From: Patescibacteria group bacterium | Lineage (GTDB): Bacteria > Patescibacteriota > Minisyncoccia > Phycocordibacterales > Phycocordibacteraceae | DNA length: 64,000 nt | Reading direction: 5' to 3' | Assembly: GCA_004322365.1 (NCBI GenBank) | Contig: SCTS01000006.1 | Location: 160,756 to 224,755, forward strand | Shown: positions 1 to 64,000 of the stretch, piece by piece | How the letters are laid out: every line of letters starts with the position of its first letter | Numbering within the stretch: the stretch's first letter is position 1 | Program-made: the position numbers and the translations under genes | Notes under the pieces: model-generated | Told to the model about the DNA's origin: nothing | The model's input: the letters and a program-made list of their open reading frames with translations, nothing else | The model's database searches: none

Positions 1-1581
1 TATTTCAACGGAACCTTCTCAAGATCTACCCTGCAACCATTTGACTCTCGTGCCATTTCGGCAACTGACGAGGATAAACCACCTGCACCATTGTCGGTAA
101 TGCTGTTATACAAATTCAAGTCTCTCGCCTCCTTACAAATGGCATCAGAAAATTTCTTCTGAGTAATGGCGTCGCCAATCTGCACAGCCGTCGCAGGACT
201 TCCTGAATCTAAGCTCACCGAAGAAAATGTTGCGCCATGAATACCGTCTAAGCCCACTCGCCCACCAACCATGACAATGTAATCACCTGATTTTGCCTTC
301 TTCTCATAGAGAATACGTTTGCCATTTTTCTTTGGGATAAGTCCTACCGTTCCAGCAAACACTAAAGGTTTACCACGATATAAATCATCAAAAATCATGA
401 AGCCGTTTGGAGTTGGGATACCACTCTGGTTTCCACCTGCATTGATTCCCTGAATAACTCCTTCTGCTATGCGCTTTGGTGGAAGCATCTCCTGCGTTAG
501 ATTTTTATCCCTATACAATTTTCGTGTGTCTTCAGGAAACGCGAAACAAAAACCATATACATTTGCAACTGGTTTTGCACCAAGACCAAACCCAAGCGTG
601 TCGCGATTCACACCAACAATGCCAGTAATGGCTCCACCAAACGGATCTAAGGCTGAGGGACTGTTATGTGTTTCTACTTTATGTGTCACCACATATTTCT
701 CATCAAATATGATTCCTCCTGCATTATCTTTAAACACTGAGACACAAAAATCTTTCTTTCCCTTCTTTGCGCGAATTTTTGCAGTAGCTCCTTTAATATA
801 TTTCTTATAGATTCCTTCTGAAATAGAATCTAACGGATTTGCAAAAATCGTGTGCTTGCAGTGCTCTGACCATGTTTGTGCCAATGCCTCGAGTTCAACA
901 TCAGTTGGGTTGCGATGGAGGTGTCGAAAATGATTACGAATGGCGTGGAGTGCATCCAAATCAAGCGCTAGAGGACCGCGATGTGTACCATCCTCACTTT
1001 TAATTCCATGAGTACCTATAATGAGAAGCTCTTCATCGCTAACCTCAAGATCCACTTCGAGCACTCGCGAGGAACTCGTGAGTTCCACACGAGGGACACT
1101 CGTTAGTGTTTTTCTTCCTTTAAGTGACGAATCGTATATCCGCGCAGACTGAATAAGAGGGTTATGCAAACTCGCTGCAATTTTTTCTACATGTGCTCGT
1201 GATAGTTCTCCTTCAATAAAAAATACCTGAAGCGAATACACTTTCTCCCCTACCTTAAAAGAACGCTTGATAGTGTCTTCAACTGTTTGCTCGGTAGTGG
1301 TGCCAACATTATCAGTAACCCCAGGGAGGAATCCTACCTCAATAGCGTAATCAAATTTCTGCGGGACTGAGCGCCCGACCGTTGACGCTTCAGTCACACT
1401 GTTAGTAAGTGCTCGCGCTACCTGCGACACCTGTCTTGGCGAGAGCTTCGCGTCAATAAGATACGAATCAACAATATGCACTTTTGTAACCGCTGAACCT
1501 GTAAGCGCTCGAAATGCTTTCAATTTCACTTCGGCCCGTGCATCCAGAATTGTAGGTGTGACATCAATCCGGATAACCATG
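1..1581 (-). CDS. purL: Phosphoribosylformylglycinamidine synthase subunit PurL (5' part; gene runs off the window start)
   Basis: Reverse-strand translation from an ATG at 1581-1579 gives MVIRIDVTPTILDARAEVKLKAF... with the FGAM-synthase motif EALAQTWSEHCKHTIF and AIR-synthase-like G-rich segments. The ORF track shows no stop before position 1, so the C-terminus lies outside the window. Confidence 0.85.
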
Positions 1582-1634
1582 TACCCCTTATAATAAAGCG
1601 AAAATGCTCGCGCTCAAAATCCCAATGATGAGAC

Positions 1635-2858
1635 TTAGATTTTCTTGAGGACATCCCAAAGGCTTAGGTCTTCCCCGCCGTCAATTTTGAATATAGCAAT
1701 ACCCCTAACTCCCAACTTCTTTGCGAGAGCTATCTTATCTGCGATGGCATTTGCATCACTCCACCAGACGATGTTATAGGACGGGATAGTAGCAACTGGA
1801 GTGGTAACGCCATCCGAATAAGAAGTCGTCGCAATAGGTATCAGATTTAACAAAGGATCAATGTTTGCATTAGTGTTCGCACTCGGTAATACATTCGGAA
1901 TGTATGTGAAGCTCATCTCCCCTGCACTATTCCTTTCTACTTTAGGTTGGTACTGAGCAATAAGATCGTATGCGTACCTTTGGTTGAATGCCCACTGTAA
2001 ATCGTACCTATAGCCGTATTCAGAAAGTGGAGTCACTGTATATTCATAGCCATACGTTGCGACACCTATAACAATCTTCTTTTTTGAAATGGTCTTTGAT
2101 GCAAGTGTAATCACTTTTTCCACCCATTTTGGATCAGCAACTGGGACATAAGGGGAGCCGTTTGCAGCTTTATTCAACTTTACATCTATCGCACCCTGAT
2201 CATACGTCATAATGTGCACGCGGTCACAGTATTTATTGATGGCAACATAATCATTCGCATACACAGTGGCATCTGCTGGTGGAGCGCTGTCATAACGTGA
2301 CGATACAGGGGTGCGTGCTTCAATGTCGCAAGTAACCCACTTGTTCCCCATCCTTTGGTACAGCCCCTTAAGAAACAGAGCGAAGTATTCTTTTGTCTCT
2401 GCCTTCTTTCCTTCAAAATCAATATCAATACCATCAAAACCCTTTGTCTTCACAAGAGCGGCTATTTCATCCTCAAGAGCGATACGAGTTTTAGTATTGC
2501 TGAGTATTCGGTGTATCGCTTCGCCGTTTGACCACATCACCGTAGGAATAACTCGCACTTTTTTCGCTTTCGCAGTAGCAATAAGTTCTGGCCATGGAGC
2601 CTCATCTATTTTCATAGTGTCGGACAATGTTCCGTCATTTTTTACCGAATAACCAAAAGGGTTGATTTCAGTAAATGCATCTATATGTAACAAAGCATCT
2701 GCTGTTGATGTAGCCTTACGCCAATATGGGAGCCATCCCGAAACTTCAAGTTTCTGAGTTTTTGGCTTTGATGCAGCATCTACAGAAACTGCCATGCCAC
2801 CAAAGGTCAGTAAGAGAGCAAAAATAGCGCACACTGCAAATACATTTTTTGACTGCAT
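1635..2858 (-). CDS. Secreted glycoside hydrolase family 18-like protein (chitinase/YaaH-like)
   Basis: 407 aa with an N-terminal signal peptide. Carries the GH18 catalytic signature DGIDIDFE (DxxDxDxE). Confidence 0.65.
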   Translation of the reverse strand: MQSKNVFAVCAIFALLLTFGGMAVSVDAASKPKTQKLEVSGWLPYWRKATSTADALLHIDAFTEINPFGYSVKNDGTLSDTMKIDEAPWPELIATAKAKKVRVIPTVMWSNGEAIHRILSNTKTRIALEDEIAALVKTKGFDGIDIDFEGKKAETKEYFALFLKGLYQRMGNKWVTCDIEARTPVSSRYDSAPPADATVYANDYVAINKYCDRVHIMTYDQGAIDVKLNKAANGSPYVPVADPKWVEKVITLASKTISKKKIVIGVATYGYEYTVTPLSEYGYRYDLQWAFNQRYAYDLIAQYQPKVERNSAGEMSFTYIPNVLPSANTNANIDPLLNLIPIATTSYSDGVTTPVATIPSYNIVWWSDANAIADKIALAKKLGVRGIAIFKIDGGEDLSLWDVLKKI

Positions 2859-2995
2859 TACGATAAGTATACCCTGTGAGATAATTTACTTCGATGAAGA
2901 TGCATACAGTAAAAAACACTTCGATTTTTTCTTAACTCCTTTAATTCAGATACTCCCACCACACCGAGGATTGGCGGTATTTAAAGTCTCTACCA

Positions 2996-3487
2996 GTGAT
3001 ACCATTGTTATGTATGAACAATATTGAGACAGATTCTAAGGATACGGGTGTTCAATCTGGACAAATGGGAAAAGTAAAAATAATTGTCGCACACTACTAC
3101 GGTGATCCGCTTCGTAGAATTTTTGTTGCCATTGCAGTAATCTCTGTTCTGGTTATTCCTCTCTGGGGAAACCTTCTTCCTTTTGGTACATTCTTTGAAC
3201 TTTTAAGTGCGCTCCTTCTCGTACTCCTCGCTGGCCTTACAAACCCCCACAGCCCAACTGTAGCGGTAATTAATACCCTAGTGTCTGCTACGGGAGCCCT
3301 ACTCCTTGAAATGGCAGCGATTGACTTCTATCATTCACAGTCGTTCTTACTATTTGCCATCCGAGAAACCACAGCAATCCTCTTTCTCTTTGCACTCTAC
3401 TTTGCTGTAAAAACACTCCGCGCCATGCTTTTGAAACAAGTTGGACACCTACCAGAGCACGGAGAGTTTGACGACGTAAAGAAGTAA
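2996..3487 (+). CDS. Hypothetical small integral membrane protein
   Basis: 163 aa with several hydrophobic helices. No recognisable motif. One of the few plus-strand ORFs in this region. Confidence 0.4.
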   Translation: MIPLLCMNNIETDSKDTGVQSGQMGKVKIIVAHYYGDPLRRIFVAIAVISVLVIPLWGNLLPFGTFFELLSALLLVLLAGLTNPHSPTVAVINTLVSATGALLLEMAAIDFYHSQSFLLFAIRETTAILFLFALYFAVKTLRAMLLKQVGHLPEHGEFDDVKK

Positions 3488-3507
3488 AAGTTGAATCAAA
3501 TTTTAAA

Positions 3508-4176
3508 TTATCGTGTAAGTACGAGTGAATAACGAATTGCATCAAATTCTTTCAATAGCGCCTGCTTATCGAACGCCTCTACTGTGCCGGGGCTATAGTT
3601 GCCAATGTTCGTAGAATGGAAAAAATAGCGCACTGCCGTGCAAGGCACACTTCCTGAAATCACGTACACGATTTCTTCATAAAGATTACCTGCGCCAGCA
3701 CCAGCAGTCTTTGTCATTAAGTAGGTGGTACCTTTTTCTTTTAATGTCTTCGACACCAAACCCTCTTCAACAAAACTGGTGCCCGTACATGGCGCTACAC
3801 GAGGAAGTATCTCTACAGAAACACCGGTATCGATATGCGAGAGATTGTTTCCCTCTGTGTATGACTTAGGAATTTTAAACTGCACCCCTTTACTGCCTTG
3901 ACGCGAACCAAGTTCCGTACGTACGGATGAAGAATCAGCGATATATTCTGGTGGATATAAAATAGAAATACCAAGTTTTGTAGAATCAAATTCACGCCAA
4001 CCTTCAGGAACACTTGCGTTTGCAACAAGTGTCGAGTCATCAAAAAATAAGCTGAGAGTTGAAGGGTGATAAAAAACCCACAGAGACAGGAGGCATGCAA
4101 TCGCCAGAACGATTACCAACCACTGCATGACACTGCCCCGAACCACCCTCCTGTTCATACCTTCAGAATAGAACAT
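3508..4176 (-). CDS. Hypothetical membrane-anchored protein
   Basis: 222 aa with an N-terminal TM helix (WLVIVLAIACLLSLWVF) and no known motif. Confidence 0.45.
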   Translation of the reverse strand: MFYSEGMNRRVVRGSVMQWLVIVLAIACLLSLWVFYHPSTLSLFFDDSTLVANASVPEGWREFDSTKLGISILYPPEYIADSSSVRTELGSRQGSKGVQFKIPKSYTEGNNLSHIDTGVSVEILPRVAPCTGTSFVEEGLVSKTLKEKGTTYLMTKTAGAGAGNLYEEIVYVISGSVPCTAVRYFFHSTNIGNYSPGTVEAFDKQALLKEFDAIRYSLVLTR

Positions 4177-4259
4177 GGATTCATTATTACATGAAGACTA
4201 CGCTACCAGCCCTCGTTTTCTTTTTTTAATGATTGAAGTAAATTATAGGGATTTTTTCT

Positions 4260-5837
4260 TCATAATGTCTCTACAATCTCAAGAACAGAATCTGACTTAG
4301 CAACTTCTAGTCGAGTCGACATTGATTTAAACATTGCGACTGCCTGCTCATACCCAACTACCCACCCAGTCTGTCGAACACTGTTATAGAAAGGGGTGCG
4401 GAGCATATTTCCTGCCGTATCGTAGGTTTCAGGATATCCATAATAACGAACCATATTTTTTGAATATGCACCAATATGCCGTGCAGCACGCTCTAAGAAT
4501 AAATGCTGATTATCATATTCAGATAACGCAACAAGAACTTTTATAAACTCCGCCCCCCAGAAACTCCATATAGCGGTACCTCCATAGGACGCAACAAAAA
4601 GACGGACAATGGGTACTTGGCGTGACGCTCTGTTGGTTTGTTGATACCGCAAAGGGAATGGCATATCAATCCCTTCCTTTATCGTGTAGAGAGTTGCGCG
4701 CTCAAGATATCGCCTCTCATCAGACTTTGTGACATCCAAGAATCCAGTAAAGTATGCGGCCAACCAGTCTGCGGAATAATATTTTCCTGCTACCCCCTCA
4801 GAAGAACTATCTTCTAAAAAGTACCCTTCCTTCTCTTGCCAATAGGTCTCGAGAATACGGGTCTTTAACTTAGGGAGATCAACTGCAGGTATATTTTCTA
4901 TACCCAATGTCCGCGCCAGCATAAATGTTTTCCAAAAAATAACATTGTCATAAAATGCACTCGTGCGCACAGTGATGTCTTTCGCTGATGAAATATGAAT
5001 ATCCTTTTTAATTAAGCCTGTTTCCGTATCAAAAACTCGGTTGTAGTATTTCGTAATAAGAAGCGCTAGTGCATCACGATTCTCTTCGAGAAGATTCCCA
5101 GCGGCAGTCTTTGTCTCAAGTCCAAAACTATTTTCTGATTCAAAAGGATACCGCTTCACGAAAAAGGAGTTGTCGATAAGTGTCGATAAGCCAAAAAGAA
5201 CACCGTAGAGAGCGTCTGATGGATAATGATAGATATTTATACAACTCACCGCTCGAGGTCCTACTGGCACAATAGTGGTGGTACAATCGCCATTTTTTGT
5301 AAATGCAGCGATTGCATAGGCAACTGTTTGAAGGTAGATTCTCTGTCTATTTTCCCAATCACTTTTTCCTAATGCAGTTCGTGGATCAAGGGTTGCATAA
5401 TAAAACACACCAAGATTCCTTGGATAAAAAACATTAAAATGATCTCCTGAAATCAAATAGGGCCTCTTTGGATTGAATCGCACCTTATGAATATCGCGTA
5501 TAACGCCCTCGAGACTTCGGCTTCTTGCTTTCTCACCAGCATGCACATTGGAAACGATATGCCACGCACATTTCGCGTACGCAAAACCGTGCCAAAAGAA
5601 GGACTTACATACCTTAAGATTGAAACGCTTCAGAAGGGCGATGGTTCTCCCCTGTCGTCTTGTTTCAAATGGATTCTTAACGCGACTCATTCGACCATAC
5701 GGATTTGAGAATGCAGAGTACATAATCAACGCCACAAGCGTCACAATAAAAAAAATAGCGAAACCATCTGAATAGTAATGATGATGTCTCATATTCAAAC
5801 GCGCACTTGGAAAACTATAGAAAAACCCATGGTACAA
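4260..5837 (-). CDS. Hypothetical membrane-anchored protein, possibly an (alpha/alpha)6-type glycoside hydrolase
   Basis: 525-aa uninterrupted ORF with an N-terminal TM segment and a large aromatic-rich soluble domain. The glycosidase assignment is a guess from composition only. Confidence 0.45.
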   Translation of the reverse strand: MYHGFFYSFPSARLNMRHHHYYSDGFAIFFIVTLVALIMYSAFSNPYGRMSRVKNPFETRRQGRTIALLKRFNLKVCKSFFWHGFAYAKCAWHIVSNVHAGEKARSRSLEGVIRDIHKVRFNPKRPYLISGDHFNVFYPRNLGVFYYATLDPRTALGKSDWENRQRIYLQTVAYAIAAFTKNGDCTTTIVPVGPRAVSCINIYHYPSDALYGVLFGLSTLIDNSFFVKRYPFESENSFGLETKTAAGNLLEENRDALALLITKYYNRVFDTETGLIKKDIHISSAKDITVRTSAFYDNVIFWKTFMLARTLGIENIPAVDLPKLKTRILETYWQEKEGYFLEDSSSEGVAGKYYSADWLAAYFTGFLDVTKSDERRYLERATLYTIKEGIDMPFPLRYQQTNRASRQVPIVRLFVASYGGTAIWSFWGAEFIKVLVALSEYDNQHLFLERAARHIGAYSKNMVRYYGYPETYDTAGNMLRTPFYNSVRQTGWVVGYEQAVAMFKSMSTRLEVAKSDSVLEIVETL

Positions 5838-5846
5838 AAAAAATAA

Positions 5847-6377
5847 CTACGGCACGAGCTTTAAGAGTGTTTCGAAATTACCCCGAATACCTGGAGTTTC
5901 CGCACCCCCCTCATCTAACAATCCCTTTTTGATAACCAACTGACCACCCTCCTCAAATACACCGAGCTCCGTGCCTCCACCTGCCCACCAACAGATGGCG
6001 CCTGCCTGCTCACCTGCCACAAGCTGCCAGCTTGAATTCTTAATGTCCGTGCAGTTTCCTTCATAGGTACCCGCGCTATATTTCTTGTCATTCATCGCAA
6101 AAGTTACCTCGGTATGGGGTATTCCCTGCACCATGTCTTCACCAACATCAACAAAACTCCAAGTCATTGTTGGAGTAGGGCACGCTGTAAATTCGCACTG
6201 TGGACCGGCTCGCCCAACCGCACTTCCATCTGGGCAGATTTTAGCCTCCATAGTACATGCTACTCCCTGTGGTTTTGCTTGCGGTTGCAAGAAAAGAAAT
6301 CCTCCACCAACAACAACTATTCCTACTCCAATAGTAGCTATGAGTCCTATTTTCGTCATTTCTCTAGCGTAACACAC
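5847..6377 (-). CDS. Small Cys-rich membrane-anchored protein (paralog A of 44315-44866)
   Basis: 176 aa with an N-terminal TM helix. Shares EAKICPDGSAVGRAGPQCEFTAC and GTYEGNC...GEQAGAICW...GTELGVFEEGGQLVIKK with the protein encoded at 44315-44866. Confidence 0.6.
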   Translation of the reverse strand: MCYAREMTKIGLIATIGVGIVVVGGGFLFLQPQAKPQGVACTMEAKICPDGSAVGRAGPQCEFTACPTPTMTWSFVDVGEDMVQGIPHTEVTFAMNDKKYSAGTYEGNCTDIKNSSWQLVAGEQAGAICWWAGGGTELGVFEEGGQLVIKKGLLDEGGAETPGIRGNFETLLKLVP

Positions 6378-6412
6378 TGCCTACCGCATAAAAAAACCTC
6401 TTATAGACAGCC

Positions 6413-8098
6413 CTATTGCTTAAAAAATAGACGGGCAATACGAAGATCTTCATACGAGTACATACCATTAAAACGCTCAAATATCGGAGAAAGTCGTTCG
6501 ACTCCTTGGAGCTCAAATACCTCGTGAATAACCGGCAAGGCCTCTATAATATTCACTGAAAAAATGTTTTGTATATCATTCACTTCACATAAACCCTGCG
6601 CTATTATTTTTTCAACATGGTCAATAAGTGTCCCAACTTTTAATGATCGTATCTTGGCAATATCAGAGATGGAGTGACCTTCCTGTATCAGGATAAGTGT
6701 TTTAGAAAGTGTACTGGATTTTTCTTTTTTGCTCTGAATATTCTTCTCTGATTCAAATGTTCCTCCGCATGCACGAATAAAATTTTCTTCCATACCCGCA
6801 TGCTCTGCATCACTCATCTCCTCAAAAACTGCCCGTGCGTCCTCAGACTTAATACGAAATTGTGCATCCTGTTCAGCCACTCGAGGGTGCACCAAGAGTG
6901 CCCGCTCGCTCCACCCTAGAAGATGAAGCCCTCGGAGGGTTCGTACCCTTGAGAGAGCGACATACCCATGCCCATGCTCGAATACTTGCGAGAGGTCAAT
7001 TGCAGCAGCGTCCATACTCATACCTTGGCTCTTGTGTATGGTCATGGCCCATGCAAGTCGAAGTGGCACCTGATTAATCCGTGCACGCACCTTACCGTTC
7101 TGTTCAACAGCCCACTCCATAGGCTCCACAGTAAAGACTCGCCCATCTTTCGTTTTTACAATTGGATATGAATTCTCTTCATTAAACCCGATAACAACCC
7201 CAAGCGTGCCATTTGCAAATCCGATACTTGGATTGTTCTTCGTACACATCACCACTGCATCCTTCTTGAGAAAAAGTTTTTCGGGAGAGAGGCATCCCCG
7301 TTTGAGACCGAGAATGAGATTATCACTCCCCTGTGCAGTCATCACAAATTCTGTTGGCTGACCCTTCAGTTTAGCGAGTGCATCCGCGTTAATGCGATCT
7401 ACATCCATATTGTGTGCAAAAAGTCGTGGAATTTTATGTGAAACCTCCTCCGGAGATACTGCTCTATCTTGAAAACACAACAGAGTATCCTCATCGGCGA
7501 CACCCGACCTAATAGAAGCGAGAGCAGAAAGGAATACTTCATCTTCTTGTCTATGCTGTTCAGTGAGGTAACAAACAATTGGATTGACGGCCTTCCAGAC
7601 CGCAGACTCAAAAGCAAATGACGCTCGTGAAGCCCCTCGTTTAGAAACTGGTGGGAGTTGGAAAAAATCACCAACAAATATTACTTGTATTCCACCAAAT
7701 ACTTCTTGACTACGGTGTACCTCTCGCACCACGGCCTCTGCTAAAGCTAAGGTTTCTCCAGACAGCATTGAGACCTCATCGATAATGAGTATGCGTGATT
7801 TTGTTATTCGCCTTGCCACATGCTCTTTCCCTGCAATGGCATCAACATCCTGCTCTGATAGATGCTCTGCAATCCCTATACCACTCCAAGAGTGTAATGT
7901 AATGCCTCCAATGTGTGTCGCTGCAATACCTGTTGATGCGGTGATGGCAGGTTCAATTCCTTTACCTCGAAGCCATGCTACATATTCATTTACGGTGTGG
8001 GTCTTTCCACTTCCAGGTTCACCTGTCAAAAAAACATTAGCGCCCGTCTTCAAAATCGTTAGTGCATCATTCTGCGTCATCGACACAGGGTACCGCAA
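6413..8098 (-). CDS. PIF1/RecD-family ATP-dependent DNA helicase with C-terminal HTH domain
   Basis: 561 aa. Walker A motif GEPGSGKT, an AAA_30/UvrD_C-like layout (ILIIDEVSM, QLPPV, VALSRVR) and a C-terminal helix-turn-helix-like tail. Confidence 0.8.
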   Translation of the reverse strand: MRYPVSMTQNDALTILKTGANVFLTGEPGSGKTHTVNEYVAWLRGKGIEPAITASTGIAATHIGGITLHSWSGIGIAEHLSEQDVDAIAGKEHVARRITKSRILIIDEVSMLSGETLALAEAVVREVHRSQEVFGGIQVIFVGDFFQLPPVSKRGASRASFAFESAVWKAVNPIVCYLTEQHRQEDEVFLSALASIRSGVADEDTLLCFQDRAVSPEEVSHKIPRLFAHNMDVDRINADALAKLKGQPTEFVMTAQGSDNLILGLKRGCLSPEKLFLKKDAVVMCTKNNPSIGFANGTLGVVIGFNEENSYPIVKTKDGRVFTVEPMEWAVEQNGKVRARINQVPLRLAWAMTIHKSQGMSMDAAAIDLSQVFEHGHGYVALSRVRTLRGLHLLGWSERALLVHPRVAEQDAQFRIKSEDARAVFEEMSDAEHAGMEENFIRACGGTFESEKNIQSKKEKSSTLSKTLILIQEGHSISDIAKIRSLKVGTLIDHVEKIIAQGLCEVNDIQNIFSVNIIEALPVIHEVFELQGVERLSPIFERFNGMYSYEDLRIARLFFKQ

Positions 8099-8140
8099 AA
8101 TACCATTTTGCTGTACATAAAAATCTTTCCGTTTATACAG

Positions 8141-8399
8141 TCATTTCTCAATATTCCTGTGTATAAGTGTAATTTTTTCTTCTCGAGTTAATCTTTTTAG
8201 TTCTGCTTCACGAGCACGAGCCTGTGCAAAGCTTGTGCATATTTCTGTGTATTTCAGCACAACAGGTCTCCTAATTTTTGTATAGTGGGCACCCTGCTGA
8301 GGCATGATTATGCTGATGGACTCGTTTTTCCAAATTAACAGTAGATCCAATATAAAGGCTCGTATCAGCGCACTCTAAAATATAAACAAAGTGAGACAT
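8141..8399 (-). pseudogene. GIY-YIG nuclease family gene (UPF0213/YhbQ-like) disrupted by a frameshift
   Basis: The N-terminal half (MSHFVYILECADTSLYIGSTVNLEKRVHQHN..., ATG at 8399) stops at a TAG at 8271-8273. The C-terminal half (..AHYTKIRRPVVLKYTEICTSFAQARAREAELKRLTREEKITLI) is in another frame (ORF 8141-8350). Confidence 0.6.
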
Positions 8400-8518
8400 C
8401 TAAACATTTACCGACATTTTCCCAAGATAAAAACCAAGAAAAAATACTCCGACAAATAAAATAATAGCTACCACCTGCGAAAATTTTGTAACTTTCTTCC
8501 ACTCCATAATTTCTAAAA

Positions 8519-9067
8519 TTAATATTGTACTCGGATGGCACGCTCAAGACGGAGTGGGTTCGTCGTAATGCATGTGTTGTAACCTTGCGAGGCAATAACT
8601 GTTTCGGTTGGATAAAAAGTTTTAGTAACCGTCACGGTAATGCAAGGATTGGCCACTCCTCCGTCAAGTGGGAAAGAAAACACGCTGGTGTATGTTGGAC
8701 GGAGTACCGTGCCCCCTGAGGTGCGCGTTACATCTGCCAAACCACCTCCACAAGCAACCTGTGTGAGCGCTGATGTTGTTGCAAATGCATTCTGTTTTGT
8801 ATCCCAATAGAGAGCGCACTCGATTCCGGTATCAGCTGCAAAAAAAGCAAATTGTGACTCACGACCTGATGACGAAAGGATAATTTCTTTTGAGAGAATA
8901 TTAAAAATTGCCGAACCAATAGCAATGAGTATGCTACTAATCAATACTGCGAGCAGAAGAGTGAATCCCCGTGAGCTACGAGAAAAGGCTTTTTGAGTTA
9001 ATGAACTCGCACCTGGAACCTGGAACCTGGAACCTATTTTTTCTTTCATACTCATGGTCCTGCCCAA
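8519..9067 (-). CDS. Minor pilin / pseudopilin with prepilin-type N-terminal segment
   Basis: 182 aa. Long leader, then G|FTLLLAVLISSILIAIG, a hydrophobic helix typical of type IV pilin N-termini. The leader contains the (CCTGGAA)3 heptamer array. Confidence 0.6.
   Translation of the reverse strand: MGRTMSMKEKIGSRFQVPGASSLTQKAFSRSSRGFTLLLAVLISSILIAIGSAIFNILSKEIILSSSGRESQFAFFAADTGIECALYWDTKQNAFATTSALTQVACGGGLADVTRTSGGTVLRPTYTSVFSFPLDGGVANPCITVTVTKTFYPTETVIASQGYNTCITTNPLRLERAIRVQY
9012..9035. repeat. Heptanucleotide tandem repeat (CCTGGAA) x3.4 inside the minor-pilin leader
   Basis: Sequence acctggaacctggaacctggaacct. Encodes ..SRFQVPG.. of ORF 8519-9067. Confidence 0.9.
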
Positions 9068-9618
9068 TTAAAAAGATGCTCAGTAACCTGAAACGACCTG
9101 CTAATTCCAACCGATACCCAAGAGATTCTCACCTTCACTATTACTTCGTCAACACTACCTGCAACGGGCGTAATAGAAAGAACTCTAGTAAAGGCTGACG
9201 CAGGCCCGCTCGTTGCATCCTGATTGTATAATTTTGTTGCACTACTTATATATATGGGAGGACAGGTACTCAGAACACCGCATGCACTGTGGGTAAAACG
9301 AGGAAAATCAACCACACATGATGCCCCAACGCAGTCACCAAGATTGGTAAGCCACGATGCGTTAGCAAGATAGTTTTGATCACGCTGGGCTCTCACATAT
9401 TCCACCGCTTCCTGCGCAAGATAGAAAGCAGTCACTTGATCCCGTGCGTAATATGCGAGACGAAGAGATTGTGCAGCAATTGAGAGCGGCCCGACAAGCG
9501 AAACCAATAACACCGTAATCGCCACAAAGGTCTCAATCAAAGTAAACGCGCGAATTACTTTCGCTTTTCTAGAACCTGAAAGCTGAAACCTGAAAGCTGA
9601 AAGCTGGTTGTTTTTCAT
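9052..9618 (-). CDS. Minor pilin / pseudopilin (prepilin-type N-terminal cleavage/methylation domain)
   Basis: 188 aa with RAFTLIETFVAITVLLV (Glu at +5). The leader codons are built from five heptamer repeats. Confidence 0.7.
   Translation of the reverse strand: MKNNQLSAFRFQLSGSRKAKVIRAFTLIETFVAITVLLVSLVGPLSIAAQSLRLAYYARDQVTAFYLAQEAVEYVRAQRDQNYLANASWLTNLGDCVGASCVVDFPRFTHSACGVLSTCPPIYISSATKLYNQDATSGPASAFTRVLSITPVAGSVDEVIVKVRISWVSVGISRSFQVTEHLFNWAGP
9573..9607. repeat. Heptanucleotide tandem repeat (AACCTGA/AAGCTGA) x5 inside the minor-pilin leader
   Basis: Sequence aacctgaaagctgaaacctgaaagctgaaagctgg. Encodes ..QLSAFRFQLSG.. of ORF 9052-9618. Confidence 0.9.
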
Positions 9619-9620
9619 AT

Positions 9621-10310
9621 TTATATATCGAGGACTCTTTGAACAACGCTTGCCTGCACGGTAAATGTAGTTGTGCCCCCCGGAACTACCGCTGAACCCT
9701 TAATACGCATAAGAACGCGGGGCTGTATGCCATCTCCTTTCGCTGAGCCAACAACATAAAAATCGAAGCTATCAATTGAGACTTCGGGTGCAGTAATCGC
9801 AATCCAACTACCGTTAGCACCTCCACGCAAAGAACGCTCAAGTTGTGTACCGTTTAACCGATAGACAACTTGGTCATTCGCGTCAGTCAAATTGCCTGTT
9901 GACGACTCGAACGCAAGAAGACGAGCTCCACCCAAAGCGCAATCTTGTGGATTTGCAATTGTTGAAGACGGTGGAGGAGATGGGGGTGTTGTGGCAGAAG
10001 TAACGCAATTATATAAGGTGCCTACACGAATGGATCGTGACATACCTTCGACTGCTGCACTCAAGTTGTTCATGACTGAGTGGATTGCCTGCGCACGGTG
10101 GTTTGTAGCCACAAGTGACAATAACCCGCCAACCCCAACCATCATAACAATGGCGAATATTGTTACCGCAACCATCATCTCAATCAGAGTGAATCCGCGC
10201 GCTGTTTCCTTTCCACCTGTGCGGAGCAAAGTACCTATACGAAAGACTGAGACTTGGGCAAACGCCCCGGAGTGGTCTTTCGTATAGGTACTTTGTGTAG
10301 TTTTTTTCAT
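9621..10310 (-). CDS. Minor pilin / pseudopilin (prepilin-type N-terminal domain)
   Basis: 229 aa with RGFTLIEMMVAVTIFAIV. Confidence 0.7.
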   Translation of the reverse strand: MKKTTQSTYTKDHSGAFAQVSVFRIGTLLRTGGKETARGFTLIEMMVAVTIFAIVMMVGVGGLLSLVATNHRAQAIHSVMNNLSAAVEGMSRSIRVGTLYNCVTSATTPPSPPPSSTIANPQDCALGGARLLAFESSTGNLTDANDQVVYRLNGTQLERSLRGGANGSWIAITAPEVSIDSFDFYVVGSAKGDGIQPRVLMRIKGSAVVPGGTTTFTVQASVVQRVLDI

Positions 10311-10972
10311 GGATTTGTTACTGAAATCTGACCGGTTGAGGCAACTTTAACCGTGCGCGTTTCACCTGATGGAGATGTCACTACTATTTTGCCACTTGAA
10401 TACACAGTAGAAGTATTGGAAGAAAATAAAGCGTCTGGATCAGGTCTAAAAAAGACAACATCTAGATGATCAATCCCACTCGGAGAACATTCTTGAACTC
10501 CGCTTGCCGTGATGCCACAAAAACTTTTTACGGTGTGACCACGACTAATTGAAAATGTCTGCACAATTGAATCAATTCCACTGTCGTAGCGTTTATTTGC
10601 ATTTGTATCAACAAAAAATGTATATGAGGATGCGCCAGCAAAACGGAGGCCATATCCAACCTGGAAATTACTACCGTATTGTTTTACAGACAAACCATAC
10701 ACCTGTGCCTCACGAATCGATAGCGCAATATCATACGCAAGACTTCCAAGAAGAACGGAGCTATTAAAACGAGAGTGGTTTGCAAGAACCACGAGTGAAA
10801 TGATAGAAAAAATACCCATCACCACAAGAAGCTCAATGAGTGTTAAGCCACGAACGACGAAAGATTTTTTAATCCTCCCTGAAAGCTGAGTGTTCCCTTC
10901 GGAACCGACGAAGCGTCGCCTAGAAGCTGGAAGCTGGTTGTTCATTGGAACCATAATAGATTGGCGAGCCAC
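10307..10972 (-). CDS. Minor pilin / pseudopilin (prepilin-type N-terminal domain)
   Basis: RGLTLIELLVVMGIFSI. The real start is probably the ATG at 10945 (MNNQLPAS...), whose ATGA overlaps the pilD stop. The leader contains a (GAAGCTG)2 heptamer array and a 24-nt repeated motif. Confidence 0.7.
   Translation of the reverse strand: MARQSIMVPMNNQLPASRRRFVGSEGNTQLSGRIKKSFVVRGLTLIELLVVMGIFSIISLVVLANHSRFNSSVLLGSLAYDIALSIREAQVYGLSVKQYGSNFQVGYGLRFAGASSYTFFVDTNANKRYDSGIDSIVQTFSISRGHTVKSFCGITASGVQECSPSGIDHLDVVFFRPDPDALFSSNTSTVYSSGKIVVTSPSGETRTVKVASTGQISVTNP
10922..10937. repeat. Heptanucleotide tandem repeat (GAAGCTG) x2 plus adjacent copy 1 of the 24-nt motif CGGAnCCGACGAAGCGTCGCCTA
   Basis: Repeat at 10922-10937 and motif at about 10899-10922 (22 of 24 nt identical to copy 2). 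Both lie inside the leader coding sequence of ORF 10307-10972. The motif recurs at 41341-41363. Confidence 0.85.
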
Positions 10973-11787
10973 GACCCAAGTGAGAGCGGTGAAAGCGTCG
11001 TGAAGAGAGCGAGGCCAATGCCAAAAGCAAGAAATGGCACGAACGGCAACTCTGTTTTCATGGTAACCCGGGCACCGTGAGGCAACAATCTTTTTTTTGA
11101 ATGAATAGAGGATAAAAGAAAAATTATCAAGTAAACAATTGTTGCAGACCAGACTCCAAACATAACTGATTCAATACCTCGAAACAGTCCGAGTAAGAGC
11201 CCGGCCGCACCAACAACATATGCGTCACCGACGCCCATACCTCGCCCACGAGTAACAAGAACAATACTGAAAAAACCACCAAACAAGACGGCACCGCCAA
11301 TAAGGGAATCAACAAGTGGAAAAAACGAATTGCTAAACAAACTCTGTGCGATAGAAGCTACAAGCGCTGAACCAGCAAGCATATACACAAAAGGCATAGG
11401 CACTAATGTGTGTCGTGTGTCGTATGCAACTAAAGCTACCAAAGATGCGAGAAAAACAAGGAGCATGGCGAATGCCAGAATTGACCAGAGCGATAAAACA
11501 GGTGGCATTATAAAAAATGCCACTAAAAAAAGAAGTCCGACTATACCCTCAATCAATGGATATTGAATCGAAAGCGCGCTTCCACATGTGCGACAACGGC
11601 CTGATAGCGCCACATACGAAAAAATAGGGATTAGGTCATACCAAGAGATTGGCATGTCGCATGCCATACAACACGAACGCGGACGAGAATGTTCGATGAA
11701 GCCAAAGCGAAACACTTGAACATTAACAAAGCTTCCAACACAGAGTCCGATACCGAACACAAAAAGCGGGAGAAGTACTTCAAGCAT
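10942..11787 (-). CDS. pilD: Prepilin peptidase PilD (A24 family)
   Basis: 281 aa polytopic membrane protein. N-terminal CxxC...CxxC zinc motif (CCMACDM...CRTCGS) and a GVGDAYV aspartyl-protease region. Confidence 0.85.
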   Translation of the reverse strand: MLEVLLPLFVFGIGLCVGSFVNVQVFRFGFIEHSRPRSCCMACDMPISWYDLIPIFSYVALSGRCRTCGSALSIQYPLIEGIVGLLFLVAFFIMPPVLSLWSILAFAMLLVFLASLVALVAYDTRHTLVPMPFVYMLAGSALVASIAQSLFSNSFFPLVDSLIGGAVLFGGFFSIVLVTRGRGMGVGDAYVVGAAGLLLGLFRGIESVMFGVWSATIVYLIIFLLSSIHSKKRLLPHGARVTMKTELPFVPFLAFGIGLALFTTLSPLSLGSWLANLLWFQ

Positions 11788-11873
11788 ACAGAGAAGTATA
11801 CCTCGTGAGATAACCCGCTAACACGAATTAAAAAATCCCCCAATTGGGGGATTTTTTAAAAAGGAAAAACTCT

Positions 11874-12326
11874 CTACGGCTTTACATCAAAGATTGGATC
11901 CGTACCTGCAAAGTCGGCACTGGAGCCAGTACAAATGGTACCCGCAGCTGCGTCGATGTCTCCAGTAAGAGCCTGGTTGGTAGTCTCTTCGAAGGTTGCA
12001 CCGAGGTGGTAGCTCGTACAAGAAGCGCCAGTACCAAGCGCTGCGTATCTGTAGGCTGCATTGCCTACAGGGTCAGTAGGAACAACACCGATGTAGGTAG
12101 GAGCAAGGCCTGCAAGTGTCGTTGGGTATGCTGAAGAGTTTGAGTCAGAGTAAAGAGCGAGTGCGATCTGTAGTTGTTTGATGTCAGAGACACGGCGTGC
12201 ATCGCGTGATTTCAAACGAGCAGTGTTCAGAGATGCCAACACGACCGATGAGAGGATACCAATGATGGCAATAACGACGAGGAGTTCGATGAGGGTGAAA
12301 CCTCGTTTTGTTGAAGTAAGGTTCAT
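11874..12326 (-). CDS. pilA: Major type IV pilin
   Basis: 150 aa with KRGFTLIELLVVIAIIGILSSVVLASL, ARDARRVSDIKQLQIALALY and C-terminal Cys residues. Confidence 0.8.
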   Translation of the reverse strand: MNLTSTKRGFTLIELLVVIAIIGILSSVVLASLNTARLKSRDARRVSDIKQLQIALALYSDSNSSAYPTTLAGLAPTYIGVVPTDPVGNAAYRYAALGTGASCTSYHLGATFEETTNQALTGDIDAAAGTICTGSSADFAGTDPIFDVKP

Positions 12327-12344
12327 GGTTTTATGAATGGATTT

Positions 12345-13553
12345 TTAAATCGCAGCAGAAAGATTGTAAATCGGCACCAAGACCGATGCTAATAGTATAC
12401 CAACCCCTAAGCCTAGAGTAACAATCATAATTGGCTCAATAAGACCAACGAGTGTATCTACGCTCGTTGAAACCTCTCTTTGATAAAACTTCGCAAGGGT
12501 CTTTAAAATACTACCTAATTCACCCGTCTCTTCACCGACGCGCATCATCGCAACCATAATTCCAGGTACTTCTTTGCGTTTTTCGAGAGCCCCAGATACG
12601 GAGCCTCCTCCTTTCACTGAAGTTGCAACTTCTTGCAAAATATCTGCATAGACTGCATTGCCTACAACATTTGCTGTCACATCCACAGCTTGCACCACAG
12701 AAATACCCGACCCGAGCATCGTGGCAAGATTGTCAGCGATGCGCGATAGATAGAGCTTCTTGTACAAATCGCCCACATAGGGAATAGCGAGTTCAAACGA
12801 ACTGAACGATGCTCGTCCTTGAGGTGTACCTGCGTAGCGGAAAAGAAAGACACCTCCAACAACGAGAAGTATGAGAAGGAATATGCCGTAGTTCACAAAA
12901 AAGTTACTGATAGCTATGACTACCTGTGTGTACACGGGTATTGCTTGTCCTGCATCAATAAGAATTGAAGAAATACGTGGGATGACCATGGTCATCATAA
13001 GGATCATAACGACAAAGAATGTTGCTATAACAAACGCTGGGTAGATGAGTGCATTTTTTGCTTTACTCATCACTTCGTATGATCGATCAAGATAGTCAGC
13101 AAGATAGAGGAATGTCTCATCAAGCTTACCTGACTCTTCACCAGCCTTCACCATGTTCACATAAAATGCACTGAACACTTTTGGATGTTTTGAAAGCGCT
13201 TTAGATATTGGACTACCTGACTGAAGATCATCCCCTACCTCGGTCAAGACCCTACCCAAAAGAGGCTTCTCAGATTCTGACGCAAGGAGACGAAACACGC
13301 GAAGTGCGGAGACTTGTGCTTCAAACAATGTTGCGATTTGGCGTGACAATAAAACAATGTCGCGATTCGTAACACTTTCAAACAAAGTAATACCACCCAA
13401 GAAAGATTTTTTTTCAGGATCAGACTCTTCAATTGCTGAAATAGTGAGGGATCGACGCTGTAGTGAAGCAATGGCAACATCACGGGATATTGCATCAATG
13501 CTCCCTTCTTGCTTTGCTCCACTCGCATCAATTGCTTGGTATTTAAAGAGCAT
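12345..13553 (-). CDS. pilC: Type IV pilus assembly platform protein PilC (GspF family)
   Basis: 402 aa with two GspF-like repeats and three TM segments. Confidence 0.85.
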   Translation of the reverse strand: MLFKYQAIDASGAKQEGSIDAISRDVAIASLQRRSLTISAIEESDPEKKSFLGGITLFESVTNRDIVLLSRQIATLFEAQVSALRVFRLLASESEKPLLGRVLTEVGDDLQSGSPISKALSKHPKVFSAFYVNMVKAGEESGKLDETFLYLADYLDRSYEVMSKAKNALIYPAFVIATFFVVMILMMTMVIPRISSILIDAGQAIPVYTQVVIAISNFFVNYGIFLLILLVVGGVFLFRYAGTPQGRASFSSFELAIPYVGDLYKKLYLSRIADNLATMLGSGISVVQAVDVTANVVGNAVYADILQEVATSVKGGGSVSGALEKRKEVPGIMVAMMRVGEETGELGSILKTLAKFYQREVSTSVDTLVGLIEPIMIVTLGLGVGILLASVLVPIYNLSAAI

Positions 13554-13565
13554 ACAATCTATATA

Positions 13566-14627
13566 TTACATAAGGCGCGAAAATGCCTTAGGATTCCACG
13601 TTCTCGAAAGTGCATTCTCTGGCGTAACTTCTCCGCGACGTACCAAGTCCGCAAGACAGCGATTCATATCAATCATCCCCGACTCTGTACCTGTTTCAAT
13701 CACTGCATTAATTTCATGGGTACGCTTTTCACGGATAAGATTTGCCACTGCGTCATTATTAATCAAGAGCTCGTAGGCAGGAATGAGGCCTCCAGATATT
13801 CGTGGGACAAGTCTCTGTGAGAATATCCCTGCCAATGATGCAGCAAGTTGAAGACGAATTTGATCCTGCTGACCTGTTGGAAATGTATCGATAATGCGAT
13901 CAATAGTCTGAGCAGCATTGTTGGTGTGAAGCGTTGAAAGCACAAGGTGTCCAGTTTCAGCTGCGGTCACTGCTGCTGCCATGGTCTCAGGTCCACGCAT
14001 TTCCCCTACCATGAGCACATTAATGTCTTCACGGAACGCAGACAGAAGAGCCGCTTGAAATGTTTTAGTGTCGAGCCGCACCTCACGCTGATTGATAATT
14101 GAGTTTTTCGATGTGAACATGTATTCAATCGGATCCTCAATAGTAATAATGTGCTCAGTGCGTGTTTGATTTATTTTTTCCACCATTGATGCAAGTGTTG
14201 TTGATTTTCCTTGACCAACAGGACCTACAACCAAGAAGAAACCTTGTTGTAATTGGCAAAATGTCTCAAGAATTGGCGGTAACCCTAATTCTTCAAGTGA
14301 CTTAATCTCTTTCGGAATCAAACGGAGCGCAATGGACACTGTTCCTTGTTGAAAGAATGCATTGCCGCGAAACCTCATTTGATCTTTATACTGATACGAA
14401 AAATCTACCTCTTGATCTTGCTTAAATGATTGTAATTTTTCTGGTGGAATGAGTGCGCCCAAGATTCCGAGAGTGTCTTCAGGTGTATATTTTGCACGCT
14501 TCAAAAGTGGTATAAGCGTACCTGAAGTGCGAATGATTGGGTTAGAATTTGCAGTTACATGTAAATCGGATGCTCCTTCAGCAATAACAGTATCTATAAG
14601 CGACTCAAGTTCGGATTTGTATTCCAT
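13566..14627 (-). CDS. pilT: Twitching motility retraction ATPase PilT
   Basis: 353 aa with SDLHV, Walker A GPVGQGKSTTLASMV and Asp/His boxes. Confidence 0.85.
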   Translation of the reverse strand: MEYKSELESLIDTVIAEGASDLHVTANSNPIIRTSGTLIPLLKRAKYTPEDTLGILGALIPPEKLQSFKQDQEVDFSYQYKDQMRFRGNAFFQQGTVSIALRLIPKEIKSLEELGLPPILETFCQLQQGFFLVVGPVGQGKSTTLASMVEKINQTRTEHIITIEDPIEYMFTSKNSIINQREVRLDTKTFQAALLSAFREDINVLMVGEMRGPETMAAAVTAAETGHLVLSTLHTNNAAQTIDRIIDTFPTGQQDQIRLQLAASLAGIFSQRLVPRISGGLIPAYELLINNDAVANLIREKRTHEINAVIETGTESGMIDMNRCLADLVRRGEVTPENALSRTWNPKAFSRLM

Positions 14628-14629
14628 AA

Positions 14630-15031
14630 TTATGTAAGATGCGTCGCAGCAATTGCCAATGTTTTTTGCAAAACCTCAGAAGGTATCGAGCTTGCCTTAA
14701 TGATGTAGCCAGATGCACCAAACTTCAATCCTTTGTCTATGTCCTCCTGAAGGCCTTGATTGGTAAGCATGACAATTACTGCACCTTTCGCAAGATTTTC
14801 TTTTTTAATTATCTCCAAAAGCTCAAACCCTGATACCCCCGGCATGACAACATCAAGCAGAATAATGTTCGGCAAAAAACCTTTTCGCAGTTTTTCAAGG
14901 GCAAGATTAGGGTCTGGAATTGCTTCAACAGTATGCCCTTCGTTTTTAAATTTCAATGTATACATATCTAAAAGAAACCGATCGTCATCGACGAGAAGAA
15001 TGGAATAGTTTTTTTGAGTAGTTGGCTCCAT
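14630..15031 (-). CDS. Stand-alone CheY-like response regulator receiver protein
   Basis: 133 aa with ILLVDDD, a phospho-acceptor Asp (LLDVVMPGVSG) and a C-terminal conserved Lys. Embedded between pilB and pilT. Confidence 0.75.
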   Translation of the reverse strand: MEPTTQKNYSILLVDDDRFLLDMYTLKFKNEGHTVEAIPDPNLALEKLRKGFLPNIILLDVVMPGVSGFELLEIIKKENLAKGAVIVMLTNQGLQEDIDKGLKFGASGYIIKASSIPSEVLQKTLAIAATHLT

Positions 15032-15033
15032 AA

Positions 15034-16812
15034 TTACGGCAATTTTTCGTCGGCTTCCTCGTCTCGAAGAAGTTCACCGCCAAGGGTGTTCACTTCTTCG
15101 AAAGGAATAGTACCTTTGAGCATTTTCATAATAGCATCCTCTTTCATCGTAAACATGCCTTGTGCACGCGCTACTTTGTACAATTCATCTTCAATTGGGT
15201 TAGCAAGAATGGTGTGCTCTAGTTCAGGCGATGTAGGCAACATTTCAAACACCGCAACACGCCCACGAGTACCGTTAGCGCACGTTGGAGATGGAGCAAT
15301 CCCATAGACAGTTTTTGCTGCAGGAAGTTTTTTCTTAAATTCAGCAGGTATATCAGCGAATTCTTTTTCAATCATAGTAGCCACAGCACCCTCAAAAGGA
15401 ATAGGTTTACCAGCATCTTCACAGCGAAGCCGAACGAGTCTTTGTGCAATAGACAGAATAAGTGTTGGTGCAATCAAGTACGGGTCAACGCCCATGTCAA
15501 CAAGTCGGGGCACGATACCAATTGCATTATTAGTGTGGAGCGTGGTGAGAACTAGGTGTCCGGTGAGTGCTGCTTGAATGGCAAGCTGCGCTGTCTCTTT
15601 ATCGCGAATTTCTCCCACCATGATGATGTTAGGGTCTTGACGCAATATGGAACGCAGTCCCGACGCGAATGTATAGCCAATTTCTGGACGCACCTGTGAC
15701 TGCGACACACCGTCGATGTCATATTCTACTGGATCTTCAAGAGAGACAACATTCATTCCTTCACGATCAAGCTCCTGGAGCATCGCGTAGAGCGTCGTCG
15801 ATTTACCAGAACCTGTTGGACCAGAAATAACAATAATTCCATAGGGTTTTTTAATTGCTTTTCGAATCGTTTCAGAGTTTTCGTCCGTCAGTCCAATGTC
15901 ATTGAGTTTCTGTGTTTGAAGTCGACGATCCAAAATACGCATCACCACCTTTTCGCCGTGATAGGTTGGAAATGTTGATACACGAAAGTCTACGCGCCTG
16001 GCATCTATGGTTGCAGAAAAACGGCCATCTTGTGGTTTTCTTCTCTCGTCAAGCTTAAGGGATGAAAGCACCTTAATACGTGCAATAACAGAACGCTCTA
16101 GGTTTTTAGGTAATCTGAGCGACGTATAGAGCACGCCATCAACACGAAAACGGACCTTCAATTCCTCTCGCGTTGGTTCTATGTGAATGTCGGACGCCTT
16201 ACCGTCAACAGCATACCGAAGAATAGTTGCAACAATTTTTGTAACAGGAGCATCTTCTTTTATTTTGACATTTCCCTTTTCAGCATCAGTAAGTTTCTCG
16301 CTTGGTGCTTCTTCAAGAGCCACACTGAGTTCATCGTCATCTCTAGCAGTGCTTTGCAACTCCCCAAGTGCCTGCCCCACCTCACCAGAAAGACCTTTGT
16401 ACATTCCAATAATTTTGTCGAAGTCTTCATCGGAGATAAGAAATATCTTATACGGAACATTCGTACGCGAAGCAATGAAATTAAGGGCTTCTACTGCGTC
16501 AAGGTTATCTGGATCAGTAGTGCCAACCTCAAGCACACCATCGTTCAGCGCGAGGGGAGCGAAGCGGTAATGACGAGCAGATTCTTCTGGAATATAGTTC
16601 AGTACCGCAAAAGGGACGACGTCCTCACCAATCTCATGCGTTGGTACTGAGTAATACTCACCACGAGCACTAAGAATGTCACTTGCTGACACCCCCCTAT
16701 CTAAGAGGGCCTTCTCAAGAGTTTTGGAACTTGTTGCAATCTCCTCTTTAATACCCGCAAGAGCATTTTTATCAACGAGACCTTTCTCCGAGAGGAGGGA
16801 AAGAACATCCAT
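15034..16812 (-). CDS. pilB: Type IV pilus assembly ATPase PilB (GspE family)
   Basis: 592 aa. N-terminal GSPII_E_N-like domain and Walker A GPTGSGKSTTLYAML. Confidence 0.9.
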   Translation of the reverse strand: MDVLSLLSEKGLVDKNALAGIKEEIATSSKTLEKALLDRGVSASDILSARGEYYSVPTHEIGEDVVPFAVLNYIPEESARHYRFAPLALNDGVLEVGTTDPDNLDAVEALNFIASRTNVPYKIFLISDEDFDKIIGMYKGLSGEVGQALGELQSTARDDDELSVALEEAPSEKLTDAEKGNVKIKEDAPVTKIVATILRYAVDGKASDIHIEPTREELKVRFRVDGVLYTSLRLPKNLERSVIARIKVLSSLKLDERRKPQDGRFSATIDARRVDFRVSTFPTYHGEKVVMRILDRRLQTQKLNDIGLTDENSETIRKAIKKPYGIIVISGPTGSGKSTTLYAMLQELDREGMNVVSLEDPVEYDIDGVSQSQVRPEIGYTFASGLRSILRQDPNIIMVGEIRDKETAQLAIQAALTGHLVLTTLHTNNAIGIVPRLVDMGVDPYLIAPTLILSIAQRLVRLRCEDAGKPIPFEGAVATMIEKEFADIPAEFKKKLPAAKTVYGIAPSPTCANGTRGRVAVFEMLPTSPELEHTILANPIEDELYKVARAQGMFTMKEDAIMKMLKGTIPFEEVNTLGGELLRDEEADEKLP

Positions 16813-16816
16813 AGCG

Positions 16817-17155
16817 TTATCTCACTTGCGGAGTGAGCTGTTTAGCCCCCAGTGGAGCAAAGGGGTTGTTGCGTCCGACTGGTTCTTGTACGAGTTCTTG
16901 GCTAAAATCTTGTAAACTTTTAAAGGCAGGGTCTGAAAAAATAGCGTCATCGAGCTTAATTGATTTAAGCTGAAGAAGAATCGCTATAAGATCCTGATCG
17001 ACAGAAGGGACAGCTGACACTTCTTGTGCCGACAATACAGGCTCGGCTGGTTTCGCAAAGAAATATGAATATACAACAAAAGCAATGGCGATTACGAGTA
17101 CCACTATAATGACCGTTTTGAATTTTTTAAATAAATCAATCATGGTTTGAGCCAA
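16817..17155 (-). CDS. Small membrane-anchored pilus-operon protein (possibly PilP-like)
   Basis: 112 aa with an N-terminal TM. Position-based inference. Confidence 0.4.
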   Translation of the reverse strand: MAQTMIDLFKKFKTVIIVVLVIAIAFVVYSYFFAKPAEPVLSAQEVSAVPSVDQDLIAILLQLKSIKLDDAIFSDPAFKSLQDFSQELVQEPVGRNNPFAPLGAKQLTPQVR

Positions 17156-17682
17156 TAGGTTTTAATATGGAAGGTGAATTCGTAAATACCTGTCTCATTT
17201 GCAGTGAAAGAAAGACCTACCACATCCACAAGACGCAGACTCTTCTCTAGATCAGCAAGGTATTGTCTGAATGTATCGTAAGAACCACTGACATTGAAAG
17301 ACAAAATAACGGACTCGTAGGTCTTCTCATCAGGGCCTATCTGCCCCCTACTGACTCGCTCTTTCGGAGTTTCAATAACTACATTTCTGACACGCATACC
17401 GTATTTGGTCGCCATGCTATCAAAATCAAGTATGAGTCGTACATTATCAACATGGTCGGGCACCAGTTTCTGTAGACGAGCTAAATCTATCTGGGGAAAT
17501 GTGTTGTAGCGACTCAAGAGTTGATCACGAACATCTTGAAGCTCTCTAGAGCGCGACAGTGCAGCATCAAATTGCGCTTGTTCAGCTAACGAATCTTGGA
17601 GACCGAGATATGTTGGATTTATATACCAAAAAAATATTGCGCCAGCGAGACCTAGAAAAAGAATTGGGGTAAAAAGTTTCAT
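17140..17682 (-). CDS. PilO-like pilus assembly protein
   Basis: 180 aa with an N-terminal TM followed by a coiled coil, in operon context. Confidence 0.55.
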   Translation of the reverse strand: MKLFTPILFLGLAGAIFFWYINPTYLGLQDSLAEQAQFDAALSRSRELQDVRDQLLSRYNTFPQIDLARLQKLVPDHVDNVRLILDFDSMATKYGMRVRNVVIETPKERVSRGQIGPDEKTYESVILSFNVSGSYDTFRQYLADLEKSLRLVDVVGLSFTANETGIYEFTFHIKTYWLKP

Positions 17683-18320
17683 ATTCCTTGTGGTGATGTT
17701 GGTGGCACACTTGTAGGTAAAGCTTCAGTGGGAGCCGCACTCACTCCCGTGTACCCTATACGAGTCGTATCAATGACTGCCGTGAACTCAAACAGTATGC
17801 TGCCAGTCTTCGATATATTCACATTTGAGAACACTGGGTCGGTAATGATACTACTCTTACTAAATGCATCTGACTGGAGTGCAACCGCGTTAAAACTAGC
17901 TGCTTCACCAGATGCTGAGAGTAGAGTTCTGGTTGGGTCTGCGATGTCATAAGAAAAATTACTAAATCGTACATTGGTCAGCATAAGCTTCTCAAGTTCA
18001 TCAAAAAGTTGTGAGAGAGCCGTGTGATTTTTAAGAAGAGTACTCCCTGCTGCAATCCTTGTATCAAGGCGCGAAAGTTCTTTTATGGTTGCAGGTTCAA
18101 AGGCTGCACGCGAACGCTCCAAAGATTGACGTTTACTTTCAACTGACTGTATTAAATATTTTTCAAAACCAAAAATACCACCTGCAGAAAGAATCGTCAC
18201 AATAAGAATTGCGCCAGCAATTATGTTTACAAGTGCAACAGGGTTTGCTCGTTTGGCTTCAGTGCGTTCAACTTTGAGCGCAGCCTTAGGTATAAAAGAT
18301 GTCGTGACACGATCGTCCAT
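17679..18320 (-). CDS. PilN-like pilus assembly protein
   Basis: 213 aa with a short cytoplasmic N-terminus, a TM and a periplasmic coiled coil, directly downstream of pilM. Confidence 0.55.
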   Translation of the reverse strand: MDDRVTTSFIPKAALKVERTEAKRANPVALVNIIAGAILIVTILSAGGIFGFEKYLIQSVESKRQSLERSRAAFEPATIKELSRLDTRIAAGSTLLKNHTALSQLFDELEKLMLTNVRFSNFSYDIADPTRTLLSASGEAASFNAVALQSDAFSKSSIITDPVFSNVNISKTGSILFEFTAVIDTTRIGYTGVSAAPTEALPTSVPPTSPQGI

Positions 18321-18344
18321 GTGGAAAGTGTAACATCTTAAAAA

Positions 18345-18428
18345 AGCTGCCAGCTTTCAGCTGCCAGCTTTCAGTGGAAATTACTAAATTCTTAAAGCTG
18401 AAACCTGACAGCCGACACCTGAAAGCTA
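18345..18428. repeat. Heptamer-based repeat block (AGCTGCC/AGCTTTC alternating, then GCTGAAA/CCTGACA/CCTGAAA) in the pilM-pilN intergenic region
   Basis: Sequence agctgccagctttcagctgccagctttcag...aagctgaaacctgacagccgacacctgaaagct. Forms a 114-nt spacer inside the pilus operon. Confidence 0.8.
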
Positions 18429-18434
18429 ATTAAG

Positions 18435-19574
18435 TTACTGATGCAACGCACGAAGTGCGAGTCCAACAGCAGAAGCAAATGATGGGCCAGCGCCTTTGAG
18501 TACGTCAGAGATAAACGCGGGTGCAGCTAATTTTTCAAACGGAGAAGCAATGACAATCCGTGCATCAAAAGAACGCGAAGCTATCTCCTTCAAGCCTTTC
18601 AAAGAAGCTCCTCCTCCTACAAGAACTACTTGCGACACCGCCTTCCCTTCTTTGCGTTGGTACGTCAACAAAATACGACGAGCTTCAGCAAATATGAAAT
18701 CAAGCGCCGCAGATCCCACCTCAGATTCGGACAAGCCTTTATCCCTTTTTATATTTTCAGCCTCTTGAAATGTAGCGCCCATTGACTTTGCCAACGAGAG
18801 CGTTAAATCTTGTCCACCACGACCTATGGTGTGTGAAACATCGATAATGCCAAATTCAATAATATATACACGGGTCGATGATGCTCCCATATCAATAATC
18901 ATTGCAGGCGCAGTGGTATGTTCATAGGAAGCTCGCCCCATGCTAAATGGCTCTACCTCAAAAAATCGCGGAGTGATAGCGGCAGCTTCTGTAACAAGCT
19001 GATATTTAGCAAGGACTGCGTTGTGAATCGCGACAAGAAGCACATCGGTTGAGTGATCTGATTTTGGAACGCCACCTTGTGGACTCAAAAATTTTGCTTC
19101 TTCCTCAGGTATCACAAACCAGTCGAGCGCCACTTCTGTAATTGGCACAGGAATATATTTGCGAGCCTCTATTGGAATCATAGTTGCCAAATCGGCATGA
19201 TCTTTTGTAGGGAGCGTGATGACATTAATGAGACTTCCAGAAAGTGGTACCGAGAATCCGCCAATTTTTGCTGTCACGTTTGCCTCACGGAGCACGTCTT
19301 TCAAGGCTTCCCCAATTTTTTCAGGTGGAGGCATCACCGATTGCCCTACTTCGGCATTTGCATATGGGCCGAGTGCAATCTCCCCGTAGGTCTCCAATAC
19401 CGCACTCCCCTTCACCTCCTTTACCTGCACAATTTTAATGGATGAAGTCCCAATGTCCACCCCAAGAACACTCTCGCCATCTTTCACACTAAAAGATGAA
19501 GCGAGCTGTTTAAATTTTTCAGACAGTGTGCTGAGGGAGAAATCCATACGAGAGACTACGAACGCTGGGTACAA
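18435..19574 (-). CDS. pilM: Type IV pilus assembly protein PilM (actin-like ATPase)
   Basis: 379 aa with LGVDIGTSSIKIV and an FtsA/PilM fold signature. Confidence 0.8.
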   Translation of the reverse strand: MYPAFVVSRMDFSLSTLSEKFKQLASSFSVKDGESVLGVDIGTSSIKIVQVKEVKGSAVLETYGEIALGPYANAEVGQSVMPPPEKIGEALKDVLREANVTAKIGGFSVPLSGSLINVITLPTKDHADLATMIPIEARKYIPVPITEVALDWFVIPEEEAKFLSPQGGVPKSDHSTDVLLVAIHNAVLAKYQLVTEAAAITPRFFEVEPFSMGRASYEHTTAPAMIIDMGASSTRVYIIEFGIIDVSHTIGRGGQDLTLSLAKSMGATFQEAENIKRDKGLSESEVGSAALDFIFAEARRILLTYQRKEGKAVSQVVLVGGGASLKGLKEIASRSFDARIVIASPFEKLAAPAFISDVLKGAGPSFASAVGLALRALHQ

Positions 19575-19673
19575 AGACTAATAATTATCATGGTGAATCC
19601 CTATGTCTCCCGTAGCCCTCTCCTAGAGTGGAATCAAATCTAAGTCAGGGAGTACAATGTTTCCAAGTATATC

Positions 19674-20318
19674 ATGATTGGTCACATTCTCCGGAGAATT
19701 CTTGATGCGTTGATTCCTATATCTAGTGAGTCAGCTATTGCCCGTTCACTTTCAGAAGAAACGCTGGCAGAGCTTCTTCACCCAATGATCCACCGTGATA
19801 AACAGTGGATTGTAGCTCTGTTCCCGTACCGAAACCCAAAAGTTCGCGCACTCATCCGTGCCATAAAATATCGTGGCGAAAAGGCTCCACTTCCTGCACT
19901 GGGTAGAATTTTGGCTGATGAAATCATTCAAATACTTGCCGACAAAAAAACACTCGGAGGATGGCGAAATCCACTTCTCGTTCCCATTCCTAGCTCAAGC
20001 GCTCGCCTAAAATCTCGAGGCTATAACCAAGTTGAGAGAATCGTTCTCGCTACGCTCCCCCATCTTGAAGCGGAGGTTACCTATGCACCTGATGTACTCG
20101 GACGAGAAGACAGAGCAAGCCAAGTAGAAGTATTAAAATCTGAACGTGAGAAAAACATTGCTGGCGCATTTTCCGTTATTCGTCCTGAAAAAGTAAGCGG
20201 CATGCATGTGATTCTTATAGACGATGTCGCCGAGACCGGCACCACACTCTCTGATGCAAAGCGTGCACTCATAGGAGCTGGCGCTTCTGAAGTCATTGCA
20301 ATAACCCTCGCGCACTAA
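19674..20318 (+). CDS. comFC: ComF family protein (ComFC-like phosphoribosyltransferase domain, DNA uptake)
   Basis: 214 aa with a PRTase motif (HVILIDDVAETGTTL) and RGYNQ. Divergent from pilM. Confidence 0.75.
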   Translation: MIGHILRRILDALIPISSESAIARSLSEETLAELLHPMIHRDKQWIVALFPYRNPKVRALIRAIKYRGEKAPLPALGRILADEIIQILADKKTLGGWRNPLLVPIPSSSARLKSRGYNQVERIVLATLPHLEAEVTYAPDVLGREDRASQVEVLKSEREKNIAGAFSVIRPEKVSGMHVILIDDVAETGTTLSDAKRALIGAGASEVIAITLAH

Positions 20319-20350
20319 ACCGGAAAGCAGTTTGCAGTAGGCAGAAAAAA

Positions 20351-20375
20351 ATCCCGACAGGTGTCGGGATTTTTC
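20351..20375 (+). terminator. Rho-independent terminator after comFC
   Basis: Hairpin atcccgacaggtgtcgggat followed by ttttcc. Confidence 0.6.
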
Positions 20376-20422
20376 CTAGAACCTAGAACCTAGAACCTAG
20401 AACCTAGAACCTAGAACCTGAA
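20375..20422. repeat. Heptanucleotide tandem repeat (CCTAGAA) x6 plus a CCTGAAT variant
   Basis: Perfect 7-mer array between the convergent genes comFC and ORF 20423-21262. Confidence 0.9.
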
Positions 20423-21262
20423 TTATTGTGCTCCAGCAGATGCTTCCGTAGTCGTCGTAGTCGACGCCGCAGCTTTCATGCCCTTAAGCGCAGTAATAAT
20501 TTTGTCAGCATCCTTGCGTGCTGTCTGTAAGTCTTTCTGTGCAACTACAATTTGAGCTCGGGCATCCTTGAGTGCCTTTGTGTTTGCAGCTCTTTTTGTA
20601 GCATCACCATTATCAGGGACAAGGGTAACGATTGCGTTTACCGCTGCTTGCGCTTGCAAGCTCGCATCTGCAAGTTTTGCTTTGTACTCTTCAAAGACTA
20701 CGCGAATTGCTGTTACGTCATTTCCTGCCGTAGCTGCTGCCGCAATACGCGTTTCAAATTTTACCGCAATGAGTTGCATCGTGGTTGAAATTGTCACAAT
20801 ACGATCAGCCGCAGTAATTATCCCTCCTTGAGGAATAATGAGTGCATAGATACGGTACGAATCGGTAATGGATTTCACATCCCCCTTCAATGTTTCAAGA
20901 TCAGTATCTGCATTAATTTTAGCCTTAAGTGCATTCAGTGCATTCACTTGTGCTGTCAAAGTTCCCGCAATAGAAGCCTTGTCCGCGTCGGAAAGATTTT
21001 TCATTCCTTGTACGCGAGCGATGAGAGTATTAAGGTTTGTGACTCTTCTGTCAATTTCTTGATTTCCACGGTCCTTACCTCGCATCAATGCAACTGACTG
21101 CCCCGCTGTTGCTTTTACTTCTACTTTTGTTGCTGTAGGCGTAGTGACAGTAGCACCTGCATTTACGCTCGTAGTTACCGCCTCCTCAGCCAATGCGAAT
21201 GTTGGAGATAGAAGAATAGCGAAAGCGACAAGAGGAAGAAGTACTGGGGTTATTTTTTTCAT
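20423..21262 (-). CDS. Secreted Ala-rich coiled-coil protein, hypothetical
   Basis: 279 aa with a signal peptide, long Ala/Lys/Thr-rich helical segments and a C-terminal T-rich tail. Confidence 0.5.
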   Translation of the reverse strand: MKKITPVLLPLVAFAILLSPTFALAEEAVTTSVNAGATVTTPTATKVEVKATAGQSVALMRGKDRGNQEIDRRVTNLNTLIARVQGMKNLSDADKASIAGTLTAQVNALNALKAKINADTDLETLKGDVKSITDSYRIYALIIPQGGIITAADRIVTISTTMQLIAVKFETRIAAAATAGNDVTAIRVVFEEYKAKLADASLQAQAAVNAIVTLVPDNGDATKRAANTKALKDARAQIVVAQKDLQTARKDADKIITALKGMKAAASTTTTTEASAGAQ

Positions 21263-21288
21263 ACTGTTAGATTATTAGAGAATAAGAT

Positions 21289-21576
21289 TTACTGCGCAAC
21301 CGCCTTATCGTTGAGACCTGCATCAATTGCCGTTGTGTCTCCATTCATTGCGGTCATATCTGCATCCACTGATGCCACATCCTGCATTAATGAAGCGTCC
21401 GAAGTGTCAGCGCCCGTTGCGAGTGTTGGTCCTTGAGGAACTGCGGGCTGTGTCTCGGTAGGAGCTACAGCAACAGGGGCTGGCGCTGGACGTGTTGATG
21501 CATACCAATAAAAACCACCACCGAGAACAACAGCTGCGAGTATAATTCCACTGGCTACTTTTATATTTCCTGACAT
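21289..21576 (-). CDS. Small membrane-anchored hypothetical protein
   Basis: 95 aa with an N-terminal TM and a Pro/Ala/Thr-rich remainder. Confidence 0.4.
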   Translation of the reverse strand: MSGNIKVASGIILAAVVLGGGFYWYASTRPAPAPVAVAPTETQPAVPQGPTLATGADTSDASLMQDVASVDADMTAMNGDTTAIDAGLNDKAVAQ

Positions 21577-21683
21577 ATATGTAAGAAGTACTTAGATAAT
21601 TAGATAATGAGCACAGACTGATAAAGCCGTACCTTTCTATTATACCGCACGAGCGAAGATGTCACTGTGGACTCAGAGCCCTT

Positions 21684-22316
21684 CTATCTTAGTGTTTCTT
21701 TTGAGGCAAGAATGGCAAGTATCTCCGTCCATGACGCTACACGAGTAACGCCCTCAGGTACTACCCCTTGATTCCACGGCGTATCTAGGAGCAATACGGG
21801 GATCCCCACACTCGCTACATCAGATGCAAAGTGAAGCGCATCATCAATAAAAAGATCAGCTCCAATTTCAGTCATCACTGACGACTTCAAACGCTTTTTT
21901 GAAGGATCAGTTTCATAGTGACCCGTGAAATGGATTTCACGATAGAGCCCTAAGAAATTTTTAGTAAGCCAGTCAATAGTGTTGTCACGCATTCCTTCAT
22001 GCCGACCTGTCACCACAGCTATCTCGTAAGTTTTTCCAAGATGTTTCAAAGCATCATAGGCTCCAAAAACTGCCTCAGCTTGGTGATGAAACTCTGTACC
22101 TACAAACTCATCAATACGCCTTTGTGTTTCTTCGGGCGCACAATTCCAAACCGTTCCTAAATTGTAGTCAACAACTTCATCGCGCACATAGTTAGTGCCG
22201 TATGTCGCATTATGAAAGCTTGCCATGGCGTCTCCCGTGCGCGCCAATACATCATCAAGATCAACACCGAGAACTTTTTTCGGCTTCTGCGACTCATGTG
22301 GTGAAGATAAAATCAT
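21684..22316 (-). CDS. HAD-superfamily 5'(3')-deoxyribonucleotidase-like hydrolase
   Basis: 210 aa with HAD motif I VLGVDLDDVL and an NT5C-like layout. Confidence 0.6.
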   Translation of the reverse strand: MILSSPHESQKPKKVLGVDLDDVLARTGDAMASFHNATYGTNYVRDEVVDYNLGTVWNCAPEETQRRIDEFVGTEFHHQAEAVFGAYDALKHLGKTYEIAVVTGRHEGMRDNTIDWLTKNFLGLYREIHFTGHYETDPSKKRLKSSVMTEIGADLFIDDALHFASDVASVGIPVLLLDTPWNQGVVPEGVTRVASWTEILAILASKETLR

Positions 22317-22377
22317 ACGTTCTCGCTACCGTAATAGCTTTACGGCTATTCGTCAACAAAACCTCACATCACTCAGC

Positions 22378-23403
22378 TCAGTTTCCGCAAATAGTCTTCA
22401 TGAGTACTGCACACACTTGGTACGGATCCATGTTCGCCGCAGGGCGTCTGTCTTCAAGATATCCCTTGCCATCGTTTGCGGTCGCCATGGGAATACGGAT
22501 AGATGCACCGCGGTCAGAAACACCGTAGCGAAATTCGTTGATACTACAAGTTTCATGTTTGCCTGTGAGTCGCTCTTCGTTCCCTGCCCCATACACAGCA
22601 ATATGTTCGTGATGTTTCCGTTTCAATTTCTCACAAGCAACTTTTATATGTTTAAGTCCACCCGAGGCACGCATCGCCTTCGTTGAAAAGTTTGTATGTG
22701 CACCTGCACCATTCCAATCTCCTTTCACTGGCTTTGGTGCATATGAAACTGACATATCGTGATCTTCACCAAGTCTCTCAAGAAGCCATCTTGCAACCCA
22801 AAGTTGGTCGGCTACAGCAAGGGGTCCGACAGGCCCTACCTGAAATTCCCACTGCCCCGGCATCACTTCTGCATTAATACCTGAAAGTTCTATCCCCGCT
22901 TTCAGACAAGCCTCCATATGTTCTTCCACCAAATCTCTACCGACAATATTTTCTGTACCTACACCGCAATAGTACGGACCTTGGGGGCCTGGAAATCCTA
23001 CTTTAGGAAATCCAAGTGGTCTGCCATTCTGGAAAAGCGTGTACTCCTGTTCAATACCAAACCACGCGCCAGCCGTTTGATATTTTTTAGCAATCGCACG
23101 AAGCTCTGCACGAGTGTTTGAAGGATGCACATCACCGTTCGCTTGATATACCTCACAAAGAACTAAAAGATGCGGGGCTCCGCGCAAAGGATCGGGCAAT
23201 AAAAAAACCGGTATAAGCCGGCAATCACTGAATCTTCCTTCTGCTTGTTCGGTCGATGAGCCATCAAATCCCCATTCCGGTATATCTTTTAATTTTGTAA
23301 CGGGGCCTTTAATAATTTTGGTCTTAGAGCGAATGCCCGCATTGGGCTTCCGTCCGTCGAGCCAAAGGTACTCAACTTCTACATATTTAGTAAGGGTAGT
23401 CAT
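22378..23403 (-). CDS. glnA: Glutamine synthetase, type II (eukaryote-like GSII)
   Basis: 341 aa with WLDGRK, GFDGSST, EVMPGQWEFQVGP and KPVKGDWNGAGAHTNFS. Length and motifs fit GSII rather than the 470-aa GSI. Confidence 0.8.
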   Translation of the reverse strand: MTTLTKYVEVEYLWLDGRKPNAGIRSKTKIIKGPVTKLKDIPEWGFDGSSTEQAEGRFSDCRLIPVFLLPDPLRGAPHLLVLCEVYQANGDVHPSNTRAELRAIAKKYQTAGAWFGIEQEYTLFQNGRPLGFPKVGFPGPQGPYYCGVGTENIVGRDLVEEHMEACLKAGIELSGINAEVMPGQWEFQVGPVGPLAVADQLWVARWLLERLGEDHDMSVSYAPKPVKGDWNGAGAHTNFSTKAMRASGGLKHIKVACEKLKRKHHEHIAVYGAGNEERLTGKHETCSINEFRYGVSDRGASIRIPMATANDGKGYLEDRRPAANMDPYQVCAVLMKTICGN

Positions 23404-23470
23404 AATTCATTCTATCAAGAACAACACGCTGAATGGCAGAGATGGGTGTGGAAAGTACACGCCGAAGAAA

Positions 23471-23550
23471 ATTGCCCCATGCGGGGCTTATTTTCCTGCG
23501 GACGAAGTTTTGGCAAAACTATTTTTTGGGGAAAGAATTTGCCAAAACTT
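23471..23550 (-). promoter_or_regulatory. Leader of the GSII gene with a 13-bp inverted repeat and a terminator-like hairpin
   Basis: Inverted repeat aagttttggcaaa / tttgccaaaactt at 23505-23550, and a GC hairpin gccccatgcggggc followed by a U-rich tract at 23471-23494. Both lie 5' of the start codon at 23403. Confidence 0.35.
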
Positions 23551-23658
23551 CGACTGATTTGTTTTTGAATTCGAATGTCGCAAATGGAAAAGGAGGGGTT
23601 TGGGGAGGAACAAAGAGCTAGAGCGTGATGCTGATTTTTCAGTCCCCGTTATACGAAC

Positions 23659-24747
23659 TCAGTGATCTGACGGAGTTGTCGAAGCTATGACGGAAAACGA
23701 CCGGCTGCATGAATTAATGTCGCCATTTGAGTTCGTTGCCTCCATGACCAGAGATATTTTCTGGGGCGTATTTACGGTTCTCGTGACAGAACCGCTAGTT
23801 CCAAGCGGTTCTGTGTTTAATCCAAGGAGTGTGTTTGTTTCCGTTCCGTTAGCCCACTTCGCACCCGTTGCGTTATCTGTACTCCAGGAGAGTGCAAAAC
23901 TCTGACCTGCAACAGAATTGTAAGGTTGGAGGGATATTTTGCAGGTCGGCGGTGGCCATGCAAAAACCTTACTCTGGGTTTTAAAAACAGAAACACGCTT
24001 TAGTTCGAATCGGTTCACATGAACCAATGAATACGCTTCATATTCCAACGTATACAAACCCGGAACGAGTGTCTCGACTGAATGATTGGGATTCGGGTCG
24101 AGGAAAAACGCGACCGCCGGATAGCCACCGTCAGCGCGGGGTGGTTTTTCAGGGTCGATGGCTCCGTCCAAACCATACTTACGTTCTCCGTTTTGCGAGA
24201 GGTAAAACATTTGGCCATATAAAGTGCCCGCAGTTACTCTTGCATCATATGAAGTGTCCGCAGTTACTCCTGCATATAGACTCTTCGGCATGCCGTAGAT
24301 ATAGATGTCTTCTGCGCCACCCCATCCGCTTAAAGAACTGCTGAGCACCACTTTGGCCGAAGGCGTACTCTGTGTTGTTTGTGTTGCAGGCTGGGCCACC
24401 GTTTTTTTTACTTCAGTTTCATTTGCTACGACAGGTGCGGTTTTTGTTTCTTTTGGGGCAACGGAACCTGTATTCTCTTTCAGCTTATCCTGTGTAGTAC
24501 CTACTTCTGTTTTCTTAGTTGTAGTATCTGCGACCGCTGTAGTTGTAGAAGTCGCGATTTGAGCCGGCTGTGCTTTTGGCATCGCCTTGAAAACATTCCA
24601 CACATTCCAACTCAGAGGATTCCACCATGCAGCAAAAGCAATTTGAGGCGCAATAAAAACGGCAACGACGAGAGCTAAAAAGACTTTTTTGTAAGTCTGC
24701 ATATCAAATTTTAGAGTAAAAGCATTATAGCTCAAATACCAAGTCAA
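23659..24747 (-). CDS. Secreted/membrane-anchored hypothetical protein
   Basis: 362 aa with an N-terminal TM, a Thr/Lys-rich linker and a C-terminal globular region containing Cys. Confidence 0.5.
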   Translation of the reverse strand: MTWYLSYNAFTLKFDMQTYKKVFLALVVAVFIAPQIAFAAWWNPLSWNVWNVFKAMPKAQPAQIATSTTTAVADTTTKKTEVGTTQDKLKENTGSVAPKETKTAPVVANETEVKKTVAQPATQTTQSTPSAKVVLSSSLSGWGGAEDIYIYGMPKSLYAGVTADTSYDARVTAGTLYGQMFYLSQNGERKYGLDGAIDPEKPPRADGGYPAVAFFLDPNPNHSVETLVPGLYTLEYEAYSLVHVNRFELKRVSVFKTQSKVFAWPPPTCKISLQPYNSVAGQSFALSWSTDNATGAKWANGTETNTLLGLNTEPLGTSGSVTRTVNTPQKISLVMEATNSNGDINSCSRSFSVIASTTPSDH

Positions 24748-25034
24748 AAGAGGGATTCGGTCACAAGTAAATTTCCTGACGGAAATTTCTTGCTACCCCG
24801 ACTCGGTACTTTTGCCTTGAGCTATCGCTCAAACAAAAGTATACCTCCGTCATTCGAATCCCTCACGTAACACATGCCTATGTGTTACGTGAGGGATTCG
24901 GTCACGAATCACTAAGTATTTTACTCCTAGCGCTCGTAAAATACTAAGTGTTCTCGACCCCGGCTCAGAAAAGCTCTCCCAGAGCTTTTCTTCCGCCTTT
25001 CGAATCCCAGCACCTATTCCACATAAATAAAAAA

Positions 25035-25065
25035 GCGGGTGCACAAAAGCACCCATTTTTTTACT
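25035..25065 (-). terminator. Bidirectional hairpin terminator 3' of tRNA-Ser
   Basis: Stem gggtgc...gcaccc flanked by A and T runs. Confidence 0.6.
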
Positions 25066-25068
25066 TTG

Positions 25069-25156
25069 CGGAGAGGGAGGGATTCGAACCCTCGGAACCC
25101 TTTAGAGGTTCAACACATTAGCAGTGTGCTCCATTCGACCGCTCTGGCACCTCTCC
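25069..25156 (-). tRNA. tRNA-Ser (anticodon GCU)
   Basis: Manual fold of an 88-nt class II tRNA: acceptor GGAGAGG/CCTCTCC, D-stem CCA/TGG, anticodon loop CUGCUAA, long variable arm, T-arm GAGGG-TTCGAAT-CCCTC, discriminator G. Confidence 0.85.
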
Positions 25157-25235
25157 TTGAGAACAGTCAATTCATAACATGAATTGACTGTTCTAGCGAA
25201 CAATCAGAGTAAGTTTCTATGAATTTTAGAGCAAA

Positions 25236-25982
25236 ATGTTTAGAGGTGCGCTAAAATACTCGCTTAAAGTTATAAACCTCATAATACCTATGCCAAAAAT
25301 GTATATCATCATTATTCTCGTCGCTGTAGTCGCTATCGCAGGAACTTGGATCGCCCTCACCCGTAACAAAGATATGGAAAAGAAAGCGGGCGATGCTAGC
25401 GCTGTAACAAATACAGCAGGTGGTGATGCTGCAACAACTCCATCTCAAACACCTGCGACACAAGGTCAAGGAACAGGCGCAAGTGCTACAACTCCACAAG
25501 CAGTTACCTCCGCAACGCTCCACACAAACAAAGGAGACATCACGGTTGAATTTTTCGGTACCGACGCACCAAACACTGTCGCTAACTTCTTAAAGCTGGC
25601 GAAAGACGGATTCTATGATGGAACAAAATTTCATCGCGTTATCAAAGGCTTCATGCTTCAAGGTGGTGACCCATTAACGAAAGACGACTCTGCTTCAGCT
25701 CGCTGGGGAACAGGAGGTCCTGGCTACTCATTCAAAGATGAGATCCGTGCAAATAATAAAAATGATGTTGGCACGATATCAATGGCAAACTCAGGGCCTA
25801 ACACAAACGGTAGTCAGTTCTTCATCAATGTTGCTCCAAATAATTTCTTGGACGACAAACACACCGTCTTCGGTCGGGTAACCGCAGGCATCGATGTAGT
25901 GAAAGCAATTGAGAGCACTCCTACTAATTCAGGAGATCGCCCACTCGAGCCGATAGTCATAAAATCAGTAACACTTAATTAA
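25236..25982 (+). CDS. ppiB: Peptidyl-prolyl cis-trans isomerase, cyclophilin type, membrane-anchored
   Basis: Cyclophilin core HTNKGDITVEFFGTDAPNTVANFLKL...FHRVIKGFMLQGGDP. The likely start is the internal ATG near 25296 (MPKMYIIIILV..). Confidence 0.8.
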   Translation: MFRGALKYSLKVINLIIPMPKMYIIIILVAVVAIAGTWIALTRNKDMEKKAGDASAVTNTAGGDAATTPSQTPATQGQGTGASATTPQAVTSATLHTNKGDITVEFFGTDAPNTVANFLKLAKDGFYDGTKFHRVIKGFMLQGGDPLTKDDSASARWGTGGPGYSFKDEIRANNKNDVGTISMANSGPNTNGSQFFINVAPNNFLDDKHTVFGRVTAGIDVVKAIESTPTNSGDRPLEPIVIKSVTLN

Positions 25983-26007
25983 ATAGATACTCACATTGAG
26001 AACGAAA

Positions 26008-26036
26008 AAAGAACACCTCGCGGTGTTCTTTTTTTA
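26008..26036 (+). terminator. Rho-independent terminator after ppiB
   Basis: Hairpin gaacacctcgcggtgttc followed by a T-run. Confidence 0.55.
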
Positions 26037-26075
26037 CATGGCATACCAGTGTAAAAAACCGTACACTGATGGTAA

Positions 26076-27083
26076 ATGCCACTCAAAAAAATCGCAGGCT
26101 TTGGACCGGTCGTTGCAGCACTCCTTGGTAACACACTCGTTACCGCTATTAAACTTTGCGCCTCTATCCTTTCGGGTTCTAGTGCCATGTTTGCTGAAAC
26201 GATTCACAGCTTTGCCGACACGCTCAACCAAGCACTACTCCTCATTGGCATTCATCGTTCAACCAAAAAAGCTGACTCACAGTTTGAGTATGGATATGGC
26301 AATGAACGCTTTTTTTGGGCACTCATTTCTGCGTGTGGCATCTTTTTCCTTGGCGCTGGTATCACTCTATACAACGGAATTAACGCATTCAACACATCAC
26401 ACGAAATAACCTTTACTCCAATTATTTTTATTGTTCTTTTTCTTTCATTGCTTATAGAAAGCTACACACTTTGGATTGCCGAAAACAATTTAAGGAAATC
26501 TTTTCCCGATGCCGCATGGCATGAACGCTTCATGCTTGCTGATCCTTCCACGCTCGCTGTGTATTTAGAAGATGCCGTTGCGGTAATTGGTGTTCTCATT
26601 GCTACTGTCTCAATCACACTCTCCTACTACACCAAAAACCCTGCATGGGATGCCATCGGCGCTGTCCTCATTTCCATTCTCTTGATTAGCGTTGCAGTAA
26701 CTCTCATTGCAAAAAACCGCTCGTACCTCATTGGACGTGCAATGCCTACTGATTTGCAGGAAGAAGTGGTTGCGTTCTTAACGGGCGACCCTGCAATAGA
26801 AAAAGTCATAGATTTCAAATCAACAGTGCTCGGCTTTGGTTTATACCGTATTAAGTGTGAGGTTGAGTTTAACGGCCCAGCGCTTTTTCAAGAAGCCTTC
26901 CAGCGTGAAGCCTTAAAAGACCAATTCGAAGAAATCAAAGACGACTACGAAGCATTTAAACGCCACTCCGTAGATTATGCTGACCGTATTCCGCGCCTTA
27001 TGGGTAAGAAGATAGATGAAATAGAAGGAAGGTTAAAAAAGCACTTCCCCTCGATTCAACATATTGATATTGAAATCAACTAG
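26076..27083 (+). CDS. Cation diffusion facilitator family divalent-metal efflux transporter
   Basis: 335 aa with six TM helices, the signature SAMFAETIHSFADTLNQ and a C-terminal cytoplasmic domain. Confidence 0.8.
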   Translation: MPLKKIAGFGPVVAALLGNTLVTAIKLCASILSGSSAMFAETIHSFADTLNQALLLIGIHRSTKKADSQFEYGYGNERFFWALISACGIFFLGAGITLYNGINAFNTSHEITFTPIIFIVLFLSLLIESYTLWIAENNLRKSFPDAAWHERFMLADPSTLAVYLEDAVAVIGVLIATVSITLSYYTKNPAWDAIGAVLISILLISVAVTLIAKNRSYLIGRAMPTDLQEEVVAFLTGDPAIEKVIDFKSTVLGFGLYRIKCEVEFNGPALFQEAFQREALKDQFEEIKDDYEAFKRHSVDYADRIPRLMGKKIDEIEGRLKKHFPSIQHIDIEIN

Positions 27084-27107
27084 TCGCACATGGGTGCGGG
27101 GGGGATA

Positions 27108-28229
27108 CTACCTCGGCACTATATTCACCGTGAGAGCGCTCGAGACAAATGCGCCGTTTGCGCCAATACAAGTCAATGTGAAGACAGTGGTTTTAAGAAG
27201 TGGGCTGCTGAACTTTCCAGACTCCGATGTCAAAACAGAGCCAGAAAGTTCTGCCGGTGGATTTGAAACAAATGCACACGAAGAAACATTTTCAGTACTC
27301 CAACTTACAAGAACCTTCGAACCTTCGTAAGCGGTCACACCTCTGTCAGAGCCGTTCACTCGCAAAGCCACCTTTGAAACCAATGTGGACACTGGCGAGA
27401 GCACTGCACTCGTTGATGTTGCAGGAGTGCTTGGCGTAACAGCCTCTGGTGCATTCACAACCACAAACCCAACAGCAATGGCTCCCCCACTCGCACTCTT
27501 CACGATCACCTGATACGAACCACTCCTGAGAGCCGATGTGGTTATAGACCAACGGCCGTCTTTCACTGGCACTGAGTTATTTGCATACACCACCTCGCTA
27601 CTTCGTATTTCTACACTAACTGTAGTGAGGTTTTTTGCACTACCGGATATTGTTGCGGTAGTGGAGGTTGATGCTGGCATAGTATCGAGCGATATAGTCG
27701 CAAGCGCTGCTTCCAAACTTTCAGTGAGTGTTGGGCGCACAGTAGTTCCTGATGTAGTTGTGGTTGTGGTTGGGGTCGTGGTACCGCAACGCGAAGCTAA
27801 AAATGCGCGCGTAGCAGATTCAACGACACCAGAACTGAGAGATGAAGCGCTACTTGGGAGAATACTTTCCCGTACCTGTAAACGCTTCACTGCAGATTGA
27901 GTTGCAGGACCAAAATAACCAGTCACCAAGCCTTCAGGATAGAGAGTTCTATCTTCCGCCAACGCTTTTTGAAGTTTTGTAACATCACCGCCTGTTTCTT
28001 TATCAGAGATTCCAACAGAGAGCGTTCGACTCAATTGAACGCAGAGTGCAGTTTTTGATAGAGGGGGCCTAGTAGCAGACTGCGCCACAATAAGTTCTTG
28101 ACGCACTTGGTCTACCTCCAAAAGAAGCCGCTGCAACTTTGCGGTAAGCTCATCTACTGTTGCAGCTGACGCGAGGCTTGGAAACACAGCCAAAGCCACA
28201 AACGCTAATGAGATAAATGTTTTTTTCAT
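27108..28229 (-). CDS. Secreted protein with a peptidoglycan-binding-like domain and Thr-rich linker
   Basis: 373 aa with a signal peptide, a PG_binding_1-like segment (GGDVTKLQKALAEDRTLYPEGLVTGYFGPATQSAVKRLQ), a T-rich linker and Ig-like C-terminal regions. Confidence 0.5.
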   Translation of the reverse strand: MKKTFISLAFVALAVFPSLASAATVDELTAKLQRLLLEVDQVRQELIVAQSATRPPLSKTALCVQLSRTLSVGISDKETGGDVTKLQKALAEDRTLYPEGLVTGYFGPATQSAVKRLQVRESILPSSASSLSSGVVESATRAFLASRCGTTTPTTTTTTSGTTVRPTLTESLEAALATISLDTMPASTSTTATISGSAKNLTTVSVEIRSSEVVYANNSVPVKDGRWSITTSALRSGSYQVIVKSASGGAIAVGFVVVNAPEAVTPSTPATSTSAVLSPVSTLVSKVALRVNGSDRGVTAYEGSKVLVSWSTENVSSCAFVSNPPAELSGSVLTSESGKFSSPLLKTTVFTLTCIGANGAFVSSALTVNIVPR

Positions 28230-28353
28230 AGTACAAAATAGTTCTTAAGGTATAGAAACAGTATATAGGTAAAGTTACCTTACCCTCATTATCAAAATTC
28301 GTTCCTCTCGTGCAAAACCCCCACTCAACGAACCCGACACATGCAAAAAGCAC

Positions 28354-28393
28354 GATATAGTTTAATTTAACGACCGTTAAATTAAACTATATC
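28354..28393. promoter_or_regulatory. Perfect 18-bp inverted repeat with 4-nt spacer in a divergent promoter region
   Basis: Sequence gatatagtttaatttaac gacc gttaaattaaactatatc. Lies between the starts of ORF 27108-28229 (minus) and recG (plus). Confidence 0.5.
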
Positions 28394-28532
28394 AAAAAAA
28401 AGACATGCGGGGATGGGCAAAAAAATAAATCGAGGAGGAATGTGGAAGAAATCTAGGGTCAATTCCTGATGAATGGATTTTAAAATAACGAACTAAAAAT
28501 CATTTTATTCATATTCGGTATACTGTTCTTAA

Positions 28533-30677
28533 ATGAATGCGAACGATCCCATCGACTCCCTCACTCGTCTCACGCACATACAGCGTGCAGGACTAAAGCG
28601 TCTCCAAATAGAAAGCGTGCGTGACCTCTTGTACCACTTCCCTGTTCGCTACGAATCAGCTGCAGACATCCGCACGGTGTCTGTCGCTGGCGGAGACGAA
28701 GTCGCAACACTGTATGGAAAATTCTCAAAGCTCGAGATGAAACGCTCGTGGAAAACAAAAGTGCCTATGGCTGAGGGTACTTTCAGTGATGGCACGGGCA
28801 GTATGCGTATCGTGTGGTTTCATCAACCCTATCTTGCAAAAATGATTCCTGTGGAGCAACTGGTGCGCATTCGTGGAAAAGTGAGTGAAAAAGATGGTAA
28901 GAAATCAATAATTAACCCAGTCGTCGAACAAGCGTCAGGAGTGCCTTTTATGGAGACTGGCGGTGAGATGTTTCCAGTGTACTCAGAAACCGCAGGTATT
29001 ACGTCGCTGTGGATTTTCCATGTGATAAAAAAAGCCATTGAAAAAGGTGCGCTCGATACTCTTGAGGATCCACTCCCTCCGAAACTCCTAAAGACATACC
29101 ACCTCCCCGCTTTAAAGAGTGCACTCATTTGGATTCATGAACCAAAGCGGGAGGGCGATGCAGAGGTTGCCCGCAAACGATTCGCATTTGAAGAGGTGTT
29201 TTTGATTCAAATCGCGAGAGCACTTGAACGAGAGAAAAATAAATCCGAGCGTGCGTATGAAATAGATGCAGATGAGGCAAAAGTTTCTGCATTCGTTAAA
29301 ACATTTCCGTTCGATGCAACTGCGGGACAAAAAAAAGCTATCGGCACTATCATTGCAGACTTTTTAGAGCCGTACCCAATGGCACGACTGCTTGAGGGCG
29401 ATGTAGGGAGCGGGAAAACAGCAATTGCAGCGGCAACAGCCTACGCTGTTGCGACCTCAAGGCCGAAGAATGCAAAGGGAGCTACACAAACGTTTGGAAA
29501 TCTCCAAGTTGCCTACATGTGCCCAACAGAAATTCTTGCAAAACAGCACTTCGCAACATTCACCGCATTCTTTAAAAAATATCCGATTGCTATTGGACTG
29601 GTAACTTCGTCAGGATGTTTTAAATTTCCTTCAAAAGTAAACCCTGAGAAACCAACAAACATCTCACGAGCACAACTCATGAAGTGGGTGGCAAACGGTG
29701 AAATTCCCATTCTTATTGGAACCCATTCACTCATACAAAAGACTGTGGGATTTAAACACCTTGCCTATGTCATCGTGGATGAACAACATCGCTTCGGTAC
29801 CTTGCAACGCCAAGCCATTATGAAAAAAGGTGGAGCCTCCCCTCACCTCCTATCTATGACCGCAACACCAATTCCCCGCACACTTGCGCTCACTTTGTAC
29901 GGCGACTTAGATTTGACGGTCTTGGATGAATTACCTGCTGGAAGAAAAATGATTACGACTGAAATAGTCACTCCAGGGGCACGAAATAAAGCATATGAAA
30001 AAATACGGGAACTGTTGAAAGAAGGCAGGCAGGCGTATGTCATTTGCCCACGCATTGATGAGCCAGACCCTTCAAAAGCTCTGGCCCTCCAAACTCGCTC
30101 AGTTACTGCTGAGGCGAAACGTTTGGAAAAAGAAGTGTTTCCTGAATACATTCTTGAAAAACTCCACAGCAAAATGACACCTAAAGAGAAAGAAGAAACA
30201 ATGGCGCGATTCGAGCGAGGCGAAACAGATATTCTTGTTGCAACATCTGTAGTTGAAGTGGGAGTCAATGTGCCAAATGCAACTGTCATAATGATTGAGG
30301 GTGCTGACCGATTTGGTCTTGCACAATTACACCAACTCCGTGGACGTGTACAACGCTCAGCACACCAACCGTATTGTTTTTTAATGGTTGAAAAATCCGC
30401 AGGTGCCAACAATGTACGCTTGAAAGCAATTCAATCTGCAAAGAATGGTTTCGAACTTGCTGAGAAAGATTTAACCATTCGAGGTGCGGGAGAACTCTAT
30501 GGTAGACGCCAGTGGGGCATCTCTGACATCGGTATGGATGCGCTGAAAAATCTTAAATTGGTGGAAGCCGCGAGAAAAGAAGCGGGAATCATTGTAGAAA
30601 AAAATTCTACACTTGAAAGTAATCCCCTACTTCGAGAACGGGCTCTAGAAAAAGCGCGGGAATTGCATTTTGAGTAA
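28533..30677 (+). CDS. recG: ATP-dependent DNA helicase RecG
   Basis: 714 aa. N-terminal wedge domain, Walker A GDVGSGKTAIAAATAY, DEQHRFG and helicase C motifs. Confidence 0.9.
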   Translation: MNANDPIDSLTRLTHIQRAGLKRLQIESVRDLLYHFPVRYESAADIRTVSVAGGDEVATLYGKFSKLEMKRSWKTKVPMAEGTFSDGTGSMRIVWFHQPYLAKMIPVEQLVRIRGKVSEKDGKKSIINPVVEQASGVPFMETGGEMFPVYSETAGITSLWIFHVIKKAIEKGALDTLEDPLPPKLLKTYHLPALKSALIWIHEPKREGDAEVARKRFAFEEVFLIQIARALEREKNKSERAYEIDADEAKVSAFVKTFPFDATAGQKKAIGTIIADFLEPYPMARLLEGDVGSGKTAIAAATAYAVATSRPKNAKGATQTFGNLQVAYMCPTEILAKQHFATFTAFFKKYPIAIGLVTSSGCFKFPSKVNPEKPTNISRAQLMKWVANGEIPILIGTHSLIQKTVGFKHLAYVIVDEQHRFGTLQRQAIMKKGGASPHLLSMTATPIPRTLALTLYGDLDLTVLDELPAGRKMITTEIVTPGARNKAYEKIRELLKEGRQAYVICPRIDEPDPSKALALQTRSVTAEAKRLEKEVFPEYILEKLHSKMTPKEKEETMARFERGETDILVATSVVEVGVNVPNATVIMIEGADRFGLAQLHQLRGRVQRSAHQPYCFLMVEKSAGANNVRLKAIQSAKNGFELAEKDLTIRGAGELYGRRQWGISDIGMDALKNLKLVEAARKEAGIIVEKNSTLESNPLLRERALEKARELHFE

Positions 30678-30831
30678 AAACTAGAGAGTGTGCTCGCCAA
30701 AAAAGCACCTGCCGCACGTTTTTCCTGACTCTGAGACATCCCTCTTGCAACTACACATACAACTACACACAAACGCACCCGCTTCGTGTCTCGATACGCC
30801 TACATATTTCTCAGAACGTAGTTTCATATAG

Positions 30832-30904
30832 TCCACCCTCTTGGACTCGAACCAAGGACCCTCGAGGTATAAGCTCGATGCTCTAACCAACTGAGCTAAG
30901 GGTG
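30832..30904 (-). tRNA. tRNA-Ile (anticodon UAU)
   Basis: Manual fold of 73 nt: acceptor CCACCCT/AGGGTGG, D-arm GCTC-AGTTGGTTA-GAGC, anticodon arm TCGAG-CTTATAC-CTCGA, T-arm CTTGG-TTCGAGT-CCAAG, discriminator A. Confidence 0.7.
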
Positions 30905-30939
30905 GATATCCGCACTATATATCCTCAAGTGCGAATAAA

Positions 30940-31140
30940 TCAATCAACGACTGCTTGGCGAGATTCAAAGAAACTCCCGAGAATATCAAGGAGATCTCCT
31001 TTGTCAGGATTCCTATCAAACGACTCGATAAGGGGAATAGGAACAATGTCTGGAATACCTCGGAAATATGGGGAGTGAGTTGCTGACCTCACTCCATCAG
31101 CGGTAAAAAAGTTTTTCTCTTTACCTTTGTAATTGGACAT
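30940..31140 (-). CDS. Small hypothetical protein downstream of ftsH
   Basis: 66-aa ORF with no motif. Weak support. Confidence 0.3.
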   Translation of the reverse strand: MSNYKGKEKNFFTADGVRSATHSPYFRGIPDIVPIPLIESFDRNPDKGDLLDILGSFFESRQAVVD

Positions 31141-31145
31141 ACACT

Positions 31146-33146
31146 CTATACCTGATGCTCGATGTCTTTTTTCTTTTTTGGTGTAATACCTCCCGCAATC
31201 AAGACTTTCTCAAACTCGTCACGCTCTACCGTCTCTACTTCAACAAGTTTTGCGGCAATCATGTCCAAGAGCTTGCGATGCTTCACAATTAAGTCCTTGG
31301 CCTTCTCGTGAGCGTCATCTATTATTTTCTTCACCTCTGAATCAATCTTTGCTGACACTTCTTCTGAATACTCCTTGTCTGAAACACCACGACCGAAAAG
31401 CGTGCGACCCCCTTCGCCCTCGAGGGCCATTGGCCCCAAAGTGTCGGACATACCGTACTTAGTAACCATGTCACGAGCAAGTGCCGTTGCTACCTGCAAG
31501 TCGTTTGATGGCCCTGTAGTCAAGTCACCAAATACTTCCATTTCAGCAACATACCCACCTAAAGAAACTGCGATGTCATCCAAGAATTCTTTCTTTGATT
31601 GCATCTTTGTATCTTCATCTGGCAACTTCAATGTGTACCCAGCAGCACGGCCACGAGAAATGATGGAAATTTTATGCACGGGGTCCGCGTACGGCAAGAT
31701 GGATGCAACGAGTGCATGTCCTCCTTCGTGATATGCAGTAATTTCTTTTTCTTTTTTATTAAGAAGGTGACTTCTTCTTTCGGGACCAAGCATTACTTTC
31801 TCGATGGAACGCACCAAGTCAAACTGTGCAACCTTCTTTCTGTTTTCTCTCGCAGCGAGAATGGCACCCTCGTTCATCAATGAATACAAATCAGCACCAG
31901 AAAATCCAGGAGTGCGCTCTGCGATAGTGCGAAGCACCACATCTTCTGCGAGAGGTTTTTTGCGTGCGTGCACCTTCAATATTGCCTCTCGATCGTCACG
32001 GTCTGGTAAATCAATGGTGACGCGCCTGTCAAACCTACCAGGGCGGAGAAGTGCTGGATCAAGAACATCGGGGCGGTTAGTTGCCGCCATAATGATAACT
32101 TTTTCATTCGGTTCAAAGCCATCCATCTCAACGAGGATTTGGTTCAGTGTTTGCTCTCGTTCATCATTTCCACCACCAACACCTGTGCCACGAATACGAC
32201 CGACTGCATCAATTTCATCAATGAAGATAATCGCAGGAGCTGCGTGTTTTGCCATATGAAAGAGGTCTCGCACACGAGAAGCACCAACGCCGACAAACAT
32301 CTCTACGAATTCAGAACCAGAGATTGAAAAGAACGGTACACCTGCTTCACCTGCAACAGCTCGGCCAAGCAATGTCTTACCTGTTCCAGGGGCACCCATA
32401 AGAAGAACGCCCTTTGGAATACGTGCACCGATATCCAAGAATTTTTTTGGATTCTTCAAAAAGTCTACGATTTCGGTCAGTTCCTCTTTTGCTTCTCGTG
32501 CGCCAGCAACATCACTGAATGTAACGCGTTGATTCAAGTCTTTCGGATCTATCATTCGTGCCTTTGACTGACCGAAGGTGAACGCTTGCATTCCTGCCCC
32601 ACGAACTTGCTTCGAGAGAAACCAAATGAATACGATGATGAGTATAAGAGGGAGAATGATGGGAGCTAGTGTGAAGAACCAGAATTGAAAACCACTCTGA
32701 TCTTTAACCTCAATCGAAACTTTTGATATTTCGTCTGCTTTCAAACCGTAGTTTGAAAGTGTTGTTGAAAGTGCGGTGTTGGACTCTTTCTTACTCGATC
32801 TCTTGCTGGTGTCAGTGTAGGTAGCGGTTAACTTATCGCCCTCGACGATAATGCTTTTTACGGAATCAGTCTTTATATCTGCGGCAAGCTGTGAAAGGGT
32901 TACATCTTTAACGTCCACCTTTTGTCCAAAGAAAAAAGAATAGAGAGATGCGAGAATCAGCACCACCAATACTATTGAGGTTATATTATTCCACCCACCT
33001 CCCTTTGCTGGCATACCGGGCATACCTTTTGGAACAAAATTTTTCAAAGGGTTTTTATCTTTGATTGGTTTTTTCTTGTCTGGAGTTTCTTTGAGATTGA
33101 TTTCAGGCATCTGGCTATTATATACGGCTACTCGCAAGAACACCAA
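31146..33146 (-). CDS. ftsH: ATP-dependent zinc metalloprotease FtsH
   Basis: 666 aa with two TM segments, an AAA module ([15 protein letters not shown]) and an HEGGH zinc site. Confidence 0.9.
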
Positions 33147-33187
33147 AGATAATAAATAAAACCCCTCTTATGGAGGGGTTTTATTTA

Positions 33188-33997
33188 TTATCTTTTGTCT
33201 CCAGTCTTCGGCTTAACTGGCGGGGTTACTGGTGGAGTAGGAGGGTACCCATATCCAGGTGGACGCTTAACGGTAAGTAGATTCCCTTTTGCACTTCCAA
33301 CATTTACCGCTCCGATCTGATTCCCACATTTTGAGTAACCGTATTTATTCTTATAGCCATATCGAATTGTCTTGCATTGATCGCCCACAGCAGAGCCGGA
33401 AGTAATAGATGCCTTGAGTTGAACGGCTTGCATACCCGCTCTTGTATAGGAAGGTTTTCCGACGATGGTAATTGTCCCTGTGGTTTGTGTGAGATAGATA
33501 GGGAGGTCTTTCTTAAAGACGAGCACATACGTGTCACCGTTAATGAACGAGACTGAAGTAGGTTCCAAAGATTGCATCATCCCGCAGGCACCGCCTTTAT
33601 AACCATACCCGTAGGTGACACCTTCATTGACGCAATATGCGTAGTGAAGAGCAAAGTCCGTCACGGAAAGTGATGGAGCCTGGCGACCAGAAACCGGTAT
33701 CGAAACTGTGAACGAATTGAGTGTTGCTTGCCATTTAACATTCATTGCTTTTACATCAAAAACAGCAAGAATTTGTGATGTGTCATTCACTAGGCTACCT
33801 GTTGGACTCTTAGCGGAACGAGCGATGATAACAGTTGGTCTTCCAGAAAAGGATGACAAAACATTTGCAACTAAAACATTGGAATCAGCAACAGCCATCC
33901 CAGACACTGCAAAGAAAGAGCCTCCAGTAATCACTCCCGCAACCAGAAGTGAGAGGAAAACTTTCATGGAGTTCCCTTTTTTATTCATTGCTGTCAT
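33188..33997 (-). CDS. Secreted hypothetical protein
   Basis: 269 aa with a signal peptide and Gly/Tyr-rich regions. Confidence 0.5.
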   Translation of the reverse strand: MTAMNKKGNSMKVFLSLLVAGVITGGSFFAVSGMAVADSNVLVANVLSSFSGRPTVIIARSAKSPTGSLVNDTSQILAVFDVKAMNVKWQATLNSFTVSIPVSGRQAPSLSVTDFALHYAYCVNEGVTYGYGYKGGACGMMQSLEPTSVSFINGDTYVLVFKKDLPIYLTQTTGTITIVGKPSYTRAGMQAVQLKASITSGSAVGDQCKTIRYGYKNKYGYSKCGNQIGAVNVGSAKGNLLTVKRPPGYGYPPTPPVTPPVKPKTGDKR

Positions 33998-34085
33998 AAA
34001 AATATATAAAGAAAGTACTATTATTAAAATGCCAATAACTCAAAAAGCGTACCATGGGAGCGGGGGTGCCTAATCTATACTGGGG

Positions 34086-35483
34086 ATGAGATACACTAGT
34101 GCGAGCATGCAGAAACTCGCACTGTCTCCAAGAAAACAAACTGCCCTATTAGGCACCATTCTCGGATTGGCCTCACTCGCACTCCACGCTATCCCATTTT
34201 TCTTATTCGGACGGCACCCGCTTGGCTATGACACAGGGTTTTATAGACGCTACTTGATTGAACCAATTACCTCTTTTCCTAATGCATCAGTCCCCGGCCT
34301 CGGAGATGATGCTTTTATAGTGCGAATGTTCTTAGACATCCTGCGATTCCTTCACCTACCTACCGACCTCATTCTCTACGGTAGCTATCTCGCCTTTTGG
34401 GCATTAATGCCAGTACTTTTATTTTTCTTTTTAAAACTATATCTACAAAAACATGGCGCCTTTATAGCAGGACTACTCTTAGTGGGCTCATCAGTCGCAT
34501 ACAACGGATACTGGTACTTCCTTCTTAAAAACGCGCTTGCACTTAATTTGATACTTCTCGCATTTATTGCAATTGAGCGAAGGTGGTCAAGCGCGTGGTT
34601 TGTACTCGACATTGCAATCGTACTCACACACAAGACGAGTGCCATCATCTACATACTCACTCTTATAGCGCTCTTTATTTTCTCGCGCGGTCGGAGAAAT
34701 GAGTACGCTCTGCACATCATCATTGCTGGAGCACTCTTTGCACTTATAAACGCACCTACAGTACATGAACTTTCTGTAGCGCTACCTTCAGCTGTTTTTC
34801 TCGATTGGCAAACATACCTATGGCTATCACTCCCGTTCATTTTAGCGATTGCGGTAGCAGGAAAAACATTTCTAAAATATAAGATTCCCTCAACACTGCT
34901 TGCGCTCGCCGGTGTCAGTCTACTGTTCCCACTTTTTCGACTCCCCTTCTATGAACGGGTATTTATTTTTTTAGACATTACGCTCGCTGGTCTCGCAGGG
35001 TATGGAATACACTCGATTCTTTCTTCTGTAAAATCTGCATGGGGTACGAAGCAGGTGTTCATGCCATTCATGTTCCTCGCACTTTTTGTTGGACTCTTTT
35101 TGGGAAACCTATGGAATCAAGTAACGAGCACCCTGCCACTGATATCGAATGAACAAATCTTAAGGATTGAGGAAATTGCAAAAGTGATACCGGCAGAAGC
35201 AACCATTCTTACCACCTCCGACGAAGCTCCGTGGTTTGAAGGATGGACTAACGCGCACATTGCAGCTCCTGGGATGCTTAATGACAATCACAATCTTGAA
35301 GCATGGACTGAGCTGTGGTCTGGAGCATCTACCGAACAAAAAATTAAATTTTTGGATGATTTCCAAAAACCTCTCTATATAAGTACTTTCTACGCAATTG
35401 AAGATATCATCGGTAAAGCTCCAGAATGTGTGCACAAAGTTGCAGAAAATCTCTGGCTCGTAGCGTGTGAAAAATCAAAATAG
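34086..35483 (+). CDS. Polytopic integral membrane protein, possibly a GT-C-type glycosyltransferase
   Basis: 465 aa with at least 10 predicted TM helices and a C-terminal soluble domain. The GT-C guess is low-confidence. Confidence 0.45.
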   Translation: MRYTSASMQKLALSPRKQTALLGTILGLASLALHAIPFFLFGRHPLGYDTGFYRRYLIEPITSFPNASVPGLGDDAFIVRMFLDILRFLHLPTDLILYGSYLAFWALMPVLLFFFLKLYLQKHGAFIAGLLLVGSSVAYNGYWYFLLKNALALNLILLAFIAIERRWSSAWFVLDIAIVLTHKTSAIIYILTLIALFIFSRGRRNEYALHIIIAGALFALINAPTVHELSVALPSAVFLDWQTYLWLSLPFILAIAVAGKTFLKYKIPSTLLALAGVSLLFPLFRLPFYERVFIFLDITLAGLAGYGIHSILSSVKSAWGTKQVFMPFMFLALFVGLFLGNLWNQVTSTLPLISNEQILRIEEIAKVIPAEATILTTSDEAPWFEGWTNAHIAAPGMLNDNHNLEAWTELWSGASTEQKIKFLDDFQKPLYISTFYAIEDIIGKAPECVHKVAENLWLVACEKSK

Positions 35484-35501
35484 CGGTATGCTGAAGCTGG
35501 C

Positions 35502-35951
35502 ATGAAAGCACTGGTAGAAAACAAGAAAGCGCGTCTTGAATATGAAATCCTCGAATCCTACGAGGCGGGGCTTCAATTGCTTGGATTAGAAGTTAAATCC
35601 CTCCGTGCCGGCAAGGCATCGCTCGCAGGGTCGCGCGTTGTAGTTCGTGGTGGTGAGGCGTTTCTTTTAGGTGTCACCATTTCTCCTTACCAAGTGGGCA
35701 ACACAGCAAAAAGCTACGACCCTGAGCGCACCAGAAGACTCCTCATGAGCAAAAAGGAAATTGCCGAGCTTGCCGTAAAAGAAGGCCAGAAGGGTTTGAC
35801 AATTATACCTATTATGGTGTATAATAAGAATAAGAAATTGAAGGTACAAGTTGCCGTAGTGCGCCACAAGGGCAAACATGACAAGCGTGATACCCTCAAA
35901 GGCCGTGACGCAAAGCGAGAGATAGAACGCACTTTGAAAACTGAATATTAA
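35502..35951 (+). CDS. smpB: SsrA-binding protein SmpB
   Basis: 149 aa with KKARLEYEILESYEAG and a C-terminal basic tail. Confidence 0.9.
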   Translation: MKALVENKKARLEYEILESYEAGLQLLGLEVKSLRAGKASLAGSRVVVRGGEAFLLGVTISPYQVGNTAKSYDPERTRRLLMSKKEIAELAVKEGQKGLTIIPIMVYNKNKKLKVQVAVVRHKGKHDKRDTLKGRDAKREIERTLKTEY

Positions 35952-36000
35952 ATTAGCCAGTCCCCGAAAACATCCTGAGCAACGTCGAAGGATTTTCCCG

Positions 36001-36392
36001 GGGGGTGACTGGTTTCGACGGAGAATTTCCTCTGTTGCGCGCAAGACGGTGAATGCTGGAGATCACCTTAAACCTCGAGCACTGAAACGTGCAAACGCTT
36101 CTATAAAGAGCCCTTACAATTTCGCTTTTGCGACTGCGTAAGTTCCCTCTTCCGTCCTCGCTTCGGCCGGGACGGCGCTAGGCTTCTGATGTCTAATAGG
36201 AAGACTCTAGTGCCATAACATCAGACTCTATTCTTCTTTACTGCTCGTAGAAAAGAATGAAATTGAAGAGCTCGGATAGGTGTCATTTTGTTCGTTCTCT
36301 ACCCACCTGTCTTAAACCTTGAAACGAACTATGTCTTGTAGAAACGCTTCGGAGACCCTCTCTGTACGGGAGTTCGACTCTCCCCACCTCCA
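36001..36392 (+). ncRNA. ssrA: tmRNA (ssrA)
   Basis: 5' GGGGGTGACTGGTTTCGACGG and 3' GGGAGTTCGACTCTCCCCACCTCCA form a tRNA-like domain. Internal ORF GCA AAC GCT ... GCG TAA predicts the tag ANASIKSPYNFAFATA. Lies immediately downstream of smpB. Confidence 0.8.
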
Positions 36393-36440
36393 CAAATAAA
36401 AATTACCTGCGTGCGCAGGTAATTTTTATTTGTGGAGGTG
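36383..36440 (+). terminator. Exceptionally long perfect hairpin (about 27 bp) overlapping the tmRNA 3' end
   Basis: Sequence ccacctccacaaataaaaattacctgcg tg cgcaggtaatttttatttgtggaggtgg. Confidence 0.6.
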
Positions 36441-36464
36441 GAACAAGCAAATAGTTTTGCTTGT

Positions 36465-36566
36465 GTGGAGAGTCGAAAGCCGGAGCCATGCCGTTTACGG
36501 CAGGCGAGGCCGGGCAGGAACCACTTAGCGAGTCCGCGAGCTTAGTGAGTTGACGCCGACTCTTCC
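36465..36566 (+). ncRNA. ffs: Signal recognition particle RNA (small 4.5S type)
   Basis: Terminal helix ggagagtcg...cgactcttcc. The domain IV-like core CGUUUACGGCAGGCGAGGCCGGGCAGGAACCAC resembles E. coli UGUUUACCAGGUCAGGUCCGGAAGGAAGCAGCC. A terminator hairpin aaacccgcttaatgcgggttttt follows at 36578-36602. Confidence 0.55.
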
Positions 36567-36688
36567 CAGAAAAATTGCAAACCCGCTTAATGCGGGTTTT
36601 TGTATGTGTGGAGAATAGACCCTTGCTTCTCGTTGATAGTCAGCGTATAACAACCTGAATCATGTAGTGGTTTTTACTCACCAATATC

Positions 36689-37699
36689 ATGAACACTAAA
36701 TCAAACACAGAATCTATGGGAGAAAACGGTGAACATCGTGAGGGGAAACGAATAGAGCGAGCTGAAATAAAAATGCTTGGCCCTATAAGCTATATAGCTC
36801 CACACGAAGGGCTATGGACTGGCTCAATATCAAGAAAAGCCCACCAATCTGAACGAGTAACAGGGGCATTGCAAGAAATACCCCATTATTTTGTGATGGC
36901 TGATACTGATGCCCCTGAGCGCTGCATTGATGGTCGTCCTAAAGTAAAAAAAGGTGCGCGTGGTCATCTACAAGAAATGCACCTTGGTCCTCAGACTCCC
37001 GGAGGCACTCCCGCAATGACATTGGCATACAGAATCATGAATGCTGGGACACTCCCTGAAGGAAAGAAGTTTTGTGACGATTTGAAAGACACTATAGGCC
37101 TCTGTAAAAAACACGGAATATCCTTTGGTGGCCACATTGATGACCATAACCATGGGTTCAACTGTGGGTGCGGTGCAATTGATAAAATCCCAGAAATATT
37201 CAAGAAGATACTTGAGCCAGAGTTCAAAGAATCGGCTTCTGTATATTTGAAGGCAATTCTTGGGGAGCGATTTGACGCAGATGTTATGCAGAGCTTAATA
37301 GGGCGTGCCGATGAGTTAAATGCGCAAAACGGTAACTATCTTGAACAAACAGCAGATGGTGATTATCTCTTCAGAAAAAAAGTGATTGAGACCCTTGAAA
37401 CGGAAGCAACAAATGTACAGCCAGTAGAAGAATTAATAGGAGACCACCGCGAGATTGCATTGGTCGTAAACTTGGTTCCTGGTAGCACGTTCGACAGGGA
37501 TGCGTTTACAAAAGCACAGGGTTCTGAGGTACAAGCGTTTAACTATGACTTCTGGGTGAGTGAAGATTTTGCAAATAAACTATTCAAAAGTGAGAAAAAA
37601 CGTACCGAATTCCTTACTATCCGAGCCATGCTTGGAATTGCTACAGCTATGGTGCTCACAGACGGTTCAATGGAGCTCATTCTCCGCACAAAAAAATAG
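36689..37699 (+). CDS. Hypothetical protein with Cys/His-rich putative metal-binding motifs
   Basis: 336 aa with CIDGRP, HLGPQTPGGTP and HIDDHNHGFNCGCGAID. No confident family assignment. Confidence 0.5.
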   Translation: MNTKSNTESMGENGEHREGKRIERAEIKMLGPISYIAPHEGLWTGSISRKAHQSERVTGALQEIPHYFVMADTDAPERCIDGRPKVKKGARGHLQEMHLGPQTPGGTPAMTLAYRIMNAGTLPEGKKFCDDLKDTIGLCKKHGISFGGHIDDHNHGFNCGCGAIDKIPEIFKKILEPEFKESASVYLKAILGERFDADVMQSLIGRADELNAQNGNYLEQTADGDYLFRKKVIETLETEATNVQPVEELIGDHREIALVVNLVPGSTFDRDAFTKAQGSEVQAFNYDFWVSEDFANKLFKSEKKRTEFLTIRAMLGIATAMVLTDGSMELILRTKK

Positions 37700-37732
37700 A
37701 CTAAGAATGTGCTAGAATAGCCCGAAACAACC

Positions 37733-38266
37733 TTGAGTACTCAACGAACACGCATCAACGCGCAAATACGCGCACCCGAACTTCGGGTCATCGGACCAAA
37801 CGGCGAAAACGTCGGCGTTGTTACGCTCGCCGAAGCTATGGCGCAAGCGAAAGCTGTAGAGTTGGACCTAATAGAGGTTTCACCAAACGCGACCCCACCA
37901 GTTGCGAAAATAATGGATTATGGTAAATTTCAATACGAGCAACAGAAAAAAGACCGAGAAATAAGGGCTAAATCGCACATTACAGAGACAAAAGCAGTCC
38001 AAGTTGAGGTAGGTACCGGAGAAAACGATCTTCTCCGAAAGGCCCGCCAAGCAGCTGGATGGCTCAAAGAAGGACACCGAGTACGAGTAGAGCTCTTCCT
38101 TAAGGGACGCTACAAGTACATGGATCCGGCATTTCTCAAGGAAAGATTGAAGCGTTTCGTGCTTTTGGTTCCTGAAGATTACCGTATCGCTGAGGACATA
38201 CAGAAAGGTCCAAAAGGGTTCAACATGATCCTAGAAAAGGCCGGAAAACAGAAACCAGCAAAATAA
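37733..38266 (+). CDS. infC: Translation initiation factor IF-3
   Basis: 177 aa with RINAQIRAPELRVIGPNGENVGVV..DLIEVSPNATPPVAKIMDYGKFQYEQQKK. Confidence 0.85.
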   Translation: MSTQRTRINAQIRAPELRVIGPNGENVGVVTLAEAMAQAKAVELDLIEVSPNATPPVAKIMDYGKFQYEQQKKDREIRAKSHITETKAVQVEVGTGENDLLRKARQAAGWLKEGHRVRVELFLKGRYKYMDPAFLKERLKRFVLLVPEDYRIAEDIQKGPKGFNMILEKAGKQKPAK

Positions 38267-38270
38267 CAAC

Positions 38271-38462
38271 ATGAAAACGAACAAATCATACACAAAGCGT
38301 CTCCGCGTAACCCGAAACGGCAAGATTGTTGCACGCAAAGGTGGACAGGATCATTTCAATTCTCGTGACAGCCGAAAAACTCGCACTGTGAAAGCTCGTG
38401 CGAAAGCTGTAGAGATGAGTCCTGCAATGCGCGCTCGATTCCTTCCAGGAAACGGCAAGTAA
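38271..38462 (+). CDS. rpmI: 50S ribosomal protein L35
   Basis: 63 aa. MKTNKSYTKRLRVTRNGKIVARKGG. Confidence 0.9.
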   Translation: MKTNKSYTKRLRVTRNGKIVARKGGQDHFNSRDSRKTRTVKARAKAVEMSPAMRARFLPGNGK

Positions 38463-38498
38463 ATTTTTCCAACCACTAAATACTAATCACTAATCCAT

Positions 38499-38849
38499 AT
38501 GTCTAGAGTAAAAGGAGGACCAAAGGCGATGAAGCGCCGTCGCAATATATTGAAAGCCGCAAAAGGCTATCGTTTTGGACGCTCAACAAAGACAAAGCAA
38601 GCGCTCGAAGCTTTGAAACACGCTGGTAAGTACGCATTCCGCGATCGCAGAGCTAAGAAAAGAACTATGCGAGGACTCGCAATTGTGCGCATCAACGCAG
38701 CACTTCGTGAGAGAGGTTTCAAAAACTACAGCACCTTCATGGGCGCAGTAAAGAAAGCAAATATTGAACTCGACCGCAAAGTACTTGCAGAAATTGCATC
38801 AGAATATCCAGAAGCATTCGACCGCGTTTTGAAGAAGGTCACCGGATAA
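38499..38849 (+). CDS. rplT: 50S ribosomal protein L20
   Basis: 116 aa. MSRVKGGPKAMKRRRNILKAAKGYRFGRS. Confidence 0.9.
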   Translation: MSRVKGGPKAMKRRRNILKAAKGYRFGRSTKTKQALEALKHAGKYAFRDRRAKKRTMRGLAIVRINAALRERGFKNYSTFMGAVKKANIELDRKVLAEIASEYPEAFDRVLKKVTG

Positions 38850-38861
38850 CATTCCGAAATT

Positions 38862-38888
38862 TAAAAATCCCGCAAAAGCGGGATTTTT
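38862..38888. terminator. Bidirectional rho-independent terminator between rplT and the convergent beta-CASP gene
   Basis: Sequence aaaaatcccgcaaaagcgggatttttt. Confidence 0.6.
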
Positions 38889-40322
38889 TTATACAAGAGG
38901 AATATCGTATGTTTCCCCTTCCCTCGGCACATCAACAGGAATATTAAGAAACCCGGCGATGCGTTGAGCCAAGAAAGTTGCGGCTTCGGTCTCCCCCAAT
39001 ATTACAAAGACATGCTTCGGATTAACATTTTCAGCGAATGTCATAAGGTCATCTCTGTCAGCGTGCGCAGAAAATCCGTCCGTTGATAGTATTGTTGCTC
39101 GCACCTTAACTTCAACACCATCTATAGACACTGTCCATGCACCGTCTTTAAGCCTCCTCCCTAAACTCCCAGGCACCTGATAGCCTACAAGCAAGAGTGT
39201 GGTCGATTTCTGTGGGAGATACTTCGCCTCATGCCTTCTAATGCGCCCACCGTGACTCATACCAGCACCAGCAATGATTATTTTAGGCCCTGGATGCCTG
39301 TCTATTGCGTCCGACTCATCAGGATGCACACTTACCTTTAGGCTTGGGAATGAAAATGGGTCATCTCCGCTCTCCAGTCGAGTGCGTATGTCAGCACGAA
39401 GAAATGCTGGATATTTTCTGTACACATCAGTTACTTTTGCAGCAAGGGGTGAGTCCATAAATACTGCCACCGGAGGTATAACACCGTTCGTGATGGCTTT
39501 ATCTAATGATGCAAGAATAATTTGCGTACGCTCCAGTGAAAACGCAGGTATAAGAAGTGTGCCTTGGTTGGCAACAACACCTTTCACTGCCGACAGAAGT
39601 GCTTGCTCACTCTCTTCAAGTGAACCGTGCGTTTTATTTCCATACACACTTTCTGTCACCAGATACTCCACACCAGTGGGAACTTCCCTATCAGGAACAA
39701 GGGCGGCAGGCACACGACCTAAGTCTCCTGTAAACAAAATTTTCTTTCCAAAAATATCAAGCAGCACCGTTGCGGACCCTAAAATATGCCCCGCATTATG
39801 GAGTGTTGCAGTAATACCAGGCGCAAGTTCTAAGACCTTCCCGTATGCCACTTCATCAATATATTCAACTGCTCGTATCACATCTTCAGTCGCGTATGGC
39901 GGTTCATCGTTACACCGCTTCGCTTCGAGGGCGATTATCTTTACAGAGTCTTCTAGCATTATTGGCGTGAGCGCTTTGGTGGGAGCCGTTGTAAGCGCGC
40001 GCCCCTTAAAACCATCCTTAACAAGCTTAGGGAATAACCCAATGTGGTCAGCGTGCGCATGGGTAAAAAAAACAACATTAATAGTTGCAGGGTCGTAGGA
40101 GAATACCTCTCTATTGGTTGACTCACAGAACCGCTCACCTTGTGCAAGCCCACAATCAATCAGTATCCGTGTAGTAGTCTCTCCGTCTTTTGCCTCAACA
40201 AGAAAATTTGAACCTGTAACGCGCCTGGCTCCGCGTGCAAACGAAATAGAAATAGTTTTTCCCATATTCTCTATAGTAGCAAACGCTAGCGTATATAGAT
40301 TAGAAAAAATAAAACTCGCCAA
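38889..40322 (-). CDS. Metallo-beta-lactamase fold / beta-CASP family ribonuclease (RNase J / CPSF-like)
   Basis: HAHADH motif, further His/Asp metal ligands and a C-terminal beta-CASP-like region. The likely start is the internal ATG (MGKTISISF..). Confidence 0.7.
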   Translation of the reverse strand: MASFIFSNLYTLAFATIENMGKTISISFARGARRVTGSNFLVEAKDGETTTRILIDCGLAQGERFCESTNREVFSYDPATINVVFFTHAHADHIGLFPKLVKDGFKGRALTTAPTKALTPIMLEDSVKIIALEAKRCNDEPPYATEDVIRAVEYIDEVAYGKVLELAPGITATLHNAGHILGSATVLLDIFGKKILFTGDLGRVPAALVPDREVPTGVEYLVTESVYGNKTHGSLEESEQALLSAVKGVVANQGTLLIPAFSLERTQIILASLDKAITNGVIPPVAVFMDSPLAAKVTDVYRKYPAFLRADIRTRLESGDDPFSFPSLKVSVHPDESDAIDRHPGPKIIIAGAGMSHGGRIRRHEAKYLPQKSTTLLLVGYQVPGSLGRRLKDGAWTVSIDGVEVKVRATILSTDGFSAHADRDDLMTFAENVNPKHVFVILGETEAATFLAQRIAGFLNIPVDVPREGETYDIPLV

Positions 40323-40565
40323 AGACGCACAGCGCGTAGCGAGTTTACCAATAGGGTCACTGACGGAGTATTAACCTTAGAGCCGAAGCTCCAGGTGGGT
40401 GCTCGCAACATCGTGTGTATCGGATTCTCCGGAGAGATTCGCCAGCACAGAGTGATATAAAGCTCCCTAAAGTTTTTCAACGAGGTTAATACTCCGTCAC
40501 CAACCCCATTAAAAGCGTACCACGCTTTTAAGCTTTCAGTTCTGGAATTCAATACTCTTCCCTCT

Positions 40566-40600
40566 GGAAGCTGGAAGCTGGAAGCTGGAAGCTGGAAGCT
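40566..40600. repeat. Heptanucleotide tandem repeat (GGAAGCT) x5 abutting the ndk stop codon
   Basis: Sequence ggaagctggaagctggaagctggaagctggaagct. The last unit overlaps the stop codon of ndk (cta at 40599-40601). Confidence 0.9.
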
Positions 40601-41210
40601 ACTCCATTATTCCATCCAAGTTCACATCGTAAAGAATCTGTTCCTGCACAATACGATACTTCAAAATCTCTTCAGGCTTAAACCACACAGCAATTTCGCG
40701 TGATGCTTCTTCAGGACTTTCAGAACAATGAACGAGGTTTCTAACAGCACGACTCTGTACCGATGAGTGGTCGTACGAGTCCACAGTGTAGTCACCGCGG
40801 ATAGTACCCACATCCGATGTCTTTGGTTCTGTGGCACCTACAAGCTTCTTCACAACGGCTACTGATTCATTCCCTTCAACAACCATCATGAGTACAGGAC
40901 CTGCGGTCATGAATTTCACTATTGAATCTATTATTTCTTTACCATACCCAAGCGCATCCTTCTCTATTGGCAAGTTATGAGTTGTTCGGTCATTCAATAT
41001 TCGAGTTCCTTTCTCAAGAAACCACTTTTCGTCCTTGTTGTAATGACGGACAAGTTGGTCCTCTGTCGCAAGTCCAAATTTAAACGCAACAAATTTCAAC
41101 CCTGTTCTCTCTATACGCTTCATTATCTCTCCGATAAGAGAACGCTGTACTGCGTCAGGCTTCAATATAATAAGCGTACGCTCATTTTCAAATTGTGCAT
41201 TTGTATTCAT
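40599..41210 (-). CDS. ndk: Nucleoside diphosphate kinase (long form with insertions)
   Basis: 203 aa with TLIILKPDAVQR and a catalytic His region. Confidence 0.8.
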   Translation of the reverse strand: MNTNAQFENERTLIILKPDAVQRSLIGEIMKRIERTGLKFVAFKFGLATEDQLVRHYNKDEKWFLEKGTRILNDRTTHNLPIEKDALGYGKEIIDSIVKFMTAGPVLMMVVEGNESVAVVKKLVGATEPKTSDVGTIRGDYTVDSYDHSSVQSRAVRNLVHCSESPEEASREIAVWFKPEEILKYRIVQEQILYDVNLDGIME

Positions 41211-41264
41211 TGAGGCGACTATACCACTCTACGGCGCGAAGCGCCACAGAGCAGGTGCTAGGTA

Positions 41265-41330
41265 TTAGGTTATAGGTGCTAGCTTTTCTGATTCTGAATT
41301 TAAAGCTAGAACCTAGCACCTATAACCTAA
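41265..41330. repeat. 18-bp inverted repeat built from degenerate heptamer units, with a 30-nt loop
   Basis: Arms ttaggttataggtgctag and ctagcacctataacctaa. The right arm reads as gctagaa cctagca cctataa cctaaat. Lies between the stop of ORF 41361-44246 and the ndk start. Confidence 0.8.
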
Positions 41331-41360
41331 ATGATCCCTGCGGATCCGACGAAGCGTCGC

Positions 41361-44246
41361 CTACGGCTTTTGGTTCTCTCGCATCTGATTATACTTCTGG
41401 TGGATATCAGCCTCCACAGCTTCGCGGGCTCGGCCGTAGCGTTGATACGAAATCTGCTTCAATGCATCAATGTTCAAGAAGTCGCCAGGGGTAAACGGAA
41501 TAGTCTCAATAGTAAAACCAGGGGTAGGCTTTCCTCCAGCAAGAAGCTTTAAATATGAATGGAAGTTGTCAATTTTTAGGAAGTCGGAAACCTCAAAGCC
41601 TGGAAACTGTTTCGCAATATACTCAGCATCATCGGGGCCTACACGAAACACTGCCATGGTGCCAACGTTACCAAATACTGAATCCTTAATTTTTGGAAGG
41701 AGCTGAGAAATATACTGGTGTGCCATCGTCATAGAGAGACGGAATTTGCGTGCTTCTGAGAGGATTGTGGAAATAGTATCGGTCGTAATATTTTGGAACT
41801 CGTCAATGTAGAGATAGAAGTTCGGAGGATTCAAATGCAAATACTCCGTACGCGCAAGTGCGGTCATCATAATTTTGCCCACAATCACAAGACCAATCAA
41901 GTTTGCGTTTACATCACCCAGTCGGCCTTTAGACAGGTTTACAAGAAGGATTTTCTTGTTGTCCATAATATCTTTGAAATTAAAAGCGGAGCGTTGCTGT
42001 CCGATGATCGGACGCATAATTTCGTTCGCAATGAAGATATCGAATTTTGATGTGATGTACGGCACCACATTGCGCAAATCTCCTTCTCCACGCACATTTT
42101 CTGCAATATCTTCCCAGAAGTGCGTTACCACGGGATTTTTACAGCGAGACAACTTCAATGCGCGGAATTCATCGTCAGCCAAAACACGGGAAATATCCAT
42201 CAAGGTCGAGCCAGTATCAGGATCTTCAAGCACGAGCATTGTGGCATTACGGAAGTACTGCTCAAAGATAGGACCGAAGGCTTCCGGCACATCGCCGTAG
42301 AGTTTCTTAAAAATTTTAAACATCTCATCCACCACGAATGTTTTTTGCTCTGGAAAGCGTGGATCATACTCAAGCATGTTGAGTCCCATGGGGCGTGCAG
42401 TATAGGCAGGATCAAAATAAATAAGATCATCAATGCGGTCTTTGGGAATACGGGAAAGAATCTCCAATACATCCACACCGTGCGGGTCAATGAAACACAC
42501 CCCTTCCCCATTCTCAATGTCCTGAATGATCATATTCTTCAGGAAGTTCGTCTTACCAGTACCGGTTTGTCCAATGGTATACATGTGGCGCAGACGGTCA
42601 TCTGGAGTGAAATGAATTGGTGTTGCAATATTTGAGTAACGATTAATGCCGATGACAATGCCTTTCTCAGGAAGCCCTGGTGGTGCAGGAGCGAGCTTAG
42701 CACTTGCAGTTTTTGCTTCACGAGATGCTGTACCTCCTGCAATAGTGAGATGAAAAATAGTTGAGAGCTCTGCCAAATTCATCGGCATGAGTGGAATCTT
42801 ATGCATCAAAGGTGTTGGGGCAGCCTTGCGTGTCCATTCAAGCCACAGCTGATAGAAAAATCCTTCATGTGCTTGGCGATCAAACATGCGGAAGATGAAC
42901 AGACGGAGAAACTCCCGCAATTCCTTTCTACCTTTTATATGCTTAAACCGAAGGCGGTTTGCTTTCGCATCTTCATACTGCCCAAAAGTATTTTCAAGTT
43001 CCGTCAAAATTGCCATTGCCCTCTCTTTGGTGCGAGCAGACGCAACAATACGCAAATTCACTCCCACAATGACACTCTTGAGCTTTTTTGACACTGCGTC
43101 AGCTGCAAAAGAATCAATATTCTTACTATCATCCTTCTTTTTTTCTTCAGAGCTTTCCAAAAAACTAGTGAAGCCTTTGTTCAATCCCTGAAAAAATCGA
43201 CGCATTGGTGAGTAATGCTCCATATACATATTCTTTCTGAATATGTCATTTGCAGAACCTTTACCTTTGTTGAGCTCATCCAACACATAACGAATACGCT
43301 TGGAATGGTAATCACCTGCGGGAGCAACGGTAATTTGAAGCGCAGCCCCCTCACCTTCTTTAGTGATTTTTGAAAGTGCTGCGAGCGTCACATTCATAGG
43401 GTCGTGACTAAACTCTTCTGATGTCTTCAAAGGAATTGGTGGCGGGCGCTGGTAGTAGGCGGACGCCGCAACAGTCACACCAAATTGGTTAAAAAGATTG
43501 TAGTCATCTTTTTTTTCAACAATACGTGCACGGGGAAACATGGCAAAAATCTGCTTTTCAAATGTTTCACGTTTTGCTCGAGGGACTGACAAATAAAAGA
43601 CTGCTTCCTCTTTAGTGTGCGAAACAGCAATTTCCATTGTGAAATGCTGGAGGTGAATCTTTTTGCGCTTGTGCCAATCTTTCAAGAAAATTGTATCGGG
43701 GAGAGCAACAAAAGGAATCATACTCAAATAAAACTGCTCCATCTGCATGCAAACATCCTTAAGAGACCCTCCTGGTTTCCCTGGGGCAGCTTCAGGTACG
43801 GCTATATCCAAGAGAACAAAATCAAGAGCCACAGCGAGCGGATCGTTAGCGCTCAGCCCTGGAATTGGATGTCCAGCTGTCCGGTATTGCACAAGCAGGC
43901 GATGAAAATCATCTTCGAGGTGAGGATTATCAATGCGATCAAGCTCCTTCATGACAGCCTTGAATCCTTGAGTATGCAAAATACCCAACAACTCCTCCAT
44001 GTCTTTGTCGTTCGAGTCAGGTGTAAGTTCAAGAATGATGCCCTGCTTCTGCTCTTGCTCTACCCCCTCTGGTGCCTCCGAAAGTGTAGGGAGAACAGAC
44101 GCTTCGACAGGTAAGGCCGGATCTCCTCGATGTCCCCTTCCCCCTCCACCCGAGCGCGCGGTCTCACGCAACTTCGTCAGTTGATGCTCAGGCGAAAGTT
44201 TCGCTGCTTTTGTATCAATTCCTTTATTAGGATTAAACCCTGGCAT
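41361..44246 (-). CDS. Large protein with C-terminal TraD/VirD4/HerA-FtsK-like P-loop ATPase domain and an uncharacterised roughly 540-aa N-terminal region
   Basis: 961 aa with Walker A TIGQTGTGKTNFLKN, followed by CFIDPHGVD and a Walker B-like LYIDEFQN. The N-terminal half is acidic and coiled with no known motif. Copy 2 of the 24-nt motif overlaps its stop codon. Confidence 0.6.
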   Translation of the reverse strand: MPGFNPNKGIDTKAAKLSPEHQLTKLRETARSGGGGRGHRGDPALPVEASVLPTLSEAPEGVEQEQKQGIILELTPDSNDKDMEELLGILHTQGFKAVMKELDRIDNPHLEDDFHRLLVQYRTAGHPIPGLSANDPLAVALDFVLLDIAVPEAAPGKPGGSLKDVCMQMEQFYLSMIPFVALPDTIFLKDWHKRKKIHLQHFTMEIAVSHTKEEAVFYLSVPRAKRETFEKQIFAMFPRARIVEKKDDYNLFNQFGVTVAASAYYQRPPPIPLKTSEEFSHDPMNVTLAALSKITKEGEGAALQITVAPAGDYHSKRIRYVLDELNKGKGSANDIFRKNMYMEHYSPMRRFFQGLNKGFTSFLESSEEKKKDDSKNIDSFAADAVSKKLKSVIVGVNLRIVASARTKERAMAILTELENTFGQYEDAKANRLRFKHIKGRKELREFLRLFIFRMFDRQAHEGFFYQLWLEWTRKAAPTPLMHKIPLMPMNLAELSTIFHLTIAGGTASREAKTASAKLAPAPPGLPEKGIVIGINRYSNIATPIHFTPDDRLRHMYTIGQTGTGKTNFLKNMIIQDIENGEGVCFIDPHGVDVLEILSRIPKDRIDDLIYFDPAYTARPMGLNMLEYDPRFPEQKTFVVDEMFKIFKKLYGDVPEAFGPIFEQYFRNATMLVLEDPDTGSTLMDISRVLADDEFRALKLSRCKNPVVTHFWEDIAENVRGEGDLRNVVPYITSKFDIFIANEIMRPIIGQQRSAFNFKDIMDNKKILLVNLSKGRLGDVNANLIGLVIVGKIMMTALARTEYLHLNPPNFYLYIDEFQNITTDTISTILSEARKFRLSMTMAHQYISQLLPKIKDSVFGNVGTMAVFRVGPDDAEYIAKQFPGFEVSDFLKIDNFHSYLKLLAGGKPTPGFTIETIPFTPGDFLNIDALKQISYQRYGRAREAVEADIHQKYNQMRENQKP

Positions 44247-44314
44247 GTCTATCAGTATAACGCGTCGCTCGCATGCGTCTGTAATTTTCCTAAGATAAAA
44301 ATGTGATTCGCTGG

Positions 44315-44866
44315 TTACGGAACATCAGAACCCAAGATCCGCACTACCTCAAATGCACCGCGAGCGATAGATGAACCATCTTTCCCTACTGATAGTGGTG
44401 CTTTTTTCAAAACTAACCTACCTTGTTCTTCAAAGACTCCAATTTCAGTACCTGCAGTCTCAAACCAACACGCCAGTCCAGCTTTTTCACCTTCCAAAAG
44501 TGGCCACTCTGGAACACCTATTTCTGCGCATGAACCCTCATATGTCCCGACGGAGGATTCTTTACCATTAAGAGAAAGCGATACAGTAGCGAGTGACGCA
44601 CCGGCACGGCTTTTACTGCCTGAATCACTCACAATCCAGTTGTACACAGGAACCTCGCATGGAGTAAACTCACATGCTGGACCTGCTCGCCCAACAGTGC
44701 TCCCATCTGGACAGATTTTCGCTTCCTCAGTACACGCACTCGTATGTGGCACAACAATGGTGGGGGTACGGACAAAAAAGAACCAAGCACTGATGACCCC
44801 AACACATATAACAACACTAAAGAAAGCCCACTGAGACTTTGTCGACATCACACTAGTGTACCTCAA
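44315..44866 (-). CDS. Small Cys-rich membrane-anchored protein (paralog B of 5847-6377)
   Basis: 183 aa with a TM helix, then EAKICPDGSTVGRAGPACEFTPC ... GTYEGSC ... GEKAGLACW ... GTEIGVFEEQGRLVLKK. Confidence 0.6.
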   Translation of the reverse strand: MRYTSVMSTKSQWAFFSVVICVGVISAWFFFVRTPTIVVPHTSACTEEAKICPDGSTVGRAGPACEFTPCEVPVYNWIVSDSGSKSRAGASLATVSLSLNGKESSVGTYEGSCAEIGVPEWPLLEGEKAGLACWFETAGTEIGVFEEQGRLVLKKAPLSVGKDGSSIARGAFEVVRILGSDVP

Positions 44867-44876
44867 ATAGAGAATA

Positions 44877-44906
44877 CAAAAAAAGGCGCCGTCGGCGCCT
44901 TTTAGG
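44877..44906. terminator. Hairpin terminator (GGCGCC-GTC-GGCGCC flanked by A/T runs)
   Basis: Sequence aaaaaaaggcgccgtcggcgccttttagg. Confidence 0.55.
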
Positions 44907-45008
44907 TAAGTTATTTTTTCTTATCTTTCTTTGGTTTCTTTTTATCCTTACGATGTGTTTCTCCTTTTGCCATAGAGTACATGATATTTAAATAATGTTT
45001 TTATACTA

Positions 45009-45185
45009 TCATGTCTTTACTATTACCTTCCTCCCATGACAGACACTGCATATAAGCGACATATGTTGCCATTCACCATTTTGTTTTCTGTATCCGCGCT
45101 CTTCAGTACCCCATCCATTACAACGATGACATTTTTCTTCAGTAGAATTCAAAAACACCTCTCTTCCTAAACCTTTAAAAACCAT
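45009..45185 (-). CDS. Small zinc-ribbon protein, hypothetical
   Basis: CHRCNGWG...CSVCHGRK (Cx2C...Cx2H). The ORF track extends it to 45299, which would overlap map. Trimmed to the internal ATG at 45185. Confidence 0.4.
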   Translation of the reverse strand: MVFKGLGREVFLNSTEEKCHRCNGWGTEERGYRKQNGEWQHMSLICSVCHGRKVIVKT

Positions 45186-45198
45186 ACAATTTCTTACT

Positions 45199-45963
45199 CT
45201 AAAGTTCTGTAAGAATTTGATGGCCATTCTCAGTGATGAGAATAGTGTGTTCAAAATGCGCAGCACGCGAACCATCTTTAGTAACAAATGTATATCCATC
45301 CTTCAAGAGCTTCACACGAGGAGTACCCTCCGTAAACATGGGCTCAATTGCAATAACGAGTCCCGGGGTTAATTGTGCTCCAGTACCAGCGTCCCCAACA
45401 TTCGGCACATACGGCTCTTCATGAACAGAATTCCCCACTCCGTGTCCCCCAAGTTCAAAGACGATGCCGTAGCCTCGCATAACACCAACAGCTTCAATGG
45501 CAGCGCTTATGTCTCCAATATACCCACCTGGTTTTGCCATTTTAATACCCGCCATGAGAGCTTCCTCTGTGGCCTCCAATAAGGCTTCTGCACCTACATC
45601 GCCTTTCCCTGCGATAACAGTAAGTGCGCTATCCACAAGAAGACCCTTATGCGTTAAAACACAATCAAGCCCCACAACATCGCCCTCTTTGATAATGCTC
45701 GGGTTTTCGTTCGGAATCCCGTGCACCACTTCATCGTTAATTGAAATACAGATGGTCGCAGGGTACGGGCGCGTTGCCCCCCGTGGAGTGTAACCAACCA
45801 ACGATGGTACATCGCCGAAGTCTCGAATCATTTTCTCTGCAAGAGTGTTGAGAGTATCGGTTGATACACCTGGGGTCACTGCGCCCCCTACAGCTTTCAA
45901 GACTTCCGCAAGATGTCTTCCGCCTTCCCTAAGAATTGGAATATCTTTTTTTGTTGCAATCAT
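45199..45963 (-). CDS. map: Methionine aminopeptidase type I
   Basis: 254 aa with the pita-bread fold, conserved metal ligands (D, D, H, E, E) and HGIPN. Confidence 0.9.
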   Translation of the reverse strand: MIATKKDIPILREGGRHLAEVLKAVGGAVTPGVSTDTLNTLAEKMIRDFGDVPSLVGYTPRGATRPYPATICISINDEVVHGIPNENPSIIKEGDVVGLDCVLTHKGLLVDSALTVIAGKGDVGAEALLEATEEALMAGIKMAKPGGYIGDISAAIEAVGVMRGYGIVFELGGHGVGNSVHEEPYVPNVGDAGTGAQLTPGLVIAIEPMFTEGTPRVKLLKDGYTFVTKDGSRAAHFEHTILITENGHQILTEL

Positions 45964-45972
45964 TCTGTCGAG

Positions 45973-46554
45973 TTATTTCAAAACCTCTGTCACTTTCCTC
46001 ATTACTTCTTCGTGCACTTCGACTGGTGTTTGTTCACCATTTATGTTGATACATTTTCCCAATTGTTGAAAATATTCAATAGCGGGTTTCGTAAGACGAT
46101 TATACTCAGCGAGGCGCATACGGATAACAGACTCATCCTTGTCAGTTGAGTCACGGCCACGGAGAAGTGAGCGTTTTACCACCTCATCTTCACTGACATC
46201 CAAATTCAATACAGTATATGAACGACCCAACCATGTACACACTTCATCAATGACTTTTGCTTGTTCAACATCACGGCCAGATCCTTCAAATATTGCACCT
46301 TTTTCTGGAGCGAGATTAAACAAAAACTCCTCGAGCATGTAATTAGCAACCCACGAAGGCATGAGGAGGCCTCTTTCATAATCTGCCTTGATACGGTTAC
46401 CGAGAAGCGAGCCTGATGCAACAATTTCACGAAACTTTCCTCCCGTACTAAACACGGTATACCCAAGCTTCTCTGCAAGTTGAACACACTGCGTTTCTTT
46501 CCCAGAAGCAATACGCCCCACGAAGAAAAATAAATGTTTCTGCTGTGTATCCAT
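45973..46554 (-). CDS. adk: Adenylate kinase-like nucleoside monophosphate kinase (divergent P-loop)
   Basis: 193 aa with FVGRIASGKETQ, an NMP-binding region and a LID region. Position is between gmk and map as in the spc operon. Confidence 0.65.
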   Translation of the reverse strand: MDTQQKHLFFFVGRIASGKETQCVQLAEKLGYTVFSTGGKFREIVASGSLLGNRIKADYERGLLMPSWVANYMLEEFLFNLAPEKGAIFEGSGRDVEQAKVIDEVCTWLGRSYTVLNLDVSEDEVVKRSLLRGRDSTDKDESVIRMRLAEYNRLTKPAIEYFQQLGKCININGEQTPVEVHEEVMRKVTEVLK

Positions 46555-46565
46555 GAATACCTATA

Positions 46566-47138
46566 TTAACCTGCAATAAGAGATTCTACGACTTCTGCAA
46601 AACGTTTTTTTGCAGCATCCACTTCTCCCGAATGATTTTCAATAACAAAATCGGCCTCGGACATAAAATTCATTTCATCTTGATATCGTTCTTTTCTTTT
46701 CTCTAGTTCCGTTTCCGATATTGGTGCACGAGCCCGAATCCGAGCCTCCATTTCACTCCATGAACCAGCATTCACGAAAATAACAGCTAATTCTTCTTTA
46801 GGGATTTTCTTTTGCAATTGTCGAACTCCTTGTACCTCAAGTTCTTTGAGTGCAGTCATACCTCCGTCTAGCAGTGGCATAACTTCGGATGCAAGCGTGC
46901 CGTAAAAATGCCCACCATATTCTGCCCACTCTAAAAAATCACCGCTCTCGATGCGTGATTGAAACTCCTCACGAGAAAGAAAATAATAGTGCTCGCCATG
47001 CTTCTCATTCGCACGCATAGATCGAGTTGTTGAAGACTTTGGATATTGAAGCGCTGGGAATAGGGGGCGGATATGATTAATAAGCGTTCCTTTTCCAGAA
47101 CCAGATGGACCAATAACGAGTATGAATTTCCCTTTCAT
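46566..47138 (-). CDS. gmk: Guanylate kinase
   Basis: 190 aa with GPSGSGKGT and guanylate-kinase core motifs (STTR, E..GxxYxF). Confidence 0.8.
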   Translation of the reverse strand: MKGKFILVIGPSGSGKGTLINHIRPLFPALQYPKSSTTRSMRANEKHGEHYYFLSREEFQSRIESGDFLEWAEYGGHFYGTLASEVMPLLDGGMTALKELEVQGVRQLQKKIPKEELAVIFVNAGSWSEMEARIRARAPISETELEKRKERYQDEMNFMSEADFVIENHSGEVDAAKKRFAEVVESLIAG

Positions 47139-47188
47139 ATTTTTGCTATTTAGAAGCTACACACAAACGCTAGCCACTAAACCTTGTC

Positions 47189-48469
47189 TTAATATTCTCG
47201 TAAAGAAATTTGTGCTCCAATCTTACGCACCAAATCCAAGACGACTGACACAACAATGAGGAGCGCTGTACCGCCGATGGCAAGCGTACTTAAGCCTGTG
47301 AGAGATTGCATGATAAGCGGGAGAACGGCAACAACACCGAGAAAGAGTGCGCCAACCATAGTGATGCGCGTAATGACGGTGCCAAGATACTCTGCTGTTT
47401 GTACTCCTGGGCGTACCCCTGGTACAAAAGCTCCGTTCTTCTGCAGATTGGTTGCGAGCATGTTTGGATCAAAAGTAACTGCGGTATAGAAATAGGTGAA
47501 AAGAAACACGAGGAGGAAATAAAACACTGCATAAATCACTGCACCACCACTCCACGAGAGAAGCGCGCTCGCAATTCCTGAAAGCCACACCACAGAAGAT
47601 TTTGCTGCAAAATTCAAAAGGAGTTGAGGGAACAACAGAATGGAGAGGGCGAAAATAATAGGAATAACCCCTGCCTGATTTAAGCGAAGCGGCAAGTAGG
47701 TAGAAACACCGCCATACATTTTATTACCGCGCACTCTCTTGGCGTAGGTCACGGGAACTGGTCGTTCTGCTTCAGTCATCACAACAACCCCATAGATAAT
47801 AACCAAGGCTGCGACAATAAAGCCCATATAGAGAGGAATTTGCGCAGGGTTAAAGGAGAACAACAGCTGCGCAAAATTCTGCGGAACGCTCGCGACGATA
47901 CCTGCAAAAATTATGAGCGACACACCATTACCAACACCAAACTCCGTCATAAGCTCTCCAATCCACATCAACAAGACCGAGCCTGCAGCTATGATAAGAA
48001 CATTCAACATGAACGCCATCCATGGAAGTTGGTCAACGATTCCCTGACTCTGGAATAACGAGAGGTACGCGTAGCCTTGAATAAATGCGAGCGGAATAGA
48101 AAGTAATCGTGAGTACTGACTAAACTTCTTGCGTCCTTGGTCTCCCTCCTCCTGATACATCATCTTCAACTTTGGGAACATGATGGTAAGAACCTGCATG
48201 ATGATAGATGCAGTGATGTACGGCGCAACGCCGAGCATGACTATTGAAAGATTGGAAAGCCCTCCTCCTGAGAAAATGTTGAGGAGACCAAGGAATTGGT
48301 TACTTGAAAAGAATTGCGAGAGACGCACTGGATCAATCCCTGGGATTGGTATCGTCGCGAGAAGTCTGAATACGGCAAGTGCCACAATGACAAAACCAAT
48401 ACGCTTGAGAAGCATACCGTCGCTCAGAATGAGTTTGAGTTTTGCAAAGAATCCAGACATGGTAACCAA
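47189..48469 (-). CDS. secY: Preprotein translocase subunit SecY
   Basis: 426 aa with ten TM helices and SecY signatures. Confidence 0.9.
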   Translation of the reverse strand: MVTMSGFFAKLKLILSDGMLLKRIGFVIVALAVFRLLATIPIPGIDPVRLSQFFSSNQFLGLLNIFSGGGLSNLSIVMLGVAPYITASIIMQVLTIMFPKLKMMYQEEGDQGRKKFSQYSRLLSIPLAFIQGYAYLSLFQSQGIVDQLPWMAFMLNVLIIAAGSVLLMWIGELMTEFGVGNGVSLIIFAGIVASVPQNFAQLLFSFNPAQIPLYMGFIVAALVIIYGVVVMTEAERPVPVTYAKRVRGNKMYGGVSTYLPLRLNQAGVIPIIFALSILLFPQLLLNFAAKSSVVWLSGIASALLSWSGGAVIYAVFYFLLVFLFTYFYTAVTFDPNMLATNLQKNGAFVPGVRPGVQTAEYLGTVITRITMVGALFLGVVAVLPLIMQSLTGLSTLAIGGTALLIVVSVVLDLVRKIGAQISLREY

Positions 48470-48472
48470 TGT

Positions 48473-48982
48473 TTAGCTTTTAGCTTTTAGCGAAGAGACG
48501 GCTTTCTTAGAAGGCATAACCTTCCTTGAAACAGGGGCGCGGACAGCACCTCCTGCTTTCTCAATTGTAGCTCGTGCTACTTCAGAGATGAAAACATCCT
48601 CAAAAGAGAGCTTCACGGTGAGTTCACCTCGCGCAAGAACTTTTATAGGAGGAACCTTACCGGAAATGCGTCTCACAACTCCAGCCTTTACGAGCGCAAT
48701 AGGAGTAACGATATCCCCTGCCTTAAATTGTCTTGAGAGTGTATCGAAATTGACAGTAGCAAACCTAACGCGAGGCACTGCTGTGCGAGAACGGTTTCTA
48801 CCATACCCGCGTCGTTTTGGAATTTTCTTGATGATGTCTCGCCATTCTGGGCGAAATTTTGCGCCAGCGCGGGACTTCTGACCTTTAGCGCCACGACCAG
48901 ATGTCTTACCTCGTTTTCCTCCACGACCAACACGACGACTTGTCGCATTGCTCTTTGTTCTTGCCAATGTGTGAAGTTCCAT
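48473..48982 (-). CDS. rplO: 50S ribosomal protein L15
   Basis: 169 aa with a Gly/Arg-rich N-terminus. Confidence 0.9.
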   Translation of the reverse strand: MELHTLARTKSNATSRRVGRGGKRGKTSGRGAKGQKSRAGAKFRPEWRDIIKKIPKRRGYGRNRSRTAVPRVRFATVNFDTLSRQFKAGDIVTPIALVKAGVVRRISGKVPPIKVLARGELTVKLSFEDVFISEVARATIEKAGGAVRAPVSRKVMPSKKAVSSLKAKS

Positions 48983-48983
48983 A

Positions 48984-49604
48984 TTATTTCTTTAGACTTG
49001 AAAGTGCCTTAATGGTTGCGCGTGCAATGTTGAGTTTATTTTTAGATGGTGACAAAACTTTTGCGGTCACATCTTTAATTCCTGCGAGCTCCAAAACAAT
49101 TTTTACTGCAGAACCAGCAACAATACCGCGCTCAGGTGAAGGACGGATAGAAACTATTCCTGAAGAAGTCTTTGCCATCACATCATGTGCAATACTCATG
49201 GTCTTTGTCATCCTGACAGTAATCATGTTCTTTTTTGCATCACGGAGAGCCTTCTCAATTGCAAGTGCTGTGTCTCCCCCCTTACCGATACCTATTCCTA
49301 CACGACCTTTTCTGTCTCCTGCGGCAATAGCTGCAGAGAATGAAAAGCGTCTACCTCCTGCCATAACGCGAGCAACACGACGGATGAGGATGGTTCTTTG
49401 ATCAAATTCTGCTCGTTCACGAGGTTCACGCTTTCGGTCTCCCCCACGAGAAGGTCGACGATCACCACCGGCAGCACCACCACGAGCAGGTCGGCGACCA
49501 CGCGGAGCATTTCCGGGTGCACGAGATGCAGGGGAAACAGGTGCCGATGCTGGAGTCGCTTCGGTTGTGTTTTCAGATACTGGTGTGTTTTGTTCGTCGT
49601 TCAT
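48984..49604 (-). CDS. rpsE: 30S ribosomal protein S5 (with N-terminal Arg/Gly-rich extension)
   Basis: 206 aa. Directly followed by rplO with no L30 gene in between. Confidence 0.9.
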   Translation of the reverse strand: MNDEQNTPVSENTTEATPASAPVSPASRAPGNAPRGRRPARGGAAGGDRRPSRGGDRKREPRERAEFDQRTILIRRVARVMAGGRRFSFSAAIAAGDRKGRVGIGIGKGGDTALAIEKALRDAKKNMITVRMTKTMSIAHDVMAKTSSGIVSIRPSPERGIVAGSAVKIVLELAGIKDVTAKVLSPSKNKLNIARATIKALSSLKK

Positions 49605-49625
49605 ATACTAAATAGTGAAGCTACA

Positions 49626-49982
49626 TTAAAATTCCAATCCTCCAGCCCTAGCAGCTTCCGCAAGCGCTCGGACGCGTCCTGTGTAAGTGAAGCCTCCTCG
49701 ATCAAAGACAACCTTCTTTACACCCTTCAAAAGTGCAGCGGCCGCAACGCGTTCACCAACAATTTTTGCGTCTTCCATCATAGTTTTTCCTTTCACATCC
49801 ATAGACGAAGCGCTTGCAATAGTGACCTGCTTATCATCGTCAATAAGTTGTGCGTAGAAATATTTATTTGAACGAAATACAGCAAGACGAGGGCACGAAG
49901 CTGTGCCTTTTACCTTCGCACGGATACGGCGATGGCGACGAGCGCGAAGAGCAGATTGAGTTTTTGGAGTGAGTTTAGACAT
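49626..49982 (-). CDS. rplR: 50S ribosomal protein L18
   Basis: 118 aa. Confidence 0.9.
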   Translation of the reverse strand: MSKLTPKTQSALRARRHRRIRAKVKGTASCPRLAVFRSNKYFYAQLIDDDKQVTIASASSMDVKGKTMMEDAKIVGERVAAAALLKGVKKVVFDRGGFTYTGRVRALAEAARAGGLEF

Positions 49983-49987
49983 ACAAA

Positions 49988-50524
49988 TTATGCAGATGCT
50001 TTCTTACCTTGTTTACGGCGCACATACTCACCATCGTAACGAATTCCCTTACCTTTGTATGGCTCAGGCTTTTTCACGGCGCGAATAACTGCAGAAAACT
50101 GACCTACTGCGTCTTTATCAATACCGCTCACCGTGATTTGGTTCTTCTCAACAACAACATCAATGCCCTCAGGGATTGCCAAAATTACTGGATGAGAAAA
50201 TCCAACGAGGAATTTCATATTCCTTCCCTGCACTTCAACGCGGTACCCGATACCTTCAAGAGTTAATTTCTTTTCGTATTTCTTATTCACACCAGCAATC
50301 ATATTCTTGAGGTGAGATGCAAATGTTCCCCAGAGAGAGCGCGCAAGCTTTGAAGAATTCAAAGGCGCAACCGTTACGGCTTCACCTTCAACAGTTACCG
50401 ATACCATCGAGTGTACTGGTCGTGTTATTACGCCCAAAGGACCCTTCACAGTCAACACGCCCTCAGCAACTGAGATGTGCGTATTTGCTGGAATAGTTAT
50501 TGGATTTTTACCGATGCGTGACAT
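49988..50524 (-). CDS. rplF: 50S ribosomal protein L6
   Basis: 178 aa. Confidence 0.9.
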   Translation of the reverse strand: MSRIGKNPITIPANTHISVAEGVLTVKGPLGVITRPVHSMVSVTVEGEAVTVAPLNSSKLARSLWGTFASHLKNMIAGVNKKYEKKLTLEGIGYRVEVQGRNMKFLVGFSHPVILAIPEGIDVVVEKNQITVSGIDKDAVGQFSAVIRAVKKPEPYKGKGIRYDGEYVRRKQGKKASA

Positions 50525-50551
50525 ATGTATTTTTGTAGTGATCGTATTGGA

Positions 50552-50947
50552 TTACCAGATTTTGAAAAGAGTCTCCCCTCCGAGTCTATTTTGTCTCGCC
50601 TCACGATCAGTGACGATGCCTTGTGGTGTAGAAAGTACCATAAGTCCTTTACCGTACTTCACTGGGAACACTTCGCGAGCTTTTGCATACAAACGGCGAC
50701 CAGGCTTCGAAATTCTTTTAACACCGTTGATTCTTGGAAGGCCTTCAGCATCGTAGAGCAATTCAACAACGAGAGTCTTATGAATCCCTGAACCTTCTTC
50801 AGAAACTTCACCAAGGTATCCTGACTTGCGAAGTGCCAAGGCAACTGCAAGCTTGAGTTTGGAAAATGGCACAGCAACTGATGCCTTACGCACAGCTGTG
50901 GCGTTTTTCAGACGAACAATGAAATCTCCAATAGGATCTGTAATCAT
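50552..50947 (-). CDS. rpsH: 30S ribosomal protein S8
   Basis: 131 aa. Confidence 0.9.
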   Translation of the reverse strand: MITDPIGDFIVRLKNATAVRKASVAVPFSKLKLAVALALRKSGYLGEVSEEGSGIHKTLVVELLYDAEGLPRINGVKRISKPGRRLYAKAREVFPVKYGKGLMVLSTPQGIVTDREARQNRLGGETLFKIW

Positions 50948-50971
50948 GATGAAATTATTGCTGTGGTTGAA

Positions 50972-51241
50972 TTACCAAGAAGACTTCTTAACACCTGGGA
51001 TCTCTCCTCGGCGTGCCATTTCGCGAAACTGAATACGAGAAAGACCGAAATGACGCATATAGCCCTGACCACGGCCAGTAACCGCGCAACGATTCTTCAC
51101 ACGAATTGGTGAAGCATCTTTAGGAAGCTTCTGGAGGCCTTCCCAATCTCCTGCCTCTTTCAAGGTAGCGCGCTTCACAGCAAAACGAGCGACCGTCTTG
51201 ATACGCTTAGAATTACGAGCCAATTGTGACTTTTTAGCCAT
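50972..51241 (-). CDS. rpsN: 30S ribosomal protein S14 (long form)
   Basis: 89 aa with a C-terminal ..[13 protein letters not shown]. Confidence 0.85.
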
Positions 51242-51593
51242 TTTGTTTTAGGGAACCGTATTCATTCAGCAGAACTGAGATGAAGGGTATTCGCCTTTTG
51301 AGCCCTGTTCCGTATCTCGAGAGCCGAGACCTTAAAGAAAAAGCGCTTCGAAAAGCTATTGCTAGGATAGCAGTAAAGAAGGTGTCGGTCAAATTAACAG
51401 AAATCAAAGAAAATATGGCTTCCCGTCTATCTTTTGAGGCCCCGACTAATTGCCGGACTTTGGGGGAAGAAAAGGTCCCGGGAGAGGTTTCCCAGTAAGC
51501 CCAAGGGCTTCGAGTAATGCTGGTATAGCTTCTTTTGGAGGAACTGAAAAAGAAGTCGAACCTTTGTACGCCATAAGAATCGAAAAAAAAAAA

Positions 51594-52178
51594 TTATACT
51601 GCCTCCTGAAGTGGGACGCCGATGTGGCGGAAAAATGCCTCTGCCTGCTTTGCATCTTTTGCTGTCGTCACAATGGTGATAGCAAGGCCGAATACATCTT
51701 TCAATTCTTCATCTGAAGTCTCAGGGAAAATAGTGTGCTCTTTAATACCGAGAGTTATGTTACCCAAGGAATCAATCGCTTTTGCGGAGAGTCCACGGAA
51801 GTCACGGGTACGAGGAAGAGAGATATGAACAAGTTTGTCCAAGAAATCATACATGCGAGCACCACGGAGTGTTACTTGGTAACCCACAGGATCCCCTTCA
51901 CGAACCTTGAATGAAGCAACTGATTTCTTTGCACCACGAACCGCTGCTTTTTGACCAGTAATCAAAGCAAGCCTGTCTTCAATAACTTCAATTTTCTTTT
52001 TATCTTTTATCTTTCCAATACCTGTTGAAATAACCACCTTCACAAGGTGTGGTGCTTGAAAGACATTCTTGTAACCAAAATCCCCCTTTAGGGTTTTGAA
52101 TGCGCTTTTTTCTTGTGTACGAACTGATTGCATATATTTTTTATACTTCTGAACCACTCTTAACAGCGACACGGACAC
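51594..52178 (-). CDS. rplE: 50S ribosomal protein L5
   Basis: 194 aa. Confidence 0.9.
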   Translation of the reverse strand: MSVSLLRVVQKYKKYMQSVRTQEKSAFKTLKGDFGYKNVFQAPHLVKVVISTGIGKIKDKKKIEVIEDRLALITGQKAAVRGAKKSVASFKVREGDPVGYQVTLRGARMYDFLDKLVHISLPRTRDFRGLSAKAIDSLGNITLGIKEHTIFPETSDEELKDVFGLAITIVTTAKDAKQAEAFFRHIGVPLQEAV

Positions 52179-52443
52179 GCTTATTTCCCTTCATTTTAAT
52201 CGAAATACGAGTACCCTTGCCTGACTTTGGATCAACGAGCATCGCATTTGATACATGGAATGGCATCGACATGTCAACAATCTGACCTTTTTTGTTGCCA
52301 CGGGGTTTCTGATGCTTTTTCTTCATGTTTAAGCCCTCAACAATAATCTTGCTGACCGCTGGAAGCGCTCTCGTTACCGTACCTGTCTTACCTTTATCCT
52401 TACCGGTAATTATGATGACTTTATCTCCTTTTCTTATTTTCAT
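52141..52443 (-). CDS. rplX: 50S ribosomal protein L24
   Basis: 100 aa with a KOW motif IRKGDKVIIITGKDKGK. Confidence 0.9.
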   Translation of the reverse strand: MKIRKGDKVIIITGKDKGKTGTVTRALPAVSKIIVEGLNMKKKHQKPRGNKKGQIVDMSMPFHVSNAMLVDPKSGKGTRISIKMKGNKRVRVAVKSGSEV

Positions 52444-52475
52444 ATTGTTTTTGTTTTTCTCTGTACCGCCTATTA

Positions 52476-52856
52476 CTACACAACTTCTGGAGCAAGAGAA
52501 CCAATCTTTTGGTATCCCATATCGACGATTTCACGAGGGATTGGACCGAAGACACGATTTGCCTTTGGTTCAAAAGGATCTTTTGCATTCTTTGAAAGAA
52601 TCACCACAGCGTTATCATCGAAGCGAATATAGGAACCATCAACACGGCGGAATGTCTTTCTTTGTCGAACTACTACCGCAGTCAATACATCTTTTTTCTT
52701 AACCATTTTTCGTGGTTCAGCAGACTGCACAGAAAGCACTACTCTATCGCCAATCTGAGCAATAGTTTTTTTGGAACCACCAAGCACTTTGAAAATGCGT
52801 CCAACCTTTCCGCCGGTGTTATCTGCAATGATGACGAGTGATCGATCTTGAATCAT
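52476..52856 (-). CDS. rplN: 50S ribosomal protein L14
   Basis: 126 aa. Confidence 0.9.
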   Translation of the reverse strand: MIQDRSLVIIADNTGGKVGRIFKVLGGSKKTIAQIGDRVVLSVQSAEPRKMVKKKDVLTAVVVRQRKTFRRVDGSYIRFDDNAVVILSKNAKDPFEPKANRVFGPIPREIVDMGYQKIGSLAPEVV

Positions 52857-53092
52857 ATAACTATAAAGTGCTTATTCTTCGACATTGGGCGACATGGCGC
52901 AATTGTGACGCGTTCTCCCTCTTTTTTGGTATTCCCTGCATCATGCGCAAGATACTTCTTTGTTTTCTTCACATACTTTTTATACTTTGAATCCTTCACA
53001 TAGCGATTTACAGCAACCGTTATCGTGTCTTTCATTTTTGTGGATACGACCACGCCGGTAAGTGTTTTCTGATTTTTTGTGTTTGTTTCCAT
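52853..53092 (-). CDS. rpsQ: 30S ribosomal protein S17
   Basis: 79 aa. Confidence 0.9.
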   Translation of the reverse strand: METNTKNQKTLTGVVVSTKMKDTITVAVNRYVKDSKYKKYVKKTKKYLAHDAGNTKKEGERVTIAPCRPMSKNKHFIVI

Positions 53093-53097
53093 ATAGT

Positions 53098-53292
53098 TTA
53101 TGCCTCTCTTTCTGCCATGACTAGCTTAATACGGGCGATGTCGGCACGAATTCCGCGAGCCTTGCGGACATTCTTAGTGCGTGATCCCGACATACCAAAA
53201 CGAAATTCACGAAGCTCAATTTCGAGCTCACCAAGAGCCTTCATAAGCTCACTATCAGTCTTCTTCCTAACATCTATAGCTTTCATATGCAA
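53098..53292 (-). CDS. rpmC: 50S ribosomal protein L29
   Basis: 64 aa. Confidence 0.85.
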   Translation of the reverse strand: MHMKAIDVRKKTDSELMKALGELEIELREFRFGMSGSRTKNVRKARGIRADIARIKLVMAEREA

Positions 53293-53294
53293 AT

Positions 53295-53714
53295 TTAGTG
53301 GCGAGCAATTACGGTCGTTTTAACTGACAATTTTGTCGCAGCCTTGCGAAGTGCTTCTCTCGCAATCGCATCAGTAACACCATCGATTTCAAAGAGAATT
53401 CTGCCTGGCTTTACCTCAACAACAAAACGGTACGGGTCACCCTTACCCTTACCCATCGGCAACTCACCTCCTTTCTTTGTGTCGGGACGGTCAGGAAATA
53501 CGCGAATCCAAACACGGCCAGTTTTTCCTAAAAGTCTCGCCCCTGCTCGACGAGCAGCCTCAAGCTGATTTGATGAAATACGATCCGAAGTAAGAGCTTT
53601 CAACCCATGAGAACCGAAGGCAAGCGTAATACCACGGGTTGCGACCTGCTTCTTGTTAGGGTTTACGCGTGAGCGTTGCCACTTTCTATATTTAACTTTT
53701 TTTGGAAACAACAT
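53295..53714 (-). CDS. rplP: 50S ribosomal protein L16
   Basis: 139 aa. Confidence 0.9.
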   Translation of the reverse strand: MLFPKKVKYRKWQRSRVNPNKKQVATRGITLAFGSHGLKALTSDRISSNQLEAARRAGARLLGKTGRVWIRVFPDRPDTKKGGELPMGKGKGDPYRFVVEVKPGRILFEIDGVTDAIAREALRKAATKLSVKTTVIARH

Positions 53715-53720
53715 AAAAAT

Positions 53721-54401
53721 TTATACTTTTGGACGTGACGCATCATCAGCGAAAATATCGCCACGATAAATCCAAACCTTAACGCCGATTTTACCCAAAG
53801 GAAGTTGTGCTGCTATCTGTGCATAATCAATGTCTGCACGGAATGTCTGAAGAGGGATACGCCCACGCTTCAATTCTTCAGTGCGTGACATAGAGCCTGA
53901 ACCGAGCATGCCAGCAACAGCAATACGCACACCCTTCACATCTCTATTTGCCATAACCTTATCAATTGTCTGTTTCAAAACACGTCGGAAAGGAAGGCGC
54001 TTCTCGAGACTCTCCACCACCATACCTGCAACAATTGCTGCGTTAGATTCAGGTGATCGAACTTCAATAACATCAAGGTGAAGCGCAGGCACTGATGAAA
54101 GTTTCATGCTTTTGAGCATTTGGTGCAAATCCTTTTTCAATTTTGTTGCACCTTCACCTGAACGACCAATAACCATACCTGGGCGTGCTGTATGAATTTG
54201 AACTCGCAAATCTTTTTGGGAACGCTCAATTTCAACATGCGACACATAGCTTCCACGAAGACGCTTTGTCAAAAATTGACGAATCATTGCATCAGTGCGA
54301 ATGAATTCACGGTTCTTTTTTGCAGAACCAGCAAACCAACGACTCTGCCAATCCCTAAGGATGCCAAGACGATGCGCGTATGGATGAACGATTTTTGTCA
54401 T
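53721..54401 (-). CDS. rpsC: 30S ribosomal protein S3
   Basis: 226 aa with a KH domain. Confidence 0.9.
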   Translation of the reverse strand: MTKIVHPYAHRLGILRDWQSRWFAGSAKKNREFIRTDAMIRQFLTKRLRGSYVSHVEIERSQKDLRVQIHTARPGMVIGRSGEGATKLKKDLHQMLKSMKLSSVPALHLDVIEVRSPESNAAIVAGMVVESLEKRLPFRRVLKQTIDKVMANRDVKGVRIAVAGMLGSGSMSRTEELKRGRIPLQTFRADIDYAQIAAQLPLGKIGVKVWIYRGDIFADDASRPKV

Positions 54402-54404
54402 AAA

Positions 54405-54746
54405 TTATTTTTTCTTCTTTGGCTTTGCTTTCCCTAAAGTCACTGTTATATGGCTCATTCTATGGCGAATTGGGGAAGAACGACCGAACGCACGAGGCAT
54501 CGAGCGCATAGCAACTAAACCTTTATTGACTGTAATATTTTGGACAACAAGAGTTCTTCCGTCTTCACCTTGCTTCTCCGCGTTTGCGACAGCAGACGAA
54601 ATGAGTTTAGCCATAGGAGTTGCGGCGCGCTTATCCAAGAACTTTAGTGCGAGAAGTGCCTCCTCGACACCCTTACCCTTCACAAGCTCAGTAACGAGTC
54701 TGGTTTTTCGTGGAGTCTGCTTGTAGTTGGAAAGTGTCGCCTTCAT
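54405..54746 (-). CDS. rplV: 50S ribosomal protein L22
   Basis: 113 aa. Confidence 0.9.
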   Translation of the reverse strand: MKATLSNYKQTPRKTRLVTELVKGKGVEEALLALKFLDKRAATPMAKLISSAVANAEKQGEDGRTLVVQNITVNKGLVAMRSMPRAFGRSSPIRHRMSHITVTLGKAKPKKKK

Positions 54747-54771
54747 ATGCTGATTCTAGATGTATGAAAAA

Positions 54772-55155
54772 TTACTTCTTAGCTCCGGCCTTAGCCTTAC
54801 CATCAGCAGGTGCCTTTGCTGCTTGTGCTGCTGCAATTTCAGACTCTTTCTTCTTCTGCTCAAGTTCTTTCTGCATCTTACCTCCGTGACGAGTAAACTT
54901 CGTCGTTGATGAAAATTCACCAAGGCGGTGCCCTACCATTTCCTCTGTAACAAACACTTCAGGAAAATCCTTTCCGTTATGAACAAGGAAAACGAAACCA
55001 ACCATTTCAGGGCTGATTTCAGATGCACGAGCCCATGTCTTAATAGGTGCTGTTACGCCTGGCTTCTTACCCTCAATCTTCTTTAGAAGCTTGTGGGCGA
55101 CATACGGACCTTTTTTAAGTGAACGAGACATTGTTGTAGTTTTGACCCAAATCAA
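54772..55155 (-). CDS. rpsS: 30S ribosomal protein S19 (Lys/Ala-rich C-terminal extension)
   Basis: Core [11 protein letters not shown]...HNGKDF...VGHRLGEF. The likely start is the internal ATG near 55131. Confidence 0.9.
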
Positions 55156-55226
55156 GTGCGCACTAAGAAAAATGCGCCCTCACGAGCTTTGAGCATACTA
55201 TCCCAATCACCCGCCCACTGTCAATC

Positions 55227-56025
55227 TCATTTGTGCAACCTCCGGAGGTTGCACAAATGAGCACTGAATCCGAAATGAAAAAATTTACAAAATGATACCT
55301 TCTAATTCTTCAGCTAGAAGTTTTTTGCTGGTTGTTTTAACAAAGTCGGCGTAATTACTTTTTGCTGTTATAGCAAACTGCCCTGTGATAATTTCGGGGA
55401 CAATGAGCCCTCCCCATCGGTTCGCGTCACTAAAATCTTGGAGCGACGACCAAGGATACTCGAATTCCTTTCCTGACCATTCTCGTATGTCACTGGGGTT
55501 TCTATGAATATAGGCGGATGCATATAAAAGCTGGGAATCTGTTTTTACATGCACCGCTTTGTACGGACCCTGAAATACATGCCCCGAGGTTTCATACTTA
55601 GTATTATAATATTTTGTATATCCGTCAGATACGCGTTGCATGTAGCGTGCCATTCCCCCTTCAATAGTTTCTTTGACCAACAAGTGAAAATGGTTGGACA
55701 TCAGACAAAAACAAACCACTTCCACAAAACGACTCTCGATAATGGACTCGATATCTTCGTTAGGAACGGAAAAACCAATTTCTGGAATAAAACTTTCAGT
55801 AATGCGCGATAGGTTTTTAAATTGATGGGGAGATTGCAGAAACAAAACATTAAAAAGGAACCGGTGCCAGTCACGCTTATCTTTAAAAATAGTCTGCCTA
55901 TGCGCACCGCGATTGAACACATGATAGTACTCCCCCGGAGCAATACCTTCTCGTGACTTTGATACGGCCTTACGCATTACTGTAGGCTAGCATATCCCTG
56001 TGCAACCTCCGGAGGTTGCACAGGG
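55227..56025 (-). mobile_element. IS200/IS605-like minimal element / REP-RAYT unit: Y1 HUH transposase flanked by near-identical perfect palindromic hairpins
   Basis: Left palindrome tcatttgtgcaacctccggaggttgcacaaatga at 55227-55260. Right palindrome ccctgtgcaacctccggaggttgcacaggg at 55996-56025. The two share a 24-nt core TGTGCAACCTCCGGAGGTTGCACA. Sits between rpsS and rplB. Confidence 0.75.
55285..55977 (-). CDS. Y1 (HUH) transposase, IS200-like / REP-associated tyrosine transposase (RAYT)
   Basis: 230 aa with YHVFNRG, an HuH motif MSNHFHLLV and a catalytic Tyr region GYTKYYN. Has a C-terminal extension relative to 150-aa IS200 TnpA. Confidence 0.75.
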   Translation of the reverse strand: MRKAVSKSREGIAPGEYYHVFNRGAHRQTIFKDKRDWHRFLFNVLFLQSPHQFKNLSRITESFIPEIGFSVPNEDIESIIESRFVEVVCFCLMSNHFHLLVKETIEGGMARYMQRVSDGYTKYYNTKYETSGHVFQGPYKAVHVKTDSQLLYASAYIHRNPSDIREWSGKEFEYPWSSLQDFSDANRWGGLIVPEIITGQFAITAKSNYADFVKTTSKKLLAEELEGIIL

Positions 56026-56055
56026 GGTTCTGAAAACAAGAAAAATTACTTCGAA

Positions 56056-59000
56056 TTAGAACTCATCGAAGCGAGGAGTAACACCTATAGTCACTGACTT
56101 TGAGCTCGGCACTCCTCCAGTCAAACAATTCATGGTGTAGGTGCTTTGTTGATTTATGATCACAGACTGTGCGCCCGAAAAAGCTGTTGAGGAAAGACCG
56201 GGACCGGAGATTGAACATGTATCAGGAGTGCCTACCACTCCCCACGACACCGTTGCAGGGTCGCCTTGGCGAACAGTAACACTTGGACTTATGGTGAGAG
56301 TAATGTCGGCAGGATTTACAGTAACCGTGGCACTTGAAGATGCGCTTCGTGTACCATTAGTACAAGTGATACCGTAGGTTGTAGTAACTGGAGGGGAAAC
56401 AGTAACCGAACCAACGGTTGCGCCCCCTGTTGGGAAGTTAGTTCCTGTACAAGAAGTGGTGTAAGAAGATGTCCAGTCAATGCGTGGAGAGGTTACTCCC
56501 TTAATAATAACAGGTGGTGAGACAGTAATAATCACTGTTGGAGTGTTCTGTATAGTTCCCGTTGCGCATGTCGCAGTAACTGACCCTGTACCTGAGGTCA
56601 CAATAACTGAAGCCGATTTCGTACCAGCGCTACCATATGTCTTCGAGACAGTTGCACCTGTGCCAAGAAGTCCGTCAGTACCACTCCACACATAGGTGTA
56701 TGAACCTACTCCTCCTGAAGGTGTGACAGACCATGTTAATGAATCCCCCACATATCCAGTACTTGGTGATGGGGAACACGATGCTGAGAGTGCTCCGGGG
56801 TTCACTGATAATGATGTCCACGCACTACAATTATCAAGCTCATTGGACTCACTCACTTCATTAAGTGGTGTGTCGGCACAAAAACGCATCTGGTACGAAC
56901 CCGGTGAAGGAAATGTGTAGCTACCTGTTTGTGTACCGCTACCCCCAGCTACAATCGATATTCGACTTAAAGCAATCTTAATTGACGTATTGGCTTCGGC
57001 AAAATTAATAAAGAAACTAAAAATACGACTCCAAATAGAATCTGATTGGGTGAGGTAATTATTAAGACAAGCACTATCTGAACTAAGGCACACATACATC
57101 CTTGAACCGAAAACTGGAGTCGCTGCACCACCAATATTGGTAACACCCGCAGTGAATGTGGTATTTACTCCTGCGGTTACACTCGTAGGAGAAAGAGACC
57201 CTGTAGTTAAATCTGCCAAAGAAACGCCAACTACTACAGAGTTGGAGCAACTTGCGGTTGTTGATAGTGGCGCTGACGCAGTTGCCATACCTGCAAAATA
57301 ATTATGTCTCGTTGTGTTACCAGTAGTTGAGGTTTTTGAGGCAAGAGAGGCATTCGAATATGCTTCGTAGCGATAGTAGGTGTTAACTGGTTGCCCAGTT
57401 GAATTCACAGTCTCTCGTACATCAACACTACAGCAACCACCTGCAGGAGTTATATCTGCACACGATCCTGCCATAGAGCTAGTATTGAGAGTAAATCCGA
57501 CACCATCCTCGGTAGTACCATAACTACCTACCTTCGTACCTCCAGAGCAGTGCTTTTCCCCTTGAAGCGTAACAGAAGTTGCGCCGGAAGGGCTAGTGAT
57601 AGTGATTGAGGCTGTTTTTGTACCGACAGTTGTATATGTTTTTGAAATAGACGCAACAGCACCCGAGAGACTATCAGTACCACTCCATAAATACGTGTAT
57701 GAACCAGTTCCACCCGATGCAGAGGCAGTCCAAGCCACGGGACTACCGGTATAGACACTCGTTGGAGATACCGAACATGACCCAGAAAGAGTGCCAGGGG
57801 GAGGTGAATTTACCTGAACATTTGCGGTAGCGAAAGCGGTCTGGGGAGTCGTAGCAGGAGAGGCACCAACACACTGGTACACAGCTGTTTCAATTTGACA
57901 CGAATCATTGGCCACATTTATTTTACATACATTACCGCTTCCTACCCCACTGCAAGATTTCCCTGCTGGACTTGAGGGGCACCATGCTAATCCAGAATAA
58001 GCAATTTCAAGACTTGACACTCTGGTTACACCTACATTACAAGCAAAATCACTGATGTCATTATATGAAAGCTGCCACGTACCTGATGACGCGGCACTCG
58101 CCCCCGTACAGGTAATAGAATAGTTAGTCGTTGCACTTAACGCTCCAGTCGAAATAGAGCCTGATGTGTTACCTCCAGTCTCAAATCCACCACCAACACA
58201 AGAAATCGCATTGGTTGAGGACCATGTGAGAGTAGCGGAAGATCCAGAATTCAAACTTGTTGGAGTTGCAGAGAGTGAAACCGTGGGTGATGCAATAGCA
58301 CTAACAGTAACTGTTTGCGACGCTGAGGCGGACCCACCAGCACCAGTACATGAAACAAGATAACTGGTTGTTTGCGATGGAGTAACTGTTACAGAGCCTG
58401 CGGTTGCAGAGGATGTTGAGAAGTTAGTTCCTGTGCAGGAAGTTGCATTAGTTGAACTCCAGGTGATAACTGACGACGCACCCACTACAAGAGAAGTTGG
58501 GTTTGCAGAAAGTGATGCAGTTGGTGCAACCACAGGCGCACTAACGGTAACCGTTGCGAAAGAAGACACTGTCTGGGAACCATCGGTACAGGTAATTGAA
58601 TAAGTTATTGAAGAGGGAGGTGAAACGATAAGTGAACCTGCAGTAGCACCTCCCGTTGAAAAGTTGGTGCCGGTGCACGAAGTCACATAATCCGAAGTCC
58701 ATGTTAAGAGAGCCGAACCTCCACTAGATATAGAAGAAGGAGTGGCAATAATGCCTACATAGGGTGTTGTTGGTTCCACAACACAACCTTCATCTATGTC
58801 GCCGATAGTCGCAACCTGGTAGGTACTTTGCACTGTATAACTATCCCCGCCATATACTGCGCGAAATGCTGCTTCACCTGCACTACCTGGAGGGAAAGGA
58901 TTAGTCACTACTGTGTAGTCATACTCCCATGTGGTACCTGTACAGTCACCGCCTCCTGTTGGACCAGCATATGCTAATTGAGGAATCGCACTGAATACAG

Positions 59001-59079
59001 CGAGCATAAAAATGGCACCAATGAAAAAAGTTTTAAAAGCGGGAATAGTAAGTTGGCGGAGAGCTTGCATTGCATTCAT
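56056..59079 (-). CDS. Very large secreted protein with tandem roughly 70-aa Ig-like repeats (Thr/Ser/Gly-rich)
   Basis: 1007-aa uninterrupted ORF with a signal peptide. Repeats such as ..SSGGSALLTWTSDYVTSCTGTNFSTGGATAGSLIVSPPSSITYSITCTDGSQTVSS..TVTVS and ..ITWSSTNATSCTGTNFSTSSATAGSVTVTPSQTTSYLVSCTG.. recur at least five times. Confidence 0.7.
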   Translation of the reverse strand: MNAMQALRQLTIPAFKTFFIGAIFMLAVFSAIPQLAYAGPTGGGDCTGTTWEYDYTVVTNPFPPGSAGEAAFRAVYGGDSYTVQSTYQVATIGDIDEGCVVEPTTPYVGIIATPSSISSGGSALLTWTSDYVTSCTGTNFSTGGATAGSLIVSPPSSITYSITCTDGSQTVSSFATVTVSAPVVAPTASLSANPTSLVVGASSVITWSSTNATSCTGTNFSTSSATAGSVTVTPSQTTSYLVSCTGAGGSASASQTVTVSAIASPTVSLSATPTSLNSGSSATLTWSSTNAISCVGGGFETGGNTSGSISTGALSATTNYSITCTGASAASSGTWQLSYNDISDFACNVGVTRVSSLEIAYSGLAWCPSSPAGKSCSGVGSGNVCKINVANDSCQIETAVYQCVGASPATTPQTAFATANVQVNSPPPGTLSGSCSVSPTSVYTGSPVAWTASASGGTGSYTYLWSGTDSLSGAVASISKTYTTVGTKTASITITSPSGATSVTLQGEKHCSGGTKVGSYGTTEDGVGFTLNTSSMAGSCADITPAGGCCSVDVRETVNSTGQPVNTYYRYEAYSNASLASKTSTTGNTTRHNYFAGMATASAPLSTTASCSNSVVVGVSLADLTTGSLSPTSVTAGVNTTFTAGVTNIGGAATPVFGSRMYVCLSSDSACLNNYLTQSDSIWSRIFSFFINFAEANTSIKIALSRISIVAGGSGTQTGSYTFPSPGSYQMRFCADTPLNEVSESNELDNCSAWTSLSVNPGALSASCSPSPSTGYVGDSLTWSVTPSGGVGSYTYVWSGTDGLLGTGATVSKTYGSAGTKSASVIVTSGTGSVTATCATGTIQNTPTVIITVSPPVIIKGVTSPRIDWTSSYTTSCTGTNFPTGGATVGSVTVSPPVTTTYGITCTNGTRSASSSATVTVNPADITLTISPSVTVRQGDPATVSWGVVGTPDTCSISGPGLSSTAFSGAQSVIINQQSTYTMNCLTGGVPSSKSVTIGVTPRFDEF

Positions 59080-59134
59080 TGTACAGGGAATTTATACCTA
59101 CCGTTAAAGTAAAGTCGCGAGAGGTGGAATAACA

Positions 59135-59164
59135 AAAAACTCTCCACATGGTGGAGAGTTTTTT
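59135..59164 (-). terminator. Rho-independent terminator immediately 3' of rplB
   Basis: Sequence aaaactctccac atg gtggagagtttt flanked by A/T runs. Confidence 0.6.
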
Positions 59165-59167
59165 GTT

Positions 59168-60031
59168 TTAGCTTCCTGATTTTCGCTTTTTCCCGACACG
59201 ACGACGAGAAACAATGAATGGATTTGAGTATTTCTTTGGAGTTCGTGTTTTCTGACCCTTTCCTGACGGCTTGCCCCACATGGTGCGCTGTCTTCGGTGA
59301 CCACGACCCTGACGGCCTTCACCTCCTCCATGTGGGTGGTCCACTGGGTTCATTGCAGTACCACGAACCGTTGGGCGAATACCCATGTGTCGTGCGCGAC
59401 CTGCTTTACCAATGATGACGAGGTGATGTGCATCATTTGAAACTTCACCGATAGATGCCCACGCAGTATCAACTACTTTACGAACTTCAGTCGAAGGGAG
59501 TTTTATTTGAGCGTAGCCAGCATCGAGCGCAATCAATTCAGCGTGGTTACCTGCACTTCGTGCCATTTTTGCACCACCATTTGCATGCACTTCAATATTG
59601 TAGATGAATGTACCGATTGGGATGTTCTTCAAAGGAAGTCGGTTACCGGGAGTGATAGGAGCAGTTTCTGAAGTAATGACTTTATCGCCAACCTTTAAAG
59701 ATTTTGGTGCGAGTATGTATCGGCGCTCACCGTCAACATCTACAATACGAGCAATAAAGCCTGTGCGTGTAGGATCGTATTCAATGTGCTCAACTTTTCC
59801 TGGAATATTTTTCTTAGCGAACATGAAATCAACCACACGCATCTGTTGCTTGTGTCCACCTCCTTGGTGACGGGTGGTGATGCGACCAAGTGAGTTTCTA
59901 CCTGCGTGATTTTTCTTTCCTTTCGTCAAAGATTTCAATGGCTTGCCGGTCGTCAAGACATCGCGATAACGAATCACGCTCATGTGGCGAGTGGATGCGG
60001 TTCGTGCTTTGTAATTTCGTGTAGTAGACAT
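59168..60031 (-). CDS. rplB: 50S ribosomal protein L2
   Basis: 287 aa. Confidence 0.9.
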   Translation of the reverse strand: MSTTRNYKARTASTRHMSVIRYRDVLTTGKPLKSLTKGKKNHAGRNSLGRITTRHQGGGHKQQMRVVDFMFAKKNIPGKVEHIEYDPTRTGFIARIVDVDGERRYILAPKSLKVGDKVITSETAPITPGNRLPLKNIPIGTFIYNIEVHANGGAKMARSAGNHAELIALDAGYAQIKLPSTEVRKVVDTAWASIGEVSNDAHHLVIIGKAGRARHMGIRPTVRGTAMNPVDHPHGGGEGRQGRGHRRQRTMWGKPSGKGQKTRTPKKYSNPFIVSRRRVGKKRKSGS

Positions 60032-60048
60032 ATTCGTGTATTAAAAAT

Positions 60049-60447
60049 TTATGAGAAACGGATAGTGTCTCCTTTCTTTAAAAATACCAAAGCCTTTCTT
60101 GTTGCAGAAGTCTTACCAAAACCTCGCTTCTTTCTCATTTGCACTCGCTTTGCTGGAGTATTCACTACATTTACCTTGATTGGCATAACTTTGTAGAGAG
60201 CATTGACTGCCATAGCGACATCCTTCTTTGTTGCTGATTTGCGAATATCAAATGTATAGACTCCGTTTGCAGTCATGTTTGCTGCCTTCTCCGTAATGCG
60301 GGGACGCACCAAAATATTTGCGTACTCAGCAAGAGCTGAAGGACGATCAGTTTTTTTAGTAGCAGAAACTTTTGTTTCAACTTTTTTGACTTCTGCCTTT
60401 GGAGCATCAGTCTTCTTTGTATTCGTTTTTGATTTAAAAATTGCCAT
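60049..60447 (-). CDS. rplW: 50S ribosomal protein L23 (Lys-rich N-terminal extension)
   Basis: 132 aa. Confidence 0.85.
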   Translation of the reverse strand: MAIFKSKTNTKKTDAPKAEVKKVETKVSATKKTDRPSALAEYANILVRPRITEKAANMTANGVYTFDIRKSATKKDVAMAVNALYKVMPIKVNVVNTPAKRVQMRKKRGFGKTSATRKALVFLKKGDTIRFS

Positions 60448-60453
60448 AAAAAT

Positions 60454-61143
60454 TTATTTCTCTAGTCGTTCTGTAAGCGTTTTAACAGACACCTTCGGAT
60501 CTACAACGAGAATATAACGGTAGGTGAGCAAGTCAACTGGATTTGCGTTTCTCGCCTCATCAACCATCACGTTCTTCATGTTGCGGAAGCTCTTTACTAC
60601 CGCGACATCATGCTTCGAAAGAAGGATGAGTGCTGCGTTGTTTCTGCGTGTAGCGAGCTCAGCAAATCCTTCTATTTTAGCAAGGCCACCGAGGGTTGCC
60701 TTTGCATCCTTTGTTTTTGGAGCCTTGAAAGAAAGCGAGTCAACAAAAATCATTTTTCCTTTACGGAGTTTTTCTGAAAGAACTGTTGCGACTGCCTTCG
60801 CACGCATCTTCTTATTGATTTTCTGTGAGAAATCGCGTTCCTTTACTGGTCCGTGAGTCGTACCTCCTCCTCTCCAGATTGGAGATCGAATAGAACCGTG
60901 ACGAGCTCGGCCAGTACCCTTTTGCTTCCATGGCTTCTTACCGCCACCACGTACCTCACCACGACCCTTCGTGTGAGCAACAGGAGTGCGAGCGTTCGCT
61001 TGCATAGCAAGAACAACCTGATGCACCAAAGCATCATTTCTCTTTGCATCAAAAATGCCCTCTGGGAGTTCAATCTCCCCTACTTCTTTTGCGCTTGTAT
61101 TGTAAATTGAAGCTTTCATATATTTATTTTCCTCGAATTTCAA
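60454..61143 (-). CDS. rplD: 50S ribosomal protein L4
   Basis: 229 aa. Confidence 0.9.
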   Translation of the reverse strand: MKFEENKYMKASIYNTSAKEVGEIELPEGIFDAKRNDALVHQVVLAMQANARTPVAHTKGRGEVRGGGKKPWKQKGTGRARHGSIRSPIWRGGGTTHGPVKERDFSQKINKKMRAKAVATVLSEKLRKGKMIFVDSLSFKAPKTKDAKATLGGLAKIEGFAELATRRNNAALILLSKHDVAVVKSFRNMKNVMVDEARNANPVDLLTYRYILVVDPKVSVKTLTERLEK

Positions 61144-61732
61144 TCACGGTACCTTTGCGTCCTGGAACTGCTCCACGAACAAAAATTTCATTCTTTACGC
61201 CGTCAACACGAATGACCTCAAGGTTTGGAACAGTCACACGGTCAGAACCCATTCGTCCTGCCATGCGCATACCTTTCACCACACGACCTCCTGCTCGGCC
61301 TGGACCTCCTCCTGAAGAACCGCGCTCTCTTTCAGAATGTTTCTGACCGTGTGTGCGGGGACCTCCTTTGAAGCCGTAGCGCTTCACAACGCCCTGGAAA
61401 CCTTTTCCTTTTGAAATTCCTGAAACGACAACGCTTTCACCTTCTGAGAAAGCAGTGACATCAAAAGTTGCACCTACTTCAAGTGCCTCAGCACCATCAA
61501 AGCGAAATTCACGAAGTCCACGAACATTTCCCTTAGGTTGCTGTGGTTTTGCAATGCGTGATTGCTTCTGCTCACCGTAACCCACCTGTACTGCCTTGTA
61601 GCCGTCAGTATCAATATTCTTAACTTGGGTCACTGTAACCTTTGGTGCATGTATAACGGTAACAGGCACAGCGTGACCCGCTGCATTGAAGACCTGTGTC
61701 ATTCCTTGTTTTGTTCCTATGATGAATTTCAT
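61124..61732 (-). CDS. rplC: 50S ribosomal protein L3
   Basis: 202 aa. Confidence 0.9.
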   Translation of the reverse strand: MKFIIGTKQGMTQVFNAAGHAVPVTVIHAPKVTVTQVKNIDTDGYKAVQVGYGEQKQSRIAKPQQPKGNVRGLREFRFDGAEALEVGATFDVTAFSEGESVVVSGISKGKGFQGVVKRYGFKGGPRTHGQKHSERERGSSGGGPGRAGGRVVKGMRMAGRMGSDRVTVPNLEVIRVDGVKNEIFVRGAVPGRKGTVIEIRGK

Positions 61733-62416
61733 TAGTTTTTTGTTGGCGAGTCCTTGAGTCTAGAAAAATCTAACCCTGTTAAATCCCCGTTCCGGGGACG
61801 CTTCGTACTCGAAGCGTATTTAACAGGGTTCTGAGAATCTAATCGCTACGCTCAAGATTCTCTAGAAAAAAACGCACACCGGTATTCGCAGTGTGCGATA
61901 TACCATTGGTTTACCCTGAGCTTGTCGAAGGGTCCGATCCTTTCGATGTTTCGGAGGCAAACGTAGCGTTTCAGCTACTATACACAAAGCATCTAAAAGA
62001 TGCAAGAAACCAAGTACCGAGACGAAACCTAGGTACTTTTACACGTATCTGATACAGATATTTCAGCCGTGAAGTATGCTTTGAACACGAGACCGCGAAA
62101 GAGGCTCGGTTGGAAAACTCCTCTAGAAATCTAGAGTGGTGCACTTACCTGTTGAACTTAAGATAGAAATACTTGACAGAAGGTTTCTAATATGCTATTA
62201 TTCACACATCGTTTAAACACTTAAATTTTTTCTATGAAAGAGGGACTCAAATTAATTTCACGACAAGGTGGTTTTAAAACGACCGGTCCAGGTTTAGAAC
62301 ACTGCCCCGATCCTGATGCTATCGTATCCGGTTATGTATACAATAAACTTAACAAATTATGGTATAAAAAGGCCTAAGAACAGGAGAAAATAGAACGTGT
62401 ACGCAACACAAACTAA

Positions 62417-62442
62417 AAACCGCCCTTTTGGGCGGTTTTTTC
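62417..62442. terminator. Strong bidirectional hairpin terminator inside the rpsJ-rplC spacer
   Basis: Sequence aaaaaccgcccttttgggcggtttttt. Confidence 0.65.
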
Positions 62443-62594
62443 GATCTTTTTTACAGCCCTCCACAATTTCTCTGAGATGAGAAATTGGGAGGACTTAAGA
62501 AAATCTAAGCAAGCTTTGCTTTAAGGTCTCTAAAGGCCGAAGCGAAACGCTTCGGCACTCAACAAATTCTAAATCGCAACGCGATTAAGAATTT

Positions 62595-62990
62595 CTAGAG
62601 CATTCTGACATCAACCGAGACGCCGGATGGCAATGACAAGTTCGTCAAAGCATCAATGATTTTTGGAGTTGGATTCACAATGTCCAAGATACGCTTATGA
62701 GTACGAATCTCAAACTGCTCACGAGCATCTTTGTAGACGAACGATGAGGCATTGACCGTGAATTTCTTGATATCAGTTGGAAGTGGGATGGGCCCTACAA
62801 CCTCCGCATCAAAGCGAAGCGCTGTGTCAATAATTTGCTTTACCGAAGCATCCAAGACTTTGTGGTCATATGCGCGAACACGGAGACGCAATTTGCCTAC
62901 ACCCGCAACTGGAGCCGCAGATTTCGCTGTCTTTGCTCCTGCTTTTGGTGCCTTGCGGACAGGCGTCTTTTTTTCTTTAGTGTCGGACAT
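62595..62990 (-). CDS. rpsJ: 30S ribosomal protein S10 (Lys/Ala-rich N-terminal extension)
   Basis: 131 aa with core KLRLRVRAYDHKVLDASVKQIIDTA. Confidence 0.9.
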   Translation of the reverse strand: MSDTKEKKTPVRKAPKAGAKTAKSAAPVAGVGKLRLRVRAYDHKVLDASVKQIIDTALRFDAEVVGPIPLPTDIKKFTVNASSFVYKDAREQFEIRTHKRILDIVNPTPKIIDALTNLSLPSGVSVDVRML

Positions 62991-63019
62991 AGATTTTCAA
63001 AGTTCGTGAATACTAGGCT

Positions 63020-64000
<981 letters not shown>

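Follow-up and report, generated by a model that had tools for sequence, protein, structure and literature searches.

Within the ribosomal protein gene cluster of the 64,000-nucleotide stretch of DNA analysed here (64 kb, referred to as the window), which belongs to a genome of the Patescibacteria (Parcubacteria), we identified a large gene between rplB and rpsS, co-oriented with both. It is followed by a gene for a RAYT-like transposase, the order being rplB, large gene, RAYT-like gene and rpsS, and about 4.0 kb of non-ribosomal DNA separates the rplB stop codon from the start of rpsS. The encoded protein is 100% identical to NCBI EPO14_03135, and the G+C content of the gene (0.43-0.49) resembles that of its surroundings without deviation. 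The locus comprises the following features:

59168-60031, minus strand: rplB (ribosomal protein L2; Pfam Ribosomal_L2_N and L2_C, E 2e-29 and 4e-47), the final gene of the upstream ribosomal transcription unit
59131-59167, minus strand: predicted intrinsic terminator immediately downstream of the rplB stop codon
59078-59107, minus strand: promoter-like element of the large gene, from a promoter scan and conservation
56056-59079, minus strand: large open reading frame of 1007 aa, uninterrupted in the list of open reading frames
55996-56025, no strand assigned: 5′ palindrome of the RAYT unit, core GTGCAACCTCCGGAGGTTGCAC at 56000-56021
55285-55977, minus strand: RAYT-like Y1 (HUH) transposase gene, 230 aa, PF01797
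55228-55259, no strand assigned: 3′ palindrome of the RAYT unit, core at 55233-55254, abutting the rpsS promoter
55195-55224, minus strand: rpsS promoter-like element TTGACA-18-TAGTAT, matching 10 of 12 consensus positions
55158-55177, minus strand: rpsS leader hairpin with T-run, found by scan, its position kept across relatives
54772-55131, minus strand: rpsS (ribosomal protein S19; Pfam Ribosomal_S19, E 2e-30), the opening gene of the downstream ribosomal unit

The product, of roughly 100 kDa, is rich in Ser, Thr, Gly and Ala, acidic and low in Lys, and could be divided into these parts, all encoded on the minus strand:

58966-59079: signal peptide (aa 1-38), cleavage AYA↓GP, read by eye
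58768-58965: N-terminal domain (aa 39-104), GGxC-x-G-xxWEYxYT...VYGGDSY
58072-58767: Ig-like repeats R1-R3 (aa 105-336), each with a pair of conserved Cys
57778-58071: Cys-rich module (aa 337-434), low model confidence
57565-57777: PKD domain 1 (aa 435-505), one of two PF18911 stretches
57238-57564: module X (aa 506-614), Cys-containing, pLDDT below 50
56794-57237: CARDB domain (aa 615-762), PF07705
56545-56793: PKD domain 2 (aa 763-845), pLDDT 83-91
56077-56544: Ig-like repeats R4 and R5 (aa 846-1001)
56059-56076: C-terminal tail PRFDEF-COOH, consensus P-x-F/Y-x-E-x

The original prediction described a secreted protein with multiple Ig-like repeats, and this description holds. Judged by inspection only, the N-terminus has the n, h and c regions of a Sec signal peptide, with basic residues R8 and K17, a 17-residue hydrophobic core TFFIGAIFMLAVFSAIP and the AYA↓GP site, and the A-x-A↓G/A-P cleavage motif is retained in orthologues. 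Internal repeats gave no matches in a self-BLAST of the protein, which was replaced by an HMM built from hand-cut repeats. This HMM identified exactly five copies (aa 105-181, 185-261, 264-336, 846-923 and 924-1001) with E values of 1e-28 to 1e-34 each and matched nothing in the rest of the protein. Since the copies fall at aa 105-336 and 846-1001, the repeats are arranged as three N-terminal and two C-terminal units and not as one tandem array. Pairwise identities among R1-R4 are 37-58%, and R5, the best-conserved part of the family, shares 23-26% with the others. The 78-aa repeat is predicted to have the seven strands in two sheets of an Ig-like beta-sandwich and resembles Ig-like domains of solved structure, and the AF2 models of R1-R3 are beta-sandwiches with pLDDT of about 70-85, in agreement with the predicted fold.

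Pfam recognised only PKD and CARDB in the whole protein, and both passed the Pfam cut-offs: PF18911 with 33.6 bits (cut-off 27) in two stretches, the best at aa 790-838 in PKD domain 2, and PF07705 with 33.1 bits (cut-off 22.7), where aa 622-752 correspond to profile positions 2-99 of 101. A motif of PKD domain 1, WSGTDSLSG, is invariant (WSGTDxLSG throughout the family). The CARDB domain is interrupted by an insertion of ~45 aa, which contains a Cys-x6-Cys loop followed by a hydrophobic helix (IWSRIFSFFINFA) and whose presence is mosaic across orthologues and paralogues. The N-terminal domain, the Cys-rich module and module X are lineage-specific, were poorly modelled by AF2 and gave nothing usable in Pfam; no ligand-binding domain was identified by Pfam in the N-terminal and Cys-rich modules. 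The N-terminal domain is also common to a separate family of 786-aa paralogues and its dN/dS (0.17-0.19) is among the highest of the protein; the highest value against the relative L002 was that of the Cys-rich module (0.32). Searches of the protein against NCBIfam gave no match at E<=1, and phmmer against PDB sequences returned nothing for this protein or for the RAYT.

The sequence signals around the gene point to a break in the ribosomal operon. The hairpin at 59131-59167 has a core stem CUCUCCAC/GUGGAGAG at 59140-59158 and a U-run at 59134-59139, and folds with -23.6 kcal/mol compared to -4.9 +/- 2.1 for shuffled sequences (z = -8.75). A hairpin with T-run, built from differing stem sequences, occupies the same place in 5-6 relatives (L001, L002, L004, L005, L006). 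This combination of a stable G+C-rich hairpin, a U-run and a conserved position argues for an intrinsic terminator, which a consensus scanner had missed because A/T pairs lengthen the stem. Downstream of it, a putative promoter of the large gene consists of the -35 hexamer TTAACG (59102-59107), an 18-nt spacer and an extended -10 element TG-TACAAT (59078-59085). TGTACAAT is kept in five genomes (the window, L001, L002, L005 and L087), always 7 nt before a conserved ATG, and TTAACR is found 18 nt upstream of it in the window, L002 and L087. Because the -10 hexamer overlaps the first ATG of the open reading frame and orthologues align from M4, we place the true start probably at the ATG at 59070 (M4), which would give a protein of 1004 aa and a leaderless mRNA. 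Promoter, leaderless start and termination at the gene are thus predicted from sequence conservation. The rpsS promoter-like element, for its part, is kept in 6/6 relatives including L004, which has no RAYT, and a similar element was found in L008-L018. The fold of the rpsS leader hairpin has a z-score of only -1.8. An Rfam scan of 54000-64000 gave no ribosomal protein leader family and only sub-threshold matches to Phe/Leu leaders, which are the terminators.

The original prediction is thus supported in placing a terminator after rplB and an own promoter before the large gene, and in splitting the S10 run between rplB and rpsS. Its claim that the gene is insulated by terminators stands for the upstream side; downstream of the open reading frame there is no canonical terminator, and the 5′ palindrome of the RAYT unit, which has no U-run, is found there instead. 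This layout bears on the idea that the large gene in effect belongs to the ribosomal operon, with read-through coupling its expression to growth rate and thereby conserving its position. Such coupling would fit with the shared orientation, the lack of a canonical terminator between the gene and rpsS, the stop codon in L004 that lies 25 nt from the rpsS promoter, and the second paralogue family, which in L088 is likewise located amid translation genes (L25, L31, RF1, S2, EF-Ts). However, rplB is followed in each of the relatives by a highly stable terminator with U-run, the predicted dedicated promoter and leaderless start are conserved and rpsS retains a near-consensus promoter of its own, and we therefore consider the coupling unlikely.

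An orthologue was found in the same gap between rplB and rpsS in six other assemblies (L001, L002, L004, L005, L006 and L087), which are independent and originate from NCBI, JGI and Logan. Their rplB genes are 87-99% and their large proteins 45-91% identical to those of the window. Together with the window these seven genomes make up the whole, small clade found with the gene in the gap, and all of them carry it. In the comparison with L001 the dS of the large gene (0.44) is like that of rplB (0.52) and rpsS (0.42), and nucleotide identity is unbroken across both borders of the gene. Its dN/dS is 0.11-0.13, that of rplB and rpsS 0.02-0.03, and purifying selection extends over its entire length. 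Because the orthologues share the gap, dS matches the flanks and dN/dS is about 0.12, the sequence comparison indicates that the gene is inherited vertically with its neighbours and is under selection. That the gene is a chimera of the assembly or a pseudogene in decay is an idea with nothing specific in its favour other than the general risk of repeat-rich open reading frames in metagenome bins, and it can practically be dismissed: seven independent assemblies agree, the frame is intact, dN/dS is 0.12 and the identity to L001 runs on at the borders where the original prediction had considered a chimera.

The surroundings of the gene are more fluid. Gaps hold one to three cargo genes with the RAYT present or absent, and the gap measures 4.0 kb in the window but 7.5 kb in L002 despite 98% identical rplB genes. 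Among the matches listed in a contig scan with rplB, rplB and rpsS lie 183-1111 bp apart in 9 relatives from the Paceibacteria, compared to a median distance of 34 bp (maximum 144) for 68 other bacteria, the outgroup being genomes with rplB at 66% identity or less. The gaps of the distant Paceibacteria contain unrelated small open reading frames, terminators and promoters, and neither the large gene nor the RAYT. A metagenome scan for more distant relatives in the gap found none with patterns from the PKD motif, which mostly fetched unrelated PKD proteins; the only two true orthologue loci it returned were both already known.

The RAYT-like gene scored 33.7 bits for PF01797 (Y1_Tnp; cut-off 23), its HUH motif NHFHLL and the sequence YxSAYIHRNP are invariant in 6 genomes and its dN/dS against L002 is 0.11, although at 29.6 bits it remains below the equivalog cut-off of NCBIfam NF047646 (80 bits). 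The gene is flanked on either side by the same 22-nt palindrome, which occurs in exactly 2 copies in the window compared to 0 expected and whose 5′ copy folds into a hairpin of -25.2 kcal/mol. With 3 mismatches allowed, a search of the 64 kb for dispersed REP copies returned only these 2, and in the related loci exact copies were restricted to the RAYT flanks. L001 and L006 have different palindromes, each paired with a divergent RAYT. Between the window and L001 the RAYT cassette is 52-67% identical and its flanks 84-97%, by which the cassette of RAYT and palindromes appears to have been swapped in one close relative.

These observations might suggest a recent accessory island, in which horizontal transfer or transposition jointly brought in the large gene and the RAYT and broke up an S10 operon that had been intact. 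The adjacent Y1 transposase with its palindromes, the unlike gap content of close relatives and the divergent cassette are in line with this scenario. We nevertheless regard it as very unlikely, since the large gene occupies the site in 7/7 genomes of the clade, its dS is the same as for the ribosomal genes on either side, its G+C content is not deviant, L004 has the large gene and no RAYT, and the operon break with terminator and promoter also exists in the distant relatives that have neither. RAYTs with passenger genes are not known either, which we also count against it. The accessory island of the original prediction accordingly finds no support if taken to mean a recent or mobile acquisition, and six assemblies with an orthologue at the same position, a finding that the original prediction had itself named as a refutation, speak against accessory status of the gene; what stands is the fluid gap content and the swapped RAYT cassette. 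On the available sequences, only this cassette and the number of cargo genes seem to behave like an island.

The protein ends in ...GVTPRFDEF without a hydrophobic segment, and none of the known surface anchors we looked for (LPXTG/sortase, C-terminal TM helix, SLH, T9SS CTD) was present. Among candidate signals, a T9SS-like C-terminal sorting domain was rejected for want of a model match and as a system of another phylum, and a type IV pilin-like signal for want of a G↓FTLIE-type motif. P1002, E1006 and F1007 of the tail are invariant in 13 family members, and 40/120 of the closest database matches end in this tail. When the C-terminal domain served as a profile query, most matches were multi-copy repeat proteins, so that this search measures the repeat family, not the tail; only 4/134 top members of the general repeat family have it. 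The tail P-x-F-x-E-F-COOH also occurs on other exported proteins of Patescibacteria, and tail-bearing genes usually adjoin a gene for a beta-propeller-like protein that is membrane-anchored at its N-terminus and translationally coupled to them in relatives. Further pairs of partner and tail genes came from the metagenome scan. Next to the large gene and within the 64 kb of the window no such partner was found, NCBIfam gave nothing for the partner proteins, and literature searches returned no description of the locus or of the tail.

The explanation we consider fairly probable is a genuine, vertically inherited gene with its own promoter that encodes an exported multi-domain protein and is situated in an ancestral operon gap. 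The upstream ribosomal unit would stop at the terminator after rplB and the downstream unit would begin ahead of rpsS, with a strong promoter and a leader of its own, while the large gene would be read from its extended -10 promoter as a leaderless mRNA. The break between rplB and rpsS would be ancestral to a wide Paceibacteria group, with cargo that differs by lineage. In the family-level clade of the window this cargo would be the protein family described here, often joined by the second paralogue and by a small beta-propeller-like protein with a membrane anchor, and a domesticated RAYT between its own two palindromes would adjoin the rpsS promoter.

The product would be exported by Sec and would consist of about ten beta-sandwich domains in a row: five widespread disulfide-containing 78-aa Ig-like modules, two PKD, one CARDB and three lineage-specific ones. 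It may be kept on the cell surface via the conserved C-terminal Ig-like domain and the P-x-F-x-E-F tail, the membrane-anchored beta-propeller-like partner being the likely holder, and the faster-evolving N-terminal modules may extend away from the cell as a fibre for attachment or of the envelope. Since no known anchor motif is present and the partner is absent from the 64 kb, the protein could also be released. Most likely it is a cell-surface attachment or envelope protein, and from its sequence a role in host attachment is plausible. Alternatively it might be a structural subunit of the envelope (S-layer or sheath) and not an adhesin for host attachment, its location beside strongly expressed genes and its strong promoter reflecting a need for abundance. 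The composition, the conserved C-terminal module with the coupled membrane protein and the purifying selection along the entire length are compatible with such a subunit. On the other hand, the number and order of domains are mosaic, with one extra repeat in P0003, a repeat count that differs between close relatives and a variable CARDB insertion, which is more adhesin-like than lattice-like, and neither Pfam nor NCBIfam gave a match to an S-layer family. We judge the structural subunit to be somewhat unlikely.

Going beyond the exported protein in its operon gap, we tentatively propose, as a possibility that we favour less, that the R5-type domain with its P-x-F/Y-x-E-x-COOH tail and the coupled propeller form a so far undescribed system by which Patescibacteria sort or anchor proteins for surface display, and which serves several exported families, the present one included. 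Separately, and equally tentatively, the site between rplB and rpsS may be a class-wide cargo slot that holds lineage-specific surface genes and is permissive through the ancestral split of S10 by terminator and promoter.

Most Patescibacteria have not been cultured, and the group is regarded as living attached to other cells. The protein family offers a concrete and conserved candidate for partner attachment, with a predicted promoter, start codon and domain map, and the shared tail with the coupled membrane protein gives a testable handle on surface retention without known anchors. Furthermore, adjacency of S10 and spc genes in this lineage need not equal a single operon, because sequence signals indicate a break between rplB and rpsS and possibly elsewhere. 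This matters for marker-gene synteny and for the inference of expression from metagenomes. No general principle is changed by the locus.

Large beta-rich repeat proteins in Parcubacteria genomes have been noted as likely adhesins (PMC4508563). The protein resembles fibrillar adhesins in its signal peptide, the repeated beta-sandwiches (Ig-like, PKD and CARDB) of its long stalk and its rapid modular evolution with mosaic repeat numbers and domains. It differs from them in that it has no recognised anchor or adhesive tip domain, in its family-specific P-x-F-x-E-F-COOH tail and in the location of its gene inside a ribosomal cluster. The best whole-chain fold matches in Foldseek were the multi-Ig-like proteins GhpA, mastigoneme and DSCAM. 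The top match (E 1e-17) was GhpA, the grappling-hook protein of Aureispira (PDB 9fly, 9flp, 9flw), which is much larger (numbered fragments reach residue 5009), comes from a predator of the Bacteroidota and has no phmmer sequence match to the protein; its function of catching prey flagella is not transferable.

In SoxY, a protein with an Ig-like domain, the conserved flexible C-terminal peptide is the functional, partner-docking part. The likeness to this sulfur carrier (PDB 2nnc) is a structural analogy only, at 12% sequence identity, and its tail is GGCGG with a reactive Cys as opposed to PRFDEF here, where there is no sox context. The neighbouring transposase gene shares with RAYTs the Y1/HUH domain, in which the HUH and Tyr motifs are intact, the single copy, the purifying selection and the flanking by the same palindrome, which changes along with the protein. 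It departs from them by its sub-equivalog score, the lack of dispersed REPs within the 64 kb and its fixed site at the rpsS promoter.

For Leptospira an unusual composition of the S10-spc-alpha locus has been reported (PMC2481283). Clusters of this type with non-ribosomal genes are alike in that foreign content is tolerated and conserved within the lineage. The present locus differs in that the break is specifically between rplB and rpsS with lineage-specific cargo, and in that its layout of terminator, promoter and leader is common to a class-level group. The kind of protein is ordinary, its setting among ribosomal genes is unusual and conserved in the lineage, and the location together with the module of tail and partner is modestly new.

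The non-ribosomal DNA between the rplB stop and the rpsS start spans about 4.0 kb in the window and carries two genes, arranged as follows:

59168-60031, minus strand: rplB, preceded by tuf, rpsJ, rplC, rplD and rplW in that order
56056-59079, minus strand: 1007-aa ORF (the big gene), after rplB
55285-55977, minus strand: Y1-transposase-like ORF of 230 aa (RAYT, REP-associated tyrosine transposase-like), between the 1007-aa ORF and rpsS
54772-55131, minus strand: rpsS, followed by rplV, rpsC and the remaining S10/spc genes

The 1007-aa ORF is 100% identical to the NCBI entry 'hypothetical protein EPO14_03135 [Patescibacteria group bacterium]' on a 280-kb contig. When the loci of its closest homologues were looked up, an orthologue was found between rplB and rpsS in six other assemblies:

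L001 (JGI): big gene and RAYT only, as in the window
L002 (GCA_007378985.1, Greene0714_7): rplB, 219-aa membrane protein, second paralogue (921 aa), orthologue, RAYT, rpsS
L004 (Logan): rplB, 219-aa protein, one big gene, rpsS; RAYT absent
L005 (GCA_040384205.1): big gene and RAYT only
L006 (GCA_040384425.1): two other membrane proteins upstream of the big gene
L087 (GCA_041658485.1): rplB, 220-aa membrane protein, second paralogue (825 aa), orthologue, RAYT, rpsS

The original prediction had described an accessory island; what was found is the same gene at the same position in other assemblies, the very outcome it had named as refuting. Identity of the six assemblies to the window is 87-99% for L2 and 89-98% for S19, and only 45-91% for the big protein. 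Synonymous divergence from L001 is nevertheless matching (big gene 0.44, rplB 0.52, rpsS 0.42), with a dN/dS of 0.11 for the big gene and 0.02-0.03 for the ribosomal genes, and the G+C content of the big gene does not deviate from its surroundings. Together with the shared location, these comparisons show that the big gene has been transmitted vertically along with the genes around it and that purifying selection acts on it; a recent acquisition, a pseudogene and an assembly chimera are thereby ruled out.

Despite this vertical inheritance the content of the gap is fluid. Orthologues and paralogues are mosaics, with an N-terminal domain of two types, a CARDB insertion that is present or absent and, in the family member P0003, one extra repeat. 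The RAYT-like protein matches Y1_Tnp, scores below the cut-off of the NCBIfam equivalog, has HUH and Tyr motifs that are invariant in six genomes, and shows a dN/dS of 0.11 against L002. The gene has one copy of a 22-nt palindrome on each side; the 64 kb contain no further copy, and no dispersed set of REPs was seen there. In L001 and L006 the RAYTs are divergent (70% and 58% identical), and the palindromes that accompany them also differ. Between window 55228-56025 and L001 11010-11800, the RAYT and both palindromes are 52-67% nucleotide-identical and the DNA on either side 84-97%. Since this drop in identity falls exactly between the palindromes, it points to replacement of a RAYT-plus-palindrome cassette at one fixed site beside the rpsS promoter, within vertically inherited surroundings.

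The gap also appears to contain its own transcription signals. After the rplB stop the window has a hairpin with T-run (-23.6 kcal/mol, z -8.75), and L001, L002, L004, L005 and L006 each have one in the corresponding position, with a different stem sequence. Downstream of it an extended -10 element, TGTACAAT, is found in the window, L001, L002, L005 and L087, with TTAACR 18 nt upstream of it in the window, L002 and L087. An ATG always follows TGTACAAT after 7 nt, and the orthologue alignment begins at that ATG. Because the ORF's first ATG in the window shares nucleotides with the -10 hexamer, translation most likely starts at the ATG at 59070 (M4), on an mRNA that is most likely leaderless or nearly so, judging from conservation and the usual spacing between -10 and start site. 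In L002, L004 and L006, where the gap opens with another gene, a similar TGTA(G/C)ACT element precedes that gene. No canonical terminator was found 3' of the big gene in the window, the 5' palindrome of the RAYT occupying that place. Immediately after the 3' palindrome lies a near-consensus promoter-like element, TTGACA-18-TAGTAT (55195-55224), separated from rpsS by a short leader with hairpin and T-run. Element and leader are kept in six of six relatives, including L004, which lacks the RAYT. The leader has no Rfam match and a fold z-score of only -1.8 in the window; it may represent an attenuator or a ribosomal-protein leader of an uncharacterised type. The same arrangement (window 55131-55224) is seen at the same position in L001-L006 and in the more distant L008-L018, genomes at only 62-66% L2 identity.

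An L2 scan over species-representative genomes revealed an rplB-rpsS gap of 183-1111 bp in at least nine Paceibacteria-type genomes (62-66% L2 identity; those with both genes placed, among the matches listed). The gap in 68 other bacteria has a median of 34 bp and a maximum of 144 bp, again among the matches listed. The enlarged gaps contain unrelated small ORFs, and most have a terminator-like hairpin after rplB and a near-consensus promoter with leader hairpin before rpsS. The break is probably older than its cargo. In the simplest history, the S10 operon would have been split at this junction in an ancestor of the Paceibacteria-type group, the junction would then have become a permissive slot, and the window's clade would have fixed this surface-protein family in it.

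Gaps also occur at other junctions of the ribosomal gene run. The rpsJ-rplC gap (61733-62594, 862 bp) has no ORF of at least 60 aa and contains the following:

62415-62440: bidirectional terminator-like hairpin
61873-61897: second hairpin with T-run
62069-62134, plus strand: 21-aa ORF, MKYALNTRPRKRLGWKTPLEI

We take this peptide to resemble the C-terminal end of an IS30-type transposase, and the ORF may thus be a decayed IS remnant. Relatives have different small ORFs in this gap. The rplE-rpsN junction (51242-51593) is a gap of about 350 bp with just short ORFs on either strand; relatives show a 48-72-aa ORF or larger insertions there. One of these insertions, in L005 (GCA_040384205.1, 15912-17739), separates rplE from rpsN in the spc cluster by genes for shikimate kinase and threonine synthase, a further case of non-ribosomal DNA placed among this clade's ribosomal genes.

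The big protein begins with a putative Sec signal peptide, recognised by inspection (R8/K17, hydrophobic core TFFIGAIFMLAVFSAIP, AYA|GP cleavage site), and the pattern is kept in the aligned orthologues. The original description of the protein was sound except that it assumed a single repeat array: an HMM built from the repeats found exactly five copies (R1-R5), each 72-79 aa long, of which three form a block at aa 105-336 and two a block at aa 846-1001. All have two conserved Cys; pairwise identity is 37-58% among R1-R4 and 23-26% between R5 and the others. Between the two blocks lie:

aa 337-434: Cys-rich module
aa 435-505: first PKD domain
aa 506-614: module without assigned family
aa 615-762: CARDB domain, with an insertion of about 45 aa containing a hydrophobic helix
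aa 763-845: second PKD domain

Ser and Thr make up 33% of the protein, which has 30 Cys and few charged residues. AlphaFold2, given a 13-sequence alignment, predicted a beads-on-a-string chain of beta-sandwiches, with good confidence for the repeats and the second PKD domain and poor confidence for the lineage-specific modules. Foldseek matches of the model are other Ig-like chains (GhpA grappling hook, mastigoneme, DSCAM, alpha-2-macroglobulin). The repeat unit had no match in Pfam, NCBIfam or PDB sequences but is common, with profile hits in 14,682 representative proteins, a few of which contain it dozens of times.

Conservation within the family is highest in the last domain and the final residues, where P1002, E1006 and F1007 are invariant. 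Among the matches listed, the 120 closest database proteins include 40 in which such a domain is followed by a terminal P-x-F/Y-x-E-x-COOH; the other domains of these 40 differ, and those with a source name are all Patescibacteria. Within the general repeat family, just 4 of the top 134 proteins carry this tail. Just upstream of tail-bearing genes, at 0-13 nt or with overlapping codons, there is typically a gene for a 220-340-aa protein with one N-terminal membrane helix and a beta-rich, weakly PD40/TolB-like ectodomain. The pair was found in L002, L004, L006, L087, L088, L093, L104, L108 and L109, with a variant tail in L098, and by locus tags in two further NCBI genomes. Partner genes are located as follows:

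L002: 4526-5185
L004: 7334-7993
L006: 7035-7997
L087: 6327-6989
L088: 4962-5987

The membrane-anchored, beta-propeller-like partner often ends in Y-R-(I/V/F)-I-P, and the paired gene encodes an exported Ig-repeat protein ending in P-x-F-x-E-F. Given this recurrent pairing, we propose that the tail would dock the exported big protein onto the membrane-anchored partner. The gap of the window contains no partner gene, and the 219-, 320- and 471-aa gap proteins, used as queries, had no match anywhere in the 64 kb. L005 also lacks the partner in the gap, but has such a pair elsewhere in its genome. A 786-aa paralogue family (L088, 2757-11218) shares the N-terminal domain of the big protein and ends in the tail ILPAFREQ; in L088 it too lies among translation genes, with L25 upstream and L31, RF1, S2 and EF-Ts downstream.

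Multi-Ig-like surface proteins in Parcubacteria genomes have already been noted as likely adhesins (PMC4508563); neither this locus nor the tail was found described in the literature. The big protein probably works like a fibrillar adhesin or multi-Ig-like surface protein. It has the stalk of fibrillar adhesins but neither a known anchor nor a recognisable adhesive tip, and is therefore placed only in this broad kind. A role as an S-layer or envelope component is conceivable but less likely. On comparative sequence evidence, the big protein stands out within the fibrillar-adhesin or multi-Ig-like kind only by where its gene lies, a conserved gap in the ribosomal cluster, and by its tail/partner module.

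Follow-up and report, generated by a model that had tools for sequence, protein, structure and literature searches.

In the 64,000-nt stretch of DNA analysed here (the window), the genes for ribosomal proteins S10 (rpsJ) and L3 (rplC) are separated by a long spacer, and its most significant element is a conserved promoter and leader RNA at 62005-61866, which the original prediction had not singled out. The spacer is best read, with a probability of roughly 0.6, as a mosaic around a conserved cis-regulatory leader of an independent rplC-rplD-rplW-rplB operon, and sequence comparison suggests that its parts are a conserved core, lineage-specific insertions, and a convergent plus-strand unit. A separate promoter and leader for rplC onwards had been predicted; a promoter, a structured and covarying leader, and a terminator do precede rplC, but the evidence cited for them lies outside the leader. 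The genes that frame the spacer are the following:

63020 to beyond 64000, minus strand: tuf, co-oriented with rpsJ and immediately upstream of it
62595-62990, minus strand: rpsJ (ribosomal protein S10, 131 aa), from the ORF list and tblastn against relatives (60-76% identity)
61124-61732, minus strand: rplC (L3), from the ORF list and homologues

Pfam Ribosomal_S10 is on record for the rpsJ orthologues in relatives. The first gene of the rplC-rplD-rplW-rplB unit is rplC; the unit reaches down to 59168 and ends in a bidirectional hairpin with a 17-bp perfect stem (59131-59167). The reported split of 862 nt is confirmed, with the spacer at 61733-62594 between two minus-strand genes. The accompanying statement that the S10 and L3 genes are normally contiguous holds across bacteria generally but not for the Patescibacteria relatives, in which the gap ranges from 4 nt to 3.5 kb. 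Close relatives were reached via protein clusters, as the best identities in L3 scans were 65% for genomes and 60% for metagenomes; the spacer was compared with five of them (L161, L162, L163, L164, and L168, with 92% nucleotide identity to the rplC of L161). Direct similarity searches of the spacer DNA against 80 GTDB loci gave terminator-like matches only.

Promoter, leader RNA, and terminator before rplC

The conserved core next to rplC consists of the following parts:

62005-61977, minus strand: leader promoter, with -35 TTGCAT (62005-62000), a 17-nt spacer, and -10 TATAGT (61982-61977)
61976-61866, minus strand: conserved rplC leader RNA, about 105 nt, from covariance model, covariation, identity, and folds
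61972-61963, minus strand: 5' strand of leader helix P1, GAAACGCUAC
61962-61909, minus strand: leader helix P2, expanded and branched in this lineage
61909-61903, minus strand: invariant CCAAUGG of the leader
61904-61881, minus strand: antiterminator hairpin P3' of the leader
61897-61873, minus strand: stem of intrinsic terminator 2, 9 pairs of which 6 are G-C, from the terminator scan
61872-61866, minus strand: U-run of the leader, 7 U

Transcription of the leader is predicted to start at about 61971-61969. The promoter was recognised by reading the sequence; a generic promoter scan did not report it because its -35 matches the consensus at only 3 of 6 positions. A promoter of the same form (TTGCAT, TTGCAA, or TTGCTT, 17 nt, then TATAGT or TATACT) precedes the motif in every leader-bearing locus with readable upstream sequence, and another TATAGT -10 in the window stands before the tRNA-Ile gene.

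The leader of the window scores 80.8 bits with covariance model R1 and 64 bits (E 1e-13) with model R2, and there is no other match in the window. Besides the window, R2 matches 18 distinct Patescibacteria loci with E from 3e-18 to 3e-5, five of the loci matched being outside the seed alignment, and every match lies on the rplC strand, directly before this gene; no other match across 1.13 Mb fell below E 0.01. Among 18 sequences, 88% of cells are paired, versus 27-57% when the partners are slid, although the percentages are inflated because the alignments used for these counts were fitted to the model structure. Thirteen of 17 pairs have changed on both sides, and the covariation score of 0.531 was reached by none of 500 shuffles, which gave 0.157 +/- 0.022. 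The leader is also 93.8% identical to that of L168 over 178 nt, compared with 70% at third codon positions of rplC and 59% at those of rpsJ. All five close relatives keep terminator 1 (described below), the promoter, the leader, and terminator 2. Judged by its position in the 5' UTR and its covarying structure, the element would belong among the ribosomal-protein leaders.

A scan for known families and a comparison of relatives for covariation, both proposed with the original prediction, had different outcomes: covariation in relatives was found for the leader at 61976-61866, whereas Rfam gave no family match. With Rfam 15 and E up to 1, cmscan of 61000-63200 returned only sub-threshold terminator look-alikes (Phe_leader at 35.4 versus 55 bits, and others); the leaders of L161, L163, L033, and L017 matched no family, and in the spacer, the whole window, and the loci of the relatives the only matches were to tmRNA, two tRNAs, and families resembling a terminator. 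A literature search gave no paper on ribosomal leaders of Patescibacteria (CPR), and the rplC leader is apparently previously undescribed.

The distribution of the leader follows the arrangement of the genes. In each of the 20 loci with the leader, either the S10 gene is absent upstream or at least 179 nt lie between S10 and L3, while the leader is present in 0 of 96 loci in which this distance is 130 nt or less; it is found only where rplC is uncoupled from rpsJ. Equivalents of terminator 2 occur in the five close relatives and in L033, L102, L005, L024, L111, and L115. In the five close relatives the rplC ATG follows the U-run after only 12-18 nt, compared with 134 nt in the window, and as the shorter distance provides no space for another promoter, transcription of rplC in these relatives has to pass through the terminator. 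In the window, the insertion that occupies most of the longer distance (block e, below) was inspected by eye and by promoter scan for an rplC promoter, and none was convincing; one missed by the scan may lie in these 133 nt between terminator 2 and rplC.

It is very unlikely that the conserved element is instead the gene of a separate small RNA of about 105 nt that acts in trans and merely adjoins rplC. A small RNA gene would be expected to look like the complete promoter-to-terminator unit found here, and in the window, in L102, and in a second variant the element is 50-200 nt from the rplC start codon. The element is, however, always on the rplC strand and directly upstream of this gene, whichever gene lies further upstream, the short distances in the five close relatives mean that rplC is read through the terminator, and this terminator competes with a conserved alternative fold.

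Competing folds and a possible effector

In seven of eight members of the window's clade, the minimum-energy fold of the full-length leader is an antiterminator junction that uses both arms of the terminator, while the 3' tail folded alone in silico forms the terminator. Alternative hairpins are also more stable than the terminators of L005, L013, and L115. The leader is thus modelled with two mutually exclusive states, a three-way-junction antiterminator and a terminator; P1 and P3' vary little in the window's own clade, where energy predictions are their main support. A second form of the motif, present in other lineages, does not have a terminator but retains the three-way junction, with fold z from -4 to -7.6. 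The same core combined with differing downstream platforms is typical of riboswitches and ribosomal leaders. A pseudoknot between CAAUGGUAU and the terminator loop was considered and rejected, as the third connecting loop would be only 0-1 nt and minimum-energy folds give a hairpin instead.

These features suggest riboswitch-like attenuation of rplC-rplD-rplW-rplB. In the proposed mechanism, transcription of tuf and rpsJ would stop at terminator 1, after which the dedicated promoter would start the leader of about 105 nt. In the ON state, P1 would pair the 5' GAAACGC-UAC with the 3' arm of the terminator and its U-run, P2 would be the variable hairpin of the three-way junction, and P3' would pair the GGUAU after the invariant CCAAU with the loop and 5' arm of the terminator; the terminator would be blocked and transcription would proceed into rplC. 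In the OFF state, the terminator (61897-61873 and 7 U) would form and the transcript would end 134 nt before rplC. Termination would be conditional if a factor recognising the junction (CUACGU, the base of P2, and CCAAUGG) shifted the balance of the two folds. The most likely candidate for this effector would be an excess ribosomal protein of the operon (uL3, uL4, uL23, or uL2). A switch whose factor stabilises the three-way junction would be ON with ligand, which is the opposite of classical autogenous repression. The full proposal, a previously undescribed and widespread riboregulator of Patescibacteria (Paceibacteria-type) whose invariant CUACGU/CCAAUGG three-way junction would respond to a protein from the L3-L4-L23-L2 operon by switching a terminator, is tentative and has somewhat less than even odds.

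Mimicry of rRNA by the leader was considered for helix 96 of 23S rRNA, using its location in E. coli (PMC2330231), and not retained as evidence: the E. coli tip GCCAAUGGCAC matches, but the bacterial LSU consensus is GCcAgcggCa and the resemblance is not conserved. That no rRNA mimicry was found would fit a riboswitch for a small molecule or a non-ribosomal factor (an alarmone, an ion, an RNA chaperone, or an assembly factor), as would the three-way-junction core with its invariant junction nucleotides and the competition between P1 and the terminator, as in ON-type riboswitches. Such a ligand is nevertheless unlikely, given that the element stands exclusively before L3-L4-L23-L2 genes. Metabolite riboswitches normally control transport or biosynthesis genes, and ribosomal proteins are, as far as is known, the ligands of every ribosomal-protein operon leader characterised so far. 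In addition, L4 has been proposed as the ligand of an archaeal candidate leader before the same four genes (PMC7247131).

The proposed protein-sensing leader resembles several known systems in part. The leader of the E. coli S10 operon, upstream of rpsJ, combines L4-mediated transcription attenuation with translational repression. Both leaders have an intrinsic terminator hairpin shortly before the first regulated gene and an operon encoding L3, L4, L23, and L2, and feedback would be by premature termination in both, although for the rplC leader this is presumed. The rplC leader differs in its position downstream of rpsJ, after a terminator and before rplC, and in the competition predicted between its terminator and a three-way-junction antiterminator, a fold with no part in the E. 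coli mechanism. The L4-type leader suggested in the original prediction finds no confirmation in the Rfam scan or in this position. The ON-type pbuE/ydhL adenine riboswitch is similar in that P1 and the terminator have one strand in common, the 3' strand of the former being the 3' arm of the latter, and the junction is predicted to exclude the terminator. The rplC leader has neither the purine-riboswitch consensus nor an Rfam match, however, so that the likeness is mechanistic only, and its ribosomal-protein gene context makes a protein ligand more likely. The L4 candidate r-leader of Archaeoglobi, for which the ligand L4 was proposed from prior knowledge (Eckert and Weinberg 2020, PMC7247131), also stands before rplC-rplD-rplW-rplB and was also found by comparative genomics only (PMC7247131). 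It is archaeal, no Rfam model matches the rplC leader at E of 1 or less, and as far as covariance models tell the two are not homologous. The S10-Clostridia leader (RF03136) also belongs to this gene cluster and is likewise lineage-specific; it was found in the Clostridia loci examined, but its place is before rpsJ and the window has no match to it. A distant counterpart of the rplC leader may exist between rpsJ and rplC in Clostridia, a hairpin followed by CCAAUAG or CCAAUGG beside the Shine-Dalgarno sequence; if this is correct, the recognition site would be old and common to several phyla.

Insertions and the convergent plus-strand unit

The other parts of the spacer are the following:

62446-62594, minus strand: block a, window-specific, four hairpins directly after the rpsJ stop (62558-62600, 62536-62556, 62507-62521, and 62458-62492)
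62410-62446, both strands: terminator 1, bidirectional and intrinsic (stem 62415-62425/62430-62440), from the terminator scan and inverted repeat
62234-62377, plus strand: ORF47, 47 codons (MKEGLKLISRQGGFKTTGPGLEHCPDPDAIVSGYVYNKLNKLWYKKA)
62173-62201, plus strand: promoter of the plus-strand unit, TTGACA-17-TATTAT with TG extension, 11/12 consensus, from the promoter scan
62043-62120: window-specific extra segment, about 77 nt long against about 12 nt at this point in L168, adjoining a double TCTAGA (62122-62135)
61733-61865, minus strand: block e, window-specific insertion of 133 nt, after terminator 2 and before the rplC start codon

Most of the structure noted in the original prediction lies in these insertions. 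Block a begins with TCTAGA (62594-62599) and, together with terminator 1, folds with -82.2 kcal/mol (z = -9.8). In its place, the distance from the rpsJ stop to terminator 1 is 15-25 nt in L162, L163, and L164, and L168 has an unrelated 128 nt. A hairpin GCCGAAGCG/CGCTTCGGC had been reported at 62544-62562; it exists, but at 62536-62556. Block e folds with -48.1 kcal/mol (z = -6.4) and does contain the reported 13-bp perfect stem with two nested hairpins (61772-61784/61818-61830), which ranks only 23rd among the hairpins of the window; long perfect hairpins are frequent in the intergenic DNA of this genome. An outer imperfect inverted repeat surrounds this stem, and a 10-bp direct repeat TCTAGAAAAA (61759-61768 and 61861-61870) flanks 92 nt; the boundaries of the insertion are ambiguous because the outer inverted repeat runs past the second TCTAGAAAAA copy. 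The first 32 nt of block e resemble the start of block a (2 of 300 shuffles), and a 25-nt stretch resembles the insertion of L102 at the same site (1 of 300 shuffles). The middle 409 nt of the spacer have unremarkable structure (z = -0.6).

The recurrence of TCTAGAAA is genuine, but the copies are at 61759, 61861, 62122, and 62592-62599 (minus strand) rather than at 61762, 61858, 62134, and 62590. Its core TCTAGA has 12 copies in the 64-kb window, of which 5 fall in the spacer (expected about 0.16). The 13-bp junction, the TCTAGAAA repeats, and the 62536-62556 hairpin had been taken for a possible leader of rplC, which does not agree with their absence from all five close relatives; for these three features the other suggestion made at the time, a decayed mobile insertion, is the best fit. 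Blocks a and e and the 62043-62120 segment are thus probably lineage-specific, TCTAGA-bounded insertions resembling small palindromic elements. Blocks a and e are similar to MITE/REP/PATE-like elements in their length of 100-150 nt, nested hairpins, and presence or absence among close relatives, and block e also in its 10-bp flanking direct repeat; unlike such elements, neither has clear terminal inverted repeats or further copies in the 64-kb window, and they share only the 32-nt start with each other. Two possible relationships were examined and rejected. Neither block is related to the ends of the IS200/IS605 transposase genes in the ribosomal operons of L163 and L166, and the "ACCCTGT...ACAGGGT" hairpin family has five heterogeneous instances in 1.13 Mb, with an estimated 1-2 by chance.

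The view taken of the insertions could be extended to the entire spacer, which would then be functionless DNA, junk or the decayed remains of a mobile element, with hairpins that arose by chance. Three segments absent from close relatives and bounded by TCTAGA, the similar 32-nt start (2/300 shuffles), and the unrelated inserts that relatives have at the same rpsJ-rplC junction are all consistent with it. The core, however, covaries and its conservation far exceeds that of neutral sites, and terminator 1 and the leader are present in 5 of 5 close relatives. As the core is conserved in all of these, decay describes the insertions only, and for the entire spacer it is highly improbable. An assembly artefact, such as a collapsed or chimeric repeat, has a negligible probability: no tandem repeats or signs of a collapsed repeat were found in the spacer, there is no second copy of its sequence within the 64-kb window, and the same core architecture recurs in independent assemblies (NCBI, JGI, and Logan). 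The collapsed repeat raised with the original prediction as a possible objection is thus not seen.

The bidirectional hairpin terminator reported at 62417-62442 is present, although placed at 62415-62440. It has an 11-bp stem, a 4-nt loop, and an A-run and a T-run on its flanks, and it is conserved in position in L161, L162, and L168, while L163 and L164 have analogous hairpins. On the minus strand it is predicted to close the tuf-rpsJ unit, and on the plus strand that of ORF47. The spacer had been described as containing no ORF, but it holds ORF47, which stands after a promoter with 11/12 consensus positions and is 64% identical to a homologue in a relative. This homologue (P0123, 47 aa, E 5.5e-12, in GCA_040384205.1) has the same place and strand between rpsJ and rplC, and the 110-nt stretch containing the promoter (62124-62233) is 86% identical to L168. 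The plus-strand unit (promoter, ORF47, and terminator 1) is shared with only one relative lineage.

Substitutions in ORF47 relative to this homologue are distributed 9/10/6 over the codon positions (pN/pS 1.4), compared with 4/0/60 for rplC of the same genome pair, a pattern that does not look protein-like. ORF47 may encode a small peptide, or its sequence may form the body of a small, unstructured RNA. Its RNA has fold z = +0.6, and a search for conserved structure in the transcript yielded no informative pairs among the two sequences. There was no match in Pfam, PHROG, or a word-index search; an exhaustive search found the one true homologue and five repeat-protein matches deemed spurious, of which P0124 and P0126 were inspected, P0126 being leucine-rich-repeat-like with a recurring "GLKHCPNL." Other ORFs are inserted at this locus in L164 (63 aa) and L162 (116 aa), neither of which has a family or a resemblance to ORF47.

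Significance for Patescibacteria

Almost nothing is known of gene regulation in the uncultured, reduced-genome Patescibacteria (CPR). If correct, the rplC leader would provide a testable handle on the balance of ribosomal-protein and rRNA synthesis in these bacteria, and it would be a further case of leaders arising independently when an operon breaks up, here with rplC uncoupled from rpsJ. As a compact terminator/antiterminator three-way junction it is amenable to in vitro work, and its covariance model can annotate the element in thousands of metagenome-assembled genomes. The insertions, present or absent among close relatives, are markers of recent genome change at a hotspot.

Operon layout and the rpsJ-rplC spacer

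The operon and its spacer are laid out as follows (window positions).

63020 to beyond 64000, minus strand: tuf
62595-62990, minus strand: rpsJ (S10)
61733-62594: rpsJ-rplC spacer, 862 nt
62446-62594: block a, hairpin-rich, window-specific
62415-62440: terminator 1, bidirectional
62234-62377, plus strand: ORF47, 47 codons
62043-62120: extra segment, ~77 nt, window-specific
61866-61976, minus strand: rplC leader RNA, including terminator 2 (61897-61873 plus U-run)
61733-61865: block e, hairpin-rich, window-specific; holds the junction-like fold of the original prediction
61124-61732, minus strand: rplC (L3)
Downstream of rplC to 59168, minus strand: rplD, rplW, rplB

By its L3 homologues the host belongs to the Patescibacteria (Paceibacteria-like), with only 65% L3 identity to the best species-representative genome. 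The original prediction of a structured, terminator-containing spacer is confirmed in part: the structures listed are present at slightly different coordinates, and folding against shuffled sequence gives z = -9.8 for terminator 1 with the post-rpsJ hairpins and z = -6.4 for the block with the 13-bp stem (block e), but z = -0.6, no excess structure, for the central 409 nt. Five of the window's 12 copies of TCTAGA fall in the spacer. No tandem repeats, a sign of a collapsed repeat, were found in it, and an Rfam scan of the spacer returned terminator look-alikes only.

The S10-type cluster ends after rplB, where a 17-bp perfect bidirectional hairpin (59131-59167) is followed by a 1007-aa repeat-rich surface-type protein (56056-59079) in the place of rpsS; two related loci have a Y1_Tnp (IS200-like) gene between rplB and rpsS (L163, 5704-6378; L166, 5529-6200). 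The ribosomal-protein clusters of this group are broken up repeatedly. Very long perfect inverted repeats of up to 28 bp are numerous in the window (36384-36441, 33142-33198, 10227-10295, 24855-24900 and others), one lying directly after the tmRNA gene (36001-36395); such long perfect hairpins are typical of intergenic DNA in this genome. ARAGORN also calls a tRNA-Ile in the window (30831-30905) whose anticodon is TAT (UAU), an unusual solution, since AUA is read in most bacteria by a CAU tRNA modified with lysidine.

Conservation of the rplC leader

Many Patescibacteria loci have, upstream of rplC, an invariant ACCAATGG with (A)CGCTACGT and a variable hairpin on its 5' side. A covariance model built on six sequences (R1) found further members at the same position, and a second model (R2) matches 18 distinct loci (E 3e-18 to 3e-5), five of them absent from its seed alignment and all directly upstream of rplC, with no other match at E < 0.01 in 1.13 Mb. 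Across the 18 sequences, in an alignment that is fitted to the model and favours structure, 88% of cells are paired versus 27-57% in slid controls, both sides have changed in 13 of 17 pairs, and none of 500 shuffles reaches the observed covariation score. The arms of helix P2 are wholly different between members (CGGAAG/CUUCCG, CAGAGA/UCUCUG, GUCGGCC/GGCCGAC, GUCCCUCCCC/GGGGAGGGAC, GUUUGCC/GGGUAAAC). Over 178 nt, the leaders of the window and of L168, a close relative, are 93.8% identical; third codon positions of the two are 70% identical in rplC and 59% in rpsJ. All 20 leader-bearing loci have rplC uncoupled from rpsJ, and the leader occurs in none of the 96 loci with an S10-L3 gap of 130 nt or less. 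These comparisons indicate that the rplC leader is a conserved structured RNA.

Mosaic spacers in close relatives

The rpsJ-rplC junction is a hotspot in relatives. Across 80 related genomes, S10 and L3 lie between 4 nt and 3.5 kb apart; the longer spacers contain unrelated ORFs, including a toxin-antitoxin-like pair, and none has DNA-level likeness to the window's spacer. Close relatives were found by an L3 protein cluster search with contig look-ups: L161 (L3 99% aa and 92% nt identical to the window), L162 (85% aa), and L163 and L164 (76% aa). L168/L169, with operon genes 84-90% nt identical, was found through its ORF47 homologue.

All five (L161, L162, L163, L164, L168) have a counterpart of terminator 1 on the operon strand, a promoter-like TTGCAT-17-TATAGT (-35 TTGCCC in L164), a leader of ~85-105 nt, and a second terminator, with 12-18 nt from the end of its U-run to the rplC ATG. 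The predicted separate promoter and leader for rplC is supported in part: the junction-like fold cited for it, in block e, is window-specific. From rpsJ to the terminator there are 15-25 nt in L162, L163 and L164 and ~128 nt of unrelated sequence in L168; the L161 contig starts within the spacer. The stretch from terminator 1 to the leader promoter is empty in L161 and L163; it holds a 116-aa ORF in L162, an opposite-strand 63-aa ORF in L164 and, in L168/L169 as in the window, an opposite-strand 47-codon ORF with a near-consensus promoter. Only one true homologue of ORF47 was found, in the corresponding position; the substitutions between them are even across codon positions (pN/pS = 1.4), and the transcript has no unusual predicted structure. 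ORF47 may encode a peptide or be a small RNA.

At third codon positions the window's rplC is 82% identical to L161 and 70% to L168, so L161 is the nearer of the two. Yet an expanded P2 and the ORF47 block are common to the window and L168, and in L161 the ORF47 block is missing and P2 is of the simple kind seen in more distant relatives. The pattern points to recombination or replacement, and a mosaic history, for the spacer (61866-62440). Blocks a and e each start with TCTAGA and then a hairpin that is similar in the two, and a 10-bp direct repeat flanks block e; both are read as putative small palindromic insertions. L102, only distantly related (L3 57% identical), also has an insertion of ~200 nt (453-656) between leader terminator and rplC. 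It includes a 16-bp stem beginning ACCCTGT and a 25-nt stretch similar to part of block e (20/25 matches; 1 of 300 shuffles scores as high).

Predicted folds and known ribosomal leaders

Full-length leaders of the window's clade are predicted to fold as a three-way junction, in which the 5' GAAACGC-UAC pairs with the terminator 3' arm and U-run (P1), and GGUAU after CCAAU, plus UCGCA, pairs with the terminator loop and 5' arm (P3'). The 3' tail by itself is predicted to fold as the terminator, so junction and terminator would compete for the same residues; more distant members have analogous predicted competing hairpins built from CAAUGG itself (for example CAAUGGC/GCCAUUG in L005). In the close relatives, which have no space for another promoter before rplC, the leader must belong to the rplC mRNA. 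It is concluded that the leader would act as a conditional attenuator, for which we infer both effector and switch direction.

A second leader variant (L012, L015, L017, L023, L114, L149) keeps the junction, with a long P3 and fold z-scores of -4 to -7.6, and lacks the U-run; the core is therefore joined to different downstream platforms. In this variant the P3 apical CUUGUGCU is conserved and, by eye, complementary to the GGCACAA that comes after CCAAUGG, so a pseudoknot between them is possible; in L012 GCU has become GUC, and wobble pairs retain the pairing. Two loci without model matches possibly carry degenerate versions upstream of rplC: L026 has GUUCC-UUCG-GGAAC then CAAUAG, just 5 nt before the ATG, and L021 has GUCCCC-GCG-GGGGAC then CUCUGG.

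In the rpsJ-rplC spacers of Clostridia MAGs (L034, L046, L050, L055-L057, L059, L120, L126, L127, L129, L130, L133), rplC is immediately preceded by a conserved element, made up of CCAAGCUG, 4 to 144 nt, CAGCCAAUAG or CAAUGG, then (UU)AGGAGG, with covarying hairpin arms (GCUGGU/AUCAGC, GCUGGC/GUCAGC, GCUGGA/UUCAGC, GCUAGU/AUUAGC). It shares with the Patescibacteria leader a helix followed by C-CAAU(A/G)G; Rfam has no match at this element, the sole match being the S10-Clostridia leader upstream of rpsJ.

A suspected mimicry of the 23S helix 96 tip by the Patescibacteria leader found no support in the bacterial consensus. The leader matches no Rfam family, and no publications on ribosomal leaders in these bacteria were found. 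The known systems closest to it are the S10 leader of E. coli, which differs in position, and a candidate L4 leader of Archaeoglobi, which lies upstream of the same four genes, rplC-rplD-rplW-rplB (PMC7247131). The region thus contains a new family of ribosomal-protein leaders, a known class, amid strain-specific insertions.
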